IMG/VR virus record: IMGVR_UViG_3300029571_000009
Location: 1-64,000 of that record
DNA from: a virus
Length of the DNA stretch: 64,000 nucleotides
Strand: one strand, 5' to 3'
Made by a program: the position numbers and the translations under genes. Positions within the stretch are counted from its first letter, which is position 1. Every line of letters starts with the position of its first letter. The notes under the pieces are model-generated. The model worked only from the letters and a program-made list of their open reading frames with translations. It had not been told where the DNA came from and did not search any database. Shown in pieces: positions 1 to 64,000 of the stretch.

Positions 1-515
1 TTCTTAATAAAGTCGATGAAATCCCATTCTGAAATAAATTCATGTCTTCTTTTGTTACTCTTTTCAAGCTCCGCATTTACATCTGCTTCATTCTCAAGAC
101 CAATCTCTTTTAACTCTTCATTAGTAAGGCTTGTTCCTTCCTTAACCTTTTCAGCAGCCTTTTCAAGCTTATATCTACGACCTGGCTTTTCAAGATCAAA
201 GATGAACTTCTTGAACTCTGCAACTTCTGCTAATTTTGATGATGTAAGTCTCTCCTTAAATGGAATCTTTAATGATTCACCTTTAACCTTATTGCCATTT
301 TCATCTACACCACTCTTAGAAAATGTGTACACATCACCATGACCATCCGCAAAAGCACCTGATGTAACAGTCATCATGTGTCTGTTATCTCCACAAGCTA
401 CATTAAACATTAACTGCTTGCGTACCCAACCAGAATCAAACTGCTTTTCCTGATAAGGATGGAACTTTTCACTCTCCTTACCGATACTTAACTTTCCTGT
501 CATTTCAAAATTCAT
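1..515 (-). CDS. hypothetical phage protein, 5' part only (gene runs past window start); acidic Phe-rich stretch, possibly ssDNA-binding-like
   Basis: ATG at 515-513 preceded by AAGGAGG; open minus-strand frame down to position 1 (MNFEMTGKLSIGKESEKF...EWDFIDFIK); the overlapping plus ORF 16..342 is low-complexity. Confidence 0.5.
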   Translation of the reverse strand, partial: MNFEMTGKLSIGKESEKFHPYQEKQFDSGWVRKQLMFNVACGDNRHMMTVTSGAFADGHGDVYTFSKSGVDENGNKVKGESLKIPFKERLTSSKLAEVAEFKKFIFDLEKPGRRYKLEKAAEKVKEGTSLTNEELKEIGLENEADVNAELEKSNKRRHEFISEWDFIDFIK

Positions 516-695
516 TAAATGAATCCTCCTTATATGTAAATAATTTTTGATAACTTATATATAAACGCCCACTTAGGACGGAACATGGAAGTAAATCTAT
601 ATGAAAATTTATCCATAAACAGTGATTTTTGGTGTACTTAACCAAGGGTATGCTGTTTCACCACCCATATTTTTATTCGCTGTTCAGTTATTTAT

Positions 696-719
696 TTTGG
701 AAATTTTGACTTGATTAAG
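696..719 (-). promoter_or_regulatory. copy of conserved intergenic motif (plus strand TTTGGAAATTTTGACTTGATTAAG), upstream of the minus-strand gene 1..515
   Basis: same core TTTGGAAAWTTT recurs at 1054, 9138, 25408, 27254 and 32664, always just upstream of a minus-strand gene start. Confidence 0.35.
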
Positions 720-1026
720 TCGGATCAACTATTCGATATGCCAATCTTTTATCTGTAAAGATTTCTTCTCCATTATCTTTTAATTTCGTTATGTTACAAG
801 ACAAATGCATTTCATCATATTCCAGATTTGAAATTTTACAATTAGATTGGATACTGTTTCCTTTCATAACTTTTGACTTGAAGAAAACTGCCTTACCATT
901 ATAATTCTTATGTGCATCACAATAAGTATCCCAACTGTCTGCCTCAACTACTCTTGACTGATGATCTCTGATGATATTATTTTTATCAATGATTAGATTT
1001 GTTTCAATTACTTCTATGCATATCAC
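715..1026 (-). CDS. hypothetical protein
   Basis: 103 aa ORF in the colinear minus-strand array. Confidence 0.5.
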   Translation of the reverse strand: MICIEVIETNLIIDKNNIIRDHQSRVVEADSWDTYCDAHKNYNGKAVFFKSKVMKGNSIQSNCKISNLEYDEMHLSCNITKLKDNGEEIFTDKRLAYRIVDPT

Positions 1027-1053
1027 CTCTATTCATATATTCTCTATTTTACA

Positions 1054-1076
1054 TTTGGAAATTTTAAACTGAATTG
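1054..1076 (-). promoter_or_regulatory. copy of conserved intergenic motif (TTTGGAAATTTTAAACTGAATTG)
   Basis: motif match; lies between the start of 715..1026 and the stop of 1084..1296. Confidence 0.35.
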
Positions 1077-1083
1077 TTCAAGA

Positions 1084-1296
1084 CTAAGAACTTACTTTGT
1101 TGTTCATAATATTTAGTATTGTATTTAACATATTCTCTGTGGTTGCGAAGTCTCCACCTAAACAAGAAGCAGTTGTCTTTATTTCATAAGTCCAATCAGC
1201 TTTATTGCTTGTTGACTCTACTGGATAATTCATATATAATACTGTTCCCTTTGGAACAATAATATCATGGTACTTATCTTTGTAATCTTCTTTCAA
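1084..1296 (-). CDS. hypothetical protein
   Basis: 70 aa ORF, minus array. Confidence 0.4.
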   Translation of the reverse strand: MKEDYKDKYHDIIVPKGTVLYMNYPVESTSNKADWTYEIKTTASCLGGDFATTENMLNTILNIMNNKVSS

Positions 1297-1509
1297 AACC
1301 TTTAACCACTTTTGACAACCTTTATTATATGATTTGTACTTTGCATCACTTGTATATACACGAAAATAAGGTTCAGACGGATATTCAATGCTCTTGAATT
1401 TGTTAATTACAAGTAATACTCCATCAGATATTCTATAAAGGTCTTGATAATCTGTTTCTGCTAATATCTCTATTTATATCACCTCACTTATTTATTCTCT
1501 ATTAGTAAA

Positions 1510-1776
1510 TTATTTATCACACATAACACTGCCATCAGAGTTTAGTCTTGGTGTCATACCACCCATACCTGCATATCCTGCTGCATATGAATAAATCCAA
1601 TAATGAACACCTGTATCTGGATCAATAAATTCATAAATGTCACTATTATAAATTTTAGGTGTTGTACCACTATTATTTGTTTGTGTACCTTCTGGAATGG
1701 TACATCCGACTAACGAAAACATTAAAACTAATGCTGTTGCGAGTACCATAAGTTTCTTTTTCATATCTTTTCTCAC
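1510..1776 (-). CDS. putative secreted lipoprotein
   Basis: N-terminal signal peptide with lipobox LVGC (MKKKLMVLATALVLMFSLVGC). Confidence 0.55.
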   Translation of the reverse strand: MRKDMKKKLMVLATALVLMFSLVGCTIPEGTQTNNSGTTPKIYNSDIYEFIDPDTGVHYWIYSYAAGYAGMGGMTPRLNSDGSVMCDK

Positions 1777-2209
1777 CTCTCGTCTTTTAAAATTAAATAG
1801 TATAAGAAACTTAGAAAAGTAAAACTAAGTCCCAATATTTTATTCTCTGTTTGATATGCGCACATTGTTATTCCAACAGAAAAGCTAATGCTTGTTTTAT
1901 GTATTGCTTCATATTATTACACCTCCAAGTTCAAATGAAACAGTGAATTCCACTGAATTACTTCACTTACTTATTCTCCCGTTTTTAAATTTATTTAAGA
2001 TAAACTTTCTTCAACTAATATATTTAATTTTTTCCAACAAGAAATACATATATGGAATGGCTGACTTTGTAATCTGAACGATTTTAGATATATGATCTTT
2101 TCATTACTTAATTCTTTATCACAAATTTTACATCTACATTTTTTAGTATTTCTTACTTCAAATTCGTTAAATTCATGTATAAAGCTTTTATCCATTTCAT
2201 CATCTCCAA

Positions 2210-2608
2210 CTATTTATTCTCTGTTTCAGGTTCTTCTAAAACTGCAATGCTCAAAGTTCCTGTATCACAATTTCTACCCATTCTTGTCTTAAATCCAAGT
2301 TCATTCAATTCTTTGTCTAATTCGTATAGATCATTTTCATCTGTACTGTAAATCTTACTACCTTTACAAATCTCGACAGCTCTTACATAATTTTTATCTT
2401 GCCAAGCCGAACTAATATATAACCATTGGTCTGTATCTACTTTAGATATTTTATTTCGTGGAACTACTGTGAATGGTTTAAGAATTTCTTCGATTTCATC
2501 TTTATGTTCTATGTAATTATCTACTGGATCTCGTATCAAATTAAGACACGCTCTACAACCTCTTTTATATTCCATAATATTATTCTCCATTACTTTTATA
2601 TAAAACAT
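2210..2608 (-). CDS. hypothetical protein, paralog of 17688..18227
   Basis: N-terminus YKRGCRACLNLIRDPVDNYIEHKDEIEEIL closely matches YKRGYRAECNLIRDPIDNYLEHKEEIEKVL in 17688..18227. Confidence 0.55.
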   Translation of the reverse strand: MFYIKVMENNIMEYKRGCRACLNLIRDPVDNYIEHKDEIEEILKPFTVVPRNKISKVDTDQWLYISSAWQDKNYVRAVEICKGSKIYSTDENDLYELDKELNELGFKTRMGRNCDTGTLSIAVLEEPETENK

Positions 2609-2819
2609 TAAAAGTTTTAATAACTTGTTCTCTAACTTCGTCCATGCTTTTTGCTTTCACTACAAGAACGATTGAATTATGATAAAAATCAGAAGCGTTT
2701 ACTTCATCATAAAAATTTTCAATCATTTTTTGTGTTGGTTTTGGCTCAAAAGCCAGAGATAAAACTCTTCCTATTCTTGTTGTAAGTGGTTCATACTGTA
2801 CTAAAAACATATTATCCAT
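2580..2819 (-). CDS. hypothetical protein
   Basis: 79 aa ORF, minus array. Confidence 0.4.
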   Translation of the reverse strand: MDNMFLVQYEPLTTRIGRVLSLAFEPKPTQKMIENFYDEVNASDFYHNSIVLVVKAKSMDEVREQVIKTFNVLYKSNGE

Positions 2820-2970
2820 AACTGTTTATTCTCCAATTTGTGCCAAGAAATGTCAGTTTCATTCGGTCTTGATTTCCATACCATATATAGTGTTTGTTGT
2901 GCTTTACGCTCACTATATATGGTATGTTATTTACTCTTCACCAATAAATACCAATCTATCAATATATTCT

Positions 2971-3246
2971 CTACTTTTCAGAAGATTTCTTTAAGTCTGT
3001 TAATGCATAATCTAAATCCTTAACCGTCTGAATAGCTTCCTTCATACTATTCATACCAGCAACAGCACTTGAAAAAGCTTTAATACTTTCAAACTCCATC
3101 TCTGAAATAGTCTTTAAAACATCGACCAATTTCATATTGCCAATTCCAGATACCTTTGCTGCATTTTCGATTGTTTCTTCTTCATTGACAAGTAAATCAA
3201 TAAACTGTCTTACCTTATTATTCTCCATCGTGTTTAACTCCTTCAT
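2971..3246 (-). CDS. hypothetical protein
   Basis: 91 aa ORF. Confidence 0.45.
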   Translation of the reverse strand: MKELNTMENNKVRQFIDLLVNEEETIENAAKVSGIGNMKLVDVLKTISEMEFESIKAFSSAVAGMNSMKEAIQTVKDLDYALTDLKKSSEK

Positions 3247-3400
3247 ATATTCTTTTTAATCTTTCTTTGCATTCCTTACTTGGATAACCAGAATTAGATA
3301 AAGCTAGTTTTATCCATTCTATCGTCTGTTTATCTACTTGTTCTTTGTCAAGTTCAACATCTTTTACTTCACCATCATAAGACTCGTCATACTTCTTCAT
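3218..3400 (-). CDS. hypothetical acidic protein
   Basis: 60 aa ORF. Confidence 0.35.
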   Translation of the reverse strand: MKKYDESYDGEVKDVELDKEQVDKQTIEWIKLALSNSGYPSKECKERLKRIYEGVKHDGE

Positions 3401-3474
3401 TTCTTCAACTAAGTAATTTGATACATCTTCGATACTTGGATATTTTTCGATATGTCATGCACCTCCCTAATAAG

Positions 3475-3915
3475 TTATTCTCCATACTTTTCAAATAATT
3501 CTGCCATTGTCATATCATTGTATTTTGCAAGATCCACACAACAAGCACATACATTTTTAGGTTGCGATGCTCCAATTCCATAGCATAGATAATCAGTCAA
3601 TTTAGCATACTGAAAATTTTCATATTCTCCTCTTGTATTCCAACCTACCATTTCTTCACCACTAATAATGAATTTTGTATCAGGAACACTAAGTACACTG
3701 CCATTACACTGTCTCCACCATGCCTCTTCACCTGCTAATTTAACAAATTCATCTTCTGACATATCACACATCTTATTAAATAGGTTTTTAGATATTTCCC
3801 ATACCTCATATCTATTCCCAGCATATGTAATTTCAGCATCATTTGGTGGATTATCTACAATGTCAAAAAATCTTTTTAATTTATTTCCTAAAATCTCCAT
3901 TATTTTACCTCTCAA
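3475..3915 (-). CDS. hypothetical protein
   Basis: 146 aa ORF; stop overlaps the start of 3912..4496. Confidence 0.5.
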   Translation of the reverse strand: MRGKIMEILGNKLKRFFDIVDNPPNDAEITYAGNRYEVWEISKNLFNKMCDMSEDEFVKLAGEEAWWRQCNGSVLSVPDTKFIISGEEMVGWNTRGEYENFQYAKLTDYLCYGIGASQPKNVCACCVDLAKYNDMTMAELFEKYGE

Positions 3916-4496
3916 GGAAACCGATATTTATTCTTTGATTCAAATTCTTCAAGTGCTTTATAAAATTCACTGCCTTTAATTTCTATAAAGCCTGTACTAT
4001 CATCTGGTGTAATAGTTTCATATTTTGTTGTAGAAATTTTTAAATATAATTTATTCTCATGTTCAAATCTTGAAATTGAATATCCCCCTAAATGTAATTC
4101 TTTGAAATAATCTCCTTCTTGAATTGGATGATTATTAATAACAATTTCTTTTTCAACGCACAAATCCTGGAACTCTTTTGATGTTTTGCTATTGGCTCTA
4201 AATTTTCTCATTAATACATTAGAATCGCAGAATAACTTAGTTGGTTTTAGTAATTCCTTACCAAATTTCTGATTGTTTTCATCGCAATGGGCAATATATA
4301 ATCTAATATTATGTTTCTCATGCTCTTTAAATGGACAATTTACAAATCCATCTCCACTAATATGATATTCTTTTCCAGCAATACCTTTATTCTCAAAAAA
4401 ATTATTTACTAATATTCTTCTTTCTTCCTCATGTTTTCTATAATCATCAATCTCTTTGAGGAATTTCTCATTTGTTACAATATAAAATTTCTCCAT
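3912..4496 (-). CDS. hypothetical protein
   Basis: 194 aa ORF. Confidence 0.55.
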   Translation of the reverse strand: MEKFYIVTNEKFLKEIDDYRKHEEERRILVNNFFENKGIAGKEYHISGDGFVNCPFKEHEKHNIRLYIAHCDENNQKFGKELLKPTKLFCDSNVLMRKFRANSKTSKEFQDLCVEKEIVINNHPIQEGDYFKELHLGGYSISRFEHENKLYLKISTTKYETITPDDSTGFIEIKGSEFYKALEEFESKNKYRFP

Positions 4497-4541
4497 TTTT
4501 TATCTCCACATTTCCACAAGAATCGAATCATTCTTATTAAT

Positions 4542-4829
4542 TTATTCTCTCAATCCATCCAATACTCTCATCAAAACGTGTCTTGTAAGTTTTTTAACAT
4601 CACCACTGTACAATCCACATTCAATGTCACAAGCCTTTAGAACTTCATCAAGAGTTTTATTCTTCTCTTCACTTAGTAACCTCTTACAGTTCTCATATTC
4701 AATATCATTTGTCTCATGAGCATTTCTAAGATTACTTTCTAAGCAGCGAATAATATCAATTAGTTCATCTTTTGTCATAGATTTTAATGTACTGTCGGAA
4801 TATGTTTTTCTTCCATCACCTATTGACAT
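4542..4829 (-). CDS. hypothetical protein
   Basis: 95 aa ORF. Confidence 0.45.
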   Translation of the reverse strand: MSIGDGRKTYSDSTLKSMTKDELIDIIRCLESNLRNAHETNDIEYENCKRLLSEEKNKTLDEVLKACDIECGLYSGDVKKLTRHVLMRVLDGLRE

Positions 4830-5092
4830 GTTCCACCTGCCTTTACTATCTCAATCGCCTTTTCAAGAGGAATAAGATAATTATTGCTGTTGCCACTTCC
4901 ATACAGTTTTACAGAAGAGTCCGTTTTCAACTGTCCTACAACACCATCAATATAATAAGCTGTTGATTGGTCTTTTATGTCTCTATAATCTAACACATAG
5001 TTACTACACTCTTGGCAGTGTGATATATCTCCTGAACAATCACCTTCATAGTTGCAATAAAAACTCAACTTATCTGCATCAATTAATCTCAT
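4820..5092 (-). CDS. hypothetical Cys-rich protein
   Basis: 90 aa ORF with CQECSNY motif. Confidence 0.45.
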   Translation of the reverse strand: MRLIDADKLSFYCNYEGDCSGDISHCQECSNYVLDYRDIKDQSTAYYIDGVVGQLKTDSSVKLYGSGNSNNYLIPLEKAIEIVKAGGTCQ

Positions 5093-5102
5093 TTTATTTC
5101 TC

Positions 5103-5297
5103 CTATTTGTAATCTTCTGGATGTTCTTTATAGTTATCTACCACGCTTTTCATATAACTAAAATAATCTCTTACAGAATCACTACTATCAGAAAATCCAC
5201 TTGTCACTTCGTATCCATTATCGAACACTGCAAAGGTTAAGAAACCTGAGCTATCTAGTCCTACTTCTATGTCACAGCCTTTATATTTACCTTTCAT
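5103..5297 (-). CDS. hypothetical protein
   Basis: 64 aa ORF. Confidence 0.4.
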   Translation of the reverse strand: MKGKYKGCDIEVGLDSSGFLTFAVFDNGYEVTSGFSDSSDSVRDYFSYMKSVVDNYKEHPEDYK

Positions 5298-5461
5298 GAT
5301 GTTATTCTCCTAATCATCCTTATCTATAATGAACCAATATAAGAAACTTAAAAGTGTAAAAATGATTCCAAGTATCTTATTTTCTGCTTGATATGAATAC
5401 ATCGTTACACCACTCCAGAACCATACCAAAAGAAATGCGATTGCTTGTCTATAATACTTTT

Positions 5462-5692
5462 TCATTTCACACCTCCAATTTTCTCAGCTACTTTTGCCTC
5501 ACATATTCCACAAATGCAGCCATTTTTCTCATCATACTTTTCAAGTTCACTAATGAGATTACTACAACACCAGCTTGATTCATTAAGATGAAACTCAATC
5601 ATGTCGTCATCCCAATCCGAAGGAAAATCCATTGGTAGATTTATTATCCACTGTATGGTTTTGGTCTGTCTATCTGCCATATTATTCTCCAA
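5462..5692 (-). CDS. hypothetical Cys-rich protein
   Basis: 76 aa ORF, CCSNL...CICGICEAK. Confidence 0.45.
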   Translation of the reverse strand: MENNMADRQTKTIQWIINLPMDFPSDWDDDMIEFHLNESSWCCSNLISELEKYDEKNGCICGICEAKVAEKIGGVK

Positions 5693-5999
5693 TTTCTATC
5701 TTCTGACCGATAAACTTCTGAAGCTGTTCATTTACATCATCAGGATAAGTTTTCACAACATAATCAGCGCAAACATGAATTTTTGTAATAATCTTATTCT
5801 CATCATACTCAATACTTCCAAGTGTTCCACCTGGAATTCTGATAGGCAAACAACTATTCTCATAATCACAAAGCACATAATGTTTCCAATGTCCATTAGG
5901 ATCAAGTCTAGCAAGTTTATCCAGCTCTGTTGTGATTTCACAATAATATTCATTCATTTTTGAATATCTTGAATTCGCATATTTGTTAATCAGCTTCAT
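5682..5999 (-). CDS. hypothetical protein
   Basis: 105 aa ORF. Confidence 0.5.
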   Translation of the reverse strand: MKLINKYANSRYSKMNEYYCEITTELDKLARLDPNGHWKHYVLCDYENSCLPIRIPGGTLGSIEYDENKIITKIHVCADYVVKTYPDDVNEQLQKFIGQKIEIGE

Positions 6000-6036
6000 A
6001 ATGTTATTCTCCTAACTATGTTCATATATTTGTTGT

Positions 6037-6333
6037 TTATATCTTGATTTTATATACTCTGATTGGTTCTCCTTCACTTTTATTGCTTTCTTGTGGATAA
6101 TACGTATTACCAACCCATTTAAATTTTAAATAGACCAACTCAAAATCGTTTTTATCAATACTACACTTTTCAAGTAATCCATGAAAATTTTTACTCAGCC
6201 TAAAACAAGTTTCTACATCATTGTCTTTGTACCAATTCATATTTATCAAAAATTGCGTTCTGTCATTACTAATACCACTATAAAAATTTCTCATTCGCAC
6301 CTCCAATCTATCCAAAGGAAAGAAAAAATTCAT
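6037..6333 (-). CDS. hypothetical protein
   Basis: 98 aa ORF. Confidence 0.45.
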   Translation of the reverse strand: MNFFFPLDRLEVRMRNFYSGISNDRTQFLINMNWYKDNDVETCFRLSKNFHGLLEKCSIDKNDFELVYLKFKWVGNTYYPQESNKSEGEPIRVYKIKI

Positions 6334-6336
6334 TCC

Positions 6337-6957
6337 TTACATATTGTCTATTTCTAACCACCTAACAATTGGCTCAGATGTGCTACCTTTTTCCCACACG
6401 AACCATGCATGGCACATTGTAGTCGCCCACTTCTTTCCCGTTTTTGGATCTTTCTCTAATCCACTATTCCAAGTTGCCATTCTATTCCTGAACACATATA
6501 TGTACTTAGGTGGATATTTTTCAAATAATTCTTTTCTTTTTGCGCCCTCAAGAAATTGAATTTTAAGAAACATTGCCATCTGACCATTATCTGTTAATAA
6601 ATCCATTCCTTTTTCTACAAATTCTTTTGCAAGTGAATATGGTGGATTGGTTATGATGCCTTCGTATTTTTTATCTGTTTCATATGTAAGAAAATTAGCA
6701 ACAATTGTGTTAGGATATCCTCTATCGACTAAATCAAGTCCTGTAATTTCTCTTTTATTCTTATAAAATTCATTTATTGCATTAGCAATATGACCACCAC
6801 CTACACACGGTTCTAATATTGTCTGTGCAAAAAAATCATATTTTGAAAGCAGCATTTTTACTGCTTCAGGATTTGTCGCATAGTAGTCATTTTCTACTCT
6901 TTCATTTTCTGGATTACCACCAGCCAATTTAGCACCTGCTAATACTTTTTTCTCCAT
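6337..6957 (-). CDS. N6-adenine DNA methyltransferase (orphan)
   Basis: AdoMet motif I EPCVGGGHIANAI followed by catalytic motif IV ITNPPYS. Confidence 0.7.
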   Translation of the reverse strand: MEKKVLAGAKLAGGNPENERVENDYYATNPEAVKMLLSKYDFFAQTILEPCVGGGHIANAINEFYKNKREITGLDLVDRGYPNTIVANFLTYETDKKYEGIITNPPYSLAKEFVEKGMDLLTDNGQMAMFLKIQFLEGAKRKELFEKYPPKYIYVFRNRMATWNSGLEKDPKTGKKWATTMCHAWFVWEKGSTSEPIVRWLEIDNM

Positions 6958-7145
6958 TTTGTGTTACCAGAAAGCTCATATGATTTACAGTAGCTACACT
7001 TTACATCCTTTCTGATATTTATTCTCTTATTAATTGGGATTCCCATAACCGAATAGCTTAGATATGATTAAAAATTCCCTATGAAAGATTGGTTTTAAGT
7101 GAAATCACTTCATCATTTCTTTCAGTTTTTTATTCTTATATTCTC

Positions 7146-8315
7146 CTATCCGTTGTGTTTTAATAAATACTCCCTCGAAACATTTTTAAAACTTTTTTGC
7201 CCTGAAATATCTCTGTATACAAATCCCTCTCTCTTAACCTTTGGATTTAATTCACTATATCCATCAGCTTCAAGTTTCATCTCTTCCATAGTCTTAGGTA
7301 ACTCATAAGCCGTATCAATAATTGGCACACTTGTTAATCCATGGCTCTTACAGAAATCAGCCATTTCTACAGTTCCCAGTCTTGTACCATCAATAATCAG
7401 ATTGAATACAAATAACTTATTCTCCGTAAATTTATATGGATTTCCCTGAACCGAGCCAACTCCTTCACCTTGTAACACAACTCTGTTATAGTCATTCTCT
7501 GTTGCAAACTGCGTAAGAATCTTTTCAATGTCATATTTATCAGCCAATTCCCAATAAATATTTGACTCGTGATAACAAGCCTGTTCTCTATCAGCCTGCC
7601 TTACATTTCTACTGCATACGATAAAATCAAATTTGTTCTTGCCCTTCTTCAATCTATCAACTGCAAATGTGCAGCTTGTACCATCGCATTTCTCAGTCTT
7701 AATCCACTTTTCTGTACTCTGAAGATAAAATGGTGCATTCTCAATTCTTGTCTCATCTGTTTTGACAATCCAATCTGGAAACTTCTTTGGATTATCTTTC
7801 TTGCGACCAAACAATAGAAACATAATCTTACGACCAATGCTGTATCTCATAATCCTTCTTACAATTGGGTTAGCGAATAACTTTGGTCTACGCTTTGCCA
7901 TTGACTTATATTTAGCATTTGGATCAATCTTATTAGTCTTTCTTGCTGCATCCTCTTCTGAAGCATATGTAATCTTCAAAGCTTCTGTAACATCATCACC
8001 AATATTTCTATCCTGTAATTCTGGGAAAAGTGATAATGGTAAGGCTAATCCCTGGCTAATTACTTTGAACTTGCCAAGTTTCATAGTCTTAACTTTGAAT
8101 TTCTTATTTGCCAAAAATGCGAATCTCTCATCTGTTTCAGGACACTTGCTGTCAATTTCGATATAAACAGCCATATCTCCTACATTAAACTCGCCTTTCT
8201 TAGCGATGCAAACCCATCCTAAAACTCCAATGAGTTCAATATTATCAGCTCCTTCAATCGGTCTGATCCACTCAATTTTTTCTACATGTGCTAATGCTCT
8301 CTCTTTGTTCTCCAA
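7146..8315 (-). CDS. ATP-dependent RNA ligase, Rnl5/DraRnl-like (N-terminal OB domain plus adenylyltransferase)
   Basis: nucleotidyltransferase motif I KCDGTS, motif III VLQGEGVG, motif IV REGFVYRD; N-terminal tRNA-binding-like OB segment IEGADNIELIGVLGWVCIAKKGEF. Confidence 0.7.
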   Translation of the reverse strand: MENKERALAHVEKIEWIRPIEGADNIELIGVLGWVCIAKKGEFNVGDMAVYIEIDSKCPETDERFAFLANKKFKVKTMKLGKFKVISQGLALPLSLFPELQDRNIGDDVTEALKITYASEEDAARKTNKIDPNAKYKSMAKRRPKLFANPIVRRIMRYSIGRKIMFLLFGRKKDNPKKFPDWIVKTDETRIENAPFYLQSTEKWIKTEKCDGTSCTFAVDRLKKGKNKFDFIVCSRNVRQADREQACYHESNIYWELADKYDIEKILTQFATENDYNRVVLQGEGVGSVQGNPYKFTENKLFVFNLIIDGTRLGTVEMADFCKSHGLTSVPIIDTAYELPKTMEEMKLEADGYSELNPKVKREGFVYRDISGQKSFKNVSREYLLKHNG

Positions 8316-8383
8316 GTTCCTCTTACCTTAGTAAGTAGTGCGCACTTTATCCTATAGGAACTTTTCTATTTTTCCTTTCTTAT

Positions 8384-9088
8384 TTAATCTTCTAATTTAT
8401 TACCTTTAGCTTCATTACAAAGCTTACACATTGTTTGATAGTTACTAATATCATCAATACCACCTTTTGAACGTGGTAAAATATGATCTTTTGTCATTAA
8501 AATTTCATCACCATTATCATCAACTGCATACAGATTTAGATGATATGTTTTATCCTGCAAATGTCTTTCTTTTGCAAAATATTTGCCTTCAATTCCACAA
8601 AATACACACTTACAACCTTTTGTGAAAAATGTCTGGTATCTTTGGCTATTACCTTTTATTAAATCTCCATCGAAATCAACCTTTGCATTTCTCTTATCTT
8701 TTTCAAATAAAACATTTTTCACTTTATTTCTAACTTCATCAATAGAATATACTTCCTTGCGAATTAAGTCCTCATGCTTTGATTTTGATTTTTTTAGTTT
8801 TGGTTCACAAAACTGCTTATTCAATAAAGTATTGTAGACATCTTCGATGTTTAAAACATCAATCAAATCTTTTACCGTTCTGATGTTGTTAGGAATATAA
8901 TCAGAAAGTAAATGTCTATTCCAAACAATCTTAAAAATTTCTGTATCCAAATTTGGTGATAATGGATTATTATTCTTGGGAAAACTCGTATTTAACAAAT
9001 CTTCAATAGTTTCATATTTGTCTAATAACTCCTTATCATTAAAACGATAATGAAATTTAAGACCTTTAAAAAATTTCTTTTTGCTCAT
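8384..9088 (-). CDS. HNH endonuclease (free-standing, homing-type)
   Basis: C-terminal HNH motif KDHILPRSKGGIDDISNYQTMCKLCNEAKGNK plus upstream CxxC pair CKCVFCG. Confidence 0.75.
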   Translation of the reverse strand: MSKKKFFKGLKFHYRFNDKELLDKYETIEDLLNTSFPKNNNPLSPNLDTEIFKIVWNRHLLSDYIPNNIRTVKDLIDVLNIEDVYNTLLNKQFCEPKLKKSKSKHEDLIRKEVYSIDEVRNKVKNVLFEKDKRNAKVDFDGDLIKGNSQRYQTFFTKGCKCVFCGIEGKYFAKERHLQDKTYHLNLYAVDDNGDEILMTKDHILPRSKGGIDDISNYQTMCKLCNEAKGNKLED

Positions 9089-9137
9089 AGTGACATCTCC
9101 TTTAAAATTTTATTGTCACTTATATATTCTCTCTTTT

Positions 9138-9153
9138 ATTTGGAAATCGTGAG
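9138..9153 (-). promoter_or_regulatory. copy of conserved intergenic motif (TTTGGAAATCGTGAGC), upstream of the HNH gene
   Basis: motif match in the 9089-9194 intergenic space. Confidence 0.3.
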
Positions 9154-9194
9154 CAGAAATGCTCTAAGATAAAATCATTTGAAATGCTTCTTTC

Positions 9195-9419
9195 TTATTT
9201 CTCATATAAAGCTTTCTGAAATTGTTTTCTAAATTTCTTACAAGCTGATTCATTTTGACTATCTGTTAATACTCCATGTATATAACAATACTGAATTGAA
9301 TATAATAACTTTTGTAATCTCTCAGCGTCTTTACTGAGAGTACACCCTTGTTTATTCACATACTTTTCCAAATTATCAAATAACGGATCAAAATTACTCA
9401 TATCTACAACTTTACCCAT
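9195..9419 (-). CDS. hypothetical protein
   Basis: 74 aa ORF. Confidence 0.4.
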   Translation of the reverse strand: MGKVVDMSNFDPLFDNLEKYVNKQGCTLSKDAERLQKLLYSIQYCYIHGVLTDSQNESACKKFRKQFQKALYEK

Positions 9420-9423
9420 ATTC

Positions 9424-9720
9424 TTATTCCCCCATCTGATCTACAATACTTTGTAACTTGTCAATATACATCTGTGCATATTTTTTATGTGATAACTGTT
9501 TAATATTAGCAGGTACAAAAGCTAACTTTGCTTCACCAAAAACATCATTATTTGAATAAACTTTCATAAACTGGCACATAGTTTCAGCATCAACCCGATC
9601 TAAATCTAGCTGAAAACAAATTACATCGCCCTTCTGTGGATGCAGTTTTCTAACCTTAATAAGTGTCTGTTTAAATAACTTCTTTTTCTGTCTCTTGTTC
9701 AATTTCTCACCTACTTTCAC
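9424..9720 (-). CDS. hypothetical protein
   Basis: 98 aa ORF. Confidence 0.45.
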   Translation of the reverse strand: MKVGEKLNKRQKKKLFKQTLIKVRKLHPQKGDVICFQLDLDRVDAETMCQFMKVYSNNDVFGEAKLAFVPANIKQLSHKKYAQMYIDKLQSIVDQMGE

Positions 9721-9914
9721 AACCGAATGAATCGTGGTTTTCCTACTTTATTCTTGCAGCACAGGGTTTGCATATATATACCTTTATTTTTTAAATCGTG
9801 TTTTAGATATAATATTTTTAATTTTACAGATATTACACTCTACCAAAACACATGATACTCTTTGTTTAAAATTATTTTTATAATATATTTTTCCTAAATC
9901 TTCAATTATATTAA

Positions 9915-10442
9915 TCATTCCATATATAACTCCTCAAATACAATTTGTTTAGGTAATAATTTATAGCACCAATAAGCACTCATAAAAGTGATTTTATTTT
10001 GAATAACACCATTATTTAAAAATTTCATTCTCTTGTTAAAAGATAATATTTGTAATTCTTTATCTTTAAACAAATGATATGGAGCTGCATCATTCCACCA
10101 AGTATTGGGTGCAATAAGCGCAAATGGTTTGCCAAAACTTAATGCTCTTTCAAAGATTTTTCTTTTATTAGTAAATGGTGGATTAGACACAATACAATCC
10201 CAGTTCTCATCAGGTTCATATGTATAGAAGTCTTGTCCATTATCTATATGAGTAGCGATTACTTTGTGACCTGCTTCTCTAATTTGTTTAACAAATTCAC
10301 TATTTTCCATGTCAAATGGACACCAAACCGTTGCTTCTTTTGGTATATATTTTACTATCGGTTTAACACCGTAATTTGGTGTCATACATTCGTCATTGTT
10401 TCCTTTGCTATATAATACTTCTTGACTATTAATCTTTGTCAT
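9915..10442 (-). CDS. small phage-type N6-adenine DNA methyltransferase
   Basis: catalytic motif SNPPF with upstream AdoMet-binding-like region; 175 aa, consistent with small phage Dam-like enzymes. Confidence 0.6.
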   Translation of the reverse strand: MTKINSQEVLYSKGNNDECMTPNYGVKPIVKYIPKEATVWCPFDMENSEFVKQIREAGHKVIATHIDNGQDFYTYEPDENWDCIVSNPPFTNKRKIFERALSFGKPFALIAPNTWWNDAAPYHLFKDKELQILSFNKRMKFLNNGVIQNKITFMSAYWCYKLLPKQIVFEELYME

Positions 10443-10590
10443 TTTTCAAAAAGGTACAACGTTGTTTTATTCTTGCAAGAAACCTATACCTTTCTTAATA
10501 TTTTTTGTAATTACATTTATATATTCTTTTAATTCTTGTTGTCTCCAACCTCTGAAGCCTTGATTTTAGGGAATTTCAGAGATTGAGATT

Positions 10591-11421
10591 TTAATAATTT
10601 GTGATTAATACCTCACAATCGGCACTCTTGTCCTTTTTCTGATAATTGCAGTTGCTATAATCATGCTTTAAATAATGAACTATGTATTTATCTTTCCATT
10701 TATCAAGTAATGGATTGTCATATTTGAGATTATTACTTAATGCAAACTTAACACCTTTATCATTCAACATATCAAGAGTCTCTAGTAATTTATTCTCCAT
10801 TTCTTCTGTCCAGCCACCGTTTTCATTGTATGTAGCAACAGAATTGAAATATGGTGGATCTGCATAAACAAAATCGCCTTCCGTAAAATCGGAAAAATCA
10901 AATCTCTCAAATGGAATATTTAAGAAACTACAGTCTATTTCATTTAGCCGCTTATGAAAATCTATAAATTTTTGTCTAAGAGTGGGATTAAAACTTGACC
11001 TATCTTTACCAAAAGGCATATTGTATTCACCTTTGGAATTGAATCTGATTTGATTATTGAACGCATAACATAAAAGCGTATAGAATTTAATTGGGTCTTT
11101 AATACCTGTGTTATATTCTTCTCTAAACAGTAAATATCCTTCTTTGTTTTCTTTAGTTAATCCATACTTATTAATATATGAATCAATCTTATGTAATACT
11201 TCTTCAATATTTGAACCTTGTAAATATCTTAGAAAACCAACTACCTGTTCACATATATCATTGTAGATAATGTGATCAGCCTTTACATTAATACCAACAT
11301 TAAAACCTCCACCAAATAAATCCACGAAAGTATTTATCTTATCTGGAAACATCGGTATAATGATTGGTAGTAACTTATACTTGCCACCTACATAATTAAG
11401 TGGACTCTTTATATTACTCAA
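10591..11421 (-). CDS. DNA adenine methyltransferase, D12 (Dam) class
   Basis: NYVGGKYKLL, DLFGGG and DPPY motifs in D12-class order. Confidence 0.8.
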   Translation of the reverse strand: MSNIKSPLNYVGGKYKLLPIIIPMFPDKINTFVDLFGGGFNVGINVKADHIIYNDICEQVVGFLRYLQGSNIEEVLHKIDSYINKYGLTKENKEGYLLFREEYNTGIKDPIKFYTLLCYAFNNQIRFNSKGEYNMPFGKDRSSFNPTLRQKFIDFHKRLNEIDCSFLNIPFERFDFSDFTEGDFVYADPPYFNSVATYNENGGWTEEMENKLLETLDMLNDKGVKFALSNNLKYDNPLLDKWKDKYIVHYLKHDYSNCNYQKKDKSADCEVLITNY

Positions 11422-11594
11422 TTTTTGTTCACCAATAGTAGCTGCGCAGCTTTACTCACATGTGAACATTTTCCTTTCTTTAATTGTACTTATATTGTTA
11501 TATTCTCTTGTTTTGTCCTGAATATTGTATAATTTTCGTGACAAGCCAAGAAACCAAAATTTCTTCTTGTTTTATTCTTTACCTACTTGTTATT

Positions 11595-12101
11595 TTAATA
11601 TGGATTGACTTTAATGATTTCTTTTCCAACCTTTTCAGCATACTTAACACAATTTGCAGTACCACCTTTTGTGCCATCCCAAACCGCAATAACTTTATCT
11701 GCCAAATCAACCATATATTCATTTCTTTTCTGCATTAGCCAAGGCTTATATTCTTCATCAGATACCAACTTCACTGTATCTGCTTTTGAAAGAATATCGT
11801 TATATTGGTCAATACTTTCCTTAATCCATTTACAAGAATGATTCTTACGAGGAATTGCACAATGTAATTTAATGTCATAACCTTCGTCTTTGAGTTCTAA
11901 TACTGCCAATGCAAATACTGTATCAACTCCAAGAGCCATTCCTGTAATCGCTTCTGTACAATTATTCTCTTTTAGAATTGATTTAAACTGTTTTTTTAAG
12001 TTCTGCCAACGTAGATCAGATAAGTTGTAACCATATAATTTACTTGGTCTGTGACCTGTTACACATATTTTCATATTTTGTCCTTTCACGGTTGGATTCA
12101 C
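11595..12101 (-). CDS. SLOG-superfamily protein, YpsA/DUF1273-like (predicted nucleotide-binding)
   Basis: N-terminal ICVTGHRP motif and Rossmann-like GxALGVD pattern; sits next to the NAD module. Confidence 0.45.
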   Translation of the reverse strand: MNPTVKGQNMKICVTGHRPSKLYGYNLSDLRWQNLKKQFKSILKENNCTEAITGMALGVDTVFALAVLELKDEGYDIKLHCAIPRKNHSCKWIKESIDQYNDILSKADTVKLVSDEEYKPWLMQKRNEYMVDLADKVIAVWDGTKGGTANCVKYAEKVGKEIIKVNPY

Positions 12102-12388
12102 TTCTCAACCTCAATACTTTTTAAGCTGCCAAGAATGTTCATTGATTGTAGATACAACTTTTTTGTTACAATTTTAATGGCTTTTTCTAGCACTTCATCG
12201 TATGTTATGTATCTCAAATCAATTTTGGTTCTATCATTATCTCTATATATCTTAGGAAGAAAGTATAGATAAGCATAATCAACACCTACAAGCTGTGTAG
12301 TTAATTGAGCTACCAATTCTTCTCCAATATAGAAATCATATTCACCATATACCCATCTATTTTTTACTCTGTGCTTTCTTACTTCCAT
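12098..12388 (-). CDS. hypothetical protein
   Basis: 96 aa ORF. Confidence 0.4.
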   Translation of the reverse strand: MEVRKHRVKNRWVYGEYDFYIGEELVAQLTTQLVGVDYAYLYFLPKIYRDNDRTKIDLRYITYDEVLEKAIKIVTKKLYLQSMNILGSLKSIEVEK

Positions 12389-12423
12389 AATCCTTCCTTC
12401 CTAATGAAATATCGCATTCATTT

Positions 12424-12756
12424 TTATTTTAGTCTGTTCTTATATCGCTCAATACCATATCTTTCAAGCGAACTACTTGTCATAGTAGCCATTTCCACGT
12501 TTGTATTTAACAGAATTGACAACACAAGTGGAAGCTCATCGATCAGAATATTTTTATCTCTTTTCATTGCATCAATATCAGCAAATTCATATGCAGAATA
12601 AATCTTAACCTCTTTATCAGTAATTCTTTCTGCTAAATCACAAAGATACTGTTTCATACTCTCCGTTCCTACGATAATTGGATATCCCGTCTCTACTGCT
12701 TTCATAATAAGTCTTGTTGATTTACCGTATCCTCTTGGTACATTTAAAATTTCCAT
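12424..12756 (-). CDS. hypothetical small P-loop-like protein
   Basis: Walker-A-like GYGKST near the N-terminus; 110 aa. Confidence 0.35.
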   Translation of the reverse strand: MEILNVPRGYGKSTRLIMKAVETGYPIIVGTESMKQYLCDLAERITDKEVKIYSAYEFADIDAMKRDKNILIDELPLVLSILLNTNVEMATMTSSSLERYGIERYKNRLK

Positions 12757-12777
12757 GTGTATATTCTCCTATCGTTT

Positions 12778-13521
12778 TTAGAAATTTGGATAGAATGAAG
12801 GCATAAGCTGAAGCTTGAATAAATTCTTCTCATGCATTGAATCAATCTTCGCTTTTACATCCTCATCATTAATCTCTCCTGTTCTGATATACCTATCAAG
12901 AGTGTCATAAGTGAATCCAAGGTTGTCCTCGTCAGTCTTTCCACAAAGACCGTCAGTAGGTGTCTTATCTACTAACTCAGATGGAAGTCCTAATTCACGA
13001 CCAATCGCCTTAACTTCCGAAACTGTGAGCTGCGATAGTGGACTGAAATCACCTGCTGCGTCTCCATATCTGGTAGCATATCCTACCCAATCCTCTGAAA
13101 GATTACATGTATTTGCAACACGACCATTGATTGTCTGAGATACTGCATAAAGTGTAGCCATTCTGATACGAGCAGGAAGGTTTGTTGTTGTTTGTATAGA
13201 TAAATTTTCGTCTAATGATGTTTTAATTTCATATTCAGCAACATTAACAATTGTTCCAATTGGAATGATCGTTCGAGGAATATCTAAAAAGTTGCATAGC
13301 ATATGACTATATTCGATATCAGATTGTCTTCCCTGCGGCATAAGTACACCAAACACTCTATCTTTCCCAAGAGCTTCTACACACAGAGCAGCTACAACGC
13401 TTGAGTCCTTACCTCCTGAAATTCCAACTACTGCATTACAATCCTTACCATTCTTATCAAACCAATCTCTGATCCACTGTACTACTTCGTTCTTTACTGT
13501 CTTTACATCAAAATTACTCAT
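12778..13521 (-). CDS. nadE: NH3-dependent NAD+ synthetase
   Basis: PP-loop signature GISGGKDSS; 247 aa, typical NadE size and layout. Confidence 0.8.
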   Translation of the reverse strand: MSNFDVKTVKNEVVQWIRDWFDKNGKDCNAVVGISGGKDSSVVAALCVEALGKDRVFGVLMPQGRQSDIEYSHMLCNFLDIPRTIIPIGTIVNVAEYEIKTSLDENLSIQTTTNLPARIRMATLYAVSQTINGRVANTCNLSEDWVGYATRYGDAAGDFSPLSQLTVSEVKAIGRELGLPSELVDKTPTDGLCGKTDEDNLGFTYDTLDRYIRTGEINDEDVKAKIDSMHEKNLFKLQLMPSFYPNF

Positions 13522-13960
13522 GTTTTATCTCTCCTTTTTCAATCTTCTCAATCAATGTAAGTAATTCATTGTATACCTGAATTAAACCGCCTCTGTCATC
13601 AATATAAACATTTGCATATATTTTTCTACCTGCAAAAGCTACAGATGCGTCACAATTGATACCTCTATACTTGATATTGTTGTCCTTTAGATACTGCTCA
13701 ATCATTCCGTATTTATCTTCACCATTCCCAGTAAAAATAATTATCTCTGAATAATTCTCCCATCTTTGTAAAAGATTAATGACATTCTCATATGTCCTAC
13801 CCTTCTTATGGAAATCATAAATCGTATCATCGAAATCTACACAAAAGATAAGCCTGCCATATTTCTTAAATTCTTCCTCTAATCTATTGTAGGAATTATT
13901 GGCTTGAAGATAAAAATCCATATTACTTTCCTCCATACATTCTGTTCCTAATGTCCTCAA
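13514..13960 (-). CDS. HAD-superfamily phosphatase (possible nucleotidase)
   Basis: HAD motif I CVDFDDTIYD. Confidence 0.5.
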   Translation of the reverse strand: MRTLGTECMEESNMDFYLQANNSYNRLEEEFKKYGRLIFCVDFDDTIYDFHKKGRTYENVINLLQRWENYSEIIIFTGNGEDKYGMIEQYLKDNNIKYRGINCDASVAFAGRKIYANVYIDDRGGLIQVYNELLTLIEKIEKGEIKHE

Positions 13961-15383
13961 ATGTATCCTCTCTTACTAATTCTCCATTCTTGAATACAGT
14001 TGTAAGCAAACTATCTTCATTCATATCGAGTAACTGATCCTGACACTTCAGTTCTCCATCTTCTTCATATACTTTGCAACACCCCTTATGAGATTTCTTT
14101 AAATGGCTTGTATCAGTCTTCGGATCTTTGAAGATCATAAGCCTCTTACCATCAATAACTCCATAAGTAGCCTTCATTGCAATTCCAAAAGTATCTCTTG
14201 TAACAACAATCATCTTTCCATTCTCGACAATAGCTGTAAAACAAAATGCACCTACACCATAAGCAATGTTATTAGCTGCAAATCCACGCCTTTCTAACTC
14301 TCTCCAAATAGTCTCTACATTAGAAAGAGTACATCCGTCACCATAGATAATACCAATATGAGGATCTAACACCTTATAACCCTTACCGTTGATAGAACCA
14401 CCAAAGATATCCCATAATCTTTCTACTGTCTTAACTGAAATCTCTACAATATCACCACTGTCAGGACGAACAAGCAACTTGCCATTGTGATTCATAATCT
14501 CTTCCTTACACTGTGGAAGAATATTGTTTACCATATTCCAATAATCATAGGTATCTGAAACCATACTAAATGAAGTATTTGGATATAATTCTGTAAGTAA
14601 TCTCTTAACGAATGTAATCTCATCACCATCAATTGAGTAATTTGCTCCCATTACGGAATGCTCTGTTGATACTGCACCAATTCCAATACCACTATTCTTA
14701 CAATCAGCATTGTAATATTTATCAATATATGTAATGGCAGGAATAGTTGAAGTCTTATTGAAAGATAATAACCATGAAGCAGAACATCTTGTAGCTTCGT
14801 CCATACAAGACATACCTCTCATACCAAAATCGGCACAAGCCATATTGCCAGGTAAACCGTCTGTTGTTTTGTTATACCAATAATCTGCAATCTCACGATA
14901 CATATGACCAATAGTTGCGTGACAGCAAGGCTTCCATAATTCAACCTGAAGGATACACTCAATCCACTGAACAAGCCATGCAAATTTGTCATCTGTATTG
15001 GTAATTTCAATACAAGGAACTCCCATTGGTACAAGTGTTCCCTCTGGTAAAGCTCTAATTTTAAGTGGCAGATAACCAAGTCTGTGAAGTTCTACAATCT
15101 TCTCTAAGTCGTAATTATCTCTGCCAATCTGCACATCCATTGAATCTGTATAAAGAGATAACATCTCATTCTCTGATAATTCAAAGAAATTCTTCTGGAA
15201 ATATCCCATTAGATATTCCTTAATAAAAGCCTGTAATCCGAAGAAAACCATATGATTCTGATTTTCCAACATTGATTTACGAGGCACCCAATATGAGACT
15301 AACTTAGTTAATCCCTTTGGGTACATACGATCATGACACTGCTTATAAGTATCACTAAGTAATAAAGCCATTGTGTTATCCAT
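13923..15383 (-). CDS. nicotinamide phosphoribosyltransferase-like enzyme (NadV/NAMPT family; alternatively a Namat-type nicotinamide ADP-ribose transferase)
   Basis: about 486 aa; N-terminus MDNTMALLLSDTYKQCHDRMYP is typical of the NAMPT family; start moved to the internal ATG at 15383, which has a GGAGG RBS and avoids overlapping the upstream gene. Confidence 0.75.
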   Translation of the reverse strand: MDNTMALLLSDTYKQCHDRMYPKGLTKLVSYWVPRKSMLENQNHMVFFGLQAFIKEYLMGYFQKNFFELSENEMLSLYTDSMDVQIGRDNYDLEKIVELHRLGYLPLKIRALPEGTLVPMGVPCIEITNTDDKFAWLVQWIECILQVELWKPCCHATIGHMYREIADYWYNKTTDGLPGNMACADFGMRGMSCMDEATRCSASWLLSFNKTSTIPAITYIDKYYNADCKNSGIGIGAVSTEHSVMGANYSIDGDEITFVKRLLTELYPNTSFSMVSDTYDYWNMVNNILPQCKEEIMNHNGKLLVRPDSGDIVEISVKTVERLWDIFGGSINGKGYKVLDPHIGIIYGDGCTLSNVETIWRELERRGFAANNIAYGVGAFCFTAIVENGKMIVVTRDTFGIAMKATYGVIDGKRLMIFKDPKTDTSHLKKSHKGCCKVYEEDGELKCQDQLLDMNEDSLLTTVFKNGELVREDTFEDIRNRMYGGK

Positions 15384-15387
15384 AATT

Positions 15388-16224
15388 TTAAACCTCCATA
15401 ACTGTAATCTTTTCATGACTACCATTAAACAAACTGTTTGTAGTAAATAATCTGTTCACTGTATTATTCTCCAAAGACTTGATCAACGTTCCTTTTTCTT
15501 TATCAAGAATTGAATTCTCTGTATGTGTTGCATACGCATAAATCTCAGTTACACCATGTTTCTTTAATTCTTCTGCGCTATAATAAAGTGAACCGCCATA
15601 TGCGATAATATCATCAATCATTAACACAGCTTTGTCCTTCAAATCAATACCATTTGTTATAATGTCTAATCCAAGGATTTTGCCAGTCTTCCAATCTCTT
15701 TTCTTTTCACCATAACAATATGGTAACTCAGGGAATAAATCTGAATATCTCTTAGCTGCACCTGCGTCTGGGAAATAAAGTACAAGATTTCTCATGCCAA
15801 TCTTTGAAATAGCTTTATCAACATACTCTTTTGGATTTTCTTTTACACAATTATTGAGTAATGCAGTAGAAACATCGCTATGAGCATCTAAAACATAAAC
15901 TGATGAAAATCCTAACCAATTGATAAAATCGCAAAAATACTTCAATGTGAATACTTCATCATCATTTTTTACTCTATCCATTCGTGCATTAGGAATATAT
16001 GGAAGATATAAATAATAATCCACATTAGTAAAAAATCTTTCAAGATGTTTCCTTACTAACATCAGATAAAACATCTCATCGTTACTCTCATAAATCCATT
16101 CAATCCAAATGCAAGGAGAGCCATCATAAGTGTCTTCCTCAATGTTGTTTGTATCAATATTTACTCTTGGTGTTCCATCTGGGAACTTGTTGATTGCTAC
16201 AATTTCACCATTAATTTTAATCAT
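15388..16224 (-). CDS. ribose-phosphate pyrophosphokinase-like (Prs; alternatively an Adps-type ADP-ribose pyrophosphokinase)
   Basis: FPDGTPRVNI (Prs N-terminal motif) and PRTase-type DDIIAYGGSL; 5 nt upstream of the NAMPT-like gene. Confidence 0.7.
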   Translation of the reverse strand: MIKINGEIVAINKFPDGTPRVNIDTNNIEEDTYDGSPCIWIEWIYESNDEMFYLMLVRKHLERFFTNVDYYLYLPYIPNARMDRVKNDDEVFTLKYFCDFINWLGFSSVYVLDAHSDVSTALLNNCVKENPKEYVDKAISKIGMRNLVLYFPDAGAAKRYSDLFPELPYCYGEKKRDWKTGKILGLDIITNGIDLKDKAVLMIDDIIAYGGSLYYSAEELKKHGVTEIYAYATHTENSILDKEKGTLIKSLENNTVNRLFTTNSLFNGSHEKITVMEV

Positions 16225-16227
16225 ATT

Positions 16228-16740
16228 CTACTCTCCAATCACGTTAATCTGACACATCTTCATTGTCTCTAATGCAGCCTTATGCGTCTCAGGTGTAACA
16301 CCTGCACAGCAACTTGCATCCACTGTAATATCAATATTAGGATAATTTGCTCTAATCATAAGTGCATTTGACACTACACAAATGTCTGTACAAAGACCAC
16401 AAACTTCTACTTCTGTAAAATCAAAATCATCCCAATGTGTCCATCCGAAAGTCGGCTTATCAATAACTACGTCATTCTCAATATCAAAATCTAACTTATC
16501 TGAAATCTGCCATCCGATTGTATTTTTTACACAATGGACAACTGGGAGATGCTTTCCTTCATATGTTTCTAAATAATTATTTGGGTGTGTATCTCTTGTA
16601 AAAATTACACTATCACCATTTTCTCTGTACTCCTTGATTTTCTTTGCCACATTAAGTACAATACTCTGTGCTTCATTTGTGCCAAGTGAGCCATCAATAA
16701 AGTCATTCTGCATATCAATTACAATTAGTGTTTTACTCAT
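16228..16740 (-). CDS. pncA: nicotinamidase / isochorismatase-family hydrolase
   Basis: LIVIDMQNDF motif and catalytic Cys context EVCGLCTDICV. Confidence 0.65.
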   Translation of the reverse strand: MSKTLIVIDMQNDFIDGSLGTNEAQSIVLNVAKKIKEYRENGDSVIFTRDTHPNNYLETYEGKHLPVVHCVKNTIGWQISDKLDFDIENDVVIDKPTFGWTHWDDFDFTEVEVCGLCTDICVVSNALMIRANYPNIDITVDASCCAGVTPETHKAALETMKMCQINVIGE

Positions 16741-16828
16741 AATGTTTTTCCTTTCTATACTATATCTTGTTATTATTATTTTATCTAACCAGTATATGTA
16801 GTGTTAAACTTACCATGAAATGTCGGTT

Positions 16829-17173
16829 TCAATTCTCGTCATCTTGAAATGCTTTTATTCTATTTTCAAGATAATCTATCTCATCTTTCCAATGCTCAAC
16901 TAACATATCTTCAATCTGTTGTTTTGCATCTTCTATGCTATCAGCAATAATTGTGTCATATTCTACATTTAATTCTTCTGAAACATAAATATAAACATTC
17001 TCATCCGTTTCATCTTGAACAAATCCAGCTACTACATTCTCATTTTCTTCTTCATAGAACTGACTGAAATGTAGTTTATAACATTCTTTGCCAAATTCGT
17101 TTTTCTCTCCTACTTCCCAATATTTATTCATAAACACCTCACAATTAATTATTCTCTTCATATTTCTGATCAA
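16829..17173 (-). CDS. hypothetical acidic protein
   Basis: 114 aa ORF. Confidence 0.45.
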   Translation of the reverse strand: MIRNMKRIINCEVFMNKYWEVGEKNEFGKECYKLHFSQFYEEENENVVAGFVQDETDENVYIYVSEELNVEYDTIIADSIEDAKQQIEDMLVEHWKDEIDYLENRIKAFQDDEN

Positions 17174-17369
17174 ATAAGATCATTACAAAAGTAAAAGTGA
17201 ATATACCTAAAACAATACCACCAACTAAGGCAATTGATTGTGGCAGGAATAAAGATAGTAAAAGACTAAATCCTAAAACTAATCCAATTGCCATAGCACA
17301 TATAATTGCAACTACTAATAATACAGTACAAGTCATTTTAAACGCTTCCTTCAAGTTATCACCTCCCAA
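17145..17369 (-). CDS. small membrane protein (two TM helices)
   Basis: two hydrophobic helices: LVVAIICAMAIGLVLGFSLLLSLFL and IALVGGIVLGIFTFTFVMILF. Confidence 0.45.
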   Translation of the reverse strand: MGGDNLKEAFKMTCTVLLVVAIICAMAIGLVLGFSLLLSLFLPQSIALVGGIVLGIFTFTFVMILFDQKYEENN

Positions 17370-17398
17370 TGAAAGACAGGGTTCTTGTCAAATTTTTA

Positions 17399-17740
17399 TT
17401 ATTCATATGCTGTCATTTCTATAAAATTCTCATTCAAATCAAATACAATAGCTGCTTGACAATAAGTACCACCAATAATTAATTCTTTTACATTAGGATT
17501 CCATGTTTTCTCTTCGTACTTGATTTTCCATTTATCTAACCAATTCTTCCATTGAATGTAATCTGATACACATTTTTGACTGCCAAGAATTTGCATCACA
17601 TCAGACTTTCTTACAAAGCCCATTTCAGATGGTAGCTTGGACAATTCTTTTCGTAATACTGCTTTATCAATTAATTGTCCCATATGGTTATTCTCCTTCT
17701 CTACGAGTATATGGTTCACAAAACTCCAACATTTCTTCAT
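17399..17740 (-). CDS. hypothetical protein
   Basis: 113 aa ORF. Confidence 0.45.
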   Translation of the reverse strand: MKKCWSFVNHILVEKENNHMGQLIDKAVLRKELSKLPSEMGFVRKSDVMQILGSQKCVSDYIQWKNWLDKWKIKYEEKTWNPNVKELIIGGTYCQAAIVFDLNENFIEMTAYE

Positions 17741-18227
17741 TTATATGTCCTTCTTTAATAAGCTGTTCATACAAATCAATCCAACCTTGTGCAGATAGGT
17801 TATGATAATATCCAATACAGTTTCTCCAATGTTTACAATCAAATGTCGATGGATAAGTTTTAATTTCAATGTATGTTCTACACTTTTCATATAGATTCTT
17901 AGAATAACAATTTGACGCACTTTTAACATAACTATTACATTCAATAAAAGCTTCTGTTGGATCATACTTACTTCTCATGTCTGTTAATATTCTGTCATAT
18001 AATTCTGTCTTAGCGATATATATGCAATGGATTAGAAAATAGATATCATCATCTTCATATGAAGAACTTGTATAGAATATTTGATTGTGATTGACTTGTT
18101 TGTGAGTATCTTGTGGTGTAAACGTTGCTAAAACCTTTTCGATTTCTTCTTTGTGTTCCAAATAATTATCAATAGGATCTCTGATTAAATTACACTCAGC
18201 TCTATATCCTCGTTTATAATCTGACAT
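17688..18227 (-). CDS. hypothetical protein, paralog of 2210..2608
   Basis: shared N-terminal YKRGxRAxCNLIRDPxDNYxEHK block. Confidence 0.55.
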   Translation of the reverse strand: MSDYKRGYRAECNLIRDPIDNYLEHKEEIEKVLATFTPQDTHKQVNHNQIFYTSSSYEDDDIYFLIHCIYIAKTELYDRILTDMRSKYDPTEAFIECNSYVKSASNCYSKNLYEKCRTYIEIKTYPSTFDCKHWRNCIGYYHNLSAQGWIDLYEQLIKEGHINEEMLEFCEPYTRREGE

Positions 18228-18239
18228 ACTGTTATTCTC

Positions 18240-18452
18240 CTAATCAATTTCTTCAAATGCAACACTATTAAATTCCACATCTGGAAACTCTTTTATATAT
18301 ACAATTGTGTGCCAAGAATGAACTACAATATCTTCCAATGTATATTCTTTATCAACTTCCAATAAGTGATGATTTTCACCGCCACCACCCCATACGTCAT
18401 CATCGTTTCTAACACATTTAATTTTTCTTCGTTTTGTATTATAAATATCCAT
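18240..18452 (-). CDS. hypothetical protein
   Basis: 70 aa ORF. Confidence 0.4.
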   Translation of the reverse strand: MDIYNTKRRKIKCVRNDDDVWGGGGENHHLLEVDKEYTLEDIVVHSWHTIVYIKEFPDVEFNSVAFEEID

Positions 18453-18743
18453 TTAATTTCCACTCCTCTTCCAAACACCTATATATTCCTGTGACTCCTG
18501 TTTGAATCTTTTTAACATATCAATTAATGCATCTACTTCTGTCAAATCATTAAAAACAATCTCAACTGGATCTTTTTCTTTTAAATCCAATCTTTCTGCG
18601 TAAGGAAATGGTTTGATAAAACATTCAAATTTAATATCTCTGCCCTTATGTCTGAGTGTGATTTCATTAACATTTTCTTTGTCACCAATCTTCAATATTT
18701 TGCCTCCTTGTGAAATGCGAGTTTCATTTGAACTAAATCTCAA
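18453..18743 (-). CDS. hypothetical protein
   Basis: 96 aa ORF. Confidence 0.45.
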   Translation of the reverse strand: MRFSSNETRISQGGKILKIGDKENVNEITLRHKGRDIKFECFIKPFPYAERLDLKEKDPVEIVFNDLTEVDALIDMLKRFKQESQEYIGVWKRSGN

Positions 18744-19479
18744 ACAACTTCTCTACAGCTTTCTCACCTGTAACTCTATCTGACTTCTGTAACACTTTGC
18801 GTTCTTTCTGCCAGATACATTTAAAATCATCAGGCATATTATATTCACTTATCAACACTATATTATTTTCTGAAAGTTTACGAAGAAAATCGTAGAATTC
18901 GCTATAGTCGATTGACTGTTTAGAATACTGTTTTGTATTTTTATAAGGTGGATCGAAGTAAAAGAGGCAGTTCTTATAATCTGCAAAGTCTTTGTAATCA
19001 CAACATCTAAATTCAATATCATTTAAATCAGGAATTTGTGTTCTAAAATTCTTCAGTCTTTCATTATAAATACTTCTACCACCCTTAGAATCTCTGCCAT
19101 ATCCACCATCAAAATATCTGCCACCATAAGATGCACAATATCCAATAAGTGCTATATACTCTTTTGAATACTTATGTGTTCCAAGTTTTCTATCTTCTCT
19201 CACATCGGCATAATGTTCAAATGTACATACATCTGGTGCAATAGATAAATCATTATCAGACTGAGCATATTTCAATAAAGCAATTAGTTCTTCATTAATG
19301 TCAGCCCCTATCTTCTTATCACATTTAATCTTATCAATTAAATTCGCTCCACCAACCATAGGTTCTATGTAAGTTTTAATATTATTGTCATCAATATACT
19401 TCTGAATAATTGGCACTAAAAATTTTGCCAATCTATTTTTACTTCCTTGATATACCATTCCATTACCAGAAAGTGACAT
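18733..19479 (-). CDS. DNA adenine methyltransferase, D12 (Dam) class
   Basis: MVYQGSKNRL, EPMVGGAN and DPPYKNT motifs; close paralog of 25399..26124. Confidence 0.8.
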   Translation of the reverse strand: MSLSGNGMVYQGSKNRLAKFLVPIIQKYIDDNNIKTYIEPMVGGANLIDKIKCDKKIGADINEELIALLKYAQSDNDLSIAPDVCTFEHYADVREDRKLGTHKYSKEYIALIGYCASYGGRYFDGGYGRDSKGGRSIYNERLKNFRTQIPDLNDIEFRCCDYKDFADYKNCLFYFDPPYKNTKQYSKQSIDYSEFYDFLRKLSENNIVLISEYNMPDDFKCIWQKERKVLQKSDRVTGEKAVEKLFEI

Positions 19480-19524
19480 GTCCTTAGTAGCTACCTAACT
19501 TTTTCCTTTCTGTTTTAATATTTT

Positions 19525-20349
19525 CTACTTCACATATAAACTTTCATACACAATACTATCATTTGATTTACCAATAGTACGCTTAAAGCTGCTATTACCA
19601 CTAAGTAAATATTCGTGTCGTGTATATACATCTTCTGGAACATTCCATGTATTGTCTATATCCCCACTCTTACCATCGAATGATAAAGCATACTTGCAAG
19701 GTAAACTCCTCAAATAATTCCAAAACTTCTCATAATCAATTGTTCCATAATACATACCCTTTGTATTGGCATAAGGTGGATCAAGATACAAGAAGTCGTT
19801 ATCTGTTGGGTTAATATCTTCATAAGAACAACTGATAAACTCTACATTATTTTTCTTCAGCATATGACTCCACTCAAAAATAATCTTTTCAAAAGTTTCA
19901 GGAATAATACCATTTCTTGTTACATGAAAAGAATTATTAAATTCACCATCACGATTATATCTTGGCATACCATTAGTAGTAGTTCTCATAATGAACATAA
20001 AATCTAATGGATTATGTTCTTTATTGTATCGTTCTCTTACACTTGCAAAATATTCTTTTTTACGTTGTTTGTCATCATCAACATTTAACTCATTCCAGAG
20101 TTTCTTATAATAAAAATAAACTTCTAATGGATTATTGATAATCTCTTTCCATAAATCAATTAACCCGCTATTCAAATCACTACATACATAATGATTAACT
20201 TTGATGTCGCTATCTAATAATCTCCTTAATACAGACGCTCCACCACAAAACGGTTCATAATATGTATCAATTTCTTTTGGAAAGAATGTCAGTATCTTTT
20301 CTGCCTGACTTCTTTTACTTCCACTCCATTTAATTACTGGTTCGTACAT
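19525..20349 (-). CDS. DNA adenine methyltransferase, D12 (Dam) class
   Basis: IKWSGSKRS, EPFCGGASV and LDPPYAN motifs. Confidence 0.8.
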   Translation of the reverse strand: MYEPVIKWSGSKRSQAEKILTFFPKEIDTYYEPFCGGASVLRRLLDSDIKVNHYVCSDLNSGLIDLWKEIINNPLEVYFYYKKLWNELNVDDDKQRKKEYFASVRERYNKEHNPLDFMFIMRTTTNGMPRYNRDGEFNNSFHVTRNGIIPETFEKIIFEWSHMLKKNNVEFISCSYEDINPTDNDFLYLDPPYANTKGMYYGTIDYEKFWNYLRSLPCKYALSFDGKSGDIDNTWNVPEDVYTRHEYLLSGNSSFKRTIGKSNDSIVYESLYVK

Positions 20350-20426
20350 TTAATCTACTCAGAGCGAAATTTCTTTAAGGCTGCCACTCACTCCTTTCGT
20401 ATTTTGTTCACATATATATTTTCTAT

Positions 20427-20624
20427 TTATTCAACAAATCCAAGAATAATTTTTGCAATACACTTTGCATTATGAGAATCCATATCTTGAATAATCGCTT
20501 TTGCAAGATTGATATTATGATATTCTATAATTTCAATCTCTTCGTCTGTTGGATTATTACGATCTTCAATCGCTGAGTTAAACTTCTGACAAGTTGATAT
20601 AATATTTTCAAGCATATTTTTCAC
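20427..20624 (-). CDS. hypothetical protein
   Basis: 65 aa ORF. Confidence 0.35.
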   Translation of the reverse strand: MKNMLENIISTCQKFNSAIEDRNNPTDEEIEIIEYHNINLAKAIIQDMDSHNAKCIAKIILGFVE

Positions 20625-20660
20625 CTCGCTAACTTCAAATGAAAGATTTCTTTCAATGTA

Positions 20661-20858
20661 TTATTTGAATTCTATCTTATTTCTTTTTAATACCTTAACT
20701 GCCTTGTCATAATCAGTTTCAGCTACTTTGATGTTTTTCATCTTGGTAGGCTTTGGTTTTATCCAATAGCGACATTCTGTAATATCTTCGTCATACCACA
20801 TCAAACCACCTTCACAATATTTATGATACTGGCAGTCATTGTTACCACATCTACTCAT
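20661..20858 (-). CDS. hypothetical Cys-rich protein
   Basis: 65 aa, CGNNDCQYHKYC...C. Confidence 0.4.
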   Translation of the reverse strand: MSRCGNNDCQYHKYCEGGLMWYDEDITECRYWIKPKPTKMKNIKVAETDYDKAVKVLKRNKIEFK

Positions 20859-21705
20859 TTATATATTCTCTCACTCTCTTATTTCCAACCTCAAAAATTT
20901 CCTTATCTTTCTCAAAACATATGTAATTCCTATTTGTATTCATAGCTGCAATCGCAGTTGTACAACTTCCTGCACACGAATCAAGAACCAAATCACCTGG
21001 ATTTGTGTATGTCTTGATAAAATACTCACACGCTTCAACAGGCTTTTGGCACTGATGTAAGCTACTTTTCTGAGTATCCCATTTAAACTGCAAAACATCT
21101 CTTGGATATCTTTGTGTACTACCACCACCTGAAATACCAATCTTTGTAGCACCATAACAGTTACCATCTGTTGTATGTTTTGTATAAGAATGAACAGGCG
21201 TATGTCCTTCTGTCATTTGTGGATTGTAAGTAGGGAGTTTCTTATAGAAAATCAAGACATTTTCGTGTGCCTTCATAGGCATTTTCTTAGCGTTTAGATG
21301 ACCAGTTGCTTTGGTCTTTTCGATAATCCATTCATAGCGATATAGCTTTTCATTACTACAAGCGAGCCTCTTATCAAATGGTGACTGCGCCCATAATGCA
21401 ATACAACCATTATCTTTGATAATTCGATTGTAGTGAGTCCATAAACCATCTTTTTTGTTCTCATAAAACCAATCTCTTGTATATTCAAGACTGCTATCTA
21501 TTACTTGAGCTAACTCGAACAAATCTGTTTCATAAAAATATTGACCTGATAATTCCACATAATCATTTAACGGCATTTCACATTCCCAAGAATTATTAGT
21601 CGTATTATAAGGCAGATCCGTGAAGATGAAATCGACTGACTTATCATCAATCTTTTTCATACCTTCAAGACAGTCTTCGTTGTATATTTTGTTAATCTCT
21701 AACAT
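20851..21705 (-). CDS. DNA methyltransferase, N4/N6 beta class
   Basis: motif IV FTDLPY near the N-terminus and motif I VLDSCAGSCTTAIAA near the C-terminus. Confidence 0.7.
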   Translation of the reverse strand: MLEINKIYNEDCLEGMKKIDDKSVDFIFTDLPYNTTNNSWECEMPLNDYVELSGQYFYETDLFELAQVIDSSLEYTRDWFYENKKDGLWTHYNRIIKDNGCIALWAQSPFDKRLACSNEKLYRYEWIIEKTKATGHLNAKKMPMKAHENVLIFYKKLPTYNPQMTEGHTPVHSYTKHTTDGNCYGATKIGISGGGSTQRYPRDVLQFKWDTQKSSLHQCQKPVEACEYFIKTYTNPGDLVLDSCAGSCTTAIAAMNTNRNYICFEKDKEIFEVGNKRVREYINE

Positions 21706-21835
21706 TTCTTACTCAGAGCAAATCCAGATTTAATGCTGCAGCAAATCTCTCGCTCCTTTCATTGTATTAATTCTCTTAATAAATCTCTGTCCATTCACTA
21801 ATTTCTACTTTATTATCAGGATAACCAGACAAACT

Positions 21836-22216
21836 TCATTCATTATCGTTATATACTACTTTCCACATAGCATTTTCTCCATGTGGATTACCTTTAATTT
21901 TTCCATAATATAATCCCGAACATGGAGGTACTTCTTCGTCAACATTCTTCCAAATTGGCTTTTCATATACCTTATTAATGTCATCTACCGCTTTTGCCAA
22001 ATTCGTCATTGTATTTGTAAAATATTTTTCCTCTGTTTTAAGCATAGAATCAAAATAACTCTTCATAATGTCTAAAAGATTTTTTGTAAATTTTTCAGAT
22101 GTGTCATTCATTCCAAGTATGTAAGTATGATTAATCTTAAAAGAAATTCCAAGTCCAATAAGTGTTCCAACACAAAGTCCTAATAATCCAATTAATACCA
22201 TTAAACAAATATCCAT
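21836..22216 (-). CDS. membrane-anchored hypothetical protein
   Basis: N-terminal TM helix LMVLIGLLGLCVGTLIGLGI. Confidence 0.45.
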   Translation of the reverse strand: MDICLMVLIGLLGLCVGTLIGLGISFKINHTYILGMNDTSEKFTKNLLDIMKSYFDSMLKTEEKYFTNTMTNLAKAVDDINKVYEKPIWKNVDEEVPPCSGLYYGKIKGNPHGENAMWKVVYNDNE

Positions 22217-22287
22217 ATTTTACCTCTCTTTCTTATCATCCGAAGGAAACTTCGGTTTACTGTGTCTTTTGTAATATCATTTATTTA

Positions 22288-22647
22288 CTATGGTAAGTCA
22301 ACAATATTGTATCTAACAGTACCATCGTCATATTTCTTGGTTTCTAATATTCCATCAACATATTCTCCAATTTTGTCTGAATATTTGTTATATGTATTAC
22401 TACCAGAAATATTATATTCTACACTGTTATATTCAACAGTAATTCTATAAACTGCTGAATGCGATTGTGGCATCATCGTTTTAGTCGCAGGATTATAATG
22501 CATTGTTGTATAAGCAGCCCTGTGATATTCGTCTGTTATTTTTACTTGAACCGTAGATGTTTCGGTGCTAATGCATTTTGCACAGCCGGTTAATATAAAC
22601 ATAAATGCTAATAGTAAAGCCAAACTATATAAAATTTTCTTCTTCAT
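22288..22647 (-). CDS. putative lipoprotein
   Basis: signal peptide with lipobox LTGC. Confidence 0.5.
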   Translation of the reverse strand: MKKKILYSLALLLAFMFILTGCAKCISTETSTVQVKITDEYHRAAYTTMHYNPATKTMMPQSHSAVYRITVEYNSVEYNISGSNTYNKYSDKIGEYVDGILETKKYDDGTVRYNIVDLP

Positions 22648-22807
22648 ATGGTTTATTCGACCTCCTTTAACACAAGAATTGCTTTATAGTATCTACTATT
22701 ACATGAGCTGGACTCTACTTTATATCCAGCATCTAAATAATCATCCATAGCATTCTCAAAATCATTGCTATTTTCCATTTCTAAAATTACACATTTCTTC
22801 ATATGGC

Positions 22808-23068
22808 TTATTCTCCTTTACTATATCCAGTCTCTTCAAGGAATTTATCAAATTCCTCTTTTTTCATACAGTTTGGATAATACATATCTACCACCATATC
22901 AAACGGCTTTAAATAATTATCCAATACATCTTCAGCATTCTCTTTTGCTTCCTGCATTTTCATATTGATATAATCTTCTCTCGTCATATTCCATGCTGTA
23001 GGACAATCCGTGACACTCGAAAATCTACAATATAATCCATTCGGTTGTTTTGATATAAATCCTGCCAT
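22808..23068 (-). CDS. hypothetical protein
   Basis: 86 aa ORF. Confidence 0.4.
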   Translation of the reverse strand: MAGFISKQPNGLYCRFSSVTDCPTAWNMTREDYINMKMQEAKENAEDVLDNYLKPFDMVVDMYYPNCMKKEEFDKFLEETGYSKGE

Positions 23069-23069
23069 A

Positions 23070-23753
23070 TTATTCTCCTAATTCTTTTAGTGCATTAACA
23101 AGTTCAGCGAGTCTTGGATTCTCAGGATGCTCCTTTGCCATCTTTTCATATAAAGCAATATTATTCATCTTTTCAATCTCAGACTTTAGCTCCTCCTCAA
23201 TAGAGGCTTTTTGCTTTGCAATTTCTTTCTGACGATTTTCCTCGTCAGTTCTTGCATTGTATGCGTTCATATTAACTACACCAACAACCTGAGCTGTCAC
23301 ACCTTTTCCATACTCTTCGACTGTCTTAATTTCTTTTAAAATTCCAAGAACTCTATTGCCTTTCCCTCTTGCATTTACAACCAGATACAACGGATGATTG
23401 GTATCATACTTAAGAATTTCATTAATATCTTTATCATATAAAGCAAATCCATAATCTTTCTTATTGTAATCATCTACCAAATTTACAATCGCCACTTTAC
23501 TAAATCCTGTCATTTTATTATCCTCACTTTCATCTCTAATAATATTCAATTCACTTCTACTGAACCAATATAATCCATTGGAACTTGCTGCATTATACAT
23601 TCCGTCAATCTGAACAGCTATTGATCCGTTTGTAGTTTTAATAACTTGTCCATATAGCCCAACAATGTTTTCTTCTCTGTATTTTCTTTTATCAGTATAT
23701 GTAACTTTTACTCGTTGATTTTGATATTCTTCATAATCGTAAATCTTGCTCAT
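23070..23753 (-). CDS. hypothetical protein with C-terminal coiled coil
   Basis: 227 aa ORF. Confidence 0.5.
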   Translation of the reverse strand: MSKIYDYEEYQNQRVKVTYTDKRKYREENIVGLYGQVIKTTNGSIAVQIDGMYNAASSNGLYWFSRSELNIIRDESEDNKMTGFSKVAIVNLVDDYNKKDYGFALYDKDINEILKYDTNHPLYLVVNARGKGNRVLGILKEIKTVEEYGKGVTAQVVGVVNMNAYNARTDEENRQKEIAKQKASIEEELKSEIEKMNNIALYEKMAKEHPENPRLAELVNALKELGE

Positions 23754-23767
23754 CGCATCACCTCCTG

Positions 23768-24004
23768 TTAATATATTCTCGTATCATTTACAATTTTTTG
23801 ACAATTTTCAATTACCCTACAAATCAATCTCTTTCCATTATCACTAAAATAATCATTATTTTTCTGTTGATTATAGTAATCTTCAAGTTTATTGTTAGCA
23901 GATTTTAACCTTCGAGATATATTAGCATAGTCGCACTTATTATCACATTCCGATGAATATTCTTTATTGTATCTTAATTTACATTCCATACATGGACTGT
24001 ACAT
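23768..24004 (-). CDS. hypothetical Cys-rich protein
   Basis: 78 aa, CMECK...CDNKCDY. Confidence 0.4.
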   Translation of the reverse strand: MYSPCMECKLRYNKEYSSECDNKCDYANISRRLKSANNKLEDYYNQQKNNDYFSDNGKRLICRVIENCQKIVNDTRIY

Positions 24005-24022
24005 TTTGCACCTCCTGTTAAT

Positions 24023-24217
24023 TTATTCTCCTAATCCATATCTTCTTAACCATTCTTTTTTGCTTAATGTGGTTACACCACGTTTCTTTTGTTGCTTCCA
24101 TACCTTGATAGCATATTCTTTTGTCATTCCTGGCACTGGATAATGTATTACGGATTTTGAGATTGTATATGGTTTTCCTATAGAAGCCATCTTCAACAAA
24201 TCTAATAAGTTAGTCAT
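24023..24217 (-). CDS. hypothetical protein
   Basis: 64 aa ORF. Confidence 0.35.
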   Translation of the reverse strand: MTNLLDLLKMASIGKPYTISKSVIHYPVPGMTKEYAIKVWKQQKKRGVTTLSKKEWLRRYGLGE

Positions 24218-24229
24218 AAATATAGCCTC

Positions 24230-24559
24230 CTAATCCTCAATATAATTTATTTCTTCCAAAATTGAACTTCCTATAACATATAGTTTCTTTGAAATTATCC
24301 TTGTTACTCTTTTAAGGAATTCTTTATGAAGTTCATTCTCTTGCTCATACACAACCATTTTTTGATTCCCATTTCTATGACAGCAAGCATATGTTCCTTC
24401 CTCATACTCAGCTCCATAATAATAAAAATACAGATTGTATTTATGATTATGTTTACTAAATAACCACGGATGAAGCGTTGCAATAGTTATATAGTTATTT
24501 CCGATTTTTATTCTAAAATCATAATGTGACTTATTTTGTACGATTTTCAAAAACTTCAC
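24230..24559 (-). CDS. hypothetical protein
   Basis: 109 aa ORF. Confidence 0.45.
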   Translation of the reverse strand: MKFLKIVQNKSHYDFRIKIGNNYITIATLHPWLFSKHNHKYNLYFYYYGAEYEEGTYACCHRNGNQKMVVYEQENELHKEFLKRVTRIISKKLYVIGSSILEEINYIED

Positions 24560-24826
24560 CTCTTTTCATATTAAGAGTACATTCATTTCTATACTCTATG
24601 AGAGCATACTTGTTCCTTATCATTACATGTTAGGATCGAGGTTTATTCCAAGGCATTATATTCTCAAATGAGTTTCAGCCTATACGCTCATCGGTTGACT
24701 GACTTGTTAATTTCAGCCTTCACCTTTACTTTTTCACCATCTCAGGTTTTCAGTTCGTTTTACCTCATTTATATATTCTCTGCTAGAGCAGAAGAAATCT
24801 ATGATTCTTGTTCTTCTACAACCTTA

Positions 24827-25330
24827 TTATTTTATGTCATCTCTTTCATAAAAACATAAAAGCTCCGCAGCATGATTCCTTTGAATAGTAAGATTATCTA
24901 CTTCCTCCTTTAGTTCTTTATTCTTTTTTTCAAGTTCGGCTATTCTATTTCTCAACACATCTTCTGTTAAAAACTTCTGAGTTCCAATTTGCTTATAATC
25001 AAACGGAACAGATTTAACAGAATAATTGCTGATATAATCTGTTGTCCCATCGGTATATGTAATAGTTGGCTCAAAAAATCCACGATTCTTACAATTGTCA
25101 CAATGGCAGATAGATGAAATATACCCAATCTTGCCATCATTGTTTTCTACAAAATCACCTTCATGAAATTGAATGTCTGTTATATTATTCTCTTTAGGAA
25201 TAACTGGCTCTCTAAATATAAGTTTTAAATATCCTTCACCTACATTTTCTTCACCGATAAACGTATAACCACGATCTTCGTATTTTTTAACTGTTTCTTT
25301 TGCTTTGCATATCTTTACGCCAACAGTCAT
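24827..25330 (-). CDS. hypothetical protein with C-terminal coiled coil
   Basis: 167 aa ORF. Confidence 0.5.
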   Translation of the reverse strand: MTVGVKICKAKETVKKYEDRGYTFIGEENVGEGYLKLIFREPVIPKENNITDIQFHEGDFVENNDGKIGYISSICHCDNCKNRGFFEPTITYTDGTTDYISNYSVKSVPFDYKQIGTQKFLTEDVLRNRIAELEKKNKELKEEVDNLTIQRNHAAELLCFYERDDIK

Positions 25331-25398
25331 CTATTCATTCTCCTTTTTCTTTGTTTTTGTATATATTTATTCTCTGAAAATCAAAAAGAAATTCCGCT

Positions 25399-26124
25399 TT
25401 ACTTGGAATTTTTATTTTTATACATAAACAGCTTTTCTCTTCGAAAATCCTTAATGTTATTACATTCTCTATTGCTGTCAAATGTAATCTTAACTTGTTT
25501 CTCCCAAATGCAATCAAAGTCATCTGGCATTGAATATTCACTTATAATGACAACATTATCTTTAGACATTTCTCTACACCATTGATAAAATTGTTCATAT
25601 GGAAATTCACCTGTTTTGTATTTGGTTGTATTTTTATACGGTGGATCACAATATATTACATACCCATGTAAATTAGAATAATCTAAAAATGAAGCTGTTC
25701 TAAAATGGATATCTTTAAGATTTGGAGCTTGCTTCATGCATGATTTGTAAGAATAAATATCTCCCCGATGTTTAGCATCATCACGCTTTGCATAACCACC
25801 AAACCACTTTGCTCCAAAACTAAGTTCATATCCTATATACCCTGTTATAAAATCAGAATATTTGTCAGGATTATTTTTTACATCAATATAAAATTCTTTC
25901 GATACTTCTTTTGGTGGTTCAATTCCTTGCTGCAAACCAATAAGTACAGAAATTACATATTTATCAATATCGCTTCCTATCTTATTGTCACATTCAATTT
26001 TATCAATAATATTTGCACCACCTACGAATGGTTCTAAATAACCATTGCATCCCTTGTCTATATAATTCTGTATAATCGGTACAATTTGTTTTGATAACCG
26101 ATTTTTGCTTCCCATGTAAATCAT
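25399..26124 (-). CDS. DNA adenine methyltransferase, D12 (Dam) class
   Basis: MIYMGSKNRL, EPFVGGAN and CDPPYKNT motifs. Confidence 0.8.
   Translation of the reverse strand: MIYMGSKNRLSKQIVPIIQNYIDKGCNGYLEPFVGGANIIDKIECDNKIGSDIDKYVISVLIGLQQGIEPPKEVSKEFYIDVKNNPDKYSDFITGYIGYELSFGAKWFGGYAKRDDAKHRGDIYSYKSCMKQAPNLKDIHFRTASFLDYSNLHGYVIYCDPPYKNTTKYKTGEFPYEQFYQWCREMSKDNVVIISEYSMPDDFDCIWEKQVKITFDSNRECNNIKDFRREKLFMYKNKNSK
25408..25428 (-). promoter_or_regulatory. variant copy of conserved intergenic motif (TTGGAATTTTTATTTTT)
   Basis: motif-like sequence between the start of 24827..25330 and the stop of the Dam gene. Confidence 0.25.
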
Positions 26125-26181
26125 TATGTATCAGGAGTAAACGCTGCGTTTTCGGTATACCAAACCTCTTACTCCTTTCTT

Positions 26182-27105
26182 TTATTCTCTTAACCCACTC
26201 AAAATCCATTCAATAGTAGGTTCATTCCATCCATTGCCCATCAAACTACATCTTTTTGAGTATGATAACCAACGATTGTTAAGCTGAATTTTTGTAAAAT
26301 TATCAGGCAATCCCTGTAATCTTTCATATTCAACTTCTGTAAGTTTTCGTGGTCTACCACTATCTAATACTTTCTTTTCGTGATATCCACCATTGATACA
26401 AGTCAATGTGCAGCACTTAAAATCTGGATTATAAATTCTTCTATTCATTTCCATAGAATTAACTTTTAACTCTGCGCATACACGTTTGTTCATATCCAAG
26501 ATTTCAAAATCTTTCTTATAGAAATATTTCTCATCTACACTATTCTCCATAATATCTTTCAAAACTAATGGAGATTCATCAGGTAATTTACCTAATGGTA
26601 TGTTTGTCCAATAATATCTTTCACGATTTTGAGACGAAAATCTTCCTGAATCAATCAAAATAGGTTCTACACCAATACATTCTGTCATTGTCTTCAGATC
26701 TTCGTCACAACTTGGTATTACATTCTCAAACATGAAATATTTGGGCTGAATTGCCCTAAGACACTCAATTGCTTTAAAGAAAATTCCTGACTTACCATCA
26801 AGACCATTATTGACCTCTTTGCTTTCAATTCGTACTCTTGAAATTGACTGGCAACAAGTTCCTGCCAACAGTAAATCAAATCCTTTGAACTGTTCAAAAT
26901 CCGCTTCATATAAATCGCCATGATGTACCACAAACGGAAAATGGTACTGAGAAACTGCTATGGCTTCTGGCAAAATTTCATATGTATGATATTCTCTTAT
27001 AGGTATTCCGAGCTGCTGTAACGCATACAATCCTGTTTCAACGCCACCACATAAACTTAACACTCGTAGCCCCTTGAGAATTATTTTTTCATTATTCTCT
27101 GTCAA
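26182..27105 (-). CDS. DNA (cytosine-5) methyltransferase with variant motif IV
   Basis: motif I VLSLCGGVETG, motif IV AGTCCQSIS (canonical GPPCQ), motif VI FMFENV, motif X MGNGW. Confidence 0.7.
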   Translation of the reverse strand: MTENNEKIILKGLRVLSLCGGVETGLYALQQLGIPIREYHTYEILPEAIAVSQYHFPFVVHHGDLYEADFEQFKGFDLLLAGTCCQSISRVRIESKEVNNGLDGKSGIFFKAIECLRAIQPKYFMFENVIPSCDEDLKTMTECIGVEPILIDSGRFSSQNRERYYWTNIPLGKLPDESPLVLKDIMENSVDEKYFYKKDFEILDMNKRVCAELKVNSMEMNRRIYNPDFKCCTLTCINGGYHEKKVLDSGRPRKLTEVEYERLQGLPDNFTKIQLNNRWLSYSKRCSLMGNGWNEPTIEWILSGLRE

Positions 27106-27253
27106 AATACACTATTTTACAGAGGTTATATAACCATAATTACCTAGGAGTTACTGCTTAATTCCTTTCTTCTTGATTATTTTGTTGTAAAATCCTATGG
27201 AATTTGCACGTCTGCAAAAACCATAAGAAAAAAATATTTCTTGTTACTTTTAT

Positions 27254-27275
27254 TTGGAAATTTTGGCTGAATTGC
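27254..27275 (-). promoter_or_regulatory. copy of conserved intergenic motif (TTTGGAAATTTTGGCTGAATTG), upstream of the C5-MTase gene
   Basis: motif match. Confidence 0.35.
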
Positions 27276-27306
27276 CAAGATAGAAATTTCTATATATGAT
27301 TATTCT

Positions 27307-27597
27307 CTACATACTTTCTAATAAAACTGTTTCCAGTTCGATAGAACCCCAATTATTATTTGGTTTAATATAAGCAATTGATAAAACAGAACACTCATAG
27401 CCAGGAGAATCAAATGCGTCCGTAACATCCAGCTTAAAAGAAATGTTCTTTTTAGTCAATTCCTGCTTCAGCTCGTCAACAACATCATAATAATTTTCTT
27501 CATCTTCTCTGTAACGATGATAATATTCATGTTCTTCATCAAAATACTTGTCCAAAATTTCTTCTATAATATCCATCCTTTTCACCTCACAATCCAA
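27307..27597 (-). CDS. hypothetical acidic protein
   Basis: 96 aa ORF. Confidence 0.45.
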   Translation of the reverse strand: MDCEVKRMDIIEEILDKYFDEEHEYYHRYREDEENYYDVVDELKQELTKKNISFKLDVTDAFDSPGYECSVLSIAYIKPNNNWGSIELETVLLESM

Positions 27598-27615
27598 AGA
27601 AAGAGAATTTTAATC

Positions 27616-27993
27616 CTAAAATGCAGTACCACTCTCACCCTGATTAATTTCTTTACACTTCTGATCACACTCTTCCAATGTCTTAAACAAAGAAGTCTCT
27701 CCTCTATTTCTTACATTTACATATTCTCCAACAGAATTAACTTTATATTTAATTGTGGTTACATCATTCCAAATACTAGCCACAATTCTTCTAATTTTAA
27801 CTTTATGAGGTACAACCACTGTCTGTTTACATACAATCTTCCCTGTTGTATTACACTGTTTACATGGAATTTCATATCCGTTGTAAAGAATCTTCTTTGT
27901 TCCTTTACATATTGGACAAATAATTTCTACATTTTCTCTTGCGTATGTATAACATTCTTCCCCAATTTCAAACTTATTGTCTATTGTTTTCAT
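27616..27993 (-). CDS. zinc-ribbon protein
   Basis: CPICKGT...CKQC motifs; start trimmed to the ATG at 27993, which has an AGGAGG RBS, because the longer ORF would overlap the tRNA-Lys. Confidence 0.55.
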   Translation of the reverse strand: MKTIDNKFEIGEECYTYARENVEIICPICKGTKKILYNGYEIPCKQCNTTGKIVCKQTVVVPHKVKIRRIVASIWNDVTTIKYKVNSVGEYVNVRNRGETSLFKTLEECDQKCKEINQGESGTAF

Positions 27994-28022
27994 TTTAAAA
28001 TACCTCCTAATATAATAAATAA

Positions 28023-28095
28023 TGTGCCATACGAGGTTTGAACTCGTAACATCTTGATTAAAAGTCAAGTGCTCTACCTATTGAGATAATGGCAC
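28023..28095 (-). tRNA. tRNA-Lys(UUU)
   Basis: hand-folded cloverleaf: acceptor GTGCCAT/ATGGCAC, anticodon stem CTTGA/TCAAG with loop CTTTTAA, T-arm ACGAG-TTCAAAC-CTCGT, D-loop AATAGGTA; U10-C25 mismatch in the D-stem; no encoded CCA. Confidence 0.7.
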
Positions 28096-28099
28096 ACAG

Positions 28100-28171
28100 C
28101 TAGGATGGTGGGATTCGAACCACGAATGTCAGAATCAAAATCTGATGTGTTGACCACTTCACCACATCCCA
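28100..28171 (-). tRNA. tRNA-Gln(UUG), atypical T-arm
   Basis: acceptor TGGGATG/CATCCTA with one G-U pair; anticodon stem TCAGA/TCTGA with loop TTTTGAT; D-loop AGTGGTCAA; T-arm folds only as a 4 bp stem with an 8 nt loop (GTGG-TTCGAATC-CCAC); 4 nt from the tRNA-Lys. Confidence 0.5.
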
Positions 28172-28172
28172 T

Positions 28173-28200
28173 TAGTAAGGTGTGAGTTATATCACACCTT
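28173..28200. other. perfect hairpin AAGGTGTGA-GTTATA-TCACACCTT between the SPFH gene and the tRNAs
   Basis: 9 bp inverted repeat read directly; A/T-rich flank follows on the plus strand. Confidence 0.5.
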
Positions 28201-28217
28201 TTAATTAATATTAATAA

Positions 28218-29087
28218 TTACTTATCTGTTACAACTGTATTGTTAGTTCCAGAAATAGTAACCCAACCAAATTTATTTCTTGCTTCGGCTTCCTTCATTC
28301 TTATAAGCTCATCTGTAATAGAAGAACTTAACTTATTATTCGCCTCTGCCTGTGCTTTAGCTTCGATTAACTGTGCATCAGCCTTTGCTTGTGCTTCTGC
28401 CTTAGTTACTTCTGCATCAGCCTTTGCCTTATTAATAGCTGTCTGATTATTAATTTCCTGAGTTTCGGCTGCCTGCTGTGCTGTAATCTTTGCATTAATA
28501 GCTTCCATCGTATTTTCATCTACAGTAATATTAATAAGAGATACATTTGTAATATTAATTCCATATGTAGAAAATCTTTTATTAAGATAATCTGTTAATG
28601 CTGCATTAACATTTGCTCTTTCAGAACCGAGAATATCAGATACTTTATACTGCGCCACGACTTCTTTTGTCCAAGAAATGATATTAGGCTTAATAAAACT
28701 ATCTCTTACTTCCTTACCAGATTGTCCTCTAAACCTTGTAAATAAATCAGCGACCTTTTCAGTGTTGTACTGATATGTAAATGTTAAATCTAATGTCATA
28801 GCCTTACCTTCAGATGAACTAGCTGAAAAACTATCATCATCTTTAGAGTCTCCGTCCTTACCTGCTGTAAGATATGACTGTTCTAAGCTTACAGAATATA
28901 ATGTAGTCTTTACTGTGGGTGACTTGAAATGCCATCCCTGTGTTAATACGTCACCTTTGATTCCACCCGACATACTGTACTGGATTGCAACATATCCCGC
29001 TGGAACACGAACTGTTGACTTAAATAAAATTATTGCTAAAAATAGTATCACTATGGCAGATACAACGCCACCTACAACTTTCTTCAT
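28218..29087 (-). CDS. SPFH/band-7 (prohibitin/HflC-like) membrane protein
   Basis: N-terminal TM helix, SPFH-like core VRVPAGYVAIQYSMSGG, C-terminal Ala/Glu/Gln-rich coiled coil. Confidence 0.7.
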   Translation of the reverse strand: MKKVVGGVVSAIVILFLAIILFKSTVRVPAGYVAIQYSMSGGIKGDVLTQGWHFKSPTVKTTLYSVSLEQSYLTAGKDGDSKDDDSFSASSSEGKAMTLDLTFTYQYNTEKVADLFTRFRGQSGKEVRDSFIKPNIISWTKEVVAQYKVSDILGSERANVNAALTDYLNKRFSTYGINITNVSLINITVDENTMEAINAKITAQQAAETQEINNQTAINKAKADAEVTKAEAQAKADAQLIEAKAQAEANNKLSSSITDELIRMKEAEARNKFGWVTISGTNNTVVTDK

Positions 29088-29245
29088 TGTTGTTTTGTCT
29101 CCTTTTCTTCTTCGTTATTTATTTCATCTGTTACAACATCTTTTATTTTATTAATAGTAGAATTCCCTATTTTTTGAAAAAATCTTGACAGTAGAAACCA
29201 TATAATCATTAATCCAACTGCAATTAATATAAAAAATACTTCCAT
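29084..29245 (-). CDS. small single-TM protein translationally coupled to the SPFH gene
   Basis: 53 aa MEVFFILIAVGLMIIWFLLS... plus acidic tail; its TGA stop overlaps the SPFH ATG; not in the >=60 aa ORF track. Confidence 0.45.
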   Translation of the reverse strand: MEVFFILIAVGLMIIWFLLSRFFQKIGNSTINKIKDVVTDEINNEEEKETKQQ

Positions 29246-29373
29246 TTAATTATTCTCCTTTTTACTTATCATTCCATTCCATTTCCAATAGCTCATCATA
29301 TGTAGCAGCATTATCAGACAGACTCTTTTCTTTCTCTTCCAATAACTTAATACACATCTCAACAAGCTTCGGT

Positions 29374-29616
29374 TTAGAATAATTCTGTAATTGTTCTCTT
29401 AATTCTTCTTTGTTCATATCGACACCTCGTCTTAATATTATCTATATCACTTATAAGAACATCTCCACCCTTAATTACCCACATACACTGATAATCTTTC
29501 TCAGCACAGAGCTTGGTAAAATCAGCATATGATTGATACTTATCTGGCTTTGCCATAGCTCTATAACATTGTTTTCTATTCTGACAACTTTGGCTTGTAC
29601 ACATTGTTATATCCAT
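29374..29616 (-). CDS. hypothetical Cys-rich protein
   Basis: 80 aa ORF. Confidence 0.4.
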   Translation of the reverse strand: MDITMCTSQSCQNRKQCYRAMAKPDKYQSYADFTKLCAEKDYQCMWVIKGGDVLISDIDNIKTRCRYEQRRIKRTITELF

Positions 29617-31052
29617 TAAGCAGCTCCTCCATTTGCATTGACGAAATTATCAAAACTTCTCTTCATATATTTGAAATTGACTTCCTGCGAAGGACTGAGA
29701 TTCTGCCACTTTCTTGACTGACAATTTTCAATCCATTTTCCTAATTCAACATCTCTATCGCATTTGTAAGCATAAGCAGTTAAAGCCATTAATGCTATAG
29801 AACACTGCTTGTATAATTCAGAATCAATGTTTACATATGAATCCATAAAATCCTGATATTCTTCAATATCTTCATTTGATACATCTTTTGAAACATTATT
29901 CTGAATAAATTCAAGCGTTGAATCTGATTCACACGACTTTGTATCAGACTCATTTATATTATTCTCTGTTTCTGAATTAGTTTCTTCTGTAATATGTAAA
30001 TATTCCTTCATAAGCTGTTCGAGCATGTTAAGTTTTGCCTTAACAACTTTCTTATCTTTAGTTCCCTTACCATCATCATAAGTATCGAAACTCTTATTCT
30101 CATATTCTACAAATGTCTTGCTATGTAATGTTTTCTGAAACTCTTCAAGAAAATCAATAAATTTAATATCTTCAATTCCAAACTGTGTAAATGTATGAAA
30201 AGCAGCGAACCATATAAATGAATTTTTTGAATTAAACAATTTACCTACTGTGTCTTGATCAGTAATCTCATACAACCTATTGAGTTCATTCTCAAATACC
30301 TCAAATTCATCTTTCGTTGCATTTTCATTAAGATACAAACTCATTTGTTTTGATTTCTTCCAGTTATCAAGATGAAACATAGTCATAATAGATTCACACA
30401 CAATTCTGTTAAATACTTCCTTTGTATCTTCTTTTGGATTATAATTTCCACAATCCATAAAGAAACGATTGCTGACGAGTTTTTTTATCTCAGGTGCTAT
30501 CTTCCAAGCAACCAAAATATTTTTCTGATTTACATTCATACTTGTCTGTCTGTTATATCTTGCAATATGATAGGCTATTTCTTCATCTGTACAATCAAGA
30601 TGTTTGACTATATCAACAGCATAACTATCGAATTTTTCCTTTAATTCATCTGGTAAATCTTTGTATTTTTTACCTCTAAGATCATATTTAATAACTCCAA
30701 CTTTTCCATTCTCATCAACTCCTTGATAGTACATAATTGGCATTTCAAGACTCTTCTTAATTTCAAAAGCATTATTCTTAAATGATTCAAGAACAGTTAA
30801 TCTCTGCAATCCATCAATAAGCCAAAGAATGAACTCTGTCGAGCTTACAATCTGCTCACATATTTTAATGGAATCAATATCCTCTCCTTTGATTATAGTG
30901 GCAGCAAGTCCTGACTTTGCCTCATCTGACCATTGATCAGGCTTTCTCTGCAAAGGATGATTCTTATTAATCTGACCTCTTTTAAACTGATTAAGTAATG
31001 TTCCTAACATCATCTGATCTTTTTTAACTTTGTCTCTTCCCACCATTGTCAT
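29616..31052 (-). CDS. DUF262-type ParB/sulfiredoxin-fold protein (GmrSD N-terminal domain-like)
   Basis: IDGLQRLT motif, a variant of the DGQQR signature, in the N-terminal third; long C-terminal extension. Confidence 0.6.
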   Translation of the reverse strand: MTMVGRDKVKKDQMMLGTLLNQFKRGQINKNHPLQRKPDQWSDEAKSGLAATIIKGEDIDSIKICEQIVSSTEFILWLIDGLQRLTVLESFKNNAFEIKKSLEMPIMYYQGVDENGKVGVIKYDLRGKKYKDLPDELKEKFDSYAVDIVKHLDCTDEEIAYHIARYNRQTSMNVNQKNILVAWKIAPEIKKLVSNRFFMDCGNYNPKEDTKEVFNRIVCESIMTMFHLDNWKKSKQMSLYLNENATKDEFEVFENELNRLYEITDQDTVGKLFNSKNSFIWFAAFHTFTQFGIEDIKFIDFLEEFQKTLHSKTFVEYENKSFDTYDDGKGTKDKKVVKAKLNMLEQLMKEYLHITEETNSETENNINESDTKSCESDSTLEFIQNNVSKDVSNEDIEEYQDFMDSYVNIDSELYKQCSIALMALTAYAYKCDRDVELGKWIENCQSRKWQNLSPSQEVNFKYMKRSFDNFVNANGGAA

Positions 31053-31069
31053 AACTTGTTTCCTCCTAA

Positions 31070-31711
31070 TTAAAATAATAATGATATGTATTCATATTTT
31101 CTTAACCCTGATAAACAATCATTGTATTCATTTGCAGTTATATGTAATATTTTCAATATCTCATCTTTTGTATATTGTTGAGATAATAACCTCGCTACCC
31201 TTTCCTGTTTTCGTGGTAATTGCTGTAAATATAACTCAACCTTGTCAGTATATTCTTCTGTGAATATTTCTCTTTCTACATTCTCTCTTGAAGGTAAATT
31301 CTCTTTAATACTTTTCACCTCATCTGTATTAACATCCAATGAGACATTCATAATAATTTGAGGATTACCCTTTTCATCAAGAATTAGTTTTCCATTTTCG
31401 TCCCTTAAGAGATTCTGACGCTTTAACCTATATTTGTTGTCTCTCATCCATGTGCTTGTCTTTCTTGCAATATTACCCGTCAGAAAAGTTTCAAAACGAG
31501 ATTTATTTTGATCAAATGAGACTACTGCTTCCATAAGACAATCCATTGCCACCTCATATAAATCATCGTATTCACTAACTTCAACTTTTCCATGCCAAAT
31601 CTTATGACATATTCTTTTTAATTTTTTGTTTTCGTTGTCTGAATAATCATTAATAATTTTCATCATTTCAGGATTATTGTTAATAACCCTCATCATCTCT
31701 TCATTAATCAT
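31070..31711 (-). CDS. sigma-70-family sigma factor (phage-encoded)
   Basis: region 2-like DLYEVAMDCLMEAVVSFD and region 4-like HTH near the C-terminus (QERVARLLSQQYTKDEILKILHIT). Confidence 0.6.
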   Translation of the reverse strand: MINEEMMRVINNNPEMMKIINDYSDNENKKLKRICHKIWHGKVEVSEYDDLYEVAMDCLMEAVVSFDQNKSRFETFLTGNIARKTSTWMRDNKYRLKRQNLLRDENGKLILDEKGNPQIIMNVSLDVNTDEVKSIKENLPSRENVEREIFTEEYTDKVELYLQQLPRKQERVARLLSQQYTKDEILKILHITANEYNDCLSGLRKYEYISLLF

Positions 31712-31904
31712 TTCTTCTACCCGCCTTTTGAATTTCTTTATTCATATATTCCCCGAAAGACAATTCAGAATTCATAATTTTAATATGCTTAGTTTCTCTT
31801 TTACATTTTGGACACTTACAATATCTATTATGTCGATTTCTTTCTCCTGGTTGAAAACTCATAGTCTCTACCATAGGAATTAAACAGTTTCTACATATCA
31901 CCAT
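31704..31904 (-). CDS. zinc-ribbon protein
   Basis: CRNC...CKCPKC. Confidence 0.45.
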   Translation of the reverse strand: MVICRNCLIPMVETMSFQPGERNRHNRYCKCPKCKRETKHIKIMNSELSFGEYMNKEIQKAGRRND

Positions 31905-31906
31905 AA

Positions 31907-32575
31907 TTAATCCTCCAATATATCATTAGCCATTTTCCAATATTCCGTTCTTCCTTTGTAATCATCGCTAGTGACTTTACTAAGTTCTAATTTTATCTTC
32001 TCGATGTTGTATCCTTTGACTATCGCATCTTGCATAACCTGAACGTACCTTATACATTGCTTTATTCGTTTATGCTTATCTCGTATATCATCAAGTAAAT
32101 ATCCTATCTTTGCTACCTTATGAGCTTGTGGTTTCTTACCATTATGTATTTTCTTATATTTTTCTAATGCATGATTAATATCACTCTCAGCACTATCACA
32201 CTTTGACAACTCCGTATTTAATAAATTTTTATATGTTATAAGTTGATTGTCGTCCCAACCCACTAATCCCAAAATGGAATTAGCTTCTGATTCAATCTTG
32301 TCTAATAAGGCATAATCAAAATTATTTTTATCTCCTATATAGATATCTGCATTTCCTCTATAATAAAGAGATTTATCAGACTTCTGCCCCGTATCCACAT
32401 CAATAAGATTATATTTCTTAATCCATGAATACTTCTTTCTGCTGTTCTGTACTAATGACCTCGCTTGTTTGTAAGTAAACTCCTTTGCCATAGAACTCGA
32501 AGTCGTTATCATATACTCACCTGACTTCATAGGATTCTCCATAACATAATTTTTTCCATCTGTTAGAATAAACAA
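31907..32575 (-). CDS. hypothetical protein
   Basis: 222 aa ORF. Confidence 0.5.
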   Translation of the reverse strand: MFILTDGKNYVMENPMKSGEYMITTSSSMAKEFTYKQARSLVQNSRKKYSWIKKYNLIDVDTGQKSDKSLYYRGNADIYIGDKNNFDYALLDKIESEANSILGLVGWDDNQLITYKNLLNTELSKCDSAESDINHALEKYKKIHNGKKPQAHKVAKIGYLLDDIRDKHKRIKQCIRYVQVMQDAIVKGYNIEKIKLELSKVTSDDYKGRTEYWKMANDILED

Positions 32576-32663
32576 AAAACATCACTCCTCTCTGATTTTT
32601 GACGCACTTTAATAAGCCTTGGGTATACCAAAGAAAAATTAAAATGCTATTAAATTGTTAAAA

Positions 32664-32684
32664 TTTGGAAAAATTCTGCGAATG
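32664..32684 (-). promoter_or_regulatory. copy of conserved intergenic motif (TTTGGAAAAATTCTGCGAATG)
   Basis: motif match, upstream of 31907..32575. Confidence 0.3.
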
Positions 32685-32876
32685 CATTGATTTTTATATA
32701 ATTGATATGTATAATTTAAATGCGTACTAGTCTTTTTCCCCCAAGAAATAGATTTTGTATGTTGCTTGACTAGAAAGTTGGTAGCTGGCTAGTCAAGCAT
32801 TTTTTATTTTCTTTTCCATTATATTACTCCGAACATGTGTTTGTGTCAATATAAATTCGAACAAAAATTCGAGAAA

Positions 32877-33173
32877 TTATCTTAGCAAAATATCATGCAT
32901 AATTCCCTTCTTAATAATATTTTTTATGTCCTGTTCGACATTAAATAGTTGCATATGAGGAATGTACTCATCCTCATTCACAATTATTGTTTTTGATTTT
33001 CTAACTAATAAGCACCCATCATCAGGTGTTGCAATTTTCTTTGAAGAAGTATTATTATCAAAATCCATTGTAAGTATTACTACATTCTTAGGATTTTTCC
33101 CTTCAGCTTTCAGCTTTTGTAATCTTTCAATTGCTTCGTCAATTGAGGTATAATCATATGTTTCTGTCTTCAT
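32877..33173 (-). CDS. hypothetical protein downstream of the MazF-like toxin (candidate antitoxin in reversed gene order)
   Basis: 98 aa ORF 18 nt after the toxin gene. Confidence 0.4.
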   Translation of the reverse strand: MKTETYDYTSIDEAIERLQKLKAEGKNPKNVVILTMDFDNNTSSKKIATPDDGCLLVRKSKTIIVNEDEYIPHMQLFNVEQDIKNIIKKGIMHDILLR

Positions 33174-33191
33174 GATATTCTCTCCTCTCCC

Positions 33192-33542
33192 TTATATCAA
33201 AGCCAAACTTATTTTCATCGCTTCCATAACCTTTAAACTATCTTCAGCAGATAATTCACCAATTTTAAATTGAATCCGATCTTTATCAATCGTTGTAATC
33301 TGCTCTAATGCCACAACAGAATCATATTTTAGTCCATTAAGCTCATCTTTATGTATTTCTACATGTGTTGGCAATTCTCTTTTAGACTTGGTTGTTATAA
33401 TGGCAATTATAGTGGTAGGGCTAAACTTATTGCCAATATTGTTTTGCAATATCAGTACCGGTCTTTTACCACTCTGTTCTGAGCCTTTAGAATCGTATTT
33501 AGTTATATCAGCGAAATATATTTCACCACGTTTAATTTCCAT
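33192..33542 (-). CDS. mazF: MazF/PemK-family endoribonuclease toxin
   Basis: RGEIYFADI...GSEQSGKRPVLILQNN signature, 116 aa. Confidence 0.7.
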   Translation of the reverse strand: MEIKRGEIYFADITKYDSKGSEQSGKRPVLILQNNIGNKFSPTTIIAIITTKSKRELPTHVEIHKDELNGLKYDSVVALEQITTIDKDRIQFKIGELSAEDSLKVMEAMKISLALI

Positions 33543-33668
33543 TATGTTAGCCCTCCTTTCTCTGTTTGTCCCTTTTGATATTTTATATAATACATCATAT
33601 TATAATATATGTCAACATATATTATTGATTAATATATTATTTTTTACTATAATACAAATAAATAATAT
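33543..33668. promoter_or_regulatory. divergent promoter/operator region between the MazF operon and the XRE HTH gene
   Basis: AT-rich; inverted repeat AATATAT-TATTGATTA-ATATATT; several TATAAT-like hexamers. Confidence 0.4.
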
Positions 33669-33890
33669 ATGAAGAGGTGCTATATGTACAAGCTTAATGT
33701 AAAAAATCTTTTAGATGCAAAAGGTAAAACACAATATTGGCTTTCTAAACAAACAGGGATATCCGCAAATAATGTAAGCAAAATCTATAATGGAGAAACA
33801 ATCAATATTAGACTTGATACAATTAATAAATTGTGTGAAGCATTAGAATGTACACCATGCGAATTATTTATTAAGGACGATACAAAATAA
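33669..33890 (+). CDS. XRE-family HTH transcriptional regulator (Cro/CI-like)
   Basis: LSKQTGISANNVSKIYNG helix-turn-helix. Confidence 0.7.
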   Translation: MKRCYMYKLNVKNLLDAKGKTQYWLSKQTGISANNVSKIYNGETINIRLDTINKLCEALECTPCELFIKDDTK

Positions 33891-33904
33891 CTTTGTATCA
33901 TCCT

Positions 33905-35152
33905 TTACATATTGTTTAACACATCTTTCATCCCCACTGCACCATTTGCATAATTATTAACTGTTGTATTTACATTACTATGTCCTAACTGCTGCTGTAC
34001 AAATGCAAGATTTCCATTTCTGTTCATTATACTAGCATAATAATGACGCATCATATGTGGTGTTATACCATTTCCATAATTCTCAAATATCTGTTTGATA
34101 TTTCTTTCTGTTGTACGAGTTCCATTTTTATTTACAAACACAGCTTCTGTATCAATAATGTTACTTAATGTGCTTCTGTATTCTAACCACTCTCTTATAG
34201 CTTTTAAAGCAGATCCGCTAAGATATACCATTCTATTTTGCATTTCTCTGTACACACCTTTACCAAGAATAGTAATATAAGGCATTTCTTCATCTAAATG
34301 CAAATTAGATAAATCCAAACCAGCAAGTTCAGATTCTCTTATTCCAGTTCCTCTTAATACTCGAAAAATAGCAATATTTCTATTTCTTACTGAAATATCC
34401 TTTTTCCACATTATTTTTTCTTCCATATCATTAAGTTGCTTTTCTGTTGGAAGTTTTTTAGTTAACTTGTTTCCAGATGGAATCCCTTTATAAGTTACAT
34501 CTTTAAAGAATCCATCTTTAATTTCAGTTCCCTTCACTCTACTCATATAATCCCAAAAACTACTTATTATATGTTTTCTAGTTTCTAATGTCGTAGGTGA
34601 CATTCCATTCTGTTCTTTAGTCTTTAAATATAACGTGATATCTTCTGCCATAATGTCAGTAAAATCTGATGGCTCAATATCTGAAATATTTGTTTTATCA
34701 ATAAGTTTCTCTTCAATAAACCAATTGAGCAAATCTACAATAACTCCAAGATAATTTAAAGCACCTGCTTTACTTTCAATTTTAACAGTGAAATATTTTC
34801 TCATATATATAGGAAAATTTAACTCATCCAACTTCCTATTAAGCTTTTCAGCATTTTTGTTTGTACTTCTATTTTGTAACACATATTCATCAACCTCACT
34901 TTCATATTCGTCTATGTAATAATTCTCTCTTTTTATCTTTGCAGCCTCAAAAATTTCTTCATATGAATCACAAAATCTTACTTCGATACACTTCGTTACC
35001 TCTCCGCACTTCAAACAATACAAATCTTTAATATGTTTTCGTTCTCTTTGTCTCTGTCTCTGAATTCCACTGGCTAACATATTTTCATTCATACATTTCA
35101 TACATATGAATCTGCTTGCATGTTTTGGATTTCCATTCTTATATCTACTCAA
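33905..35152 (-). CDS. tyrosine integrase/recombinase with N-terminal zinc ribbon
   Basis: C-terminal HMMRHYYASIMNRNG...LGHSNVNTTVNNY (R-H-R-Y catalytic region); N-terminal CMKCMN...CLKCGE. Confidence 0.75.
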   Translation of the reverse strand: MSRYKNGNPKHASRFICMKCMNENMLASGIQRQRQRERKHIKDLYCLKCGEVTKCIEVRFCDSYEEIFEAAKIKRENYYIDEYESEVDEYVLQNRSTNKNAEKLNRKLDELNFPIYMRKYFTVKIESKAGALNYLGVIVDLLNWFIEEKLIDKTNISDIEPSDFTDIMAEDITLYLKTKEQNGMSPTTLETRKHIISSFWDYMSRVKGTEIKDGFFKDVTYKGIPSGNKLTKKLPTEKQLNDMEEKIMWKKDISVRNRNIAIFRVLRGTGIRESELAGLDLSNLHLDEEMPYITILGKGVYREMQNRMVYLSGSALKAIREWLEYRSTLSNIIDTEAVFVNKNGTRTTERNIKQIFENYGNGITPHMMRHYYASIMNRNGNLAFVQQQLGHSNVNTTVNNYANGAVGMKDVLNNM

Positions 35153-35173
35153 AAATTATTCACCTCATTTCCG

Positions 35174-35204
35174 CAATAAAAAAGAAGCAGGTATTTCTGC
35201 TTCT
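35174..35204 (-). terminator. rho-independent terminator after 35260..36060
   Basis: 8 bp stem AGAAGCAG/CTGCTTCT with a 6 nt loop, followed by a T tract on the minus strand. Confidence 0.55.
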
Positions 35205-35259
35205 AATACTTGTTTCTATATTTGATTTGTTTTCAATAAGAAAGCAATTTTTCTTTGGG

Positions 35260-36060
35260 TTATTCTTCTAACATTTTCTCAACTTTATCAAGGTGTGACT
35301 GATCCATTGACTTTCCAGTTCTATTGAGCATTAAGAAATATTTTAATACTGCCCTTCTATCTGCTTCTCTTACTTCCCCTTGTACAATATGATGGTTTAA
35401 GAAAACATTCTTATCTTTAGCCGATAAGTCATTGTAATAAACTCCGTTATATGGAAATCTATTCTCGTAAAAATCAATAATTGTGCTTAATCTCTGCTTA
35501 CCATCAAGTATTTCATATCCATTACCCGTCTCAGTCCATTTCTTATCATCCAAATGAATAAAAGCAAATTTACCTATATCAATATTGTTAAAAATACTGT
35601 CTATAAGCAACTGTTTATCTTCTAACTCCCATACATATCCTCTCTGATATTCAGGATTCATATCTACTCCAAATGCATAATATTTATGGATAAGAGACTC
35701 AATCATTGAATTGATAAAATTGATTTTTACATCCTGATTTTTACTAAACCTTGAATCCCCATTAGTAAGCGGTCTAACGCTAGTCCATTCAGCAACTCTA
35801 TATACTTCTCTATCATAAGGATTCCCATAATTTTCTTCAGTAGAAATACAATGTAATCCGTATACCTTTCCATCATATAACACTTCTTTTACTGTACAGT
35901 CTTTTAATGCACCATATTTTACCTTATCTCCTACTTCAAATCTATAAGTTGGTTCATTCAGATGTAACACTTCATCTTTAATAAAACTTAATCCATTTTC
36001 TCTTTCTTTCTGTAACTGTTCTTCTATGGTTAATTCTTTATTTACTTTCTTTCTCGCCAT
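35260..36060 (-). CDS. DUF262-type ParB/sulfiredoxin-fold protein
   Basis: LDGKQRLSTI (DGQQR-type motif) in the C-terminal half. Confidence 0.6.
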   Translation of the reverse strand: MARKKVNKELTIEEQLQKERENGLSFIKDEVLHLNEPTYRFEVGDKVKYGALKDCTVKEVLYDGKVYGLHCISTEENYGNPYDREVYRVAEWTSVRPLTNGDSRFSKNQDVKINFINSMIESLIHKYYAFGVDMNPEYQRGYVWELEDKQLLIDSIFNNIDIGKFAFIHLDDKKWTETGNGYEILDGKQRLSTIIDFYENRFPYNGVYYNDLSAKDKNVFLNHHIVQGEVREADRRAVLKYFLMLNRTGKSMDQSHLDKVEKMLEE

Positions 36061-36099
36061 TTAATCATCTCCTTCTATTTACCAAGAAATCGTCATTTA

Positions 36100-36297
36100 C
36101 TACACTGGTTTATATTTTTGACGATTTACTTTCTGTCTTTCTTCAATAATAAGATTCAAAACAATTGTTAGTCTCCTCTTTTCACTTGAGGAATCAGTCT
36201 CTCCATATATCTTAGTCAGTTTACCCTCATATTCTTGTTGTAAGCTGCACAATTCTCTTTCATATTCTATCAACTCTTTTAGTGTCATATTTATCAT
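36100..36297 (-). CDS. hypothetical protein
   Basis: start trimmed to the ATG at 36297 (GAGGTG RBS) to remove a 100 nt overlap with 36341..36628. Confidence 0.4.
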   Translation of the reverse strand: MINMTLKELIEYERELCSLQQEYEGKLTKIYGETDSSSEKRRLTIVLNLIIEERQKVNRQKYKPV

Positions 36298-36340
36298 TAT
36301 ATCACCTCGTTTCTTCTGCTCATTAATCAAATCCAATACT

Positions 36341-36628
36341 TCACATACAAAATTTTTGCCCACATTGAGGACAATATGTATTTGTAGAATATACATTACT
36401 ACCACAAATACCGCACTGATGTACAATTGTTGATTTTCCAAATAAGCTAAATTCTCTTTTATTATTTGTTGGAAATCTCTTTTGTTTTCTTACACATTCT
36501 TCTATGGTATCAATATTAGCCATTAAATCTTCAATATCACCAACTGCAATAACTCCATTTTCATTACTATATGCGATTTTAAATTGTTGTATGGATATCA
36601 ATGCCGCATTTATTTCTTCTTCATACAT
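36341..36628 (-). CDS. zinc-ribbon protein
   Basis: CGICGS...CPQCG. Confidence 0.45.
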   Translation of the reverse strand: MYEEEINAALISIQQFKIAYSNENGVIAVGDIEDLMANIDTIEECVRKQKRFPTNNKREFSLFGKSTIVHQCGICGSNVYSTNTYCPQCGQKFCM

Positions 36629-36638
36629 TTATATCACC

Positions 36639-36848
36639 TCAATTTCCTATTAACCAATCTCTTCCATCACAAGATTTGTGTTCTTGGACAATTTCATCAG
36701 TTAATTTTATATTTTTAAAAAGTCCACTATCAATTGCTGCACAACCATATGAACAATATTTATCTGTAAACCCAGTTCTTACAACAATAATTGAATTTTC
36801 AAGTAATGACTTACCACATTTAGAACACTCCATATATCTTTCCATCAA
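36639..36848 (-). CDS. zinc-ribbon protein
   Basis: CSKCGK...CSYGC. Confidence 0.45.
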   Translation of the reverse strand: MMERYMECSKCGKSLLENSIIVVRTGFTDKYCSYGCAAIDSGLFKNIKLTDEIVQEHKSCDGRDWLIGN

Positions 36849-37035
36849 TCACACCTCACTTCATTACTGACACATCAATAACATTTAATCCAGCATCTTC
36901 TAAATCCTGTTCAACACAATATCTCAATGTTTCTTCTGATGACTCATCATCATAGAATTCTCCTTCAACTTCTACAATAAGTTTTGCTTTTACCTTATTG
37001 GGGTTATTCATTGTTTTTGACATATGTATCACCTC

Positions 37036-37224
37036 TTATCTTTCAGTTACAATTAAATTTTCTATATCATACCTGCAATCAATCCAATGTTCATATAGTC
37101 CAATGTTTTCATCTGTTGGCTTCCTTGTTGCTGATGAAATATAATTATCAAATTTAACGATTGCGTTATACATTTTCTCAAGGTCTTCTTTTGTAATCTC
37201 GTCAGTATTTCTAAATTCTTTCAC
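37036..37224 (-). CDS. hypothetical protein
   Basis: 62 aa ORF. Confidence 0.35.
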   Translation of the reverse strand: MKEFRNTDEITKEDLEKMYNAIVKFDNYISSATRKPTDENIGLYEHWIDCRYDIENLIVTER

Positions 37225-37254
37225 TATATCACCTCTTCCAATCTTCCGAGTAAA

Positions 37255-37545
37255 TCATTCATTCATTGGCTTCTTAATTACAATTTTTCTTCCACAAATC
37301 GGGCAATAACCAATATTTATCTTTTTGCTAAAAGCATCTTCTGCGAAATCATATCCACAACAAAGTGTTACTCCATCAATCATTATTGTTCCATTCTGCC
37401 AAATTGCTAATGTTTTCTCTTTGTCATCTAAAATTTCTCTCGCCACATCTTCATCGAAATTAGTAACTTTTAATACTTCTTCCACACAGTCTGTAGGATA
37501 AGAAGAATAACCTACTGCGAATTTTTCTATTTGACTTTTTGTCAT
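37255..37545 (-). CDS. zinc-ribbon protein
   Basis: CCGYDF...CPICGRK. Confidence 0.45.
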   Translation of the reverse strand: MTKSQIEKFAVGYSSYPTDCVEEVLKVTNFDEDVAREILDDKEKTLAIWQNGTIMIDGVTLCCGYDFAEDAFSKKINIGYCPICGRKIVIKKPMNE

Positions 37546-37631
37546 ATCATTACCTCCAAACTAAAGAAAGTTAAATTTACTTGTTTCTATTCTACATGAT
37601 ATCATTAGACAACTCAATTACTTCATTACGT

Positions 37632-38150
37632 TTAATTGAATGGCATATAGTCTTCGTCCTCTTCACCATTTTTCTTAAAAATATCGTCATCTTCTCCATT
37701 ATCAATACAAGTATCATAACCATCATTTCCTATTGTAAAATGTTGAAGAAAATCAACTTCAATAAAATTCGCCATTTCTTGAATTTTTCTTGTGATATTA
37801 ATATCATTTACACTTGCATCTTTTGAACCATTTGGATGATTATGAGCTACAATAAATTTATTCGCACCAGACAATAATAGAAATATTGCAAGCTCTCTCA
37901 TTTTTATTATAGAAGTATCTGCTGTTCCATGTGATAGTTCAAACACTCCTTGCGGAATCATTTGACAATTAAATGATATAATATAAACATATTCCTCTTC
38001 TAAATATTCCATCTCAAACGTTTTATTTAAAAAATCAATAATTTTATCGTATGTTGAAAAATCTGAATTCCATTGTATTTTTTCTTTTTCTTTTAAAATT
38101 GGAAAATTATTTTTCTTATTTCTAAACGTAATATATCTTTTAATTTCCAT
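37632..38150 (-). CDS. RadC-like JAB/MPN domain protein
   Basis: JAMM-like motif VAHNHPNGS with a preceding Glu and a downstream Asp. Confidence 0.6.
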   Translation of the reverse strand: MEIKRYITFRNKKNNFPILKEKEKIQWNSDFSTYDKIIDFLNKTFEMEYLEEEYVYIISFNCQMIPQGVFELSHGTADTSIIKMRELAIFLLLSGANKFIVAHNHPNGSKDASVNDINITRKIQEMANFIEVDFLQHFTIGNDGYDTCIDNGEDDDIFKKNGEEDEDYMPFN

Positions 38151-38164
38151 TATGTTATTCTCCT

Positions 38165-39187
38165 TTAAAAAATAGATTTAGCAATTATATCAGCAGCCAT
38201 ATCATTATACTGATTTAAATTATTTTTCAAATATATTTTTGTTGTTTCTGTTCTAGCATGTCCTAATAACTGCTGAACCACATATATATTTTCATCTGTC
38301 TTTTCCAACATAATATTAGCAAATGATGCTCTTAACTTATGGGGCGTTACCGAATATCCAAGAGCTTCCTTTGTGTATTTTATTACAATATCCGACAATG
38401 ATCTTTGTGTCATACGAGTTTTTGATTTTGAAATGAATAATGCATCTTCATTTTTATCTATAATTCTTTTTCGATCACTTATCCATTCTGAGACTGCATT
38501 TTCTAATTGAGAACTCATAGAAAATGTTTTTTCTTTATGTCCTTTCTCTATAACACTTTTAATAGAATGATTCTCAAAGTCGATATCTTCAATATTTATT
38601 TCGCTTAATGCTGTTTCACGTATTCCAGTTTGCATAAATAGCATCATAATTGCTCTGTCTCTCGATTTCCATTTATATTGCATAGCAACTGACCTTCTAT
38701 TTCCTGCTCCACATTCTACAGCCAATAGTACTTCTTTTAAATCATCTTCGTCTAAGAATTTTCTATTAACAAAATCTTCTCCACGAACCCTTTTTATTTT
38801 ATTCATAGGATTTTCAGTTATATAATCATTCTCTATTAAGAAATCAAAAAAACTTTTTAGTACACTATGATAACACTTCCTATAAGATAATGAAGATTGT
38901 TTTTTATTTCCATTGTTATCTGTTATATATTCTATTGAATCCAAAAAACGAGTAATATCAAACTTTGTTACTTCTGTAGCTTTAATATGTCTAATATCAC
39001 TCGAATCAATAAAATATAAAAATTTTGCTATTTTTCTTATATATTCTCTACATGCTGTTGGTTGCCTTCCTGATTTGAACTCATAATAATATTCAGTTAC
39101 ATATTGTGGTAATGTAGATAATATTTCTTTTATATTTTTTTCAATTTGTAATGAATGCTCTAATCTACCTTTCATTTTTATCACCAT
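38165..39187 (-). CDS. tyrosine recombinase (XerC/D-like or second integrase)
   Basis: C-terminal HKLRASFA...LLGHARTETTKIY catalytic signature. Confidence 0.7.
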   Translation of the reverse strand: MVIKMKGRLEHSLQIEKNIKEILSTLPQYVTEYYYEFKSGRQPTACREYIRKIAKFLYFIDSSDIRHIKATEVTKFDITRFLDSIEYITDNNGNKKQSSLSYRKCYHSVLKSFFDFLIENDYITENPMNKIKRVRGEDFVNRKFLDEDDLKEVLLAVECGAGNRRSVAMQYKWKSRDRAIMMLFMQTGIRETALSEINIEDIDFENHSIKSVIEKGHKEKTFSMSSQLENAVSEWISDRKRIIDKNEDALFISKSKTRMTQRSLSDIVIKYTKEALGYSVTPHKLRASFANIMLEKTDENIYVVQQLLGHARTETTKIYLKNNLNQYNDMAADIIAKSIF

Positions 39188-39190
39188 CCT

Positions 39191-39568
39191 TTATAGCATA
39201 TTATTTAATTTTTCAATGCTATCTAATAATTTTTTCAAACTATTTGTAGTGTCTTCAATTGTTTTAGATAAATCTTCTACATCTTCATTTTCTTTTTTAT
39301 CAGTTTCCTTATTTAAGCAGTCTTCAAAAACATGACCACCATTTTCAATATACATATTAAACAACATATCACCTGGAACTGTTTCAAATAATTTTCCATT
39401 ATGATAAATCTCGTAATCAGGTACTTCATTTATAGGCGCTTTAAATCTAAATATACATAAAATAGCAAATTGCGTATCATCATAGCTGTCAAAATAATTT
39501 TTTTTCTCTGGTTTATCACTTGCAATATAATACCATTCTTTCATTATTTTATCTCCTTTATTTTTCAC
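39191..39568 (-). CDS. hypothetical protein
   Basis: 125 aa ORF. Confidence 0.45.
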   Translation of the reverse strand: MKNKGDKIMKEWYYIASDKPEKKNYFDSYDDTQFAILCIFRFKAPINEVPDYEIYHNGKLFETVPGDMLFNMYIENGGHVFEDCLNKETDKKENEDVEDLSKTIEDTTNSLKKLLDSIEKLNNML

Positions 39569-40319
39569 TTCGTCTATATTTTACTCTTGCTTCCCCTTCT
39601 TCTATAAATTTATCTTTTAAAGAGTCAGCCATTGGGCGTAAAGTTGTTTCGTAATATAATTTTTGTTTATACCATGTACTATATGGTTCAGCCATATGTT
39701 CATAATATTCTTTTACATATTTATGGAAAAATTTATTTATATCTTCTATTAAAGCACCTTGACCTAGCATTTGTTCAATTGTTCCATCTGATAGTCGAAC
39801 AATTTTCTTTGTTTCAGGATCAAATAATACGGAAAATGATTGTTGACAAATTCCATAGCCAGACCATAAATGTAACATTTTATAATGTTCTTCAGTAAAA
39901 ATCATATATCTTTCAACGTATAATTTTCCCGTTTTAAAATCTTTATATTTTATTCCTGGATATTCTTCTTTTCTATGCTCATCGTCTCCGTATTTAATAT
40001 GTGTTCTATCACTTTCCCCTCGTAATGCTTTCGCTTTTTCTTCCTGATATTTTTGTTCAACTCTACGAACTGTAATATTTTGAGTATATCTACCAGTTTG
40101 TGCATCTTTAAGCCAAACATCACCATTATAATCTCTCTCAGTTACCATAATATGATTGGTAGACAAGTCTCTTTTGTTCATATTATGATCTAAATAAGTG
40201 TTGGTTTCATTATTTCTATATCTCGTCTTATGATCATTATCTTCTATAATATTTTTTACATCATTGACACCTTTACAACCAATTCCAAATATTGTATAAA
40301 ATAATCCGAATAAACTCAT
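39558..40319 (-). CDS. hypothetical protein, N-terminal signal or TM segment
   Basis: 253 aa; N-terminus MSLFGLFYTIFGIGC. Confidence 0.5.
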   Translation of the reverse strand: MSLFGLFYTIFGIGCKGVNDVKNIIEDNDHKTRYRNNETNTYLDHNMNKRDLSTNHIMVTERDYNGDVWLKDAQTGRYTQNITVRRVEQKYQEEKAKALRGESDRTHIKYGDDEHRKEEYPGIKYKDFKTGKLYVERYMIFTEEHYKMLHLWSGYGICQQSFSVLFDPETKKIVRLSDGTIEQMLGQGALIEDINKFFHKYVKEYYEHMAEPYSTWYKQKLYYETTLRPMADSLKDKFIEEGEARVKYRRSEK

Positions 40320-40532
40320 ATAATTAACCGCCTTTCTTATTCTTTATAATCTTCACCAAAATGTTTTTTCATAAATTCTTCTGCATTTCTTTCTGCATTA
40401 TTTTTTTCTTCTTTTTTATTATCTATAAATATTGCGATTACAAACATTAATATTATTATACTTATAACTGTACCCATAATCCAAATCCTCCTATTTAACT
40501 ATTCACGTATCACTATTACTATTCTAATTCTA

Positions 40533-40766
40533 TCATATGATTTTAAATTTTGCACTATATATCCAAGTATTGTAGTGATCCATAGTAATGAAATTTAATA
40601 CATTCTCAAATCCCTTTATTACATCCGTTGCAAACAAAAATCCTTTACTGTATCCCTCGTAATTATTATTAGGAATAATTGTAACGTACTTTCCATTCTT
40701 ATGTACTTCATGTCCTCTCTTAGCCATTTCCTTCTTAAATTCTTTGTAATCAAACATATTCATCAC
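40533..40766 (-). CDS. hypothetical protein
   Basis: 77 aa ORF. Confidence 0.4.
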   Translation of the reverse strand: MMNMFDYKEFKKEMAKRGHEVHKNGKYVTIIPNNNYEGYSKGFLFATDVIKGFENVLNFITMDHYNTWIYSAKFKII

Positions 40767-40859
40767 AACCTTTCACTGTAAATTATCCATTCCTTTCCAT
40801 AAAAAAATAAGAGACTGGATATTTTCAATCTCTTATATGTTCTCTAAATTATTCAATTA

Positions 40860-41057
40860 TTATAATTTCTCATCCTCAATATCTTCTAAGCTGTCAATTC
40901 CTAACTCATCCATAATATCTTCACAAAGACAACTTCCATCGCATTCAGCTCCATCATACATAACAGTCATCTCTTCAACATTTAAAACATAACGGCTTTC
41001 TTTCTGTTGCTTAAATAACTTTAGTACCTGTCTTAATAAATATTCTTTCCTATCCAT
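40860..41057 (-). CDS. hypothetical acidic protein
   Basis: 65 aa ORF. Confidence 0.35.
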   Translation of the reverse strand: MDRKEYLLRQVLKLFKQQKESRYVLNVEEMTVMYDGAECDGSCLCEDIMDELGIDSLEDIEDEKL

Positions 41058-41266
41058 AACTTTTCTACCTTTCCTTAAACAAATTCAATGACAATTGCCC
41101 TATAAAATACTCCATCGACATTCTCAATCAATATTGTTTCATCCTGATCGCCTGTCATCATTCTTATATCGCTTACGTCAAGTATTACGACTTCTCCATC
41201 CATATATAAGTCTTTAAATTTTATTTTCATTTAATAACTCCTTCTGAAATTTCCGTTTCGTTGCTT

Positions 41267-41899
41267 TTAGAATAATGGTGCAAATAAATAAGAATAATCA
41301 TCTTCTACAAACGATTTAATTTCTTCAGGTGTCATAAGTGTAGCCATTTTATCAATCTTTTTAATATTCCTTTCGGTATATGAGATTGTTTTCTTATTCA
41401 TATACTCATAAGGAATATGCCAATCTGGATGATCTTTATTTTCACAATTCCATTTCATGTAATTCTCGCCATTCATAGGCTCGCCTTCATTATAATATTT
41501 CATAAAGCAATATTTAATTCCAGCATCTGTTATATCAATAAAAAGCTGTCCATCATTATTTGGTTGTCCAAATAAAAGCTGTAAGTCTCCGTCAAATTCT
41601 TCAACTTCTTTAAGAATATCAGAACTAAATACAATATCCTTCATGTCAAAATTCGTTTCACAGAAACGTTTTAGCTTTTCAAGCTTTTCATTGTCATTGA
41701 AACAGTATTTATATTCCATAAATTCATCTTTAATTTCCTCTATAATGTATCTTGCACGACTAATCATTCTCTCACCGTAATTCCACTGGAAATATCTTGC
41801 GATTAAACCTTTAAAGTTCTGCGTTTTTGGATGATCCGTTGCCGAACCATACACATAGTTTACATTATATCTTATATAAATTTGGCTTCTCTGTCCCAT
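41267..41899 (-). CDS. hypothetical protein
   Basis: 210 aa ORF. Confidence 0.5.
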   Translation of the reverse strand: MGQRSQIYIRYNVNYVYGSATDHPKTQNFKGLIARYFQWNYGERMISRARYIIEEIKDEFMEYKYCFNDNEKLEKLKRFCETNFDMKDIVFSSDILKEVEEFDGDLQLLFGQPNNDGQLFIDITDAGIKYCFMKYYNEGEPMNGENYMKWNCENKDHPDWHIPYEYMNKKTISYTERNIKKIDKMATLMTPEEIKSFVEDDYSYLFAPLF

Positions 41900-41948
41900 A
41901 TTATCACCATTTTAACCTTTCTAATTTCCTTGTAAATCATCGTTTCAT

Positions 41949-42140
41949 TTACTCATCAAGAATACCTATCATAGATGGTATTTGACACACTTTTAGCTCA
42001 CCATCAAATAATTCTCTATGTTCTTTGGATTCAAAATATCTTTTTGCTTTATTATAAGCATCTCTTTTTGAATCTGCTTTTACTTCAATCATTCTATCGT
42101 GGAATATTGCTATATAATTTCCATCTTTAATTCTTACCAT
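41949..42140 (-). CDS. hypothetical protein
   Basis: 63 aa ORF. Confidence 0.35.
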   Translation of the reverse strand: MVRIKDGNYIAIFHDRMIEVKADSKRDAYNKAKRYFESKEHRELFDGELKVCQIPSMIGILDE

Positions 42141-42154
42141 AATGCATCTCTCCT

Positions 42155-42418
42155 TTATAATAAGCTCTGAACATTTGATACTAAATCAAAATATTCCATT
42201 CCGTATAGTTTGGCGACATTATTTCCATCGTATCTTTCTTTTTGCTCAGTCGCATCCTCACAAGGAATTTCAATTCCTTTTTTATCTAAAAGTTCTTCAA
42301 ATAATTCGACAATTTCTGTTGCCAATTTATTTTTCTTTCCTTCGTTTATTTCTTCGTTTGTTAAATTTTGAATTCTTCTCAATTCGTCAACATAGTTACT
42401 CATAATATATACCTCCAT
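42155..42418 (-). CDS. hypothetical protein
   Basis: 87 aa ORF. Confidence 0.4.
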   Translation of the reverse strand: MEVYIMSNYVDELRRIQNLTNEEINEGKKNKLATEIVELFEELLDKKGIEIPCEDATEQKERYDGNNVAKLYGMEYFDLVSNVQSLL

Positions 42419-42442
42419 TCTTCACAGTAAATCCTCATTTCA

Positions 42443-42721
42443 TCAAATTTTATACTTTGCAACCGCATCTTCCCAATTGGCAATGATACAGATTTTGTCA
42501 ATTTCTTCAGCAATTTGCTCTATTTGTTTTGCCGTATTACAAAACGTACCTTTAAGACCTCGACCGAAAGCTAGTTGTATATCATCCAAAGTCTTTTCCT
42601 TTTTTAATTTTAGATTGTATCGTCTGAGAAGATCTGGTAATTTTTCTTTATGGATAATTCCATAATGATTATCCCATTCCAACCATAAGGCTTCTGCAAA
42701 TAATTCTTGTGGTAATCGCAT
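42443..42721 (-). CDS. hypothetical protein
   Basis: 92 aa ORF. Confidence 0.4.
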   Translation of the reverse strand: MRLPQELFAEALWLEWDNHYGIIHKEKLPDLLRRYNLKLKKEKTLDDIQLAFGRGLKGTFCNTAKQIEQIAEEIDKICIIANWEDAVAKYKI

Positions 42722-42766
42722 ATTATATCCTCCATTCTTCCAAAGAAACAGTTCTTTCTTTTGGTT

Positions 42767-42973
42767 TTAATCTTCATAAAAACTACGTTTTGCCTGCATC
42801 AGTTCACCATATCTCGCTTCTGCTAATATCTGCCATCTTCCTAAACTATGATCCGATCTCACATTTTCTGTAAATTTTCTAACGTCATCCCAAAATGTTT
42901 CCATATTGTGTAGTGTCCTTAATTTCTTAATCTTTGCATAATCTGCACTTTCCATAACATAACTTTCCAACAT
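42767..42973 (-). CDS. hypothetical protein
   Basis: 68 aa ORF. Confidence 0.35.
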   Translation of the reverse strand: MLESYVMESADYAKIKKLRTLHNMETFWDDVRKFTENVRSDHSLGRWQILAEARYGELMQAKRSFYED

Positions 42974-43002
42974 ATAACCACTCCTTCCAAAAGTAAGGTG
43001 GC

Positions 43003-44190
43003 TTATGCCACCTCACCTCTAATTCTCTTTGTAAATTCTGCACTATAATCTTCACTCCCAATGTTTACAGGTAATACTAAAATCTTATACTCATCTCCAT
43101 TGATAAGTAATGGTGCTTTGTTACCTGTACCAAAACATAAAGGGTTATCAGAATCAACAATGTTAAATGCATCTGTTAGAAACTGCGGATCAAAACCAAT
43201 ATAGAAGTTGTCCTTCATGTTATTTTCGCTTGTCTCAAATTCATCAAATGCCTCATATTTACCTGCTGCAATGTATGAATATAAATTTCCATTCTCACTA
43301 TGTAATACGACTGGTTTCTTATCTGCACCAGATGTTTTTCTTAATTCTGTGTCATACTTCATTGCATCAAGAATCTGTTTTCTATCAGGTACAAATCTAT
43401 AATCATCAGACATATCAAGCATTGAATCTACTTTGAAATACTCTCCGTCAATTCTACGGATAATGTATGTAAAATCATTTCCTTCAACCTTGATATATTT
43501 CTTATCCTGATAGATTTCAATTTCCTTTTCAGATTTCTTATCCATCAGCTTCTTAAATACAGGAACACACTTGTTATGAATTTTTACTGTATCAAATGGA
43601 CTTTCCGTTGTCTCATAAATGGTCTGATTTTCAAGTGTTCTCATTCCAATTCTATGACCATCAAGAGCTTCAATTCTCTTTGACTTTGTATTAAAATTAA
43701 ATACCTGCATCATCTTTCGGTTGTCATCATCTGCTGTATATGTATTAAGATTAACAACCGTTTCAAGTAACCAATTTCCCTTTATAGACATAATTTTCTT
43801 TTCACTTTCATCCATTGACGGAAGGAAAATATCTGTGTTCTGATAACGTGGGATTGTAACAATTTTCTTTCCACACTTAATATTGATTTTACCTACTTCC
43901 ATATCTTCTGTGGTTACATCCTCTAATGTAATTTCACCACTCATTTTTGAAATGATTTTAATATCATCCACATCAATTCCAAGAACTCCTGGGTGAGCAT
44001 CATAAACATTATCTGTTCTGACTTCTGCCCAATGCTCTATATCAGTTCCCCAAACTTTGAGAATTCCATTTTCATCTATCTGGAAATACAATCTTGTCAA
44101 TGTAGAAAGAGGTGCTTTTTTATTAATTGCAGCCATTCCCTTCTCCATCATTACCTTTAAATCCTTTGCATTCATTGTAAATTTCATCAT
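43003..44190 (-). CDS. dnaN: DNA polymerase III beta subunit-like sliding clamp
   Basis: N-terminus MKFTMNAKDL...LSTLTRLYFQIDENGILKVWGTDIEHWAEV follows the DnaN pattern; 395 aa. Confidence 0.6.
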   Translation of the reverse strand: MMKFTMNAKDLKVMMEKGMAAINKKAPLSTLTRLYFQIDENGILKVWGTDIEHWAEVRTDNVYDAHPGVLGIDVDDIKIISKMSGEITLEDVTTEDMEVGKINIKCGKKIVTIPRYQNTDIFLPSMDESEKKIMSIKGNWLLETVVNLNTYTADDDNRKMMQVFNFNTKSKRIEALDGHRIGMRTLENQTIYETTESPFDTVKIHNKCVPVFKKLMDKKSEKEIEIYQDKKYIKVEGNDFTYIIRRIDGEYFKVDSMLDMSDDYRFVPDRKQILDAMKYDTELRKTSGADKKPVVLHSENGNLYSYIAAGKYEAFDEFETSENNMKDNFYIGFDPQFLTDAFNIVDSDNPLCFGTGNKAPLLINGDEYKILVLPVNIGSEDYSAEFTKRIRGEVA

Positions 44191-44379
44191 AGTTATCTAC
44201 CAACCTTTCTTATATTAACTTTACTTTGTTGATTGAAATCGTCATACATATACCAAAATCTGGTTTGTTATCAGAAACAAGATATACAAAATCTTTTTTC
44301 TTTTTATGTACTGTAAAATATTTTCCCCATGTTTCATCAGGATTAAGTAATTTTACTTTTGTACCTTTTCGTAATGTTT

Positions 44380-44619
44380 TCATTTAATCACCTCGATTCT
44401 TTCACAGTGACAACATTTGAAATCACTTTTCTGATTCCAACATTCTTCACCACTTCCTGCATAGACATCACAATAATCGCAACCATTCCAATTTGGCTTT
44501 GCTCTACAAATATTTTTTGTTTTATGTTTTGTTGTGTCTAATAAATAGTGTTTCCGTAATCTTTCTGCATTATCATAATCAGTCATTTCATTCTCCTTTC
44601 TAATAAATAAGACAGACAC
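44380..44619 (-). CDS. hypothetical Cys-rich protein
   Basis: 79 aa, CDYCDVY...CCHCE. Confidence 0.4.
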   Translation of the reverse strand: MSVLFIRKENEMTDYDNAERLRKHYLLDTTKHKTKNICRAKPNWNGCDYCDVYAGSGEECWNQKSDFKCCHCERIEVIK

Positions 44620-44638
44620 ATTTGTTTGCGTCTGCCTT
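44609..44638 (-). terminator. possible terminator hairpin after an unlisted 55-aa acidic ORF (about 44655..44822)
   Basis: imperfect 9 bp stem around GACAGAC/GTCTGCC with a 12 nt loop and an A/T-rich flank. Confidence 0.3.
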
Positions 44639-44874
44639 ATTATTCTCTGTATTACTTATTCAAAATCTACATCATTATCTACGACCTGTGTATCATCAGG
44701 ATCTGACCAATCAAATTCTCCATCGCTCATATTCTCTGCTTTTTCAATAGCTTCATTTTCTGTCTCAGCTTCTACAACTGCATATCCATATTTAACTACC
44801 ATTACTCTCATTTTAGCCATAATTGCCACCTTTTACCTTTCTAAATTTTCACTGTAAATTACAATTTCCTAAGA

Positions 44875-45198
44875 CTACATTTCTTCGTTATTGTATGTAT
44901 AATCAAAATCTCCATATTTTAATTCAGAATTAATATTGTCTCTTGTTTCCGTTTCCCAATCCTGTCTAAATAATTTCGCTTGTTGTTTCGGAGTATTCTC
45001 TTTTTCTTTACATATAATATGTTCTCCATCCCAATCATGATAAGTAGTAACTGGTTTATATTCCATGTTACCTTCTTCAATTTCCTTTGAGATTTTCATT
45101 TTTAACTTTTGTTGTGATGTTCCAATGAAAAGAAGTCGCATACTAGAATACTCTTTCCATTCATTACAGCTATGTAAATAATATATTTGCTGTGCCAT
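44875..45198 (-). CDS. hypothetical protein
   Basis: 107 aa ORF. Confidence 0.45.
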   Translation of the reverse strand: MAQQIYYLHSCNEWKEYSSMRLLFIGTSQQKLKMKISKEIEEGNMEYKPVTTYHDWDGEHIICKEKENTPKQQAKLFRQDWETETRDNINSELKYGDFDYTYNNEEM

Positions 45199-45210
45199 AG
45201 TATCACTCCT

Positions 45211-45600
45211 TTACATGTGTGTCTGAAAGAATTTCTCTTCCATCAACTTAACTCTTTCTTCAAATGGTAAATCTCTATTGTTGTCCCATATTACATAAAA
45301 TGGATTCATAACTCCACCATAGCCAATACTAGGAATATCTAACATATATTCACACTTCTGTCTTGTAGTTTTCTGATTCCATTTCTCTAAAAATTCTGCC
45401 TTGCTTCGTTCTGCTGTTTTCTTTATCTTTTCCATTGCATCGGCTGGAATATAATCTTCAGGAACATAAAACTTAATTACCCCATGATTAGAAATATGTG
45501 CAATAGTTTTATAATCTCCATGTTCATATACTGCTTTATTACATACAGTAGTTCCATTACCCATACAACCCATAAATAATTCAAATTTCTGTGCTGCCAT
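45211..45600 (-). CDS. hypothetical protein
   Basis: 129 aa ORF. Confidence 0.45.
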   Translation of the reverse strand: MAAQKFELFMGCMGNGTTVCNKAVYEHGDYKTIAHISNHGVIKFYVPEDYIPADAMEKIKKTAERSKAEFLEKWNQKTTRQKCEYMLDIPSIGYGGVMNPFYVIWDNNRDLPFEERVKLMEEKFFQTHM

Positions 45601-45612
45601 TTGCGTTTTCTC

Positions 45613-45963
45613 CTATAATCCAAGTACAAAACAATCTCTCTGATGATTCCAAAGATGTGCTTTTAAATCTGCAAGAGTTTTTGTCCCATTCTTCAACGCT
45701 TCATAATCTGCCTTTATCATGTCTTTTGTATATTCTCCCCAACTATAAATAGATGACCGAAATTCTTTCCCTTTTTGTGAATACCACCCTTTACCTTCCG
45801 GAAAAGTATTTTTAGCAACTGTACAAAATGTAATTATCATTCCGTTGTAATCGGGTAATTTGTGTTCTCTACTTAAATCGTGTAACTCAATTTCAATTCC
45901 ATCTGGTGTAATTGCTTTATCAAGAATTTGCATATTAATCACCTCAATTCTTATATCAGACAA
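45613..45963 (-). CDS. hypothetical protein
   Basis: 116 aa ORF. Confidence 0.45.
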   Translation of the reverse strand: MSDIRIEVINMQILDKAITPDGIEIELHDLSREHKLPDYNGMIITFCTVAKNTFPEGKGWYSQKGKEFRSSIYSWGEYTKDMIKADYEALKNGTKTLADLKAHLWNHQRDCFVLGL

Positions 45964-46994
45964 TTATCATAATCATAAATATCTGGATAAGTCTGTCTAA
46001 TTGTATATTTATTGCCTCTGTTACTTGCAAACACTATATCTTCCGTTTCCTTGTTGATGAACTTACAAAGATGGTCAACATCCTTTCTGTGATAATTTCT
46101 GTTAATAAGCACATCTGCCATATCAGAATATGATTTTTCATAACAGCAATCACAATTATAAAATTCATTTCCTGTTCTCTTCTTTACATAAAGTAACTTA
46201 TCCCATTTCTCTTTCATAGGAAACTTTTTGATAAGTGCTGCAACCACCTTTTCTCTTGCAGTTCTTTGATCATACATTGTTCCATAAGTCTTATCATCAA
46301 ACCAATTTCCAAGATACATATAAGACTGAATCCATGCTCTATCCTTTACCCAAGGTGTATCCTGCATTACATAAGGTGAATCAGTACATACAAACTCGTA
46401 CCACTCAACACCACAATATTCATGTTTATGTTTTACCTTCGTGAACTGATATTTATGACCTAAATACTCAAATTCTGTATCTGGAATAGGTTCATATTCA
46501 ATTTCCTTTTCTGCCCAACATCCTGTCCAATTTTCGTCATAATCTTTTGCCTTTTCAGGATATAAATCTGGATCTTTATAAGATAACAACCACTGATTTA
46601 TTTTCATTGTGGTATCTCCGTTCCAACACTCAGCCCAAAAGTTCTTAGTCAAGTCTTCCACATTATACTGAAGCTTTTCCTTTACCTTGTTCCATTCTCT
46701 TTTGATTATCGTTTCAAATTTTGGAAGTTTATTTCCATCCGCATTTGAATATCTGATTACTTCATTTCCATTTTCATCACAACAGATAAACATTACATCA
46801 TCTGCCATTGGTGCATTTAATTCACAGTAACCAAGCGGATCGCATACTGAATACCAAGTTCCCTCATTTCCATATGTATATCTTCCGTAATATCTATGTT
46901 TTCCTTCAATTTCTTCAACTGTTTTCCAAAGTTCTACATATTTGTCATCTTCGCCTCTATATAACTGAACTTTAATTTCTCTCATACTAATCAA
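45951..46994 (-). CDS. hypothetical Trp/Tyr-rich protein
   Basis: 347 aa ORF. Confidence 0.5.
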   Translation of the reverse strand: MISMREIKVQLYRGEDDKYVELWKTVEEIEGKHRYYGRYTYGNEGTWYSVCDPLGYCELNAPMADDVMFICCDENGNEVIRYSNADGNKLPKFETIIKREWNKVKEKLQYNVEDLTKNFWAECWNGDTTMKINQWLLSYKDPDLYPEKAKDYDENWTGCWAEKEIEYEPIPDTEFEYLGHKYQFTKVKHKHEYCGVEWYEFVCTDSPYVMQDTPWVKDRAWIQSYMYLGNWFDDKTYGTMYDQRTAREKVVAALIKKFPMKEKWDKLLYVKKRTGNEFYNCDCCYEKSYSDMADVLINRNYHRKDVDHLCKFINKETEDIVFASNRGNKYTIRQTYPDIYDYDNCLI

Positions 46995-47263
46995 CCTGCC
47001 TTTCTAATTTCCTTTAACATATTTGCCTTACACAATATCAGATTTTCTTTCATATCTTCAATTCGCATATCCATAAATTCTTTAAGTGCCTTATCAAACT
47101 GTTTTTCTGTAATGTCATGACCATAATTTGCAATCACAACATCCATAACTTCTCTATACGAAAAGCCATTAAATAATGTGTCATTCTCATGTATTGGTGA
47201 GTTATAAGTAAACTCTTTTCCATTCCGTGAATCCGTTTCAGGATCATATAACCATCTACTCAT
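46991..47263 (-). CDS. hypothetical protein
   Basis: 90 aa ORF, ATGA overlap with the upstream gene. Confidence 0.45.
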   Translation of the reverse strand: MSRWLYDPETDSRNGKEFTYNSPIHENDTLFNGFSYREVMDVVIANYGHDITEKQFDKALKEFMDMRIEDMKENLILCKANMLKEIRKAG

Positions 47264-47264
47264 A

Positions 47265-47537
47265 TTAAACCTCCTCTACAATTCCGTTTTTTGCGTTACT
47301 CCAATGGTACTTCTTTCCATTCTCCACATTCTCAAAGATTACTGAATATGAAAATGTTTCAAATGGTGTGAACACTTCTCCGTTGCAAGTTGTCGGTGAC
47401 TTCTCTGTATTCCAATCAATACCAAGCTTTCCATTATCTTCATGAACTGTAAATATAGTTCCATAGTTCCGTGTCTTAATCTCTCTGTTACATGTGTCAT
47501 ACATGTGCACTTTTACTTTGTCATTTACCTTCAACAT
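47265..47537 (-). CDS. hypothetical protein
   Basis: 90 aa ORF with an AAGGAGG RBS. Confidence 0.5.
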   Translation of the reverse strand: MLKVNDKVKVHMYDTCNREIKTRNYGTIFTVHEDNGKLGIDWNTEKSPTTCNGEVFTPFETFSYSVIFENVENGKKYHWSNAKNGIVEEV

Positions 47538-47736
47538 TCTGTATTCCTCCTTGTAATAAAATAGGCAGCTAGGTATTTATTCTCCTAACTGCCTTTGCGG
47601 TTACTTGTTATTCTGTTCTTCCTTTTTCTTTCCTCTTTCTCTAATATGCTCACACATTTCATCCGAAACGCCATGCTGTTTTAACTGTTTTGCAAAGCGT
47701 TCATAAAATGGTAAGTCTTTCCACCGTGGTTTTCCT

Positions 47737-48024
47737 TTAGCCATTATTCTCATCCTTTCTATAATTCACACTCATTGGATGCCAACTCATGTCAAACCCA
47801 AAATGATACTCCAAACATTCAACAATTTCATCTTCATTAAATGCAAGTGCTTTCATTTCCCTTATGATGATATTTTCAAAATCATCCTCATCATCAATTA
47901 ATCCCATAAGATAATTGATGAGATATTTTAACTTTTTACCATGCTTTCTATAATCTGCTAACTGTTTCCGTACATTTTCTGTTATCATTTTAATTACTCC
48001 AATCTTTGTAAATGTTAGTTTCAA
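47737..48024 (-). CDS. hypothetical protein
   Basis: 95 aa ORF. Confidence 0.45.
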   Translation of the reverse strand: MKLTFTKIGVIKMITENVRKQLADYRKHGKKLKYLINYLMGLIDDEDDFENIIIREMKALAFNEDEIVECLEYHFGFDMSWHPMSVNYRKDENNG

Positions 48025-48326
48025 CGCTTTATTTTCTTTGCAGTAGGTAGTTTATGTTCTTTTTCTTCAAACTGAAATAATTCATGTTCACAAGGAACAT
48101 ATAATTTTCCATTTTCTTTGCATAAGAATATGTCTAATTGACTGTCATTACTTGCTGAATAAAAATCTTTCCAACTATAATCATGTTTTTTCCAATCAAC
48201 ATCATAATCACATATCCCAAGTTCTCTATCGCTTCTGATATGTTTAGAGAATGTGCATATATCCTTCTTTTCTGATTCTTTTAGTTTTCTTACTGACTCA
48301 AAATGATATCCATTATATTCAAACAT
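48021..48326 (-). CDS. hypothetical protein
   Basis: 101 aa ORF. Confidence 0.45.
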   Translation of the reverse strand: MFEYNGYHFESVRKLKESEKKDICTFSKHIRSDRELGICDYDVDWKKHDYSWKDFYSASNDSQLDIFLCKENGKLYVPCEHELFQFEEKEHKLPTAKKIKR

Positions 48327-48548
48327 ATATTTCCTCCAATCTTTTAAAGAAATGCGAATTTCAAATACTCATTGTTCCATCCAAATAATCATTTAAGCCT
48401 TCAAAATAATCTTCGTTTGGCTGTTCCTGATGAACAAATCCCTGTTCACACTGTTCCTCATAAGCTGCCTTCTGTGTCTCTTTATAAATAATTTCATCAA
48501 TTCTATTCATTTTCTATTTCTCCAACTCTAATAAAATACACATTTTTG

Positions 48549-48863
48549 TTACCATTCTGGTGTTTGTAATTTCAATACGTCCTTCATGGTAAGTTCCATT
48601 CTTTCAATCTTACTCTTCATTTCCACTAACTTTACCTGCATATATGCTTCTTTTTGTGTTTCAAAAAAGCCTTCATAAGCAAAGTCTTTAAGATTAGATA
48701 ACAGTTCATCTGCACCAAATTCTTTTATTGCATATTCAGAAAACACACCCTGAGACAATGCGTAATTATTTCCGTATTTCTTTTTCTCGTTGGTGTTTAA
48801 TTCGTAGATTCCCCAACTACTTCCTAATAACTCATTCCTTTTAATTTCTTGTACTAATTTCAT
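48549..48863 (-). CDS. hypothetical protein
   Basis: 104 aa ORF. Confidence 0.45.
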   Translation of the reverse strand: MKLVQEIKRNELLGSSWGIYELNTNEKKKYGNNYALSQGVFSEYAIKEFGADELLSNLKDFAYEGFFETQKEAYMQVKLVEMKSKIERMELTMKDVLKLQTPEW

Positions 48864-48901
48864 TCTTCTTACCTTCCTTTCTAATCCAAGAAAACACGCA
48901 T

Positions 48902-49213
48902 TTATTGTGCATTATAATGTTTAGAAATTCTGTTAAACACATCTTCTGCTGTAAGCCATCCTACAACGTCATCACATTCACTTTCTTCATTTGTAAGTAG
49001 TCCCATAAGTTCTAACTTGTCATCGTTTCTTCCGTAACTTCCATCATGCTCAATTACAGAACAAACAAACTCTCCTTCATTTCTATTTGGATATGCTAAT
49101 GCAGCTCCATTTAAAAATCCATTTTCAAAAACATACGGAATTCCTGCTACATCAAGTAAATTCCGCAATTTATAAATTTCCTTATAACATTCTCTTACCA
49201 TTATTTTCCTCAC
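48902..49213 (-). CDS. hypothetical protein
   Basis: 103 aa ORF. Confidence 0.45.
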   Translation of the reverse strand: MRKIMVRECYKEIYKLRNLLDVAGIPYVFENGFLNGAALAYPNRNEGEFVCSVIEHDGSYGRNDDKLELMGLLTNEESECDDVVGWLTAEDVFNRISKHYNAQ

Positions 49214-49239
49214 GTTCCAAAAGAAATATCCATTTCTAA

Positions 49240-49440
49240 TTAATCATTGTTCCATTCACCATTTAACACTTTATTTATTTTTACTTTGTTTATGTCCTGG
49301 TCGTTAAGAGTAATAGATGAAATGCCTTTAAATTTCTCAATTAACTCTTCTCTTGGCATAGTCCAATCAAACACTCTTAAATATGTCATTACATCTTCTT
49401 TTTTCACATATTCTCCGCTCGTGAAATCATCATATTTCAT
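49240..49440 (-). CDS. hypothetical protein
   Basis: start trimmed to the ATG at 49440 (GGAGA RBS) to remove a 164 nt overlap with 49469..49987. Confidence 0.4.
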   Translation of the reverse strand: MKYDDFTSGEYVKKEDVMTYLRVFDWTMPREELIEKFKGISSITLNDQDINKVKINKVLNGEWNND

Positions 49441-49468
49441 TTTATTTTCTCCAATCTTTCCTATGTTT

Positions 49469-49987
49469 TTACACATACTCATTGTTATACCAAACAGCTC
49501 CTTTCGCATCTTCATATAATCTGGCAATTTGTATACAGTCTGAATTTCCATAACCTTTATTAAGTTCCTTACAAAACTCTTCATAAGATAACTCCGTTCT
49601 ACAGTTATCATCAAAGTCACTCTCAAACTCACAATAATCTTTATAGGCTTCTCTTCTGTTTCCTACTTTGATAAATGTTGACATATCCATATTTTCATTT
49701 ATCTTATAAATAACAATCGAAGTTTCAACAACCTGTGAAAAATTATCTTTTATGAACTTCCTTATGTATTCTATTTCCTTATCATTTTTATATCTTGTGT
49801 CGTATCTAATATCATATGAATTAGTGTTTGAATATCCCTTCTCTTTTTCAGTAACATTGAATTTTATTACCTTGCCATTTCCATACTGAAAACACTTGCT
49901 TTCACTTATTTCCACTGTTCCTAACATAGTATATTTTTCATCATTGCAATCTTTTCCGCTAAATTCTAAATTATATTTCATAATCAT
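49469..49987 (-). CDS. hypothetical protein
   Basis: 172 aa ORF. Confidence 0.5.
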   Translation of the reverse strand: MIMKYNLEFSGKDCNDEKYTMLGTVEISESKCFQYGNGKVIKFNVTEKEKGYSNTNSYDIRYDTRYKNDKEIEYIRKFIKDNFSQVVETSIVIYKINENMDMSTFIKVGNRREAYKDYCEFESDFDDNCRTELSYEEFCKELNKGYGNSDCIQIARLYEDAKGAVWYNNEYV

Positions 49988-49993
49988 TCTCCT

Positions 49994-50470
49994 TCATTCT
50001 TTCTCACTTTCTATGCTGTTTGCACCATCAGAGAACCCATCATCATATCCCTTATTGTACATAGGATTCTCGAACTTTGTGTTTGCTATTGGACTATCTT
50101 CTTCAATACCGAACCACTCTTTCTCTTTATCTGTCATCTCACAACAATTTTCGAAAAATTCAAACGCATTTTCTCTATCATCAGAAATAAGTCCATCTTT
50201 AAAAAGTGTTGCAAGTTCTTCCAATCTTGTCCGTGAAATATAATTCTTATTTACTTTTTCAAACAGCTTTTCAGTTGCTTTATTAAGTGCAACTAATTTC
50301 TCTTTGTCGTTTGAAAACATGTAATACACACCATATTCCCACTGTCTACCCCATCTTTGGGATGAATCATAACCGCAAGCAACAATATAATTATCACTTG
50401 TTTCAATAAGAGAGAACTTTTTGCCTTTTGTGTTTGATACCACTAATATTTCTCTATGATTTTCTTTCAT
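49994..50470 (-). CDS. hypothetical protein
   Basis: 158 aa ORF. Confidence 0.5.
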   Translation of the reverse strand: MKENHREILVVSNTKGKKFSLIETSDNYIVACGYDSSQRWGRQWEYGVYYMFSNDKEKLVALNKATEKLFEKVNKNYISRTRLEELATLFKDGLISDDRENAFEFFENCCEMTDKEKEWFGIEEDSPIANTKFENPMYNKGYDDGFSDGANSIESEKE

Positions 50471-50471
50471 A

Positions 50472-50678
50472 TCACACCTCCAAGTTATACTCTTTAATTA
50501 ATCTCTGTCTTACCATGTCGTTTAAATCTTTATTAACAGGCATTATCCTATGCGTATTTCTGTTGATATATACGAAATGACTTCCCTTGCACCTTGTCGG
50601 CGTATATCCATTCTTCCGTAATATCATATCAAAGTCACGCATTCGCTTTGACTTTCTAAAATTGTGCATAAATCTCAC
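50472..50678 (-). CDS. hypothetical basic protein
   Basis: 68 aa ORF. Confidence 0.4.
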   Translation of the reverse strand: MRFMHNFRKSKRMRDFDMILRKNGYTPTRCKGSHFVYINRNTHRIMPVNKDLNDMVRQRLIKEYNLEV

Positions 50679-50734
50679 TCCTTTCTGTTACCCGTATAGC
50701 CTGATAGTGCAGCTTTATATGTATATGTTCTCTC

Positions 50735-51667
50735 TTATGCTGTTCTCTTCTTGATAAATATAACCTTTGTACCTTCAATCACTCTTGACTGTTCAAGTCC
50801 AAGTCCTTCTACAATCATATCCTCAACATAAAGAGATACCGCTGTTCTAAAATCTAAAATAGGATATTTTGCACAAGCATTTGCCTTTAAATTTTCTGGT
50901 GTAATTTTTCTAAACTCATTTGATAAAAAACTCTTTGTTTCGCTTCTATCCTGTGCATATAACTTATACATATCTCTTAATGCACGAGTTATATAACTTA
51001 CATATCCGCTATGTTTTCTATCAAATCCAGAATCTCTTATTATGTCATATACATATTCTGCACAAGCTCCATTGTCGATTGAACAGAGACTCAATGCTTC
51101 TGTATATGAACCAAGAACTCCACTTCCTCTATTACCTGCATTTTCTCTATACTCAAAGCCATAGATATTTTTCATTTTTTCAAGTGTTTCCGTTGCTGGA
51201 TCATGTAATACAAGCATTGCACCATGCTTCTGAATTGGCGTTACCTTTCTAACTGATACACCCTGAAATGCATATAATTCAGCTTCAAATGCAACTCTTT
51301 CAGAATCTTCCGTTGGTGCATTTAAAATTAGTTGCACCTTTAAATCCTTATATTTATCCTTATCTACAATCTGACTTGCAATCCATCTTCCATAACCATC
51401 AACTATATACACTTTGCCTTCTTCCCAATGTGGTACACCAAGTAAAGGCATGAGCTTTCTTTCATCCCAATTATTAGTTAGATATTTTAAATCCCTTTCC
51501 GTTCTTTCGTCTGTCTGATACCGTGAATCAACTTCCATTAACTCAACAGGTATTCTAATAATTGCAATGTCTTCATGTATATCAGTGTATGCCTTTGTAA
51601 GACCTTCTAACTTGTCAACACTTCCCTTTGACTTTCTTCCTGTTACTACTTCAAACATTTTGCACAT
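50735..51667 (-). CDS. ParB/sulfiredoxin-fold nuclease-like protein
   Basis: IVDGYGRWIA motif (ParB N-terminal DGxxR-type). Confidence 0.5.
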   Translation of the reverse strand: MCKMFEVVTGRKSKGSVDKLEGLTKAYTDIHEDIAIIRIPVELMEVDSRYQTDERTERDLKYLTNNWDERKLMPLLGVPHWEEGKVYIVDGYGRWIASQIVDKDKYKDLKVQLILNAPTEDSERVAFEAELYAFQGVSVRKVTPIQKHGAMLVLHDPATETLEKMKNIYGFEYRENAGNRGSGVLGSYTEALSLCSIDNGACAEYVYDIIRDSGFDRKHSGYVSYITRALRDMYKLYAQDRSETKSFLSNEFRKITPENLKANACAKYPILDFRTAVSLYVEDMIVEGLGLEQSRVIEGTKVIFIKKRTA

Positions 51668-52008
51668 AATTAACTACCTCTTTTCTTTTAATATTTTTGA
51701 TATGTATTTTAAGTAAAAAATAACGGCTCGCTTTCGCTTGCCGTTTAGTTACTAGACTTTTCAAACACTCCTGACATGAGCATATCTGTTTTCCAACACT
51801 CAAAATCTGGATATTCTGTTTTGTCTACCATATTTCTGTAGACTTCATGCATTTGCTTTTCTGTAAATGTTTTGCATTTAAGTGGTTCTTCATATGTGAT
51901 ATACATTACACTTCACCTCTTTCTTTTAGATAATTTCTGTATTCAACTTCGCTTTCAAACTGCTGATATTTGCATATACTTGGCACAAATCCCATATAAG
52001 CAAATCCG

Positions 52009-52242
52009 TTATAATATCCCTTCATGTATTATCCTCCTTGCAAAATTCTTTACCTTGTCAATGATTGTTGGCTCGACTGCCTTCTGCCATCTCTTTTGCC
52101 TTTCTGAAAAATATAGGCTGTTTTCTACATTGATATAATCCATCATCTGTAGTGGTGTTAATGAGTTGTATGGAGTTGATAGAGTACTATCTATTATTTC
52201 AGCTCCGTTTGCCTTAATGATTCTAAAATTAAATGCTTCCAT
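52009..52242 (-). CDS. hypothetical protein
   Basis: 77 aa ORF. Confidence 0.35.
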   Translation of the reverse strand: MEAFNFRIIKANGAEIIDSTLSTPYNSLTPLQMMDYINVENSLYFSERQKRWQKAVEPTIIDKVKNFARRIIHEGIL

Positions 52243-52563
52243 TTTTTATACCTCCTTTAATCTTGCATCACGCATAATCCGTGAGATTTCGTTTTCTGTT
52301 TTTGCGTTATGAATCTGCATTATCACTTCATCCGAATAACACAAATCTCTTGCTGTTGTAATTGTCGTTCTCTTGTAATTGTAGGTTTCTTTTGACATAG
52401 TTATATTCTCCCTTCTTTATTTTACAAAACCCGAATATTGAGCTTTAATAATTGTGTCGTCATAGATGATATCTGTATAATTGTCGTACATTATTAATGA
52501 GCAGATATCTCCCTTGATCCAATCTTCTGTCTTTGCAGTTTGCTTTGGGTGCTTTCTTGAATA

Positions 52564-52821
52564 TTATAATTCTTCTAAGTCTGCAAGATTATGTCTGAAT
52601 CTTGTTCGACTATTGGTTTTACTGTCTACAACAGTATATTTCCCTTTCTCTTCATTGATATAGAATCCATCTTTGTTTACTTTTGATGTTTTCCATTTAT
52701 AGCCTTCGTTTTCACATTCTTTCCATGCCACCTTTTCGGCATTTACTGAATACTGCCTTTTAAGTTCTTCTTTGTTCATAGTATTAACCCTCCTATATAA
52801 TTTATATTTTATTTTCGACAT
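52564..52821 (-). CDS. hypothetical basic protein
   Basis: 85 aa ORF. Confidence 0.4.
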   Translation of the reverse strand: MSKIKYKLYRRVNTMNKEELKRQYSVNAEKVAWKECENEGYKWKTSKVNKDGFYINEEKGKYTVVDSKTNSRTRFRHNLADLEEL

Positions 52822-52830
52822 TAAATGTCA

Positions 52831-52911
52831 ATGTGCTTGTAGGAATCGAACCTACTGATAAGTATAATGTTGTTAGCATTATATTATTCACCACATATAA
52901 GCACAAATAAG
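52831..52911 (-). ncRNA. tRNA-like element (degenerate tRNA or tRNA-derived fragment)
   Basis: perfect T-arm GTAGG-TTCGATT-CCTAC; acceptor TGTGCTT/AAGCACA; candidate anticodon stem TAATG/CATTA with loop CTAACAA (would read AAC); D-arm does not fold canonically. Confidence 0.3.
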
Positions 52912-53943
52912 ATAAGTAGCCCTCACATCCTCTGTTATATATTCACTTATTTCCTATTAGGTAGACCTCAAACATTAAATGGTATATTCACTTATTACTT
53001 ATCATCAGGTGACTAACCCTTATGCAGTCAACAGTTTATTATTTTAATTCGCTCCAACTGTTACGAATACCTTACACTGTTTTATACAAACCGATTGCAA
53101 GACATACGGTTTTATCAGTGACATTATTCTCGAACTGATTACAGAATATACTATCAACCTAGTTACACTAGACAGTAGGATTTATAGGCAGGGATTGTAC
53201 TGCTCATACCTCATACACGAATGTAGATAGATACATTCAACATTAGTGTTACCACTAATTCTTGTGTATTGTTCCACTAGCAACTTTTCAAATAACCAAG
53301 CATAAGTTTTCATCGTTTTACCGAAACGCCAGTCGCTAACTATATACTGAGCTATCGAATCATTGTTAATTTTTATGATAGTGAATTGTGTCAATCACTC
53401 ACTATATTTGTACCAAGATGCTATGTGATAGTGTTTACACACTATGTATTATGTACTTGCCACCAGCCACCACTTTTCATGCGCTGTTCACCAAGTTTTC
53501 CCGAATATAGAGTTTATATTCGCTGACCTAGCCACTTGGGAGTGCTCCGTAACACCCTTGTCAGCCCTATACGACATCTCCTCGTTTATGGTTCTCGCAA
53601 ACCACACCCTTGACCGTTCAATCATATGTATTCTTGTAGTGTTGTGCTGATAGTTTAGAGCAGAACATCTACTTGTCCACAAAACCTGAAGTCTATCGTC
53701 ACCTACTTATTAACGCACACCTCCTAACTAGGTTGTATTTTGTGTAAGTGTATTGATGTCGTGTGTAGGTTAATCACACTAGAATACACATACAGTAACC
53801 TTTATGCATTGCGTCTTTAAATTTTGGGTGACTTTAATAGACCGTTTGGGAAGAACTGTCGTACCTCTACGGCTTATCACGGTTTTATTTGTATTGCGTT
53901 TAATGTTATGTATTTTTATTGACTTATGGGTTGAGTAAAAAAG

Positions 53944-54047
53944 AACCCTATCTTGACGAAAATGTAAGTCAAAAATAGGGTTGATGATGGAGAACCCATC
54001 ACAAAATGATGATGTAGATTTTGTGACCTACCCACTCAAAGAGTGGG
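53944..54047. other. cluster of three perfect hairpins inside the ORF-free 52.9-54.1 kb island
   Basis: H1 AACCCTA...TAGGGTT with nested TTGAC...GTCAA (53944-53982); H2 TCACAAAAT-gatgatgtag-ATTTTGTGA (53999-54026); H3 CCCACTC-aaa-GAGTGGG (54031-54047). Confidence 0.5.
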
Positions 54048-54089
54048 TAACGCACTAGGCTTGACACGGTTTATACTCGCCTAGTCGAG

Positions 54090-54527
54090 TTATTTAACCA
54101 TACGGCTCTGCTGATTATCCATGAATTTTGTAGCATCTTCAGCAGACTTGAACTCGTAAATCTGCACATACTTGTCATCCTTTGCAAGTGCGTCATATGT
54201 CTTGTTGCCCTTGCCAAGCTTAGTTGCACCAAAGTCTTCGGTCGCAGACATCTTGATGGCAAACCTAGCCTTGCTTGACAGAAATGCACCCTTGATTGTA
54301 CGGACGAACTTGCCATCGCACTCAAGAGAGCCGACAATCCGTGTAGACTTCTTAGATGCTGTCTTAGGCTCTGACTTAGGTGTTGTGTCTTTAGGTGTCT
54401 CTGTCTTAGGCTGTTCAACTGCTCCAAGTCCTAAGAGTTTAGCGATTTTCTGTGCTTCTGTAGCGTTAATCTGATAAGCTACTCCATTAACGATAACTGC
54501 ATTCTTTAATTCTTTCATAATTACCAA
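54090..54527 (-). CDS. hypothetical protein; first gene of the leftward block, GC-richer than its neighbours
   Basis: 145 aa ORF; track start is TTG, an in-frame ATG lies at 54516 (MKELKN...); alternative frame 54071..54427 rejected. Confidence 0.5.
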   Translation of the reverse strand: MVIMKELKNAVIVNGVAYQINATEAQKIAKLLGLGAVEQPKTETPKDTTPKSEPKTASKKSTRIVGSLECDGKFVRTIKGAFLSSKARFAIKMSATEDFGATKLGKGNKTYDALAKDDKYVQIYEFKSAEDATKFMDNQQSRMVK

Positions 54528-54739
54528 CCTTTCTGTCTCATCTTAGAGACTTAAAAAAATATTTTTTGTTCACTGAACTGCTCGTCAGCCGTTCAGCTTG
54601 GCTACACCTTATCACAAAAAAATTCTGCTTGTTTCGGTGCAAAACTTCCAAAAATGCTTATTTTTCGTGGTTTTGAGTATGGCGAGAATGGGGGTGGCAA
54701 AAACGGATTAAACCCTTATGAAATGTAAAACCAGGTATA

Positions 54740-55545
54740 GCAGGTTTATTTACACACCAAGTCAAAAAATTTTTTATTAAAAATAAATTATCTTATTCTC
54801 AATCCATTAAATCCCCAATAAAATCAAGCAAAATCCCAATTTTCCCATCTCAAATCCCTTATCGTACCCCATATCGCTCAAACCTACTAACCAAGCCACT
54901 TTCACCCATCTTACAATCCAAAAATCAAACTTTCATTTCATCAAAAATTCACTCACAAATCCAAAATTATCCTTATTTATAAGCACTTTTACCGATAACC
55001 ATTTTTAATCCAGAATCATCATTATAATCAATTACATAAATCATAAATCTCTAATCAACAATAAGGGGGCTACATAAAAACCACATCAAAAAATCTAAAA
55101 TTACCTATATACATCACAAAAACAGCCAAAAAAATCCAATACAAACCATAAAAAAATCCTACTATAGCAATACTCAAAAATTCCATTTCTCATCTAAACC
55201 CTCTATCACGCCCATACACAGTCTTTTCATTCCACCCTACCAATAATACCTAAAATCATTTTTACCCACCTAAATGCTCAAAATACAAGGTCAATTTTTT
55301 ACATCACCCAAAATTACATTAACTATCTATATACATTCACATACATTTACTATAAATAATATTATCAATTCTCACGCCTATATAAAAATCCACTCTCACA
55401 GCTCAAATTTCAATTTTTACCCTCTACCCTAACAACTAGCCACCTGACATATAAAAATCCAAAATAGACTCAAAATCATACATTTTTTGCCTTATATCCC
55501 ATGTAAAGAATTTTATCTTAAAACAAATTTAAAAAAGAGAATATA
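54740..55545 (+). other. about 0.8 kb G-depleted (C+A-rich) noncoding tract at the strand-switch point; candidate origin or early-promoter/Rho-utilisation region
   Basis: no ORF of 60 aa or more on either strand; strong strand asymmetry on the plus strand (very few G, abundant A/C); repeated ATATAAAAATCC-like words. Confidence 0.45.
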
Positions 55546-55581
55546 AAATTGTATAAAACACATTTCTAAGGAGGGTTTCAA

Positions 55582-56556
55582 ATGAATACATATTTAATAC
55601 CAACAACAGCAGCATATTGTTATGAACCATATGATTACATTTATTTTGTTTATGCTGATACACCACAAGAAGCTTATATAAAAGCATGTACGAAATTACA
55701 AGGAGAATATATACCACTTGAATCACAAGAATATGAATTATATCCATTTAAATTGTACAAGCCAGATGATACAGATATTTTCCCGTTCCATGAATCAAGA
55801 AAATATGATATACTTACAGAAGCATTTAAAAATACAGAAGGAGCAGAATATATGGCGTATTTCAATGTAAACTGGAATGATTATATAGAAGATCTAATTA
55901 AAATAGCAGATAAAGAAAATTGGTCTAATGATACATACCCTAATAATAAAATTCTTACAAATTATATGGTTCACACATATAAAAAATTATCTTCTGAAAA
56001 GAACGTAATTATTAATAATGAATATGCACTATTTAACACAGGACTTTTTACCGAATTCTATCAACCAATATACGCATATCAAGATAAAAGCAAAAATGGA
56101 TTAAAGTTTCTTACATCATATGATTTAGGAAATATGAATATTTCTGAACGCCCACCAAGAGCAAATTATTTTGATGATCCATCTCTCTTATTATTTGATT
56201 GGCACTACGAAATAAACATTAATTATAAACATATATTGAAAGATATTAATAATATTGAAAGAATTCCCGAAAAGCTTAAAGATAGCAAAAATATTCTTAA
56301 CAATCTCAATGGTTCAATAGAAACTATGAAGAAGCGAGTATCAGCTAATTATAAATTGGCAATACCACAATATTATGAAAACAAGATTCAGTTATTACTT
56401 CCATTATGCTTAGAGGATGATACTACTCCGTCATTAGCCTTAACCGTAACTAAAGTAGGAAATTATTATCAAGGTCACACATGTTTAACACTTGATATGG
56501 CATATAATAATGCTCGTCTTATTGCAAAACCAGAATCTAACTGGTTATCAATATAA
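55582..56556 (+). CDS. hypothetical protein; first rightward gene
   Basis: 324 aa ORF with an AAGGAGGG RBS. Confidence 0.6.
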   Translation: MNTYLIPTTAAYCYEPYDYIYFVYADTPQEAYIKACTKLQGEYIPLESQEYELYPFKLYKPDDTDIFPFHESRKYDILTEAFKNTEGAEYMAYFNVNWNDYIEDLIKIADKENWSNDTYPNNKILTNYMVHTYKKLSSEKNVIINNEYALFNTGLFTEFYQPIYAYQDKSKNGLKFLTSYDLGNMNISERPPRANYFDDPSLLLFDWHYEININYKHILKDINNIERIPEKLKDSKNILNNLNGSIETMKKRVSANYKLAIPQYYENKIQLLLPLCLEDDTTPSLALTVTKVGNYYQGHTCLTLDMAYNNARLIAKPESNWLSI

Positions 56557-56577
56557 ATCAAATAAACATAAAAAATT

Positions 56578-56610
56578 AACAGGCGGTAATTAAGCTGTCT
56601 GTTTTTTTAT
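56578..56610 (+). terminator. rho-independent terminator
   Basis: hairpin AACAGGCGG...GCTGTCTGTT followed by T7. Confidence 0.55.
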
Positions 56611-57144
56611 TGCATAAATTTATATTATTCTCCACTATTCTATTTAAAAATTCATAAATTCAAATTCATATAAGAGAATAATCTATTGTAAATAATCATC
56701 ACACCACTCTTGCCAAACAAAAAATAATAAATTTTAAAGGAGGACTCATTATGGGTGGGTAACTTAACATTAATTACAACAGAAACATTTAATAACTTAT
56801 CATGTAACTTTTATAGAAATATATTTGATGAATTAGCATATTAAATCACTTCTCAATCTATTTAGGGAGAAAAAATCACACCTCACAGAAAAAATTAGCC
56901 ACTTTTATCTCATACCCTTATAAGTTATCACCTAAGACATAAAAATTGAAATTCACCCTCAAAATCGTTAATTTACTCCACAGATAGGGGGTATGAGAAA
57001 ACTATATACAAGCTCAAAAAGATAGTATGTGCGTAAGCACAAGATGTAGCCCTTTGATAAGGGCGGTCTTTTCGCAGCGTTAGCAAGAAAAGAACATCTG
57101 TGGGATAGACAATTGAAGAGAATAATATATCAAAGGAGTAATCT

Positions 57145-57423
57145 ATGATACAAGATGATATATCAAAATATCTTAAACAAAAAGAAAGCAATATTTCAAA
57201 GAGCAATCGCAAATCAAGGCACAAACATCAATATAAAGAATGTTTAATTCAATTTCCGATTGCATTTACAGGGAAAACATTCATAAACACAAAGTTATAT
57301 GGATATTGTTCCATCTGTGGAAAAATAGGTTCAGTTAAGAATGGAAAATTTAAAGCTGAATTAGAGCAATTAGAAAAATCAAGACAAGGTAACAATAGTT
57401 TTCTTATTGCTATATCAGGTTAA
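57145..57423 (+). CDS. hypothetical basic protein with CxxC
   Basis: 92 aa ORF with an AAAGGAG RBS. Confidence 0.45.
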   Translation: MIQDDISKYLKQKESNISKSNRKSRHKHQYKECLIQFPIAFTGKTFINTKLYGYCSICGKIGSVKNGKFKAELEQLEKSRQGNNSFLIAISG

Positions 57424-57544
57424 AAAATATATGAAAGATATCATAATAAGTTACCTATATTTTTTATTGAAGATTCATTTGCTGATTATGTTGTTTTAGA
57501 AAAAGAGAATAATACAGAGAATAATTCAAAAGGAGAATGATATT

Positions 57545-57751
57545 ATGAAAAAATCAATTTTATTTAAAAGAACAAGAAAATCCGTTGCCAAGAAACTATC
57601 TAATCATATTTATATAGATATTATTAATAGCCATGATACAAAATTAATAATAGATAACTTCACATTATTAGAACTTATTTATATTGAAAGAGCATTAAAG
57701 AAATTGGATTCTATGTCAGAAGAAGAAATTCAAGAATTAAATATAGAATAA
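57545..57751 (+). CDS. hypothetical protein
   Basis: 68 aa ORF with an AAAGGAGAA RBS. Confidence 0.45.
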   Translation: MKKSILFKRTRKSVAKKLSNHIYIDIINSHDTKLIIDNFTLLELIYIERALKKLDSMSEEEIQELNIE

Positions 57752-57760
57752 TTTCACATA

Positions 57761-58004
57761 GGTACATCTCATATGTACCCAAATGAAAACGTTAATCAAA
57801 AACACCATGTACCTAAACCAATCAATAACAATCAAACAAAAAATTATAGAGCTTGTATGAAGCGTAAGCGAAATACAAGCGTAATATTCTTCTCTTGATA
57901 ATATGAGTCTATATAGATATTGACCTACACAAATCCACACCTGACATGTACCCAAATGAAGAAAATTTTTACTTTTGGGTACGTCATACATGTACCCAAA
58001 TGAA
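57761..58004. repeat. iteron/palindrome cluster: three direct copies of ATGTACCCAAATGAA (57773, 57946, 57990) plus inverted partners GGTACAT (57761) and TTTGGGTAC (57974)
   Basis: exact 15-mer repeats read in the sequence; copies 2 and 3 are 44 bp apart; partial fourth copy CATGTACCTAAACC at 57806; lies just upstream of the parB-like gene. Confidence 0.6.
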
Positions 58005-58141
58005 TTTTTGACAATTTCATATAAATGCAATTTTTAATGTTTGTGCGAATTCAAATGGAGAATATACTATTAAACCACTTATTACACACTCTCGCACAAA
58101 ATTGTAACTGTAAATTATGTTTTAGAAGAAAGGATTTTAAA

Positions 58142-59089
58142 ATGCAACAGAAAGAATTAAAAATTGATCCTGAATTAAGGGATTTACTACCACCACTTAC
58201 AGGTGATGAGTACAAACAACTTGAAAAGAATATTGTAGAAAATGGATTTGATAAGAATTTTCCTATTATGGAATGGCATGGTTATATTGTAGATGGTCAT
58301 AATCGCTACTCTATTTGCAAAAAACACAATATTGATTATGTTGTTGGTACTCTTGGATATGAAACAAAAGATGAAGTTATGGAATGGATGTTGGATATTC
58401 AGCTTGGCAGACGTAATTTATCACCTATTCAAAGAATTGCTGTAACTGAGAAATATAGACCTATTTACGAGAAACAAGCAAAAGAGAATTCATTAAATAA
58501 TTTAAAACAGAATCAAACTGCCGACAAGTCAAATTTGACCAATCGAGAATTTAAATCAACAAATAAGAAACTTGCAGATATAGCAGGTGTTAAACCAACT
58601 ACATATAAGATGGGTGCAAAAGTTCTTAATTCAGATAACGAAGATTTAAAGCAGCGTGTTTTGTCAGGTGAAACTTCTATTAGTGCTGGTTATAAGGAAT
58701 TACAGAATGAAAAGAAAAAAGAACAATTCTCTGATAATCAAAATGAAGAATATAATATTGAGCAACCAACTACATCATCTTCTATTGTTCAACCTTCTCA
58801 AAAAAATCAAGTCAGCGAAGAAGTAAGACAAATATGTGAAGACCTTAAAACCGAAAAGTCAAAAGAGTATCTTGATTCTATTTGGGATTATAAGATTGAT
58901 ATAATCGAATGTATGAATATTGGATTTGAAAGATTTTATGATGGGTTTGTTAGTATTCTTAGTGATATGGAAAATCGTGTAACCAAATCAGAATTAGATG
59001 AATGTATTGCCAATGCAGAGAATAATATAACGAAACTATTAACTGCTATTGAGTTAGCAAAAAAAACAACATTAAAAACGGAGGATTAA
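58142..59089 (+). CDS. ParB-like partition/nuclease-domain protein
   Basis: canonical ParB box YIVDGHNRY plus an HTH-like segment; start taken at the ATG at 58142 with a GAAAGGA RBS rather than the longer track ORF. Confidence 0.65.
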   Translation: MQQKELKIDPELRDLLPPLTGDEYKQLEKNIVENGFDKNFPIMEWHGYIVDGHNRYSICKKHNIDYVVGTLGYETKDEVMEWMLDIQLGRRNLSPIQRIAVTEKYRPIYEKQAKENSLNNLKQNQTADKSNLTNREFKSTNKKLADIAGVKPTTYKMGAKVLNSDNEDLKQRVLSGETSISAGYKELQNEKKKEQFSDNQNEEYNIEQPTTSSSIVQPSQKNQVSEEVRQICEDLKTEKSKEYLDSIWDYKIDIIECMNIGFERFYDGFVSILSDMENRVTKSELDECIANAENNITKLLTAIELAKKTTLKTED

Positions 59090-59092
59090 ATA

Positions 59093-59938
59093 ATGAAATT
59101 AAAAGACTTAGTAAAAGGAACAAAAGTAACAGACAATAAGATTGCACATAAGGAAGTACCAATTGATAAATTGGATGCAATGCTTAATTATCAGAGAGAT
59201 ATTGATATGAAGCGTGTTGAAAGACTTAGTAGTGATGAGTATTTTGATGAAAATGAGGTTGATGAAGTAAAGGTTAGCGTTAGAGAAGATGGTTCTATGA
59301 AAGTATGTGATGGTCAGCATACTATTGCAATTTTAAAGATGAGAGGATGGACGACTGTACCGTGTGAACTTCGTTATGGTTTAACTATTGAGGAAGAGAA
59401 TGATTGGTTTACCATAACTAATACAAAAGAAAAGCCACAGAATAGAAAACGCACACTTACATCTCAGATTAATGGTACATATGAAAAAAATAAGATTGAA
59501 CAGGATTTTAATAATTGCATAAAAGCACTTGGCTTTAAGTTAGATATTTTTGGAGAAGAACCAGGAAATGATTATAAAATTAAGTGTCCTGCAAAACTAT
59601 TAGATATGTATAAGGAATATTCGTCAAGAAATGACGTAGATGGCTTTATTGAATGTATGGATTTAGTCAAGGGCTGTTGGAATGGAAATTCAAAATCATT
59701 GCAGTGGAATTATATTAGGGGAATGTTTGACTTTTATGAAACATATAAAGGTATTTTTGACAATAAGAGACTTATTACTTCTGTCGGGAAAAAATCCCCA
59801 TCTATCATTAAAGAAATTGCAGATAATGATAAATATACAAAGAAACCATCTTTAAAATATGCAAAGATTTATGTAAATGAATACAATTCTGGTTTAAATA
59901 AGAACAAAAGATTAAAAATGTCCTTATTAGAAGATTAA
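59093..59938 (+). CDS. ParB/DndB-like DGQH-motif protein
   Basis: VCDGQHTIAIL motif (DGQHR-type); begins 4 nt after the parB-like gene. Confidence 0.5.
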   Translation: MKLKDLVKGTKVTDNKIAHKEVPIDKLDAMLNYQRDIDMKRVERLSSDEYFDENEVDEVKVSVREDGSMKVCDGQHTIAILKMRGWTTVPCELRYGLTIEEENDWFTITNTKEKPQNRKRTLTSQINGTYEKNKIEQDFNNCIKALGFKLDIFGEEPGNDYKIKCPAKLLDMYKEYSSRNDVDGFIECMDLVKGCWNGNSKSLQWNYIRGMFDFYETYKGIFDNKRLITSVGKKSPSIIKEIADNDKYTKKPSLKYAKIYVNEYNSGLNKNKRLKMSLLED

Positions 59939-59957
59939 CATAGTGAGGTGATACGTC

Positions 59958-60743
59958 TTGCCAAACTATGTAAAAATTCCACGAGAAATCATCTATGATA
60001 AAGATCTCTCATCTAAGCGTGTAATAATCTTCTCATATCTTTGCACAAGACGTTCACTTGATGACACGGTGGCATTTTCTACAACAGAACTTTGTCACTG
60101 GTCTAAACTGAAACCTAATTACAGAGATGGGAAAATAAATCAAAAATATTATGAAGTTCTATTACTTCTCTCTCATTATGGATATTTTGAATCATGTCCT
60201 GATTTTGAGAAGTGTCTAAAAGAAAACACCAATTCGGTGAAATATCAGCAAGTACAACTAAATATTGAAAAATTCGATGTGCCTGATAATTTTGGAATCA
60301 TTTATTTTGATGAATTGGATAAAATATTGAATTTTAAGGAAGAGTTAAAAGGTAAAAATATAGACCTTGCGAGAATGTCATCTGCTTATATCTTACTCTT
60401 ACTTTCCTATATTCGTGTCAATTTGAATCGTATAGAAGATAAACCCCTCTGTTGCTATCGGTATTTCAAAACGATTTCAGAAGATATTGGACTTTCTGAG
60501 AGATATATAGGACGCATAGTTGATATTTTGGAAGAATTAAAAATTATAAAATGTCAACCTATGAAGAGAGAAAAATATATTAAAGATGGGAAAGAAAAAT
60601 ATTTAACTACTCCAAAGGTATTTGTTGATTATAGACATTTTATAAATGATGAGCATGGTCAAAGAATTGATAATAAATATGATCCATGTGAGGAAATCAA
60701 AAAACAAATAGAGATTTTGGAGAACAATAAGTTAAGAACATAA
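59958..60743 (+). CDS. replication initiator (RepA_N / phage replisome-organiser N-terminal domain-like)
   Basis: N-terminus YVKIPREIIYDKDLSSKRVIIFSYLCTRRS...AFSTTELCHWS follows the RepA_N pattern. Confidence 0.5.
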   Translation: MPNYVKIPREIIYDKDLSSKRVIIFSYLCTRRSLDDTVAFSTTELCHWSKLKPNYRDGKINQKYYEVLLLLSHYGYFESCPDFEKCLKENTNSVKYQQVQLNIEKFDVPDNFGIIYFDELDKILNFKEELKGKNIDLARMSSAYILLLLSYIRVNLNRIEDKPLCCYRYFKTISEDIGLSERYIGRIVDILEELKIIKCQPMKREKYIKDGKEKYLTTPKVFVDYRHFINDEHGQRIDNKYDPCEEIKKQIEILENNKLRT

Positions 60744-60873
60744 AGAGATACTGCCACTTACGACAATATCTCTTTACCATAAATTTGCGCAATGAGCGTT
60801 ACACTAAACGCTCTAATTTGCAGTGAGGCTTCTAATTCACTGGTAAATTATTGTTAAAAAGTTACTATAAGAA

Positions 60874-61107
60874 ATGAATACAATAGTAATTCACGTACCT
60901 ACTATATCCTATTTCTTATATGATATGCCATTTTTCGTGATGGCGACACGTTCTTTTCCTGAAGTTACAAGTAGCTTCAATTCTTTATACTGTGTAAAAC
61001 ACTTGACACAATATTTAACAAGATTCAAAACTGCGATTATAACAGCTGGTGTAAGAATAATGATTAGCAATATCTACAATCCTCCTTTCATAATAAGACA
61101 CTATTAA
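60874..61107 (+). CDS. hypothetical hydrophobic protein
   Basis: 77 aa ORF. Confidence 0.35.
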   Translation: MNTIVIHVPTISYFLYDMPFFVMATRSFPEVTSSFNSLYCVKHLTQYLTRFKTAIITAGVRIMISNIYNPPFIIRHY

Positions 61108-61371
61108 AATAGGAAAGATTATAGATTTCACTATTTTTAATGTGCATAATCACACCTCCGTACCTGATATAAGAATCAGTCGTGACTTTAGTTAATGAGT
61201 TACAAGTGTATATACACATCTTAATGATTATACCATATCAGTGAATTAGAACAAACCCTTTTGCAATAAGGGAATATATAAAAGTAACACATAAACCATA
61301 TCACACACACTATAAAGGAGCGATGAATGATATGAATAAAAAATTTTATTTAACAAGGAGAACAAATATTT

Positions 61372-61623
61372 ATGACGAAGGAAACAGAAAGACATGTAGC
61401 AAGAAGAACAATGGAACTTAAGAGAAAGAACAAGCTTGTATGCTATCCCAAGTTATCAGAAGCGGATTTCGGTGGTTGCGATTTAAATATTGCCAGTCGT
61501 ATAGCTGCAGATTTTAAGTTTGACGAGACAAAAAAGAGAGAATGTATAACTAGAGATTATAATAAAAAGCTTAAGGCTTGTGAAGAAAGACAAAATTTAA
61601 AGGAGGAAGCAGTACATGCTTAG
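61372..61623 (+). CDS. hypothetical basic protein
   Basis: 83 aa ORF with an AAGGAGAA RBS. Confidence 0.5.
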   Translation: MTKETERHVARRTMELKRKNKLVCYPKLSEADFGGCDLNIASRIAADFKFDETKKRECITRDYNKKLKACEERQNLKEEAVHA

Positions 61624-61954
61624 ATACGAAATTATTGCTAATGTTGGTATTAGCGTAGACTTACATAATAATTACACAGTGGTTGCTTTAGCAAAATGGA
61701 ATAAAGAGAAAGAATCTTACTTAGCCACTTTCTACATTAAACAGACAGATATTGACCATTTAGATCTTATGGATGACCAGATTGAAATAGAGTTTTCTTC
61801 TGAGATAAAAACAATCAAGAATGATTTAGTGAAATATATTGAAATGCTTATAGAAAGAGGAATTATTCAGAGATATATAGACAGATACAAATATGAGCTT
61901 GATTGTATTGATAGAGGAACTGCTATGTTTGAGTTAGAGAGAAATGTTAAGTAA
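61616..61954 (+). CDS. hypothetical protein
   Basis: 112 aa ORF, overlaps the upstream gene by 8 nt. Confidence 0.5.
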   Translation: MLRYEIIANVGISVDLHNNYTVVALAKWNKEKESYLATFYIKQTDIDHLDLMDDQIEIEFSSEIKTIKNDLVKYIEMLIERGIIQRYIDRYKYELDCIDRGTAMFELERNVK

Positions 61955-61985
61955 ATCAGATTATAGATATTTTAAAAAAGCTAAA

Positions 61986-62361
61986 ATGGCTGCTACCATC
62001 TCGGATTATAAAAAAAACACATATAGGGTGTATAGCCGTTTACCAAGGAAATGTAATAGGAATTGGTTGTAATACAATTAAAACGCATCCTATTCAAAAA
62101 TATTATAACAGATATAGAAATTCATGGAATAAGAATGGTATTAAACCGACTTTACATGCTGAAATCAATTGTCTTAATTCTATCCGTCATCTGGATATAA
62201 ATTTCCAAAAAGTAAAATTATATATTTTTAGAACGAGACTAGACAGAGAATTTGGTATGTGTCGTCCATGTCCAAGTTGTATGGCAGCGATTAAAGATTT
62301 AGGGATAAAACATATTTACTATACAAGCAACGATGGATATTCCTATGAATGTATAAATTAA
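61986..62361 (+). pseudogene. cytidine/dCMP deaminase-like gene interrupted by a +1 frameshift in an A8 homopolymer
   Basis: frame 1 gives MAATISDYKKNTYRVYSRLPRKCNRNWL-stop; frame 2 continues HIGCIAVYQGNVIGIGCN...HAEINCLNS...MCRPCPSCMAAIKD to a stop at 62359-62361 (H-A-E and PCxxC zinc motifs); removing one A from the 62011-62018 run fuses them into a single 123 aa ORF. Confidence 0.55.
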
Positions 62362-62618
62362 AAAGAGAGGTTATATGTATGTGCAACATTTGTGGCAATA
62401 ATCCTTGTCTTACAAGATGTCCAAACTTTCATCAGAAATATAATTACTTATGTTGCTATTGTGGTGGGGGTATTTTAAGTGGACAAGATTATCTGAGAAA
62501 TTCAGAAGGACAATATATACATAGAGACTGTATTCCATGTACTGATTATCTTATAGATTGGTTGGGATATCGTGTCGAAACAATGGACGAGGAGGATTAT
62601 AAAGATGAGAATTATTGA
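62349..62618 (+). CDS. zinc-ribbon protein
   Basis: CNICGNNPC...CCYCGGG...CIPC. Confidence 0.45.
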   Translation: MYKLKREVICMCNICGNNPCLTRCPNFHQKYNYLCCYCGGGILSGQDYLRNSEGQYIHRDCIPCTDYLIDWLGYRVETMDEEDYKDENY

Positions 62619-62880
62619 TAGACTGAGAATATTTTTTGATATTGATTACAGTTCAAATAAGGAATATTGGATTCCAATTAATGAGATTAAAATTAGAGAA
62701 GAATTTCTTGCTACTCCACCCAATTACAGAAAATTCAGGAAGAAAGAAAATACATTCATCAAGTATGGTGAACTGGGGAAGATTATAATTGACAGAAATT
62801 ATGAATTGATAGACGGATATTGTTCGTATCTTATTTGCAAGAAATATGACATAGGTAAAGCTCCTGTGTGGTTTGAATAA
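62572..62880 (+). CDS. hypothetical protein
   Basis: 102 aa ORF. Confidence 0.45.
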   Translation: MSKQWTRRIIKMRIIDRLRIFFDIDYSSNKEYWIPINEIKIREEFLATPPNYRKFRKKENTFIKYGELGKIIIDRNYELIDGYCSYLICKKYDIGKAPVWFE

Positions 62881-62930
62881 TTGTAAATAGAAATTTCATT
62901 TGGAGAATATATAAGTGGAGGTAAATTTAT

Positions 62931-63146
62931 ATGAATAATAATTTTGACAATGTTGAAGAAATGAAAGAATTGATCATAGATGAACTTTCGGAATGTGAAT
63001 TTGACAGCAATTTCAGATGTGAAGAATGTTCTGAATTGGAGCAATGTTATTGCAAAGCATCTACAAAATCATCTCATGAATTCGCAGAGAGCTTAGATTA
63101 TGGTGGATATGATTCTGAAAATGAATTTTGGGAGAATTTAGATTAA
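62931..63146 (+). CDS. hypothetical acidic protein with CxxC pair
   Basis: 71 aa ORF. Confidence 0.4.
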   Translation: MNNNFDNVEEMKELIIDELSECEFDSNFRCEECSELEQCYCKASTKSSHEFAESLDYGGYDSENEFWENLD

Positions 63147-63163
63147 ATATGGAGGTATAACTA

Positions 63164-64000
63164 TTGGATAATACAGGAATTTACATACCATCTATTGATG
63201 CAAAGGATATTTATTTATCAGCACATTACATTGAGGAAAATCCAGAAGGATATAATTTAAAACTCAAAGATGGACAGTATAATTTACGAAAATTTATTAA
63301 TACACTTGATTACAGTTTGGATCTTATAGAATTAAAAGATATTTATTATAGGAAATTTAGAAAACATGATTTTTCATTTAGAATTAAAAAGCACGATTAT
63401 TCTGTGAATGTAATTAATCTCACATTTAAGTATTCCGTTAAAGAATGGAATCAGATGAACAAAAACACTTTTGTAAGACTTGGATATGATTACAGAGAAC
63501 TTACATTTGAAGATGGAATTGCTAAAAATAGCGAAGGTGAAATTGTTGGGATTAAGACGAATGAAAAAATTGAAGATCCGATTGATATACCAAAACCATT
63601 TGTTAAAAAGCAGGTAAACATCTACGACAAAAAAGATAAATCTATTGTCAAAGAGATTCAAACTCAGTATCACAAAAAGGGTGAACCAAAGACTATAAAG
63701 ACAAATGCAGAACTTAGAACTGAGTTGTATAAAGATGGATTTATATGTAATGGTATTAAATATTGTCGTATGAAACGTTCTACTGGTTCAGCAAGAGTTG
63801 GTAAATGTCTCTTTATCAGAGAAGATTTATATGAATCAATTTTAAAGTTCAGTTCAGGTAGTCTTAAATACAATCAAGGCGATCCAATTGACTTAGCTGC
63901 ATATGAGGGATATATTGCTCTTCCATCTAGTAGTATTATTGATACAATTTCAATTAAACCAGAAAATATTCTTTTAATTGATGACTATGATAGCATATTT
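63164..64000 (+). CDS. hypothetical protein, 5' part (runs past window end); possibly replication-associated
   Basis: TTG start at 63164 preceded by GGAGGT; open frame to the window end (LDNTGIYIPSIDAKD...); not in the ORF track because it is unterminated. Confidence 0.45.
   Translation, partial: MDNTGIYIPSIDAKDIYLSAHYIEENPEGYNLKLKDGQYNLRKFINTLDYSLDLIELKDIYYRKFRKHDFSFRIKKHDYSVNVINLTFKYSVKEWNQMNKNTFVRLGYDYRELTFEDGIAKNSEGEIVGIKTNEKIEDPIDIPKPFVKKQVNIYDKKDKSIVKEIQTQYHKKGEPKTIKTNAELRTELYKDGFICNGIKYCRMKRSTGSARVGKCLFIREDLYESILKFSSGSLKYNQGDPIDLAAYEGYIALPSSSIIDTISIKPENILLIDDYDSIF

What the first reader, a model, noticed from the sequence alone, without database searches (positions are those of the whole stretch)
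54740..55545. 0.8 kb G-depleted, C/A-rich noncoding tract exactly where transcription changes direction
Everything to the left is minus-strand and everything to the right is plus-strand. The tract has almost no G on the plus strand, no ORFs, and repeated words such as ATATAAAAATCC and AAAAAATCC. It could be the replication origin (strand asymmetry, AT-rich repeats), an array of early promoters, or a long C-rich, G-poor Rho-utilisation leader for the rightward transcript. Such strong mononucleotide strand bias over 800 bp is unusual.
Basis: seen in the sequence. Interest (0 to 1): 0.6.

Follow-up and report, generated by a model that had tools for sequence, protein, structure and literature searches.

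The report
G-poor, structure-free leader before prophage genes
An 0.8 kb non-coding stretch in a common human-gut Lachnospiraceae prophage almost lacks G on the strand that matches the downstream genes, so its RNA could not fold or be translated; it is most likely a long naked leader (two leaders fused) ahead of accessory genes, not a replication origin or a promoter array.

Summary
Window 54740-55545 is A 41, C 25, G 4.1, T 30 %, against 11.8 % G window-wide (P about 1e-14). The lowest GC skew of any 800-nt window in the 64 kb starts at 54745. No ORF exceeds 52 aa, and outside gene callers call nothing there.

Relatives (uncultured gut phage and prophage contigs; host Lachnospiraceae) keep this composition upstream of the same DUF3825 gene, even where the DNA no longer aligns. 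The polarity always matches the downstream genes.

As + sense RNA the tract is essentially unfoldable (150-nt MFE 0 to -4.5 kcal/mol; window mean -18.4). It holds 3 start triplets against about 34-43 expected. It is one 803-nt C>G bubble.

It consists of two modules (54745-55064 and 55082-55545). Each opens with a + strand-only motif, GGGGGT..AAAAC. In other genomes a RelA/SpoT-like defence-candidate gene lies between the modules.

Best reading: untranslated, structure-free, C-rich leaders of terminator-bounded accessory-gene cassettes, probably Rho-loading or attenuation regions. Transcription start sites and the host's Rho status are untested.

The origin reading fails: no DnaA boxes or iterons, not AT-rich, skew minimum at 56981. 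The sigma-70 promoter-array reading also fails: 5 sites against 10.4 expected.

The parts
54090..54527 (-). First leftward gene (145 aa, no family match). It marks the left side of the divergence point.
   Evidence: ORF list. No Pfam, PHROG or PADLOC hit.
54648..54674 (+). AT-rich hairpin followed by a T-run, just upstream of the first G5 motif. Relatives keep a hairpin plus T-run at this position with different sequence.
   Evidence: Read from the sequence and from alignments A2 and A3. RNAalifold did not call a consensus structure, so this rests on visual reading only.
54690..54704 (+). G5 motif copy 1 (GGGGGTGGCAAAAAC). It is the conserved left boundary element of the G-poor leader. It is SD-like and has no usable start codon.
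   Evidence: The motif is found only on the + strand, 3 times in 64 kb, and at the start of G-poor tracts in relatives. Predicted duplex with the 16S 3' tail is -16.8 kcal/mol, against -13.0 for the DUF3825 RBS.
54736..54758 (+). Conserved block 1 (TATAGCAGGTTTATTTACACACC; consensus cTATAGCTGATTcATCCACACACC), 30-31 nt after the G5 motif. G depletion starts here.
   Evidence: Alignments A1-A3. The spacing is constant although the intervening sequence varies.
54745..55064 (+). Leader module A: G-poor and partly sequence-conserved (72-89 % identity to distant relatives over 54809-55005).
   Evidence: MFE of the + sense RNA is 0 to -3.3 kcal/mol per 150 nt.
54860..54876 (+). Conserved block 3, TATCGTACCCCATATCG. 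It holds two of the few G residues. Its GTACCCC is the reverse complement of the G5 core GGGGTAC. It lies within the only (C3+ N1-12)x4 motif of the window (54835-54870).
   Evidence: Found in 26 loci and the window with at most 1 substitution. C-tract motif.
54971..54999 (+). Conserved block 4, CCTTATTTATAAGCACTTTTACCGATAAC (a small palindrome CTTAT..ATAAG plus CGATAA).
   Evidence: Alignment A1.
55065..55081 (+). G5 motif copy 2 (GGGGGCTACATAAAAAC). It is the only G cluster inside the tract and marks the start of module B.
   Evidence: Anti-SD duplex -10.2 kcal/mol.
55082..55545 (+). Leader module B: G-poor and fast-evolving in sequence. Relatives with DUF3825 proteins 64-91 % identical show no DNA similarity here, yet keep the composition.
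   Evidence: Polymorphism spectrum.
55568..55584 (+). Shine-Dalgarno sequence (AAGGAGGG) and ATG of the DUF3825 gene.
55582..56556 (+). DUF3825 gene, the cargo gene served by the leader.
   Evidence: Pfam PF12873, E = 4e-63.
56578..56610 (+). Intrinsic terminator after the DUF3825 gene. It closes the cassette and shows that transcription runs rightward.
   Evidence: The same element is in L004 at 6997-7022.
56987..57002 (+). G5 motif copy 3 (GGGGGTATGAGAAAAC). It opens the next rightward unit, which here has a structured, G-containing leader.

Best explanation
The tract is the untranslated 5' leader region of rightward (+ strand) accessory-gene cassettes in a large Lachnospiraceae prophage.

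In this genome two such leaders lie head to tail: module A (54745-55064) and module B (55082-55545). Each opens with the + strand motif GGGGGT..AAAAC. In relatives a RelA/SpoT-like defence-candidate gene sits between them.

Selection acts on the + sense single strand, most probably the RNA. It keeps that strand C-rich and nearly G-free, which has three direct consequences, all computed here:
- the RNA cannot fold;
- it carries almost no AUG, GUG, UUG or Shine-Dalgarno sequence, so no ribosome covers it;
- it is one long C>G bubble.

Inferred mechanism: this naked, C-rich RNA is an entry and attenuation zone for termination factor Rho. It keeps expression of the cargo genes (DUF3825 here, the toxSAS-like gene elsewhere) low or conditional. 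A G-free RNA would also lack the after-G cleavage sites preferred by RNase Y. The SD-like G5 motif at the 5' edge could act like a STAB-SD 5' stabiliser.

Shown: composition, polarity, conservation, lack of structure, lack of start codons, and cassette architecture with terminators.
For: Composition is conserved without sequence conservation. In 38 of 41 distinct relatives the 400 nt upstream of the DUF3825 gene have G of 3.5-9.8 %, C of 21-30 % and + sense MFE of -2 to -11 kcal/mol per 150 nt. The three exceptions have a gene directly upstream. BLASTN finds no similarity to 55010-55555 in relatives whose DUF3825 proteins are 64-91 % identical.

Polarity. The G-poor strand is always the sense strand of the downstream gene. 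This includes tracts lying between two + strand genes (RelA/SpoT-like gene, then module B, then DUF3825, in L004, L012, L045, L047, L051 and L053), where leftward transcription would run antisense into a gene.

Structure. + sense MFE is 0 to -4.5 kcal/mol over 54750-55400, against a window mean of -18.4 (sd 7). The - sense folds normally, at -14 to -24.

Translation signals. There are 3 start triplets in 801 nt, against about 34 (+ strand average) or 43 (right-hand genes). The only SD-strength sites are the G5 motifs and real RBSs.

Rut-like measures. The C>G bubble spans 803 nt with area 16,736 %·bp and a peak %C-%G of 37, the highest in the window. In vitro, every tested template with a bubble over 78 bp or an area over 700 gave Rho-dependent termination (PMC6144790).

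Cassette structure. + strand intrinsic terminators follow the DUF3825 gene (56578-56603) and, in L004, the RelA/SpoT-like gene. Cargo varies between close relatives: a PDC-S33 candidate defence gene (E = 3e-119), HTH proteins, a second DUF3825 gene, and Ku.

Polymorphism. Per-site transition rates are strand-symmetric (C>T 52/112, G>A 7/16, T>C 15/133, A>G 15/183). C at 25 % is far above the roughly 11 % these rates would give at equilibrium, which points to selection holding C on the + strand rather than a strand-biased mutation process.

The RNase Y preference for cleavage after G (PMC4608709) and the STAB-SD precedent (PMC4113751) come from the literature.
Against: No transcription start site is known. 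No sigma-70-type -35/-10 pair sits at a fixed distance from the G5 motif, and none of good quality lies in the tract.

Clostridia include both Rho-positive and Rho-negative species (PMC13613805), and the host's status was not determined. Rho is a minor player in some Firmicutes (general knowledge).

C at 25 % is modest beside classic rut sites, and YC density is only 15.9 against 12.0 per 100 nt.

In some relatives (L031, L033, L041, L023) only about 90 nt separate the second G5 motif from the DUF3825 start. A long module B is therefore not required for that gene.

G5 copy 3 precedes a structured, G-containing leader, so the motif and G-depletion are separable.

The polymorphism test uses major and minor alleles, not polarised mutations.
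Confidence: 0.4

Rival explanations
1. The tract is an RNA leader with a reader other than Rho. The naked, start-codon-free, G-free RNA would serve as a stability or translation device. The SD-like G5 motif binds a 30S subunit at the 5' edge (STAB-SD-like protection from RNase J1). G-depletion removes RNase Y sites. The C/A-rich unstructured stretch acts as a standby site or translational enhancer, or as a binding platform or sponge for a single-strand RNA-binding protein.
For: The same structural facts as for the best explanation apply. The G5 motifs pair with the 16S 3' tail as strongly as real RBSs, at -10 to -17 kcal/mol, yet have no start codon at working distance. The STAB-SD precedent comes from a 558-nt leader in Bacillus thuringiensis (PMC4113751). 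RNase Y cleaves after G in A/U-rich context (PMC4608709). The hypothesis does not need Rho.
Against: No known system needs 400-800 nt for these roles. The conserved AAAAC half of the motif is unexplained by anti-SD pairing. The motif is GGGGG rather than the GGAGG used by the phage's real RBSs. L004's module B has no G5 motif.
Confidence: 0.22
2. The feature works at the DNA level and depends on transcription: an R-loop or G-quadruplex-prone zone, possibly a replication origin of the ColE1, T4 or mitochondrial type. Leftward transcription would make G-rich, C-poor RNA that stays hybridised to the C-rich + strand. The displaced - strand would be G/T-rich.
For: The tract has extreme GC skew. The - strand composition (G 25, T 41, A 30, C 4 %) resembles a strand long exposed as single-stranded DNA. 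The only (G3+ N1-12)x4 motif of the 64 kb lies on the - strand at 54835-54870. Replication-type genes lie 2.5-4.4 kb to the right. A weak leftward promoter-like site lies at 55568-55540.
Against: The tract has no DnaA boxes, no iterons and no AT-rich unwinding element. The skew minimum is at 56981, not in the tract. Transition polymorphisms are strand-symmetric per site. The G4 motif is not kept in all relatives (alignment A1). In many relatives module B lies between two + strand genes and behind a + strand terminator, which does not fit leftward transcription. The tract is duplicated or split by cargo genes, which is unlike an origin.
Confidence: 0.1
3. The tract holds unconventional promoters. 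The GGGGGT..AAAAC motif (with the CCACAC box) would be the promoter or activator site of a phage-specific sigma factor or RNA polymerase, and the tract would be mostly promoter plus initial transcribed region.
For: Cassettes are insulated by terminators, so each needs its own promoter in the 60-100 nt that hold the motif. The motif is strictly + strand and sits at the head of each unit. Sigma-70-like sites are scarce in the whole 54.5-58.3 kb zone. Strong sigma-70 promoters exist for the leftward units in L004 and L018.
Against: This explains about 20-60 nt per copy, not 400-800 nt of G-depletion. Only 3 copies occur in 64 kb, so it is not a general phage promoter. No RNA polymerase or sigma gene was seen in the window (largest ORF 500 aa; only a subset of the ORFs was searched against family libraries). 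The reading is compatible with, rather than an alternative to, the leader reading.
Confidence: 0.15
4. The tract has no function of its own. It would be non-coding filler left by cassette gain and loss, with its composition inherited or produced by strand-biased mutation.
For: The region is a mosaic hotspot with variable cargo. Module B varies about as much per column as the coding sequence (27 % against 24 % of columns variable). Module B length ranges from about 90 to 480 nt.
Against: The composition is kept across relatives whose sequence is no longer alignable. C is well above the mutational equilibrium, and no strand asymmetry is seen in the transitions. The conserved blocks retain exactly the few G residues.
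Confidence: 0.08

Closest known systems
Rho-utilisation (rut) regions in untranslated leaders and phage early transcripts (lambda nutR-tR1 rutA/rutB; Rho-dependent attenuation in long 5' UTRs such as Salmonella mgtA and corA, and the E. coli rho leader) — named from general knowledge
   Same: C>G, G-poor, unstructured, ribosome-free RNA upstream of the regulated gene. The C>G bubble far exceeds the 78-nt and 700 %·bp values that always gave termination in vitro.
   Different: The tract is 5-10 times longer than a rut site. G-depletion is far more extreme than Rho requires. The host is a Firmicute of unknown Rho status. No boxA/boxB-type antitermination site was recognised. Nothing has been shown experimentally.
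STAB-SD 5' mRNA stabiliser of Bacillus thuringiensis cry3A (PMC4113751)
   Same: An SD-like sequence at the 5' edge of a long leader, far from any start codon and strongly complementary to the 16S 3' end. The host is a Firmicute.
   Different: The motif is GGGGGT plus a conserved AAAAC, not GAAAGGAGG. The 5' end of the RNA is unknown. This explains the motif, not the G-free tract.
G-poor, CAA-rich omega leader of tobacco mosaic virus, and bacterial C/A-rich translational enhancers (general knowledge)
   Same: An almost G-free, A/C-rich, unstructured leader directly upstream of the coding sequence.
   Different: Those elements are 30-70 nt long, whereas this is 320-800 nt. The SD-dependent Firmicute translation system is different.
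Morons: prophage accessory cassettes made of promoter, gene and terminator (general knowledge)
   Same: Independently bounded units with their own terminator, variable between close relatives, carrying defence-type cargo.
   Different: Classical morons have short, ordinary upstream regions. Here each cassette carries a 0.3-0.5 kb compositionally constrained leader.
Replication origins with strand asymmetry (oriC; lambda and SPP1 iteron origins; ColE1 and T4 R-loop origins)
   Same: Non-coding, at a point where gene direction diverges, and not far from replication genes.
   Different: The tract has no DnaA boxes, no iterons and no AT-rich unwinding element. The skew minimum lies elsewhere.

Membership tests
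Rho-dependent attenuator / rut region | Uninterrupted C>G bubble of at least 78 nt on the non-template strand | tested here: met
   The bubble spans 803 nt, with area 16,736 %·bp and peak %C-%G of 37. Criterion taken from PMC6144790.
Rho-dependent attenuator / rut region | RNA largely free of secondary structure | tested here: met
   MFE is 0 to -4.5 kcal/mol per 150 nt across 54750-55400, against a mean of -18.4. The same holds in 38 of 41 relatives.
Rho-dependent attenuator / rut region | Not covered by translating ribosomes | tested here: met
   No ORF above 52 aa. Three start triplets in 801 nt and no SD apart from the G5 motifs. No genes called in 10 public contigs.
Rho-dependent attenuator / rut region | Lies inside a transcript of that sense, downstream of a promoter | tested here: inconclusive
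   Polarity, downstream RBS, gene and terminator all fit, but no promoter or transcription start site could be identified.
Rho-dependent attenuator / rut region | Host encodes Rho, and termination depends on it | not testable with these tools
   The host family is Lachnospiraceae. Clostridia contain Rho-positive and Rho-negative species (PMC13613805).
Replication origin | Cluster of DnaA boxes or initiator iterons | tested here: not met
   No TTATCCACA with up to 1 mismatch in the tract; 29 hits window-wide against 27.8 expected. No direct-repeat family beyond 2 short copies.
Replication origin | AT-rich unwinding element | tested here: not met
   GC is 28.6 % against 31.4 % in the left block. 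The neighbouring region 56.5-57.7 kb is more AT-rich.
Replication origin | Cumulative GC-skew extremum at the site | tested here: not met
   The minimum is at 56981. The tract is the steepest descending part (-211 per kb) rather than the turning point. The measure is confounded with gene direction, and only 64 kb of a genome of roughly 155 kb (the size of the longest related viral contigs) is available.
Array of sigma-70 early promoters (T7 A1-A3 type) | Several good -35/-10 pairs in one orientation | tested here: not met
   5 sites against 10.4 (sd 2.9) expected; the best is 10 of 12 at 55336-55365. No information at -35/-10 positions upstream of the G5 motifs.
STAB-SD-type 5' stabiliser (for the G5 motif) | Strong complementarity to the 16S rRNA 3' end without a start codon at working distance | tested here: met
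   Duplex energies are -16.8, -10.2 and -13.5 kcal/mol, against -13.0 and -9.1 for real RBSs. The nearest GTG or ATG overlaps or abuts the motif. The 16S tail sequence was assumed from general knowledge.
STAB-SD-type 5' stabiliser (for the G5 motif) | Located at or near the 5' end of the mature mRNA and raises its half-life | not testable with these tools
   Needs 5'-end mapping and decay measurements.
Known RNA families (Rfam 15) | Covariance-model match | tested here: not met
   No hit in the tract at gathering score or at E up to 1. RNAalifold finds no consensus structure at the boundary.
Moron-type accessory cassette | Gene bounded by its own terminator and present or absent among close relatives | tested here: met
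   Terminators at 56578-56603 and at L004 5456-5485. Variable cargo.

The most novel reading that the evidence does not exclude
The G-free leaders could be a sensing device for prophage-encoded defence cargo. A long, naked, C-rich RNA would normally be aborted by host Rho (or rapidly cleared), which keeps toxic genes such as the RelA/SpoT-like PDC-S33 protein and DUF3825 silent. When a superinfecting phage disables host termination or RNA decay, the leader would be read through and the defence genes would switch on. This would be a 'guard' of the host transcription-termination machinery built from RNA composition alone.

A second unexcluded reading is that the 5' SD-like G5 motif loads a 30S subunit that travels along the structure-free, start-codon-free leader to the first AUG.
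Probability: 0.08. Interest if true: 0.85.

Novelty: new variant of a known kind. Interest (0 to 1): 0.5.

Why it matters
The element sits in a very common human-gut prophage: its DUF3825 protein is indexed in 421 collection blocks and occurs on contigs up to 585 kb. It precedes genes that look like defence or accessory cargo.

A leader family defined by composition rather than by sequence or structure would be a simple and overlooked way to control toxic prophage genes in Firmicutes. The defining properties are a G-free, C-rich RNA with zero folding energy over hundreds of nucleotides. Such a leader would be a natural substrate for studying Rho, RNase Y or J1, and 30S binding in Clostridia, where these processes are poorly known.

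It also gives a practical rule for annotation: extreme sense-strand G-depletion marks untranslated leaders, and should not be read as an origin.

Tried and rejected
Known RNA families: Rfam at gathering score and at E up to 1 gave nothing in the tract.

Similarity to deposited phages: megablast and blastn against 50,697 records gave no match. The closest protein relatives of the flanking genes are uncultured gut phages.

Repeats: only 2-copy short words and a weak period-10 run at 55117-55155.

A genome-wide promoter role for ATATAAAAATCCA, AAAATCC or TCCACACA: none of these is positioned upstream of other genes.

Sigma-D/sigma-28 reading of the CGATA(A/T) boxes, and sigma-54, TcdR-type or T7-type readings of the G5 region: checked by eye against consensus spacings recalled from memory; none fitted.

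DNA curvature: A-tract phasing near 11 bp is weak (z = 3, left half only).

Consensus RNA structure at the boundary: RNAalifold found none. A possible pairing of G5 with block 3 shows mixed covariation: A-T, G-C and G·T combinations, but A×C in L024 and L035. This was read and not tested formally.

Association of the leader with DUF3825 genes in other phages (Listeria A006, Ruminococcus NatCom): no such leader is present.

Strand-biased mutation: per-site transition polymorphisms are symmetric.

The 40160-41149 G-poor region is ordinary antisense coding sequence.

One call failed on a length limit.
Full report
OBSERVATION

Window 54740-55545 contains 334 A, 200 C, 33 G and 239 T. G is therefore 4.1 %, against 11.8 % for the whole + strand (binomial P = 1.3e-14). 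The most negative GC skew of any 800-nt window in the 64 kb is -0.74, and that window starts exactly at 54745 (median -0.29). The two longest G-free runs of the window, 87 and 85 nt, are inside the tract.

No ORF exceeds 52 aa. Gene callers on ten independent public contigs call nothing in the homologous stretch. ORFs of at least 100 aa run leftward up to 54527 and rightward from 55582.

ATATAAAAATCCA occurs twice, and AAATCC occurs 8 times against 1.9 expected. There are no tandem repeats or iterons.

One caveat applies. The + strand left of the tract is also C>G, because it is antisense to genes. The other window with under 6 % G, at 40160-41149, is ordinary coding antisense. The tract stands out because it is non-coding, has A>T together with C>>G, and has the most extreme skew.

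WHAT THE GENOME IS

The flanking genes have no close relatives among deposited phages. The DUF3825 protein (55582-56556; Pfam E = 4e-63) brought in three sets of relatives:
- 42 loci from IMG/VR human-gut viral contigs, the longest about 150-185 kb;
- two loci in Lachnospiraceae genomes;
- ten ENA metagenome contigs of up to 585 kb.

The element is therefore a widespread, large prophage of gut Lachnospiraceae. The window also carries:
- NAD-salvage genes, an RNA ligase, several DNA methyltransferases and two tyrosine recombinases;
- a sliding clamp and ParB-like genes;
- a DnaD/replication-initiator-like gene at 59958.

CONSERVATION

Nearly every relative has a G-poor tract directly upstream of the DUF3825 gene. 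In 38 of 41 distinct sequences, the 400 nt before the start codon have G of 3.5-9.8 %, C of 21-30 % and a + sense folding energy of only -2 to -11 kcal/mol per 150 nt. The three exceptions have another gene immediately upstream.

DNA similarity tells a different story. BLASTN finds 54809-55005 in distant relatives at 72-89 % identity. It finds nothing for 55010-55555 once the DUF3825 proteins drop to 64-91 % identity. So composition is conserved where sequence is not.

In alignments of the left part, the few G residues are exactly the conserved ones:
- GGGGGT..AAAAC (54690-54704);
- cTATAGCTGATTcATCCACACACC (54736-58);
- TATCGTACCCCATATCG (54860-76);
- CCTTATTTATAAGCAcTTTTACCGATAAC (54971-99).

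ARCHITECTURE

The motif GGGGGT[A/G]nnn[A/T]AAA[A/C] occurs three times in the 64 kb, always on the + strand: at 54690, 55065 and 56987. In relatives the motif, or the variant GGGGGTATGTTTACAT, marks the beginning of each G-poor tract.

In many genomes a + strand gene is placed inside the tract, with G-poor sequence on both sides. The inserted gene can be:
- a 389-aa RelA/SpoT-like protein that matches the PADLOC defence candidate PDC-S33 (E = 3e-119);
- an HTH protein;
- a second DUF3825 gene.

In L004 the RelA/SpoT-like gene is followed by a + strand intrinsic terminator. After that comes the homologue of window 55132-55545, and then the DUF3825 gene. In the window, the DUF3825 gene is followed by a + strand terminator at 56578-56603.

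The 0.8 kb tract is thus two leader modules head to tail: module A at 54745-55064 and module B at 55082-55545. They belong to a hotspot of terminator-bounded accessory cassettes. This explains the unusual length.

PHYSICAL CONSEQUENCES OF THE COMPOSITION

As + sense RNA the tract is practically unfoldable. MFE is 0 to -4.5 kcal/mol for 150-nt windows across 54750-55400, against -18.4 (sd 7) for the window as a whole. The - sense folds normally, at -14 to -24.

All bacterial start codons contain G. The tract accordingly has only 3 start triplets, against about 34-43 expected. Its only Shine-Dalgarno-strength sites are the G5 motifs themselves.

On the criteria of Nadiras et al. (PMC6144790), the tract is one uninterrupted C>G bubble of 803 nt with area 16,736 %·bp. 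That is more than twenty times the value above which every tested template gave Rho-dependent termination. Its peak %C-%G is the highest in the window.

WHICH LEVEL IS SELECTED

A double-stranded DNA function does not require one strand to be G-free. The polarity always follows the downstream gene, including where the tract lies between two co-directional genes and behind a terminator. This points to the + sense single strand, most simply the RNA.

Polymorphism among 26 close relatives shows strand-symmetric per-site transition frequencies: C>T 52/112, G>A 7/16, T>C 15/133 and A>G 15/183. C at 25 % is far above the roughly 11 % those rates would give at equilibrium. This argues against a strand-biased mutation process and for selection that keeps C. 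The test uses unpolarised alleles and is only indicative.

MECHANISM

I commit to the following reading, at about 0.4 for the Rho version and about 0.6-0.65 for an RNA leader of some kind. The tract is a pair of untranslated, structure-free, C-rich leaders of rightward accessory-gene cassettes. The naked RNA is an entry and attenuation zone, most plausibly for Rho, that keeps cargo expression low or conditional.

A second, non-exclusive layer is also possible. The G5 motif pairs with the 16S 3' tail as strongly as real RBSs (-10 to -17 kcal/mol) but has no usable start codon. In that respect it resembles the STAB-SD 5' stabiliser of cry3A (PMC4113751). A G-free RNA also lacks the after-G sites preferred by RNase Y (PMC4608709).

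Several steps remain inferred:
- the transcription start, since no sigma-70-type promoter could be found at a fixed distance from the motif or in the tract;
- Rho dependence;
- the host's Rho status, given that Clostridia include both Rho-positive and Rho-negative species (PMC13613805).

REJECTED OR WEAKER READINGS

Origin of replication. The tract has no DnaA boxes and no iterons, and it is not AT-rich relative to its surroundings. The cumulative G-C minimum is at 56981 rather than in the tract, and is confounded with gene orientation.

R-loop or G-quadruplex variant. This cannot be fully excluded. The only (C3+ N1-12)x4 motif of the window is at 54835-54870. However, that motif is not conserved in all relatives, and the cassette context argues against leftward transcription.

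Array of sigma-70 promoters. Such sites are fewer than expected, 5 against 10.4.

An unconventional promoter linked to the G5 motif remains possible. It would explain tens of bases, not hundreds.

Pure filler. This is contradicted by the retention of the composition across sequences that no longer align.

COMPARISON AND NOVELTY

Functionally the tract looks like an oversized rut-type leader. Its 5' element resembles STAB-SD, and it sits inside moron-like cassettes. It fails the tests for an origin and for a sigma-70 promoter array, and it matches no Rfam family.

I found no description of such a leader family in the searchable literature: 'DUF3825' returned no paper, and the searches on Rho-dependent termination and RNase Y returned only general work. 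I rate it a new variant of a known kind, of moderate interest (0.5).

The most novel reading not excluded is that the leader works as a composition-encoded guard. It would switch on prophage defence genes when host termination or RNA decay is disabled by another phage (probability about 0.08).

Noticed in passing
window 54022-54090 (-): A Pistol self-cleaving ribozyme (Rfam RF02679, 60 bits against a gathering score of 34.5) lies immediately 3' of the 145-aa leftward gene. The surrounding 53900-54100 is the most strongly folding stretch of the neighbourhood on both strands (MFE about -44 kcal/mol per 150 nt).
   Followed up: partly
window 56987-57110 (+): The third G5 motif is followed by a strongly structured non-coding stretch (MFE -38 kcal/mol per 150 nt). 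This stretch includes a terminator-like hairpin at 57049-57064, just before the 92-aa gene at 57145. It looks like an attenuator or riboswitch-type leader, and no Rfam family matches it.
   Followed up: partly
window 57750-58010: There are four copies, direct and inverted, of CATGTACCCAAATGAA / TTTGGGTAC upstream of the ParB-like nuclease gene. One inverted pair (57974-58000) also scores as an intrinsic terminator. These could be operator, parS-like or iteron sites. They share GGGTAC with the G5 motif core and with block 3.
   Followed up: partly
window 54835-54870 (+), G-rich on the - strand: This is the only (C3+ N1-12)x4 motif on either strand of the 64 kb, giving i-motif or G-quadruplex potential. 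Only 1.6 % of shuffles of the tract have one. It is not conserved in all relatives.
   Followed up: partly
L002 4274-5443; L004 4276-5445; L045, L047, L051 and L053: A 388-390 aa RelA/SpoT-domain protein that matches PADLOC candidate defence family PDC-S33 (E = 3e-119) is inserted in the leader region of many relatives and is absent from the window. Other variants carry HTH proteins, a second DUF3825 gene, or Ku. The locus is a cargo hotspot.
   Followed up: partly
window, whole; e.g. 56672, 57116, 57503 (+) and 7018, 11961, 17148, 25184 (-): AAGAGAATAAT (up to 1 mismatch) occurs 23 times against 8 expected, almost always on the strand of the local genes. Several copies lie 30-80 nt upstream of start codons. 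Some copies may simply be SD-like purine runs, or the word may be a phage promoter element.
   Followed up: no
window 52831-52905 (-), 28022-28171 (-): ARAGORN calls a tRNA-Val(AAC) at 52831-52905 that Rfam does not report at gathering score. It lies in a 2.3 kb ORF-poor zone (51.7-54.0 kb). tRNA-Lys and tRNA-Gln at 28022-28171 are found by both tools.
   Followed up: no
window 56732-56763 (+): A strong SD (AAAGGAGG) is followed by a 3-codon ORF, ATG GGT GGG TAA. Gene callers report a 29-aa gene at the corresponding position in relatives (e.g. L046 4169-4258), so this is probably a truncated small gene.
   Followed up: no
L043 6759-7104 and L044 6989-7325: In the two Lachnospiraceae genome loci a C-poor, G/T-rich stretch lies just left of the G-poor leader. 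This mirror-image composition might be a leftward G-free element.
   Followed up: no
L004 3487-3740 (-), L018 5312-5429 (-): Near-consensus sigma-70 promoters (12/12 and 11/12 in L004; 11/12 and 10/12 in L018) point leftward just left of the G5 motif. No comparable promoter exists for the rightward units.
   Followed up: partly
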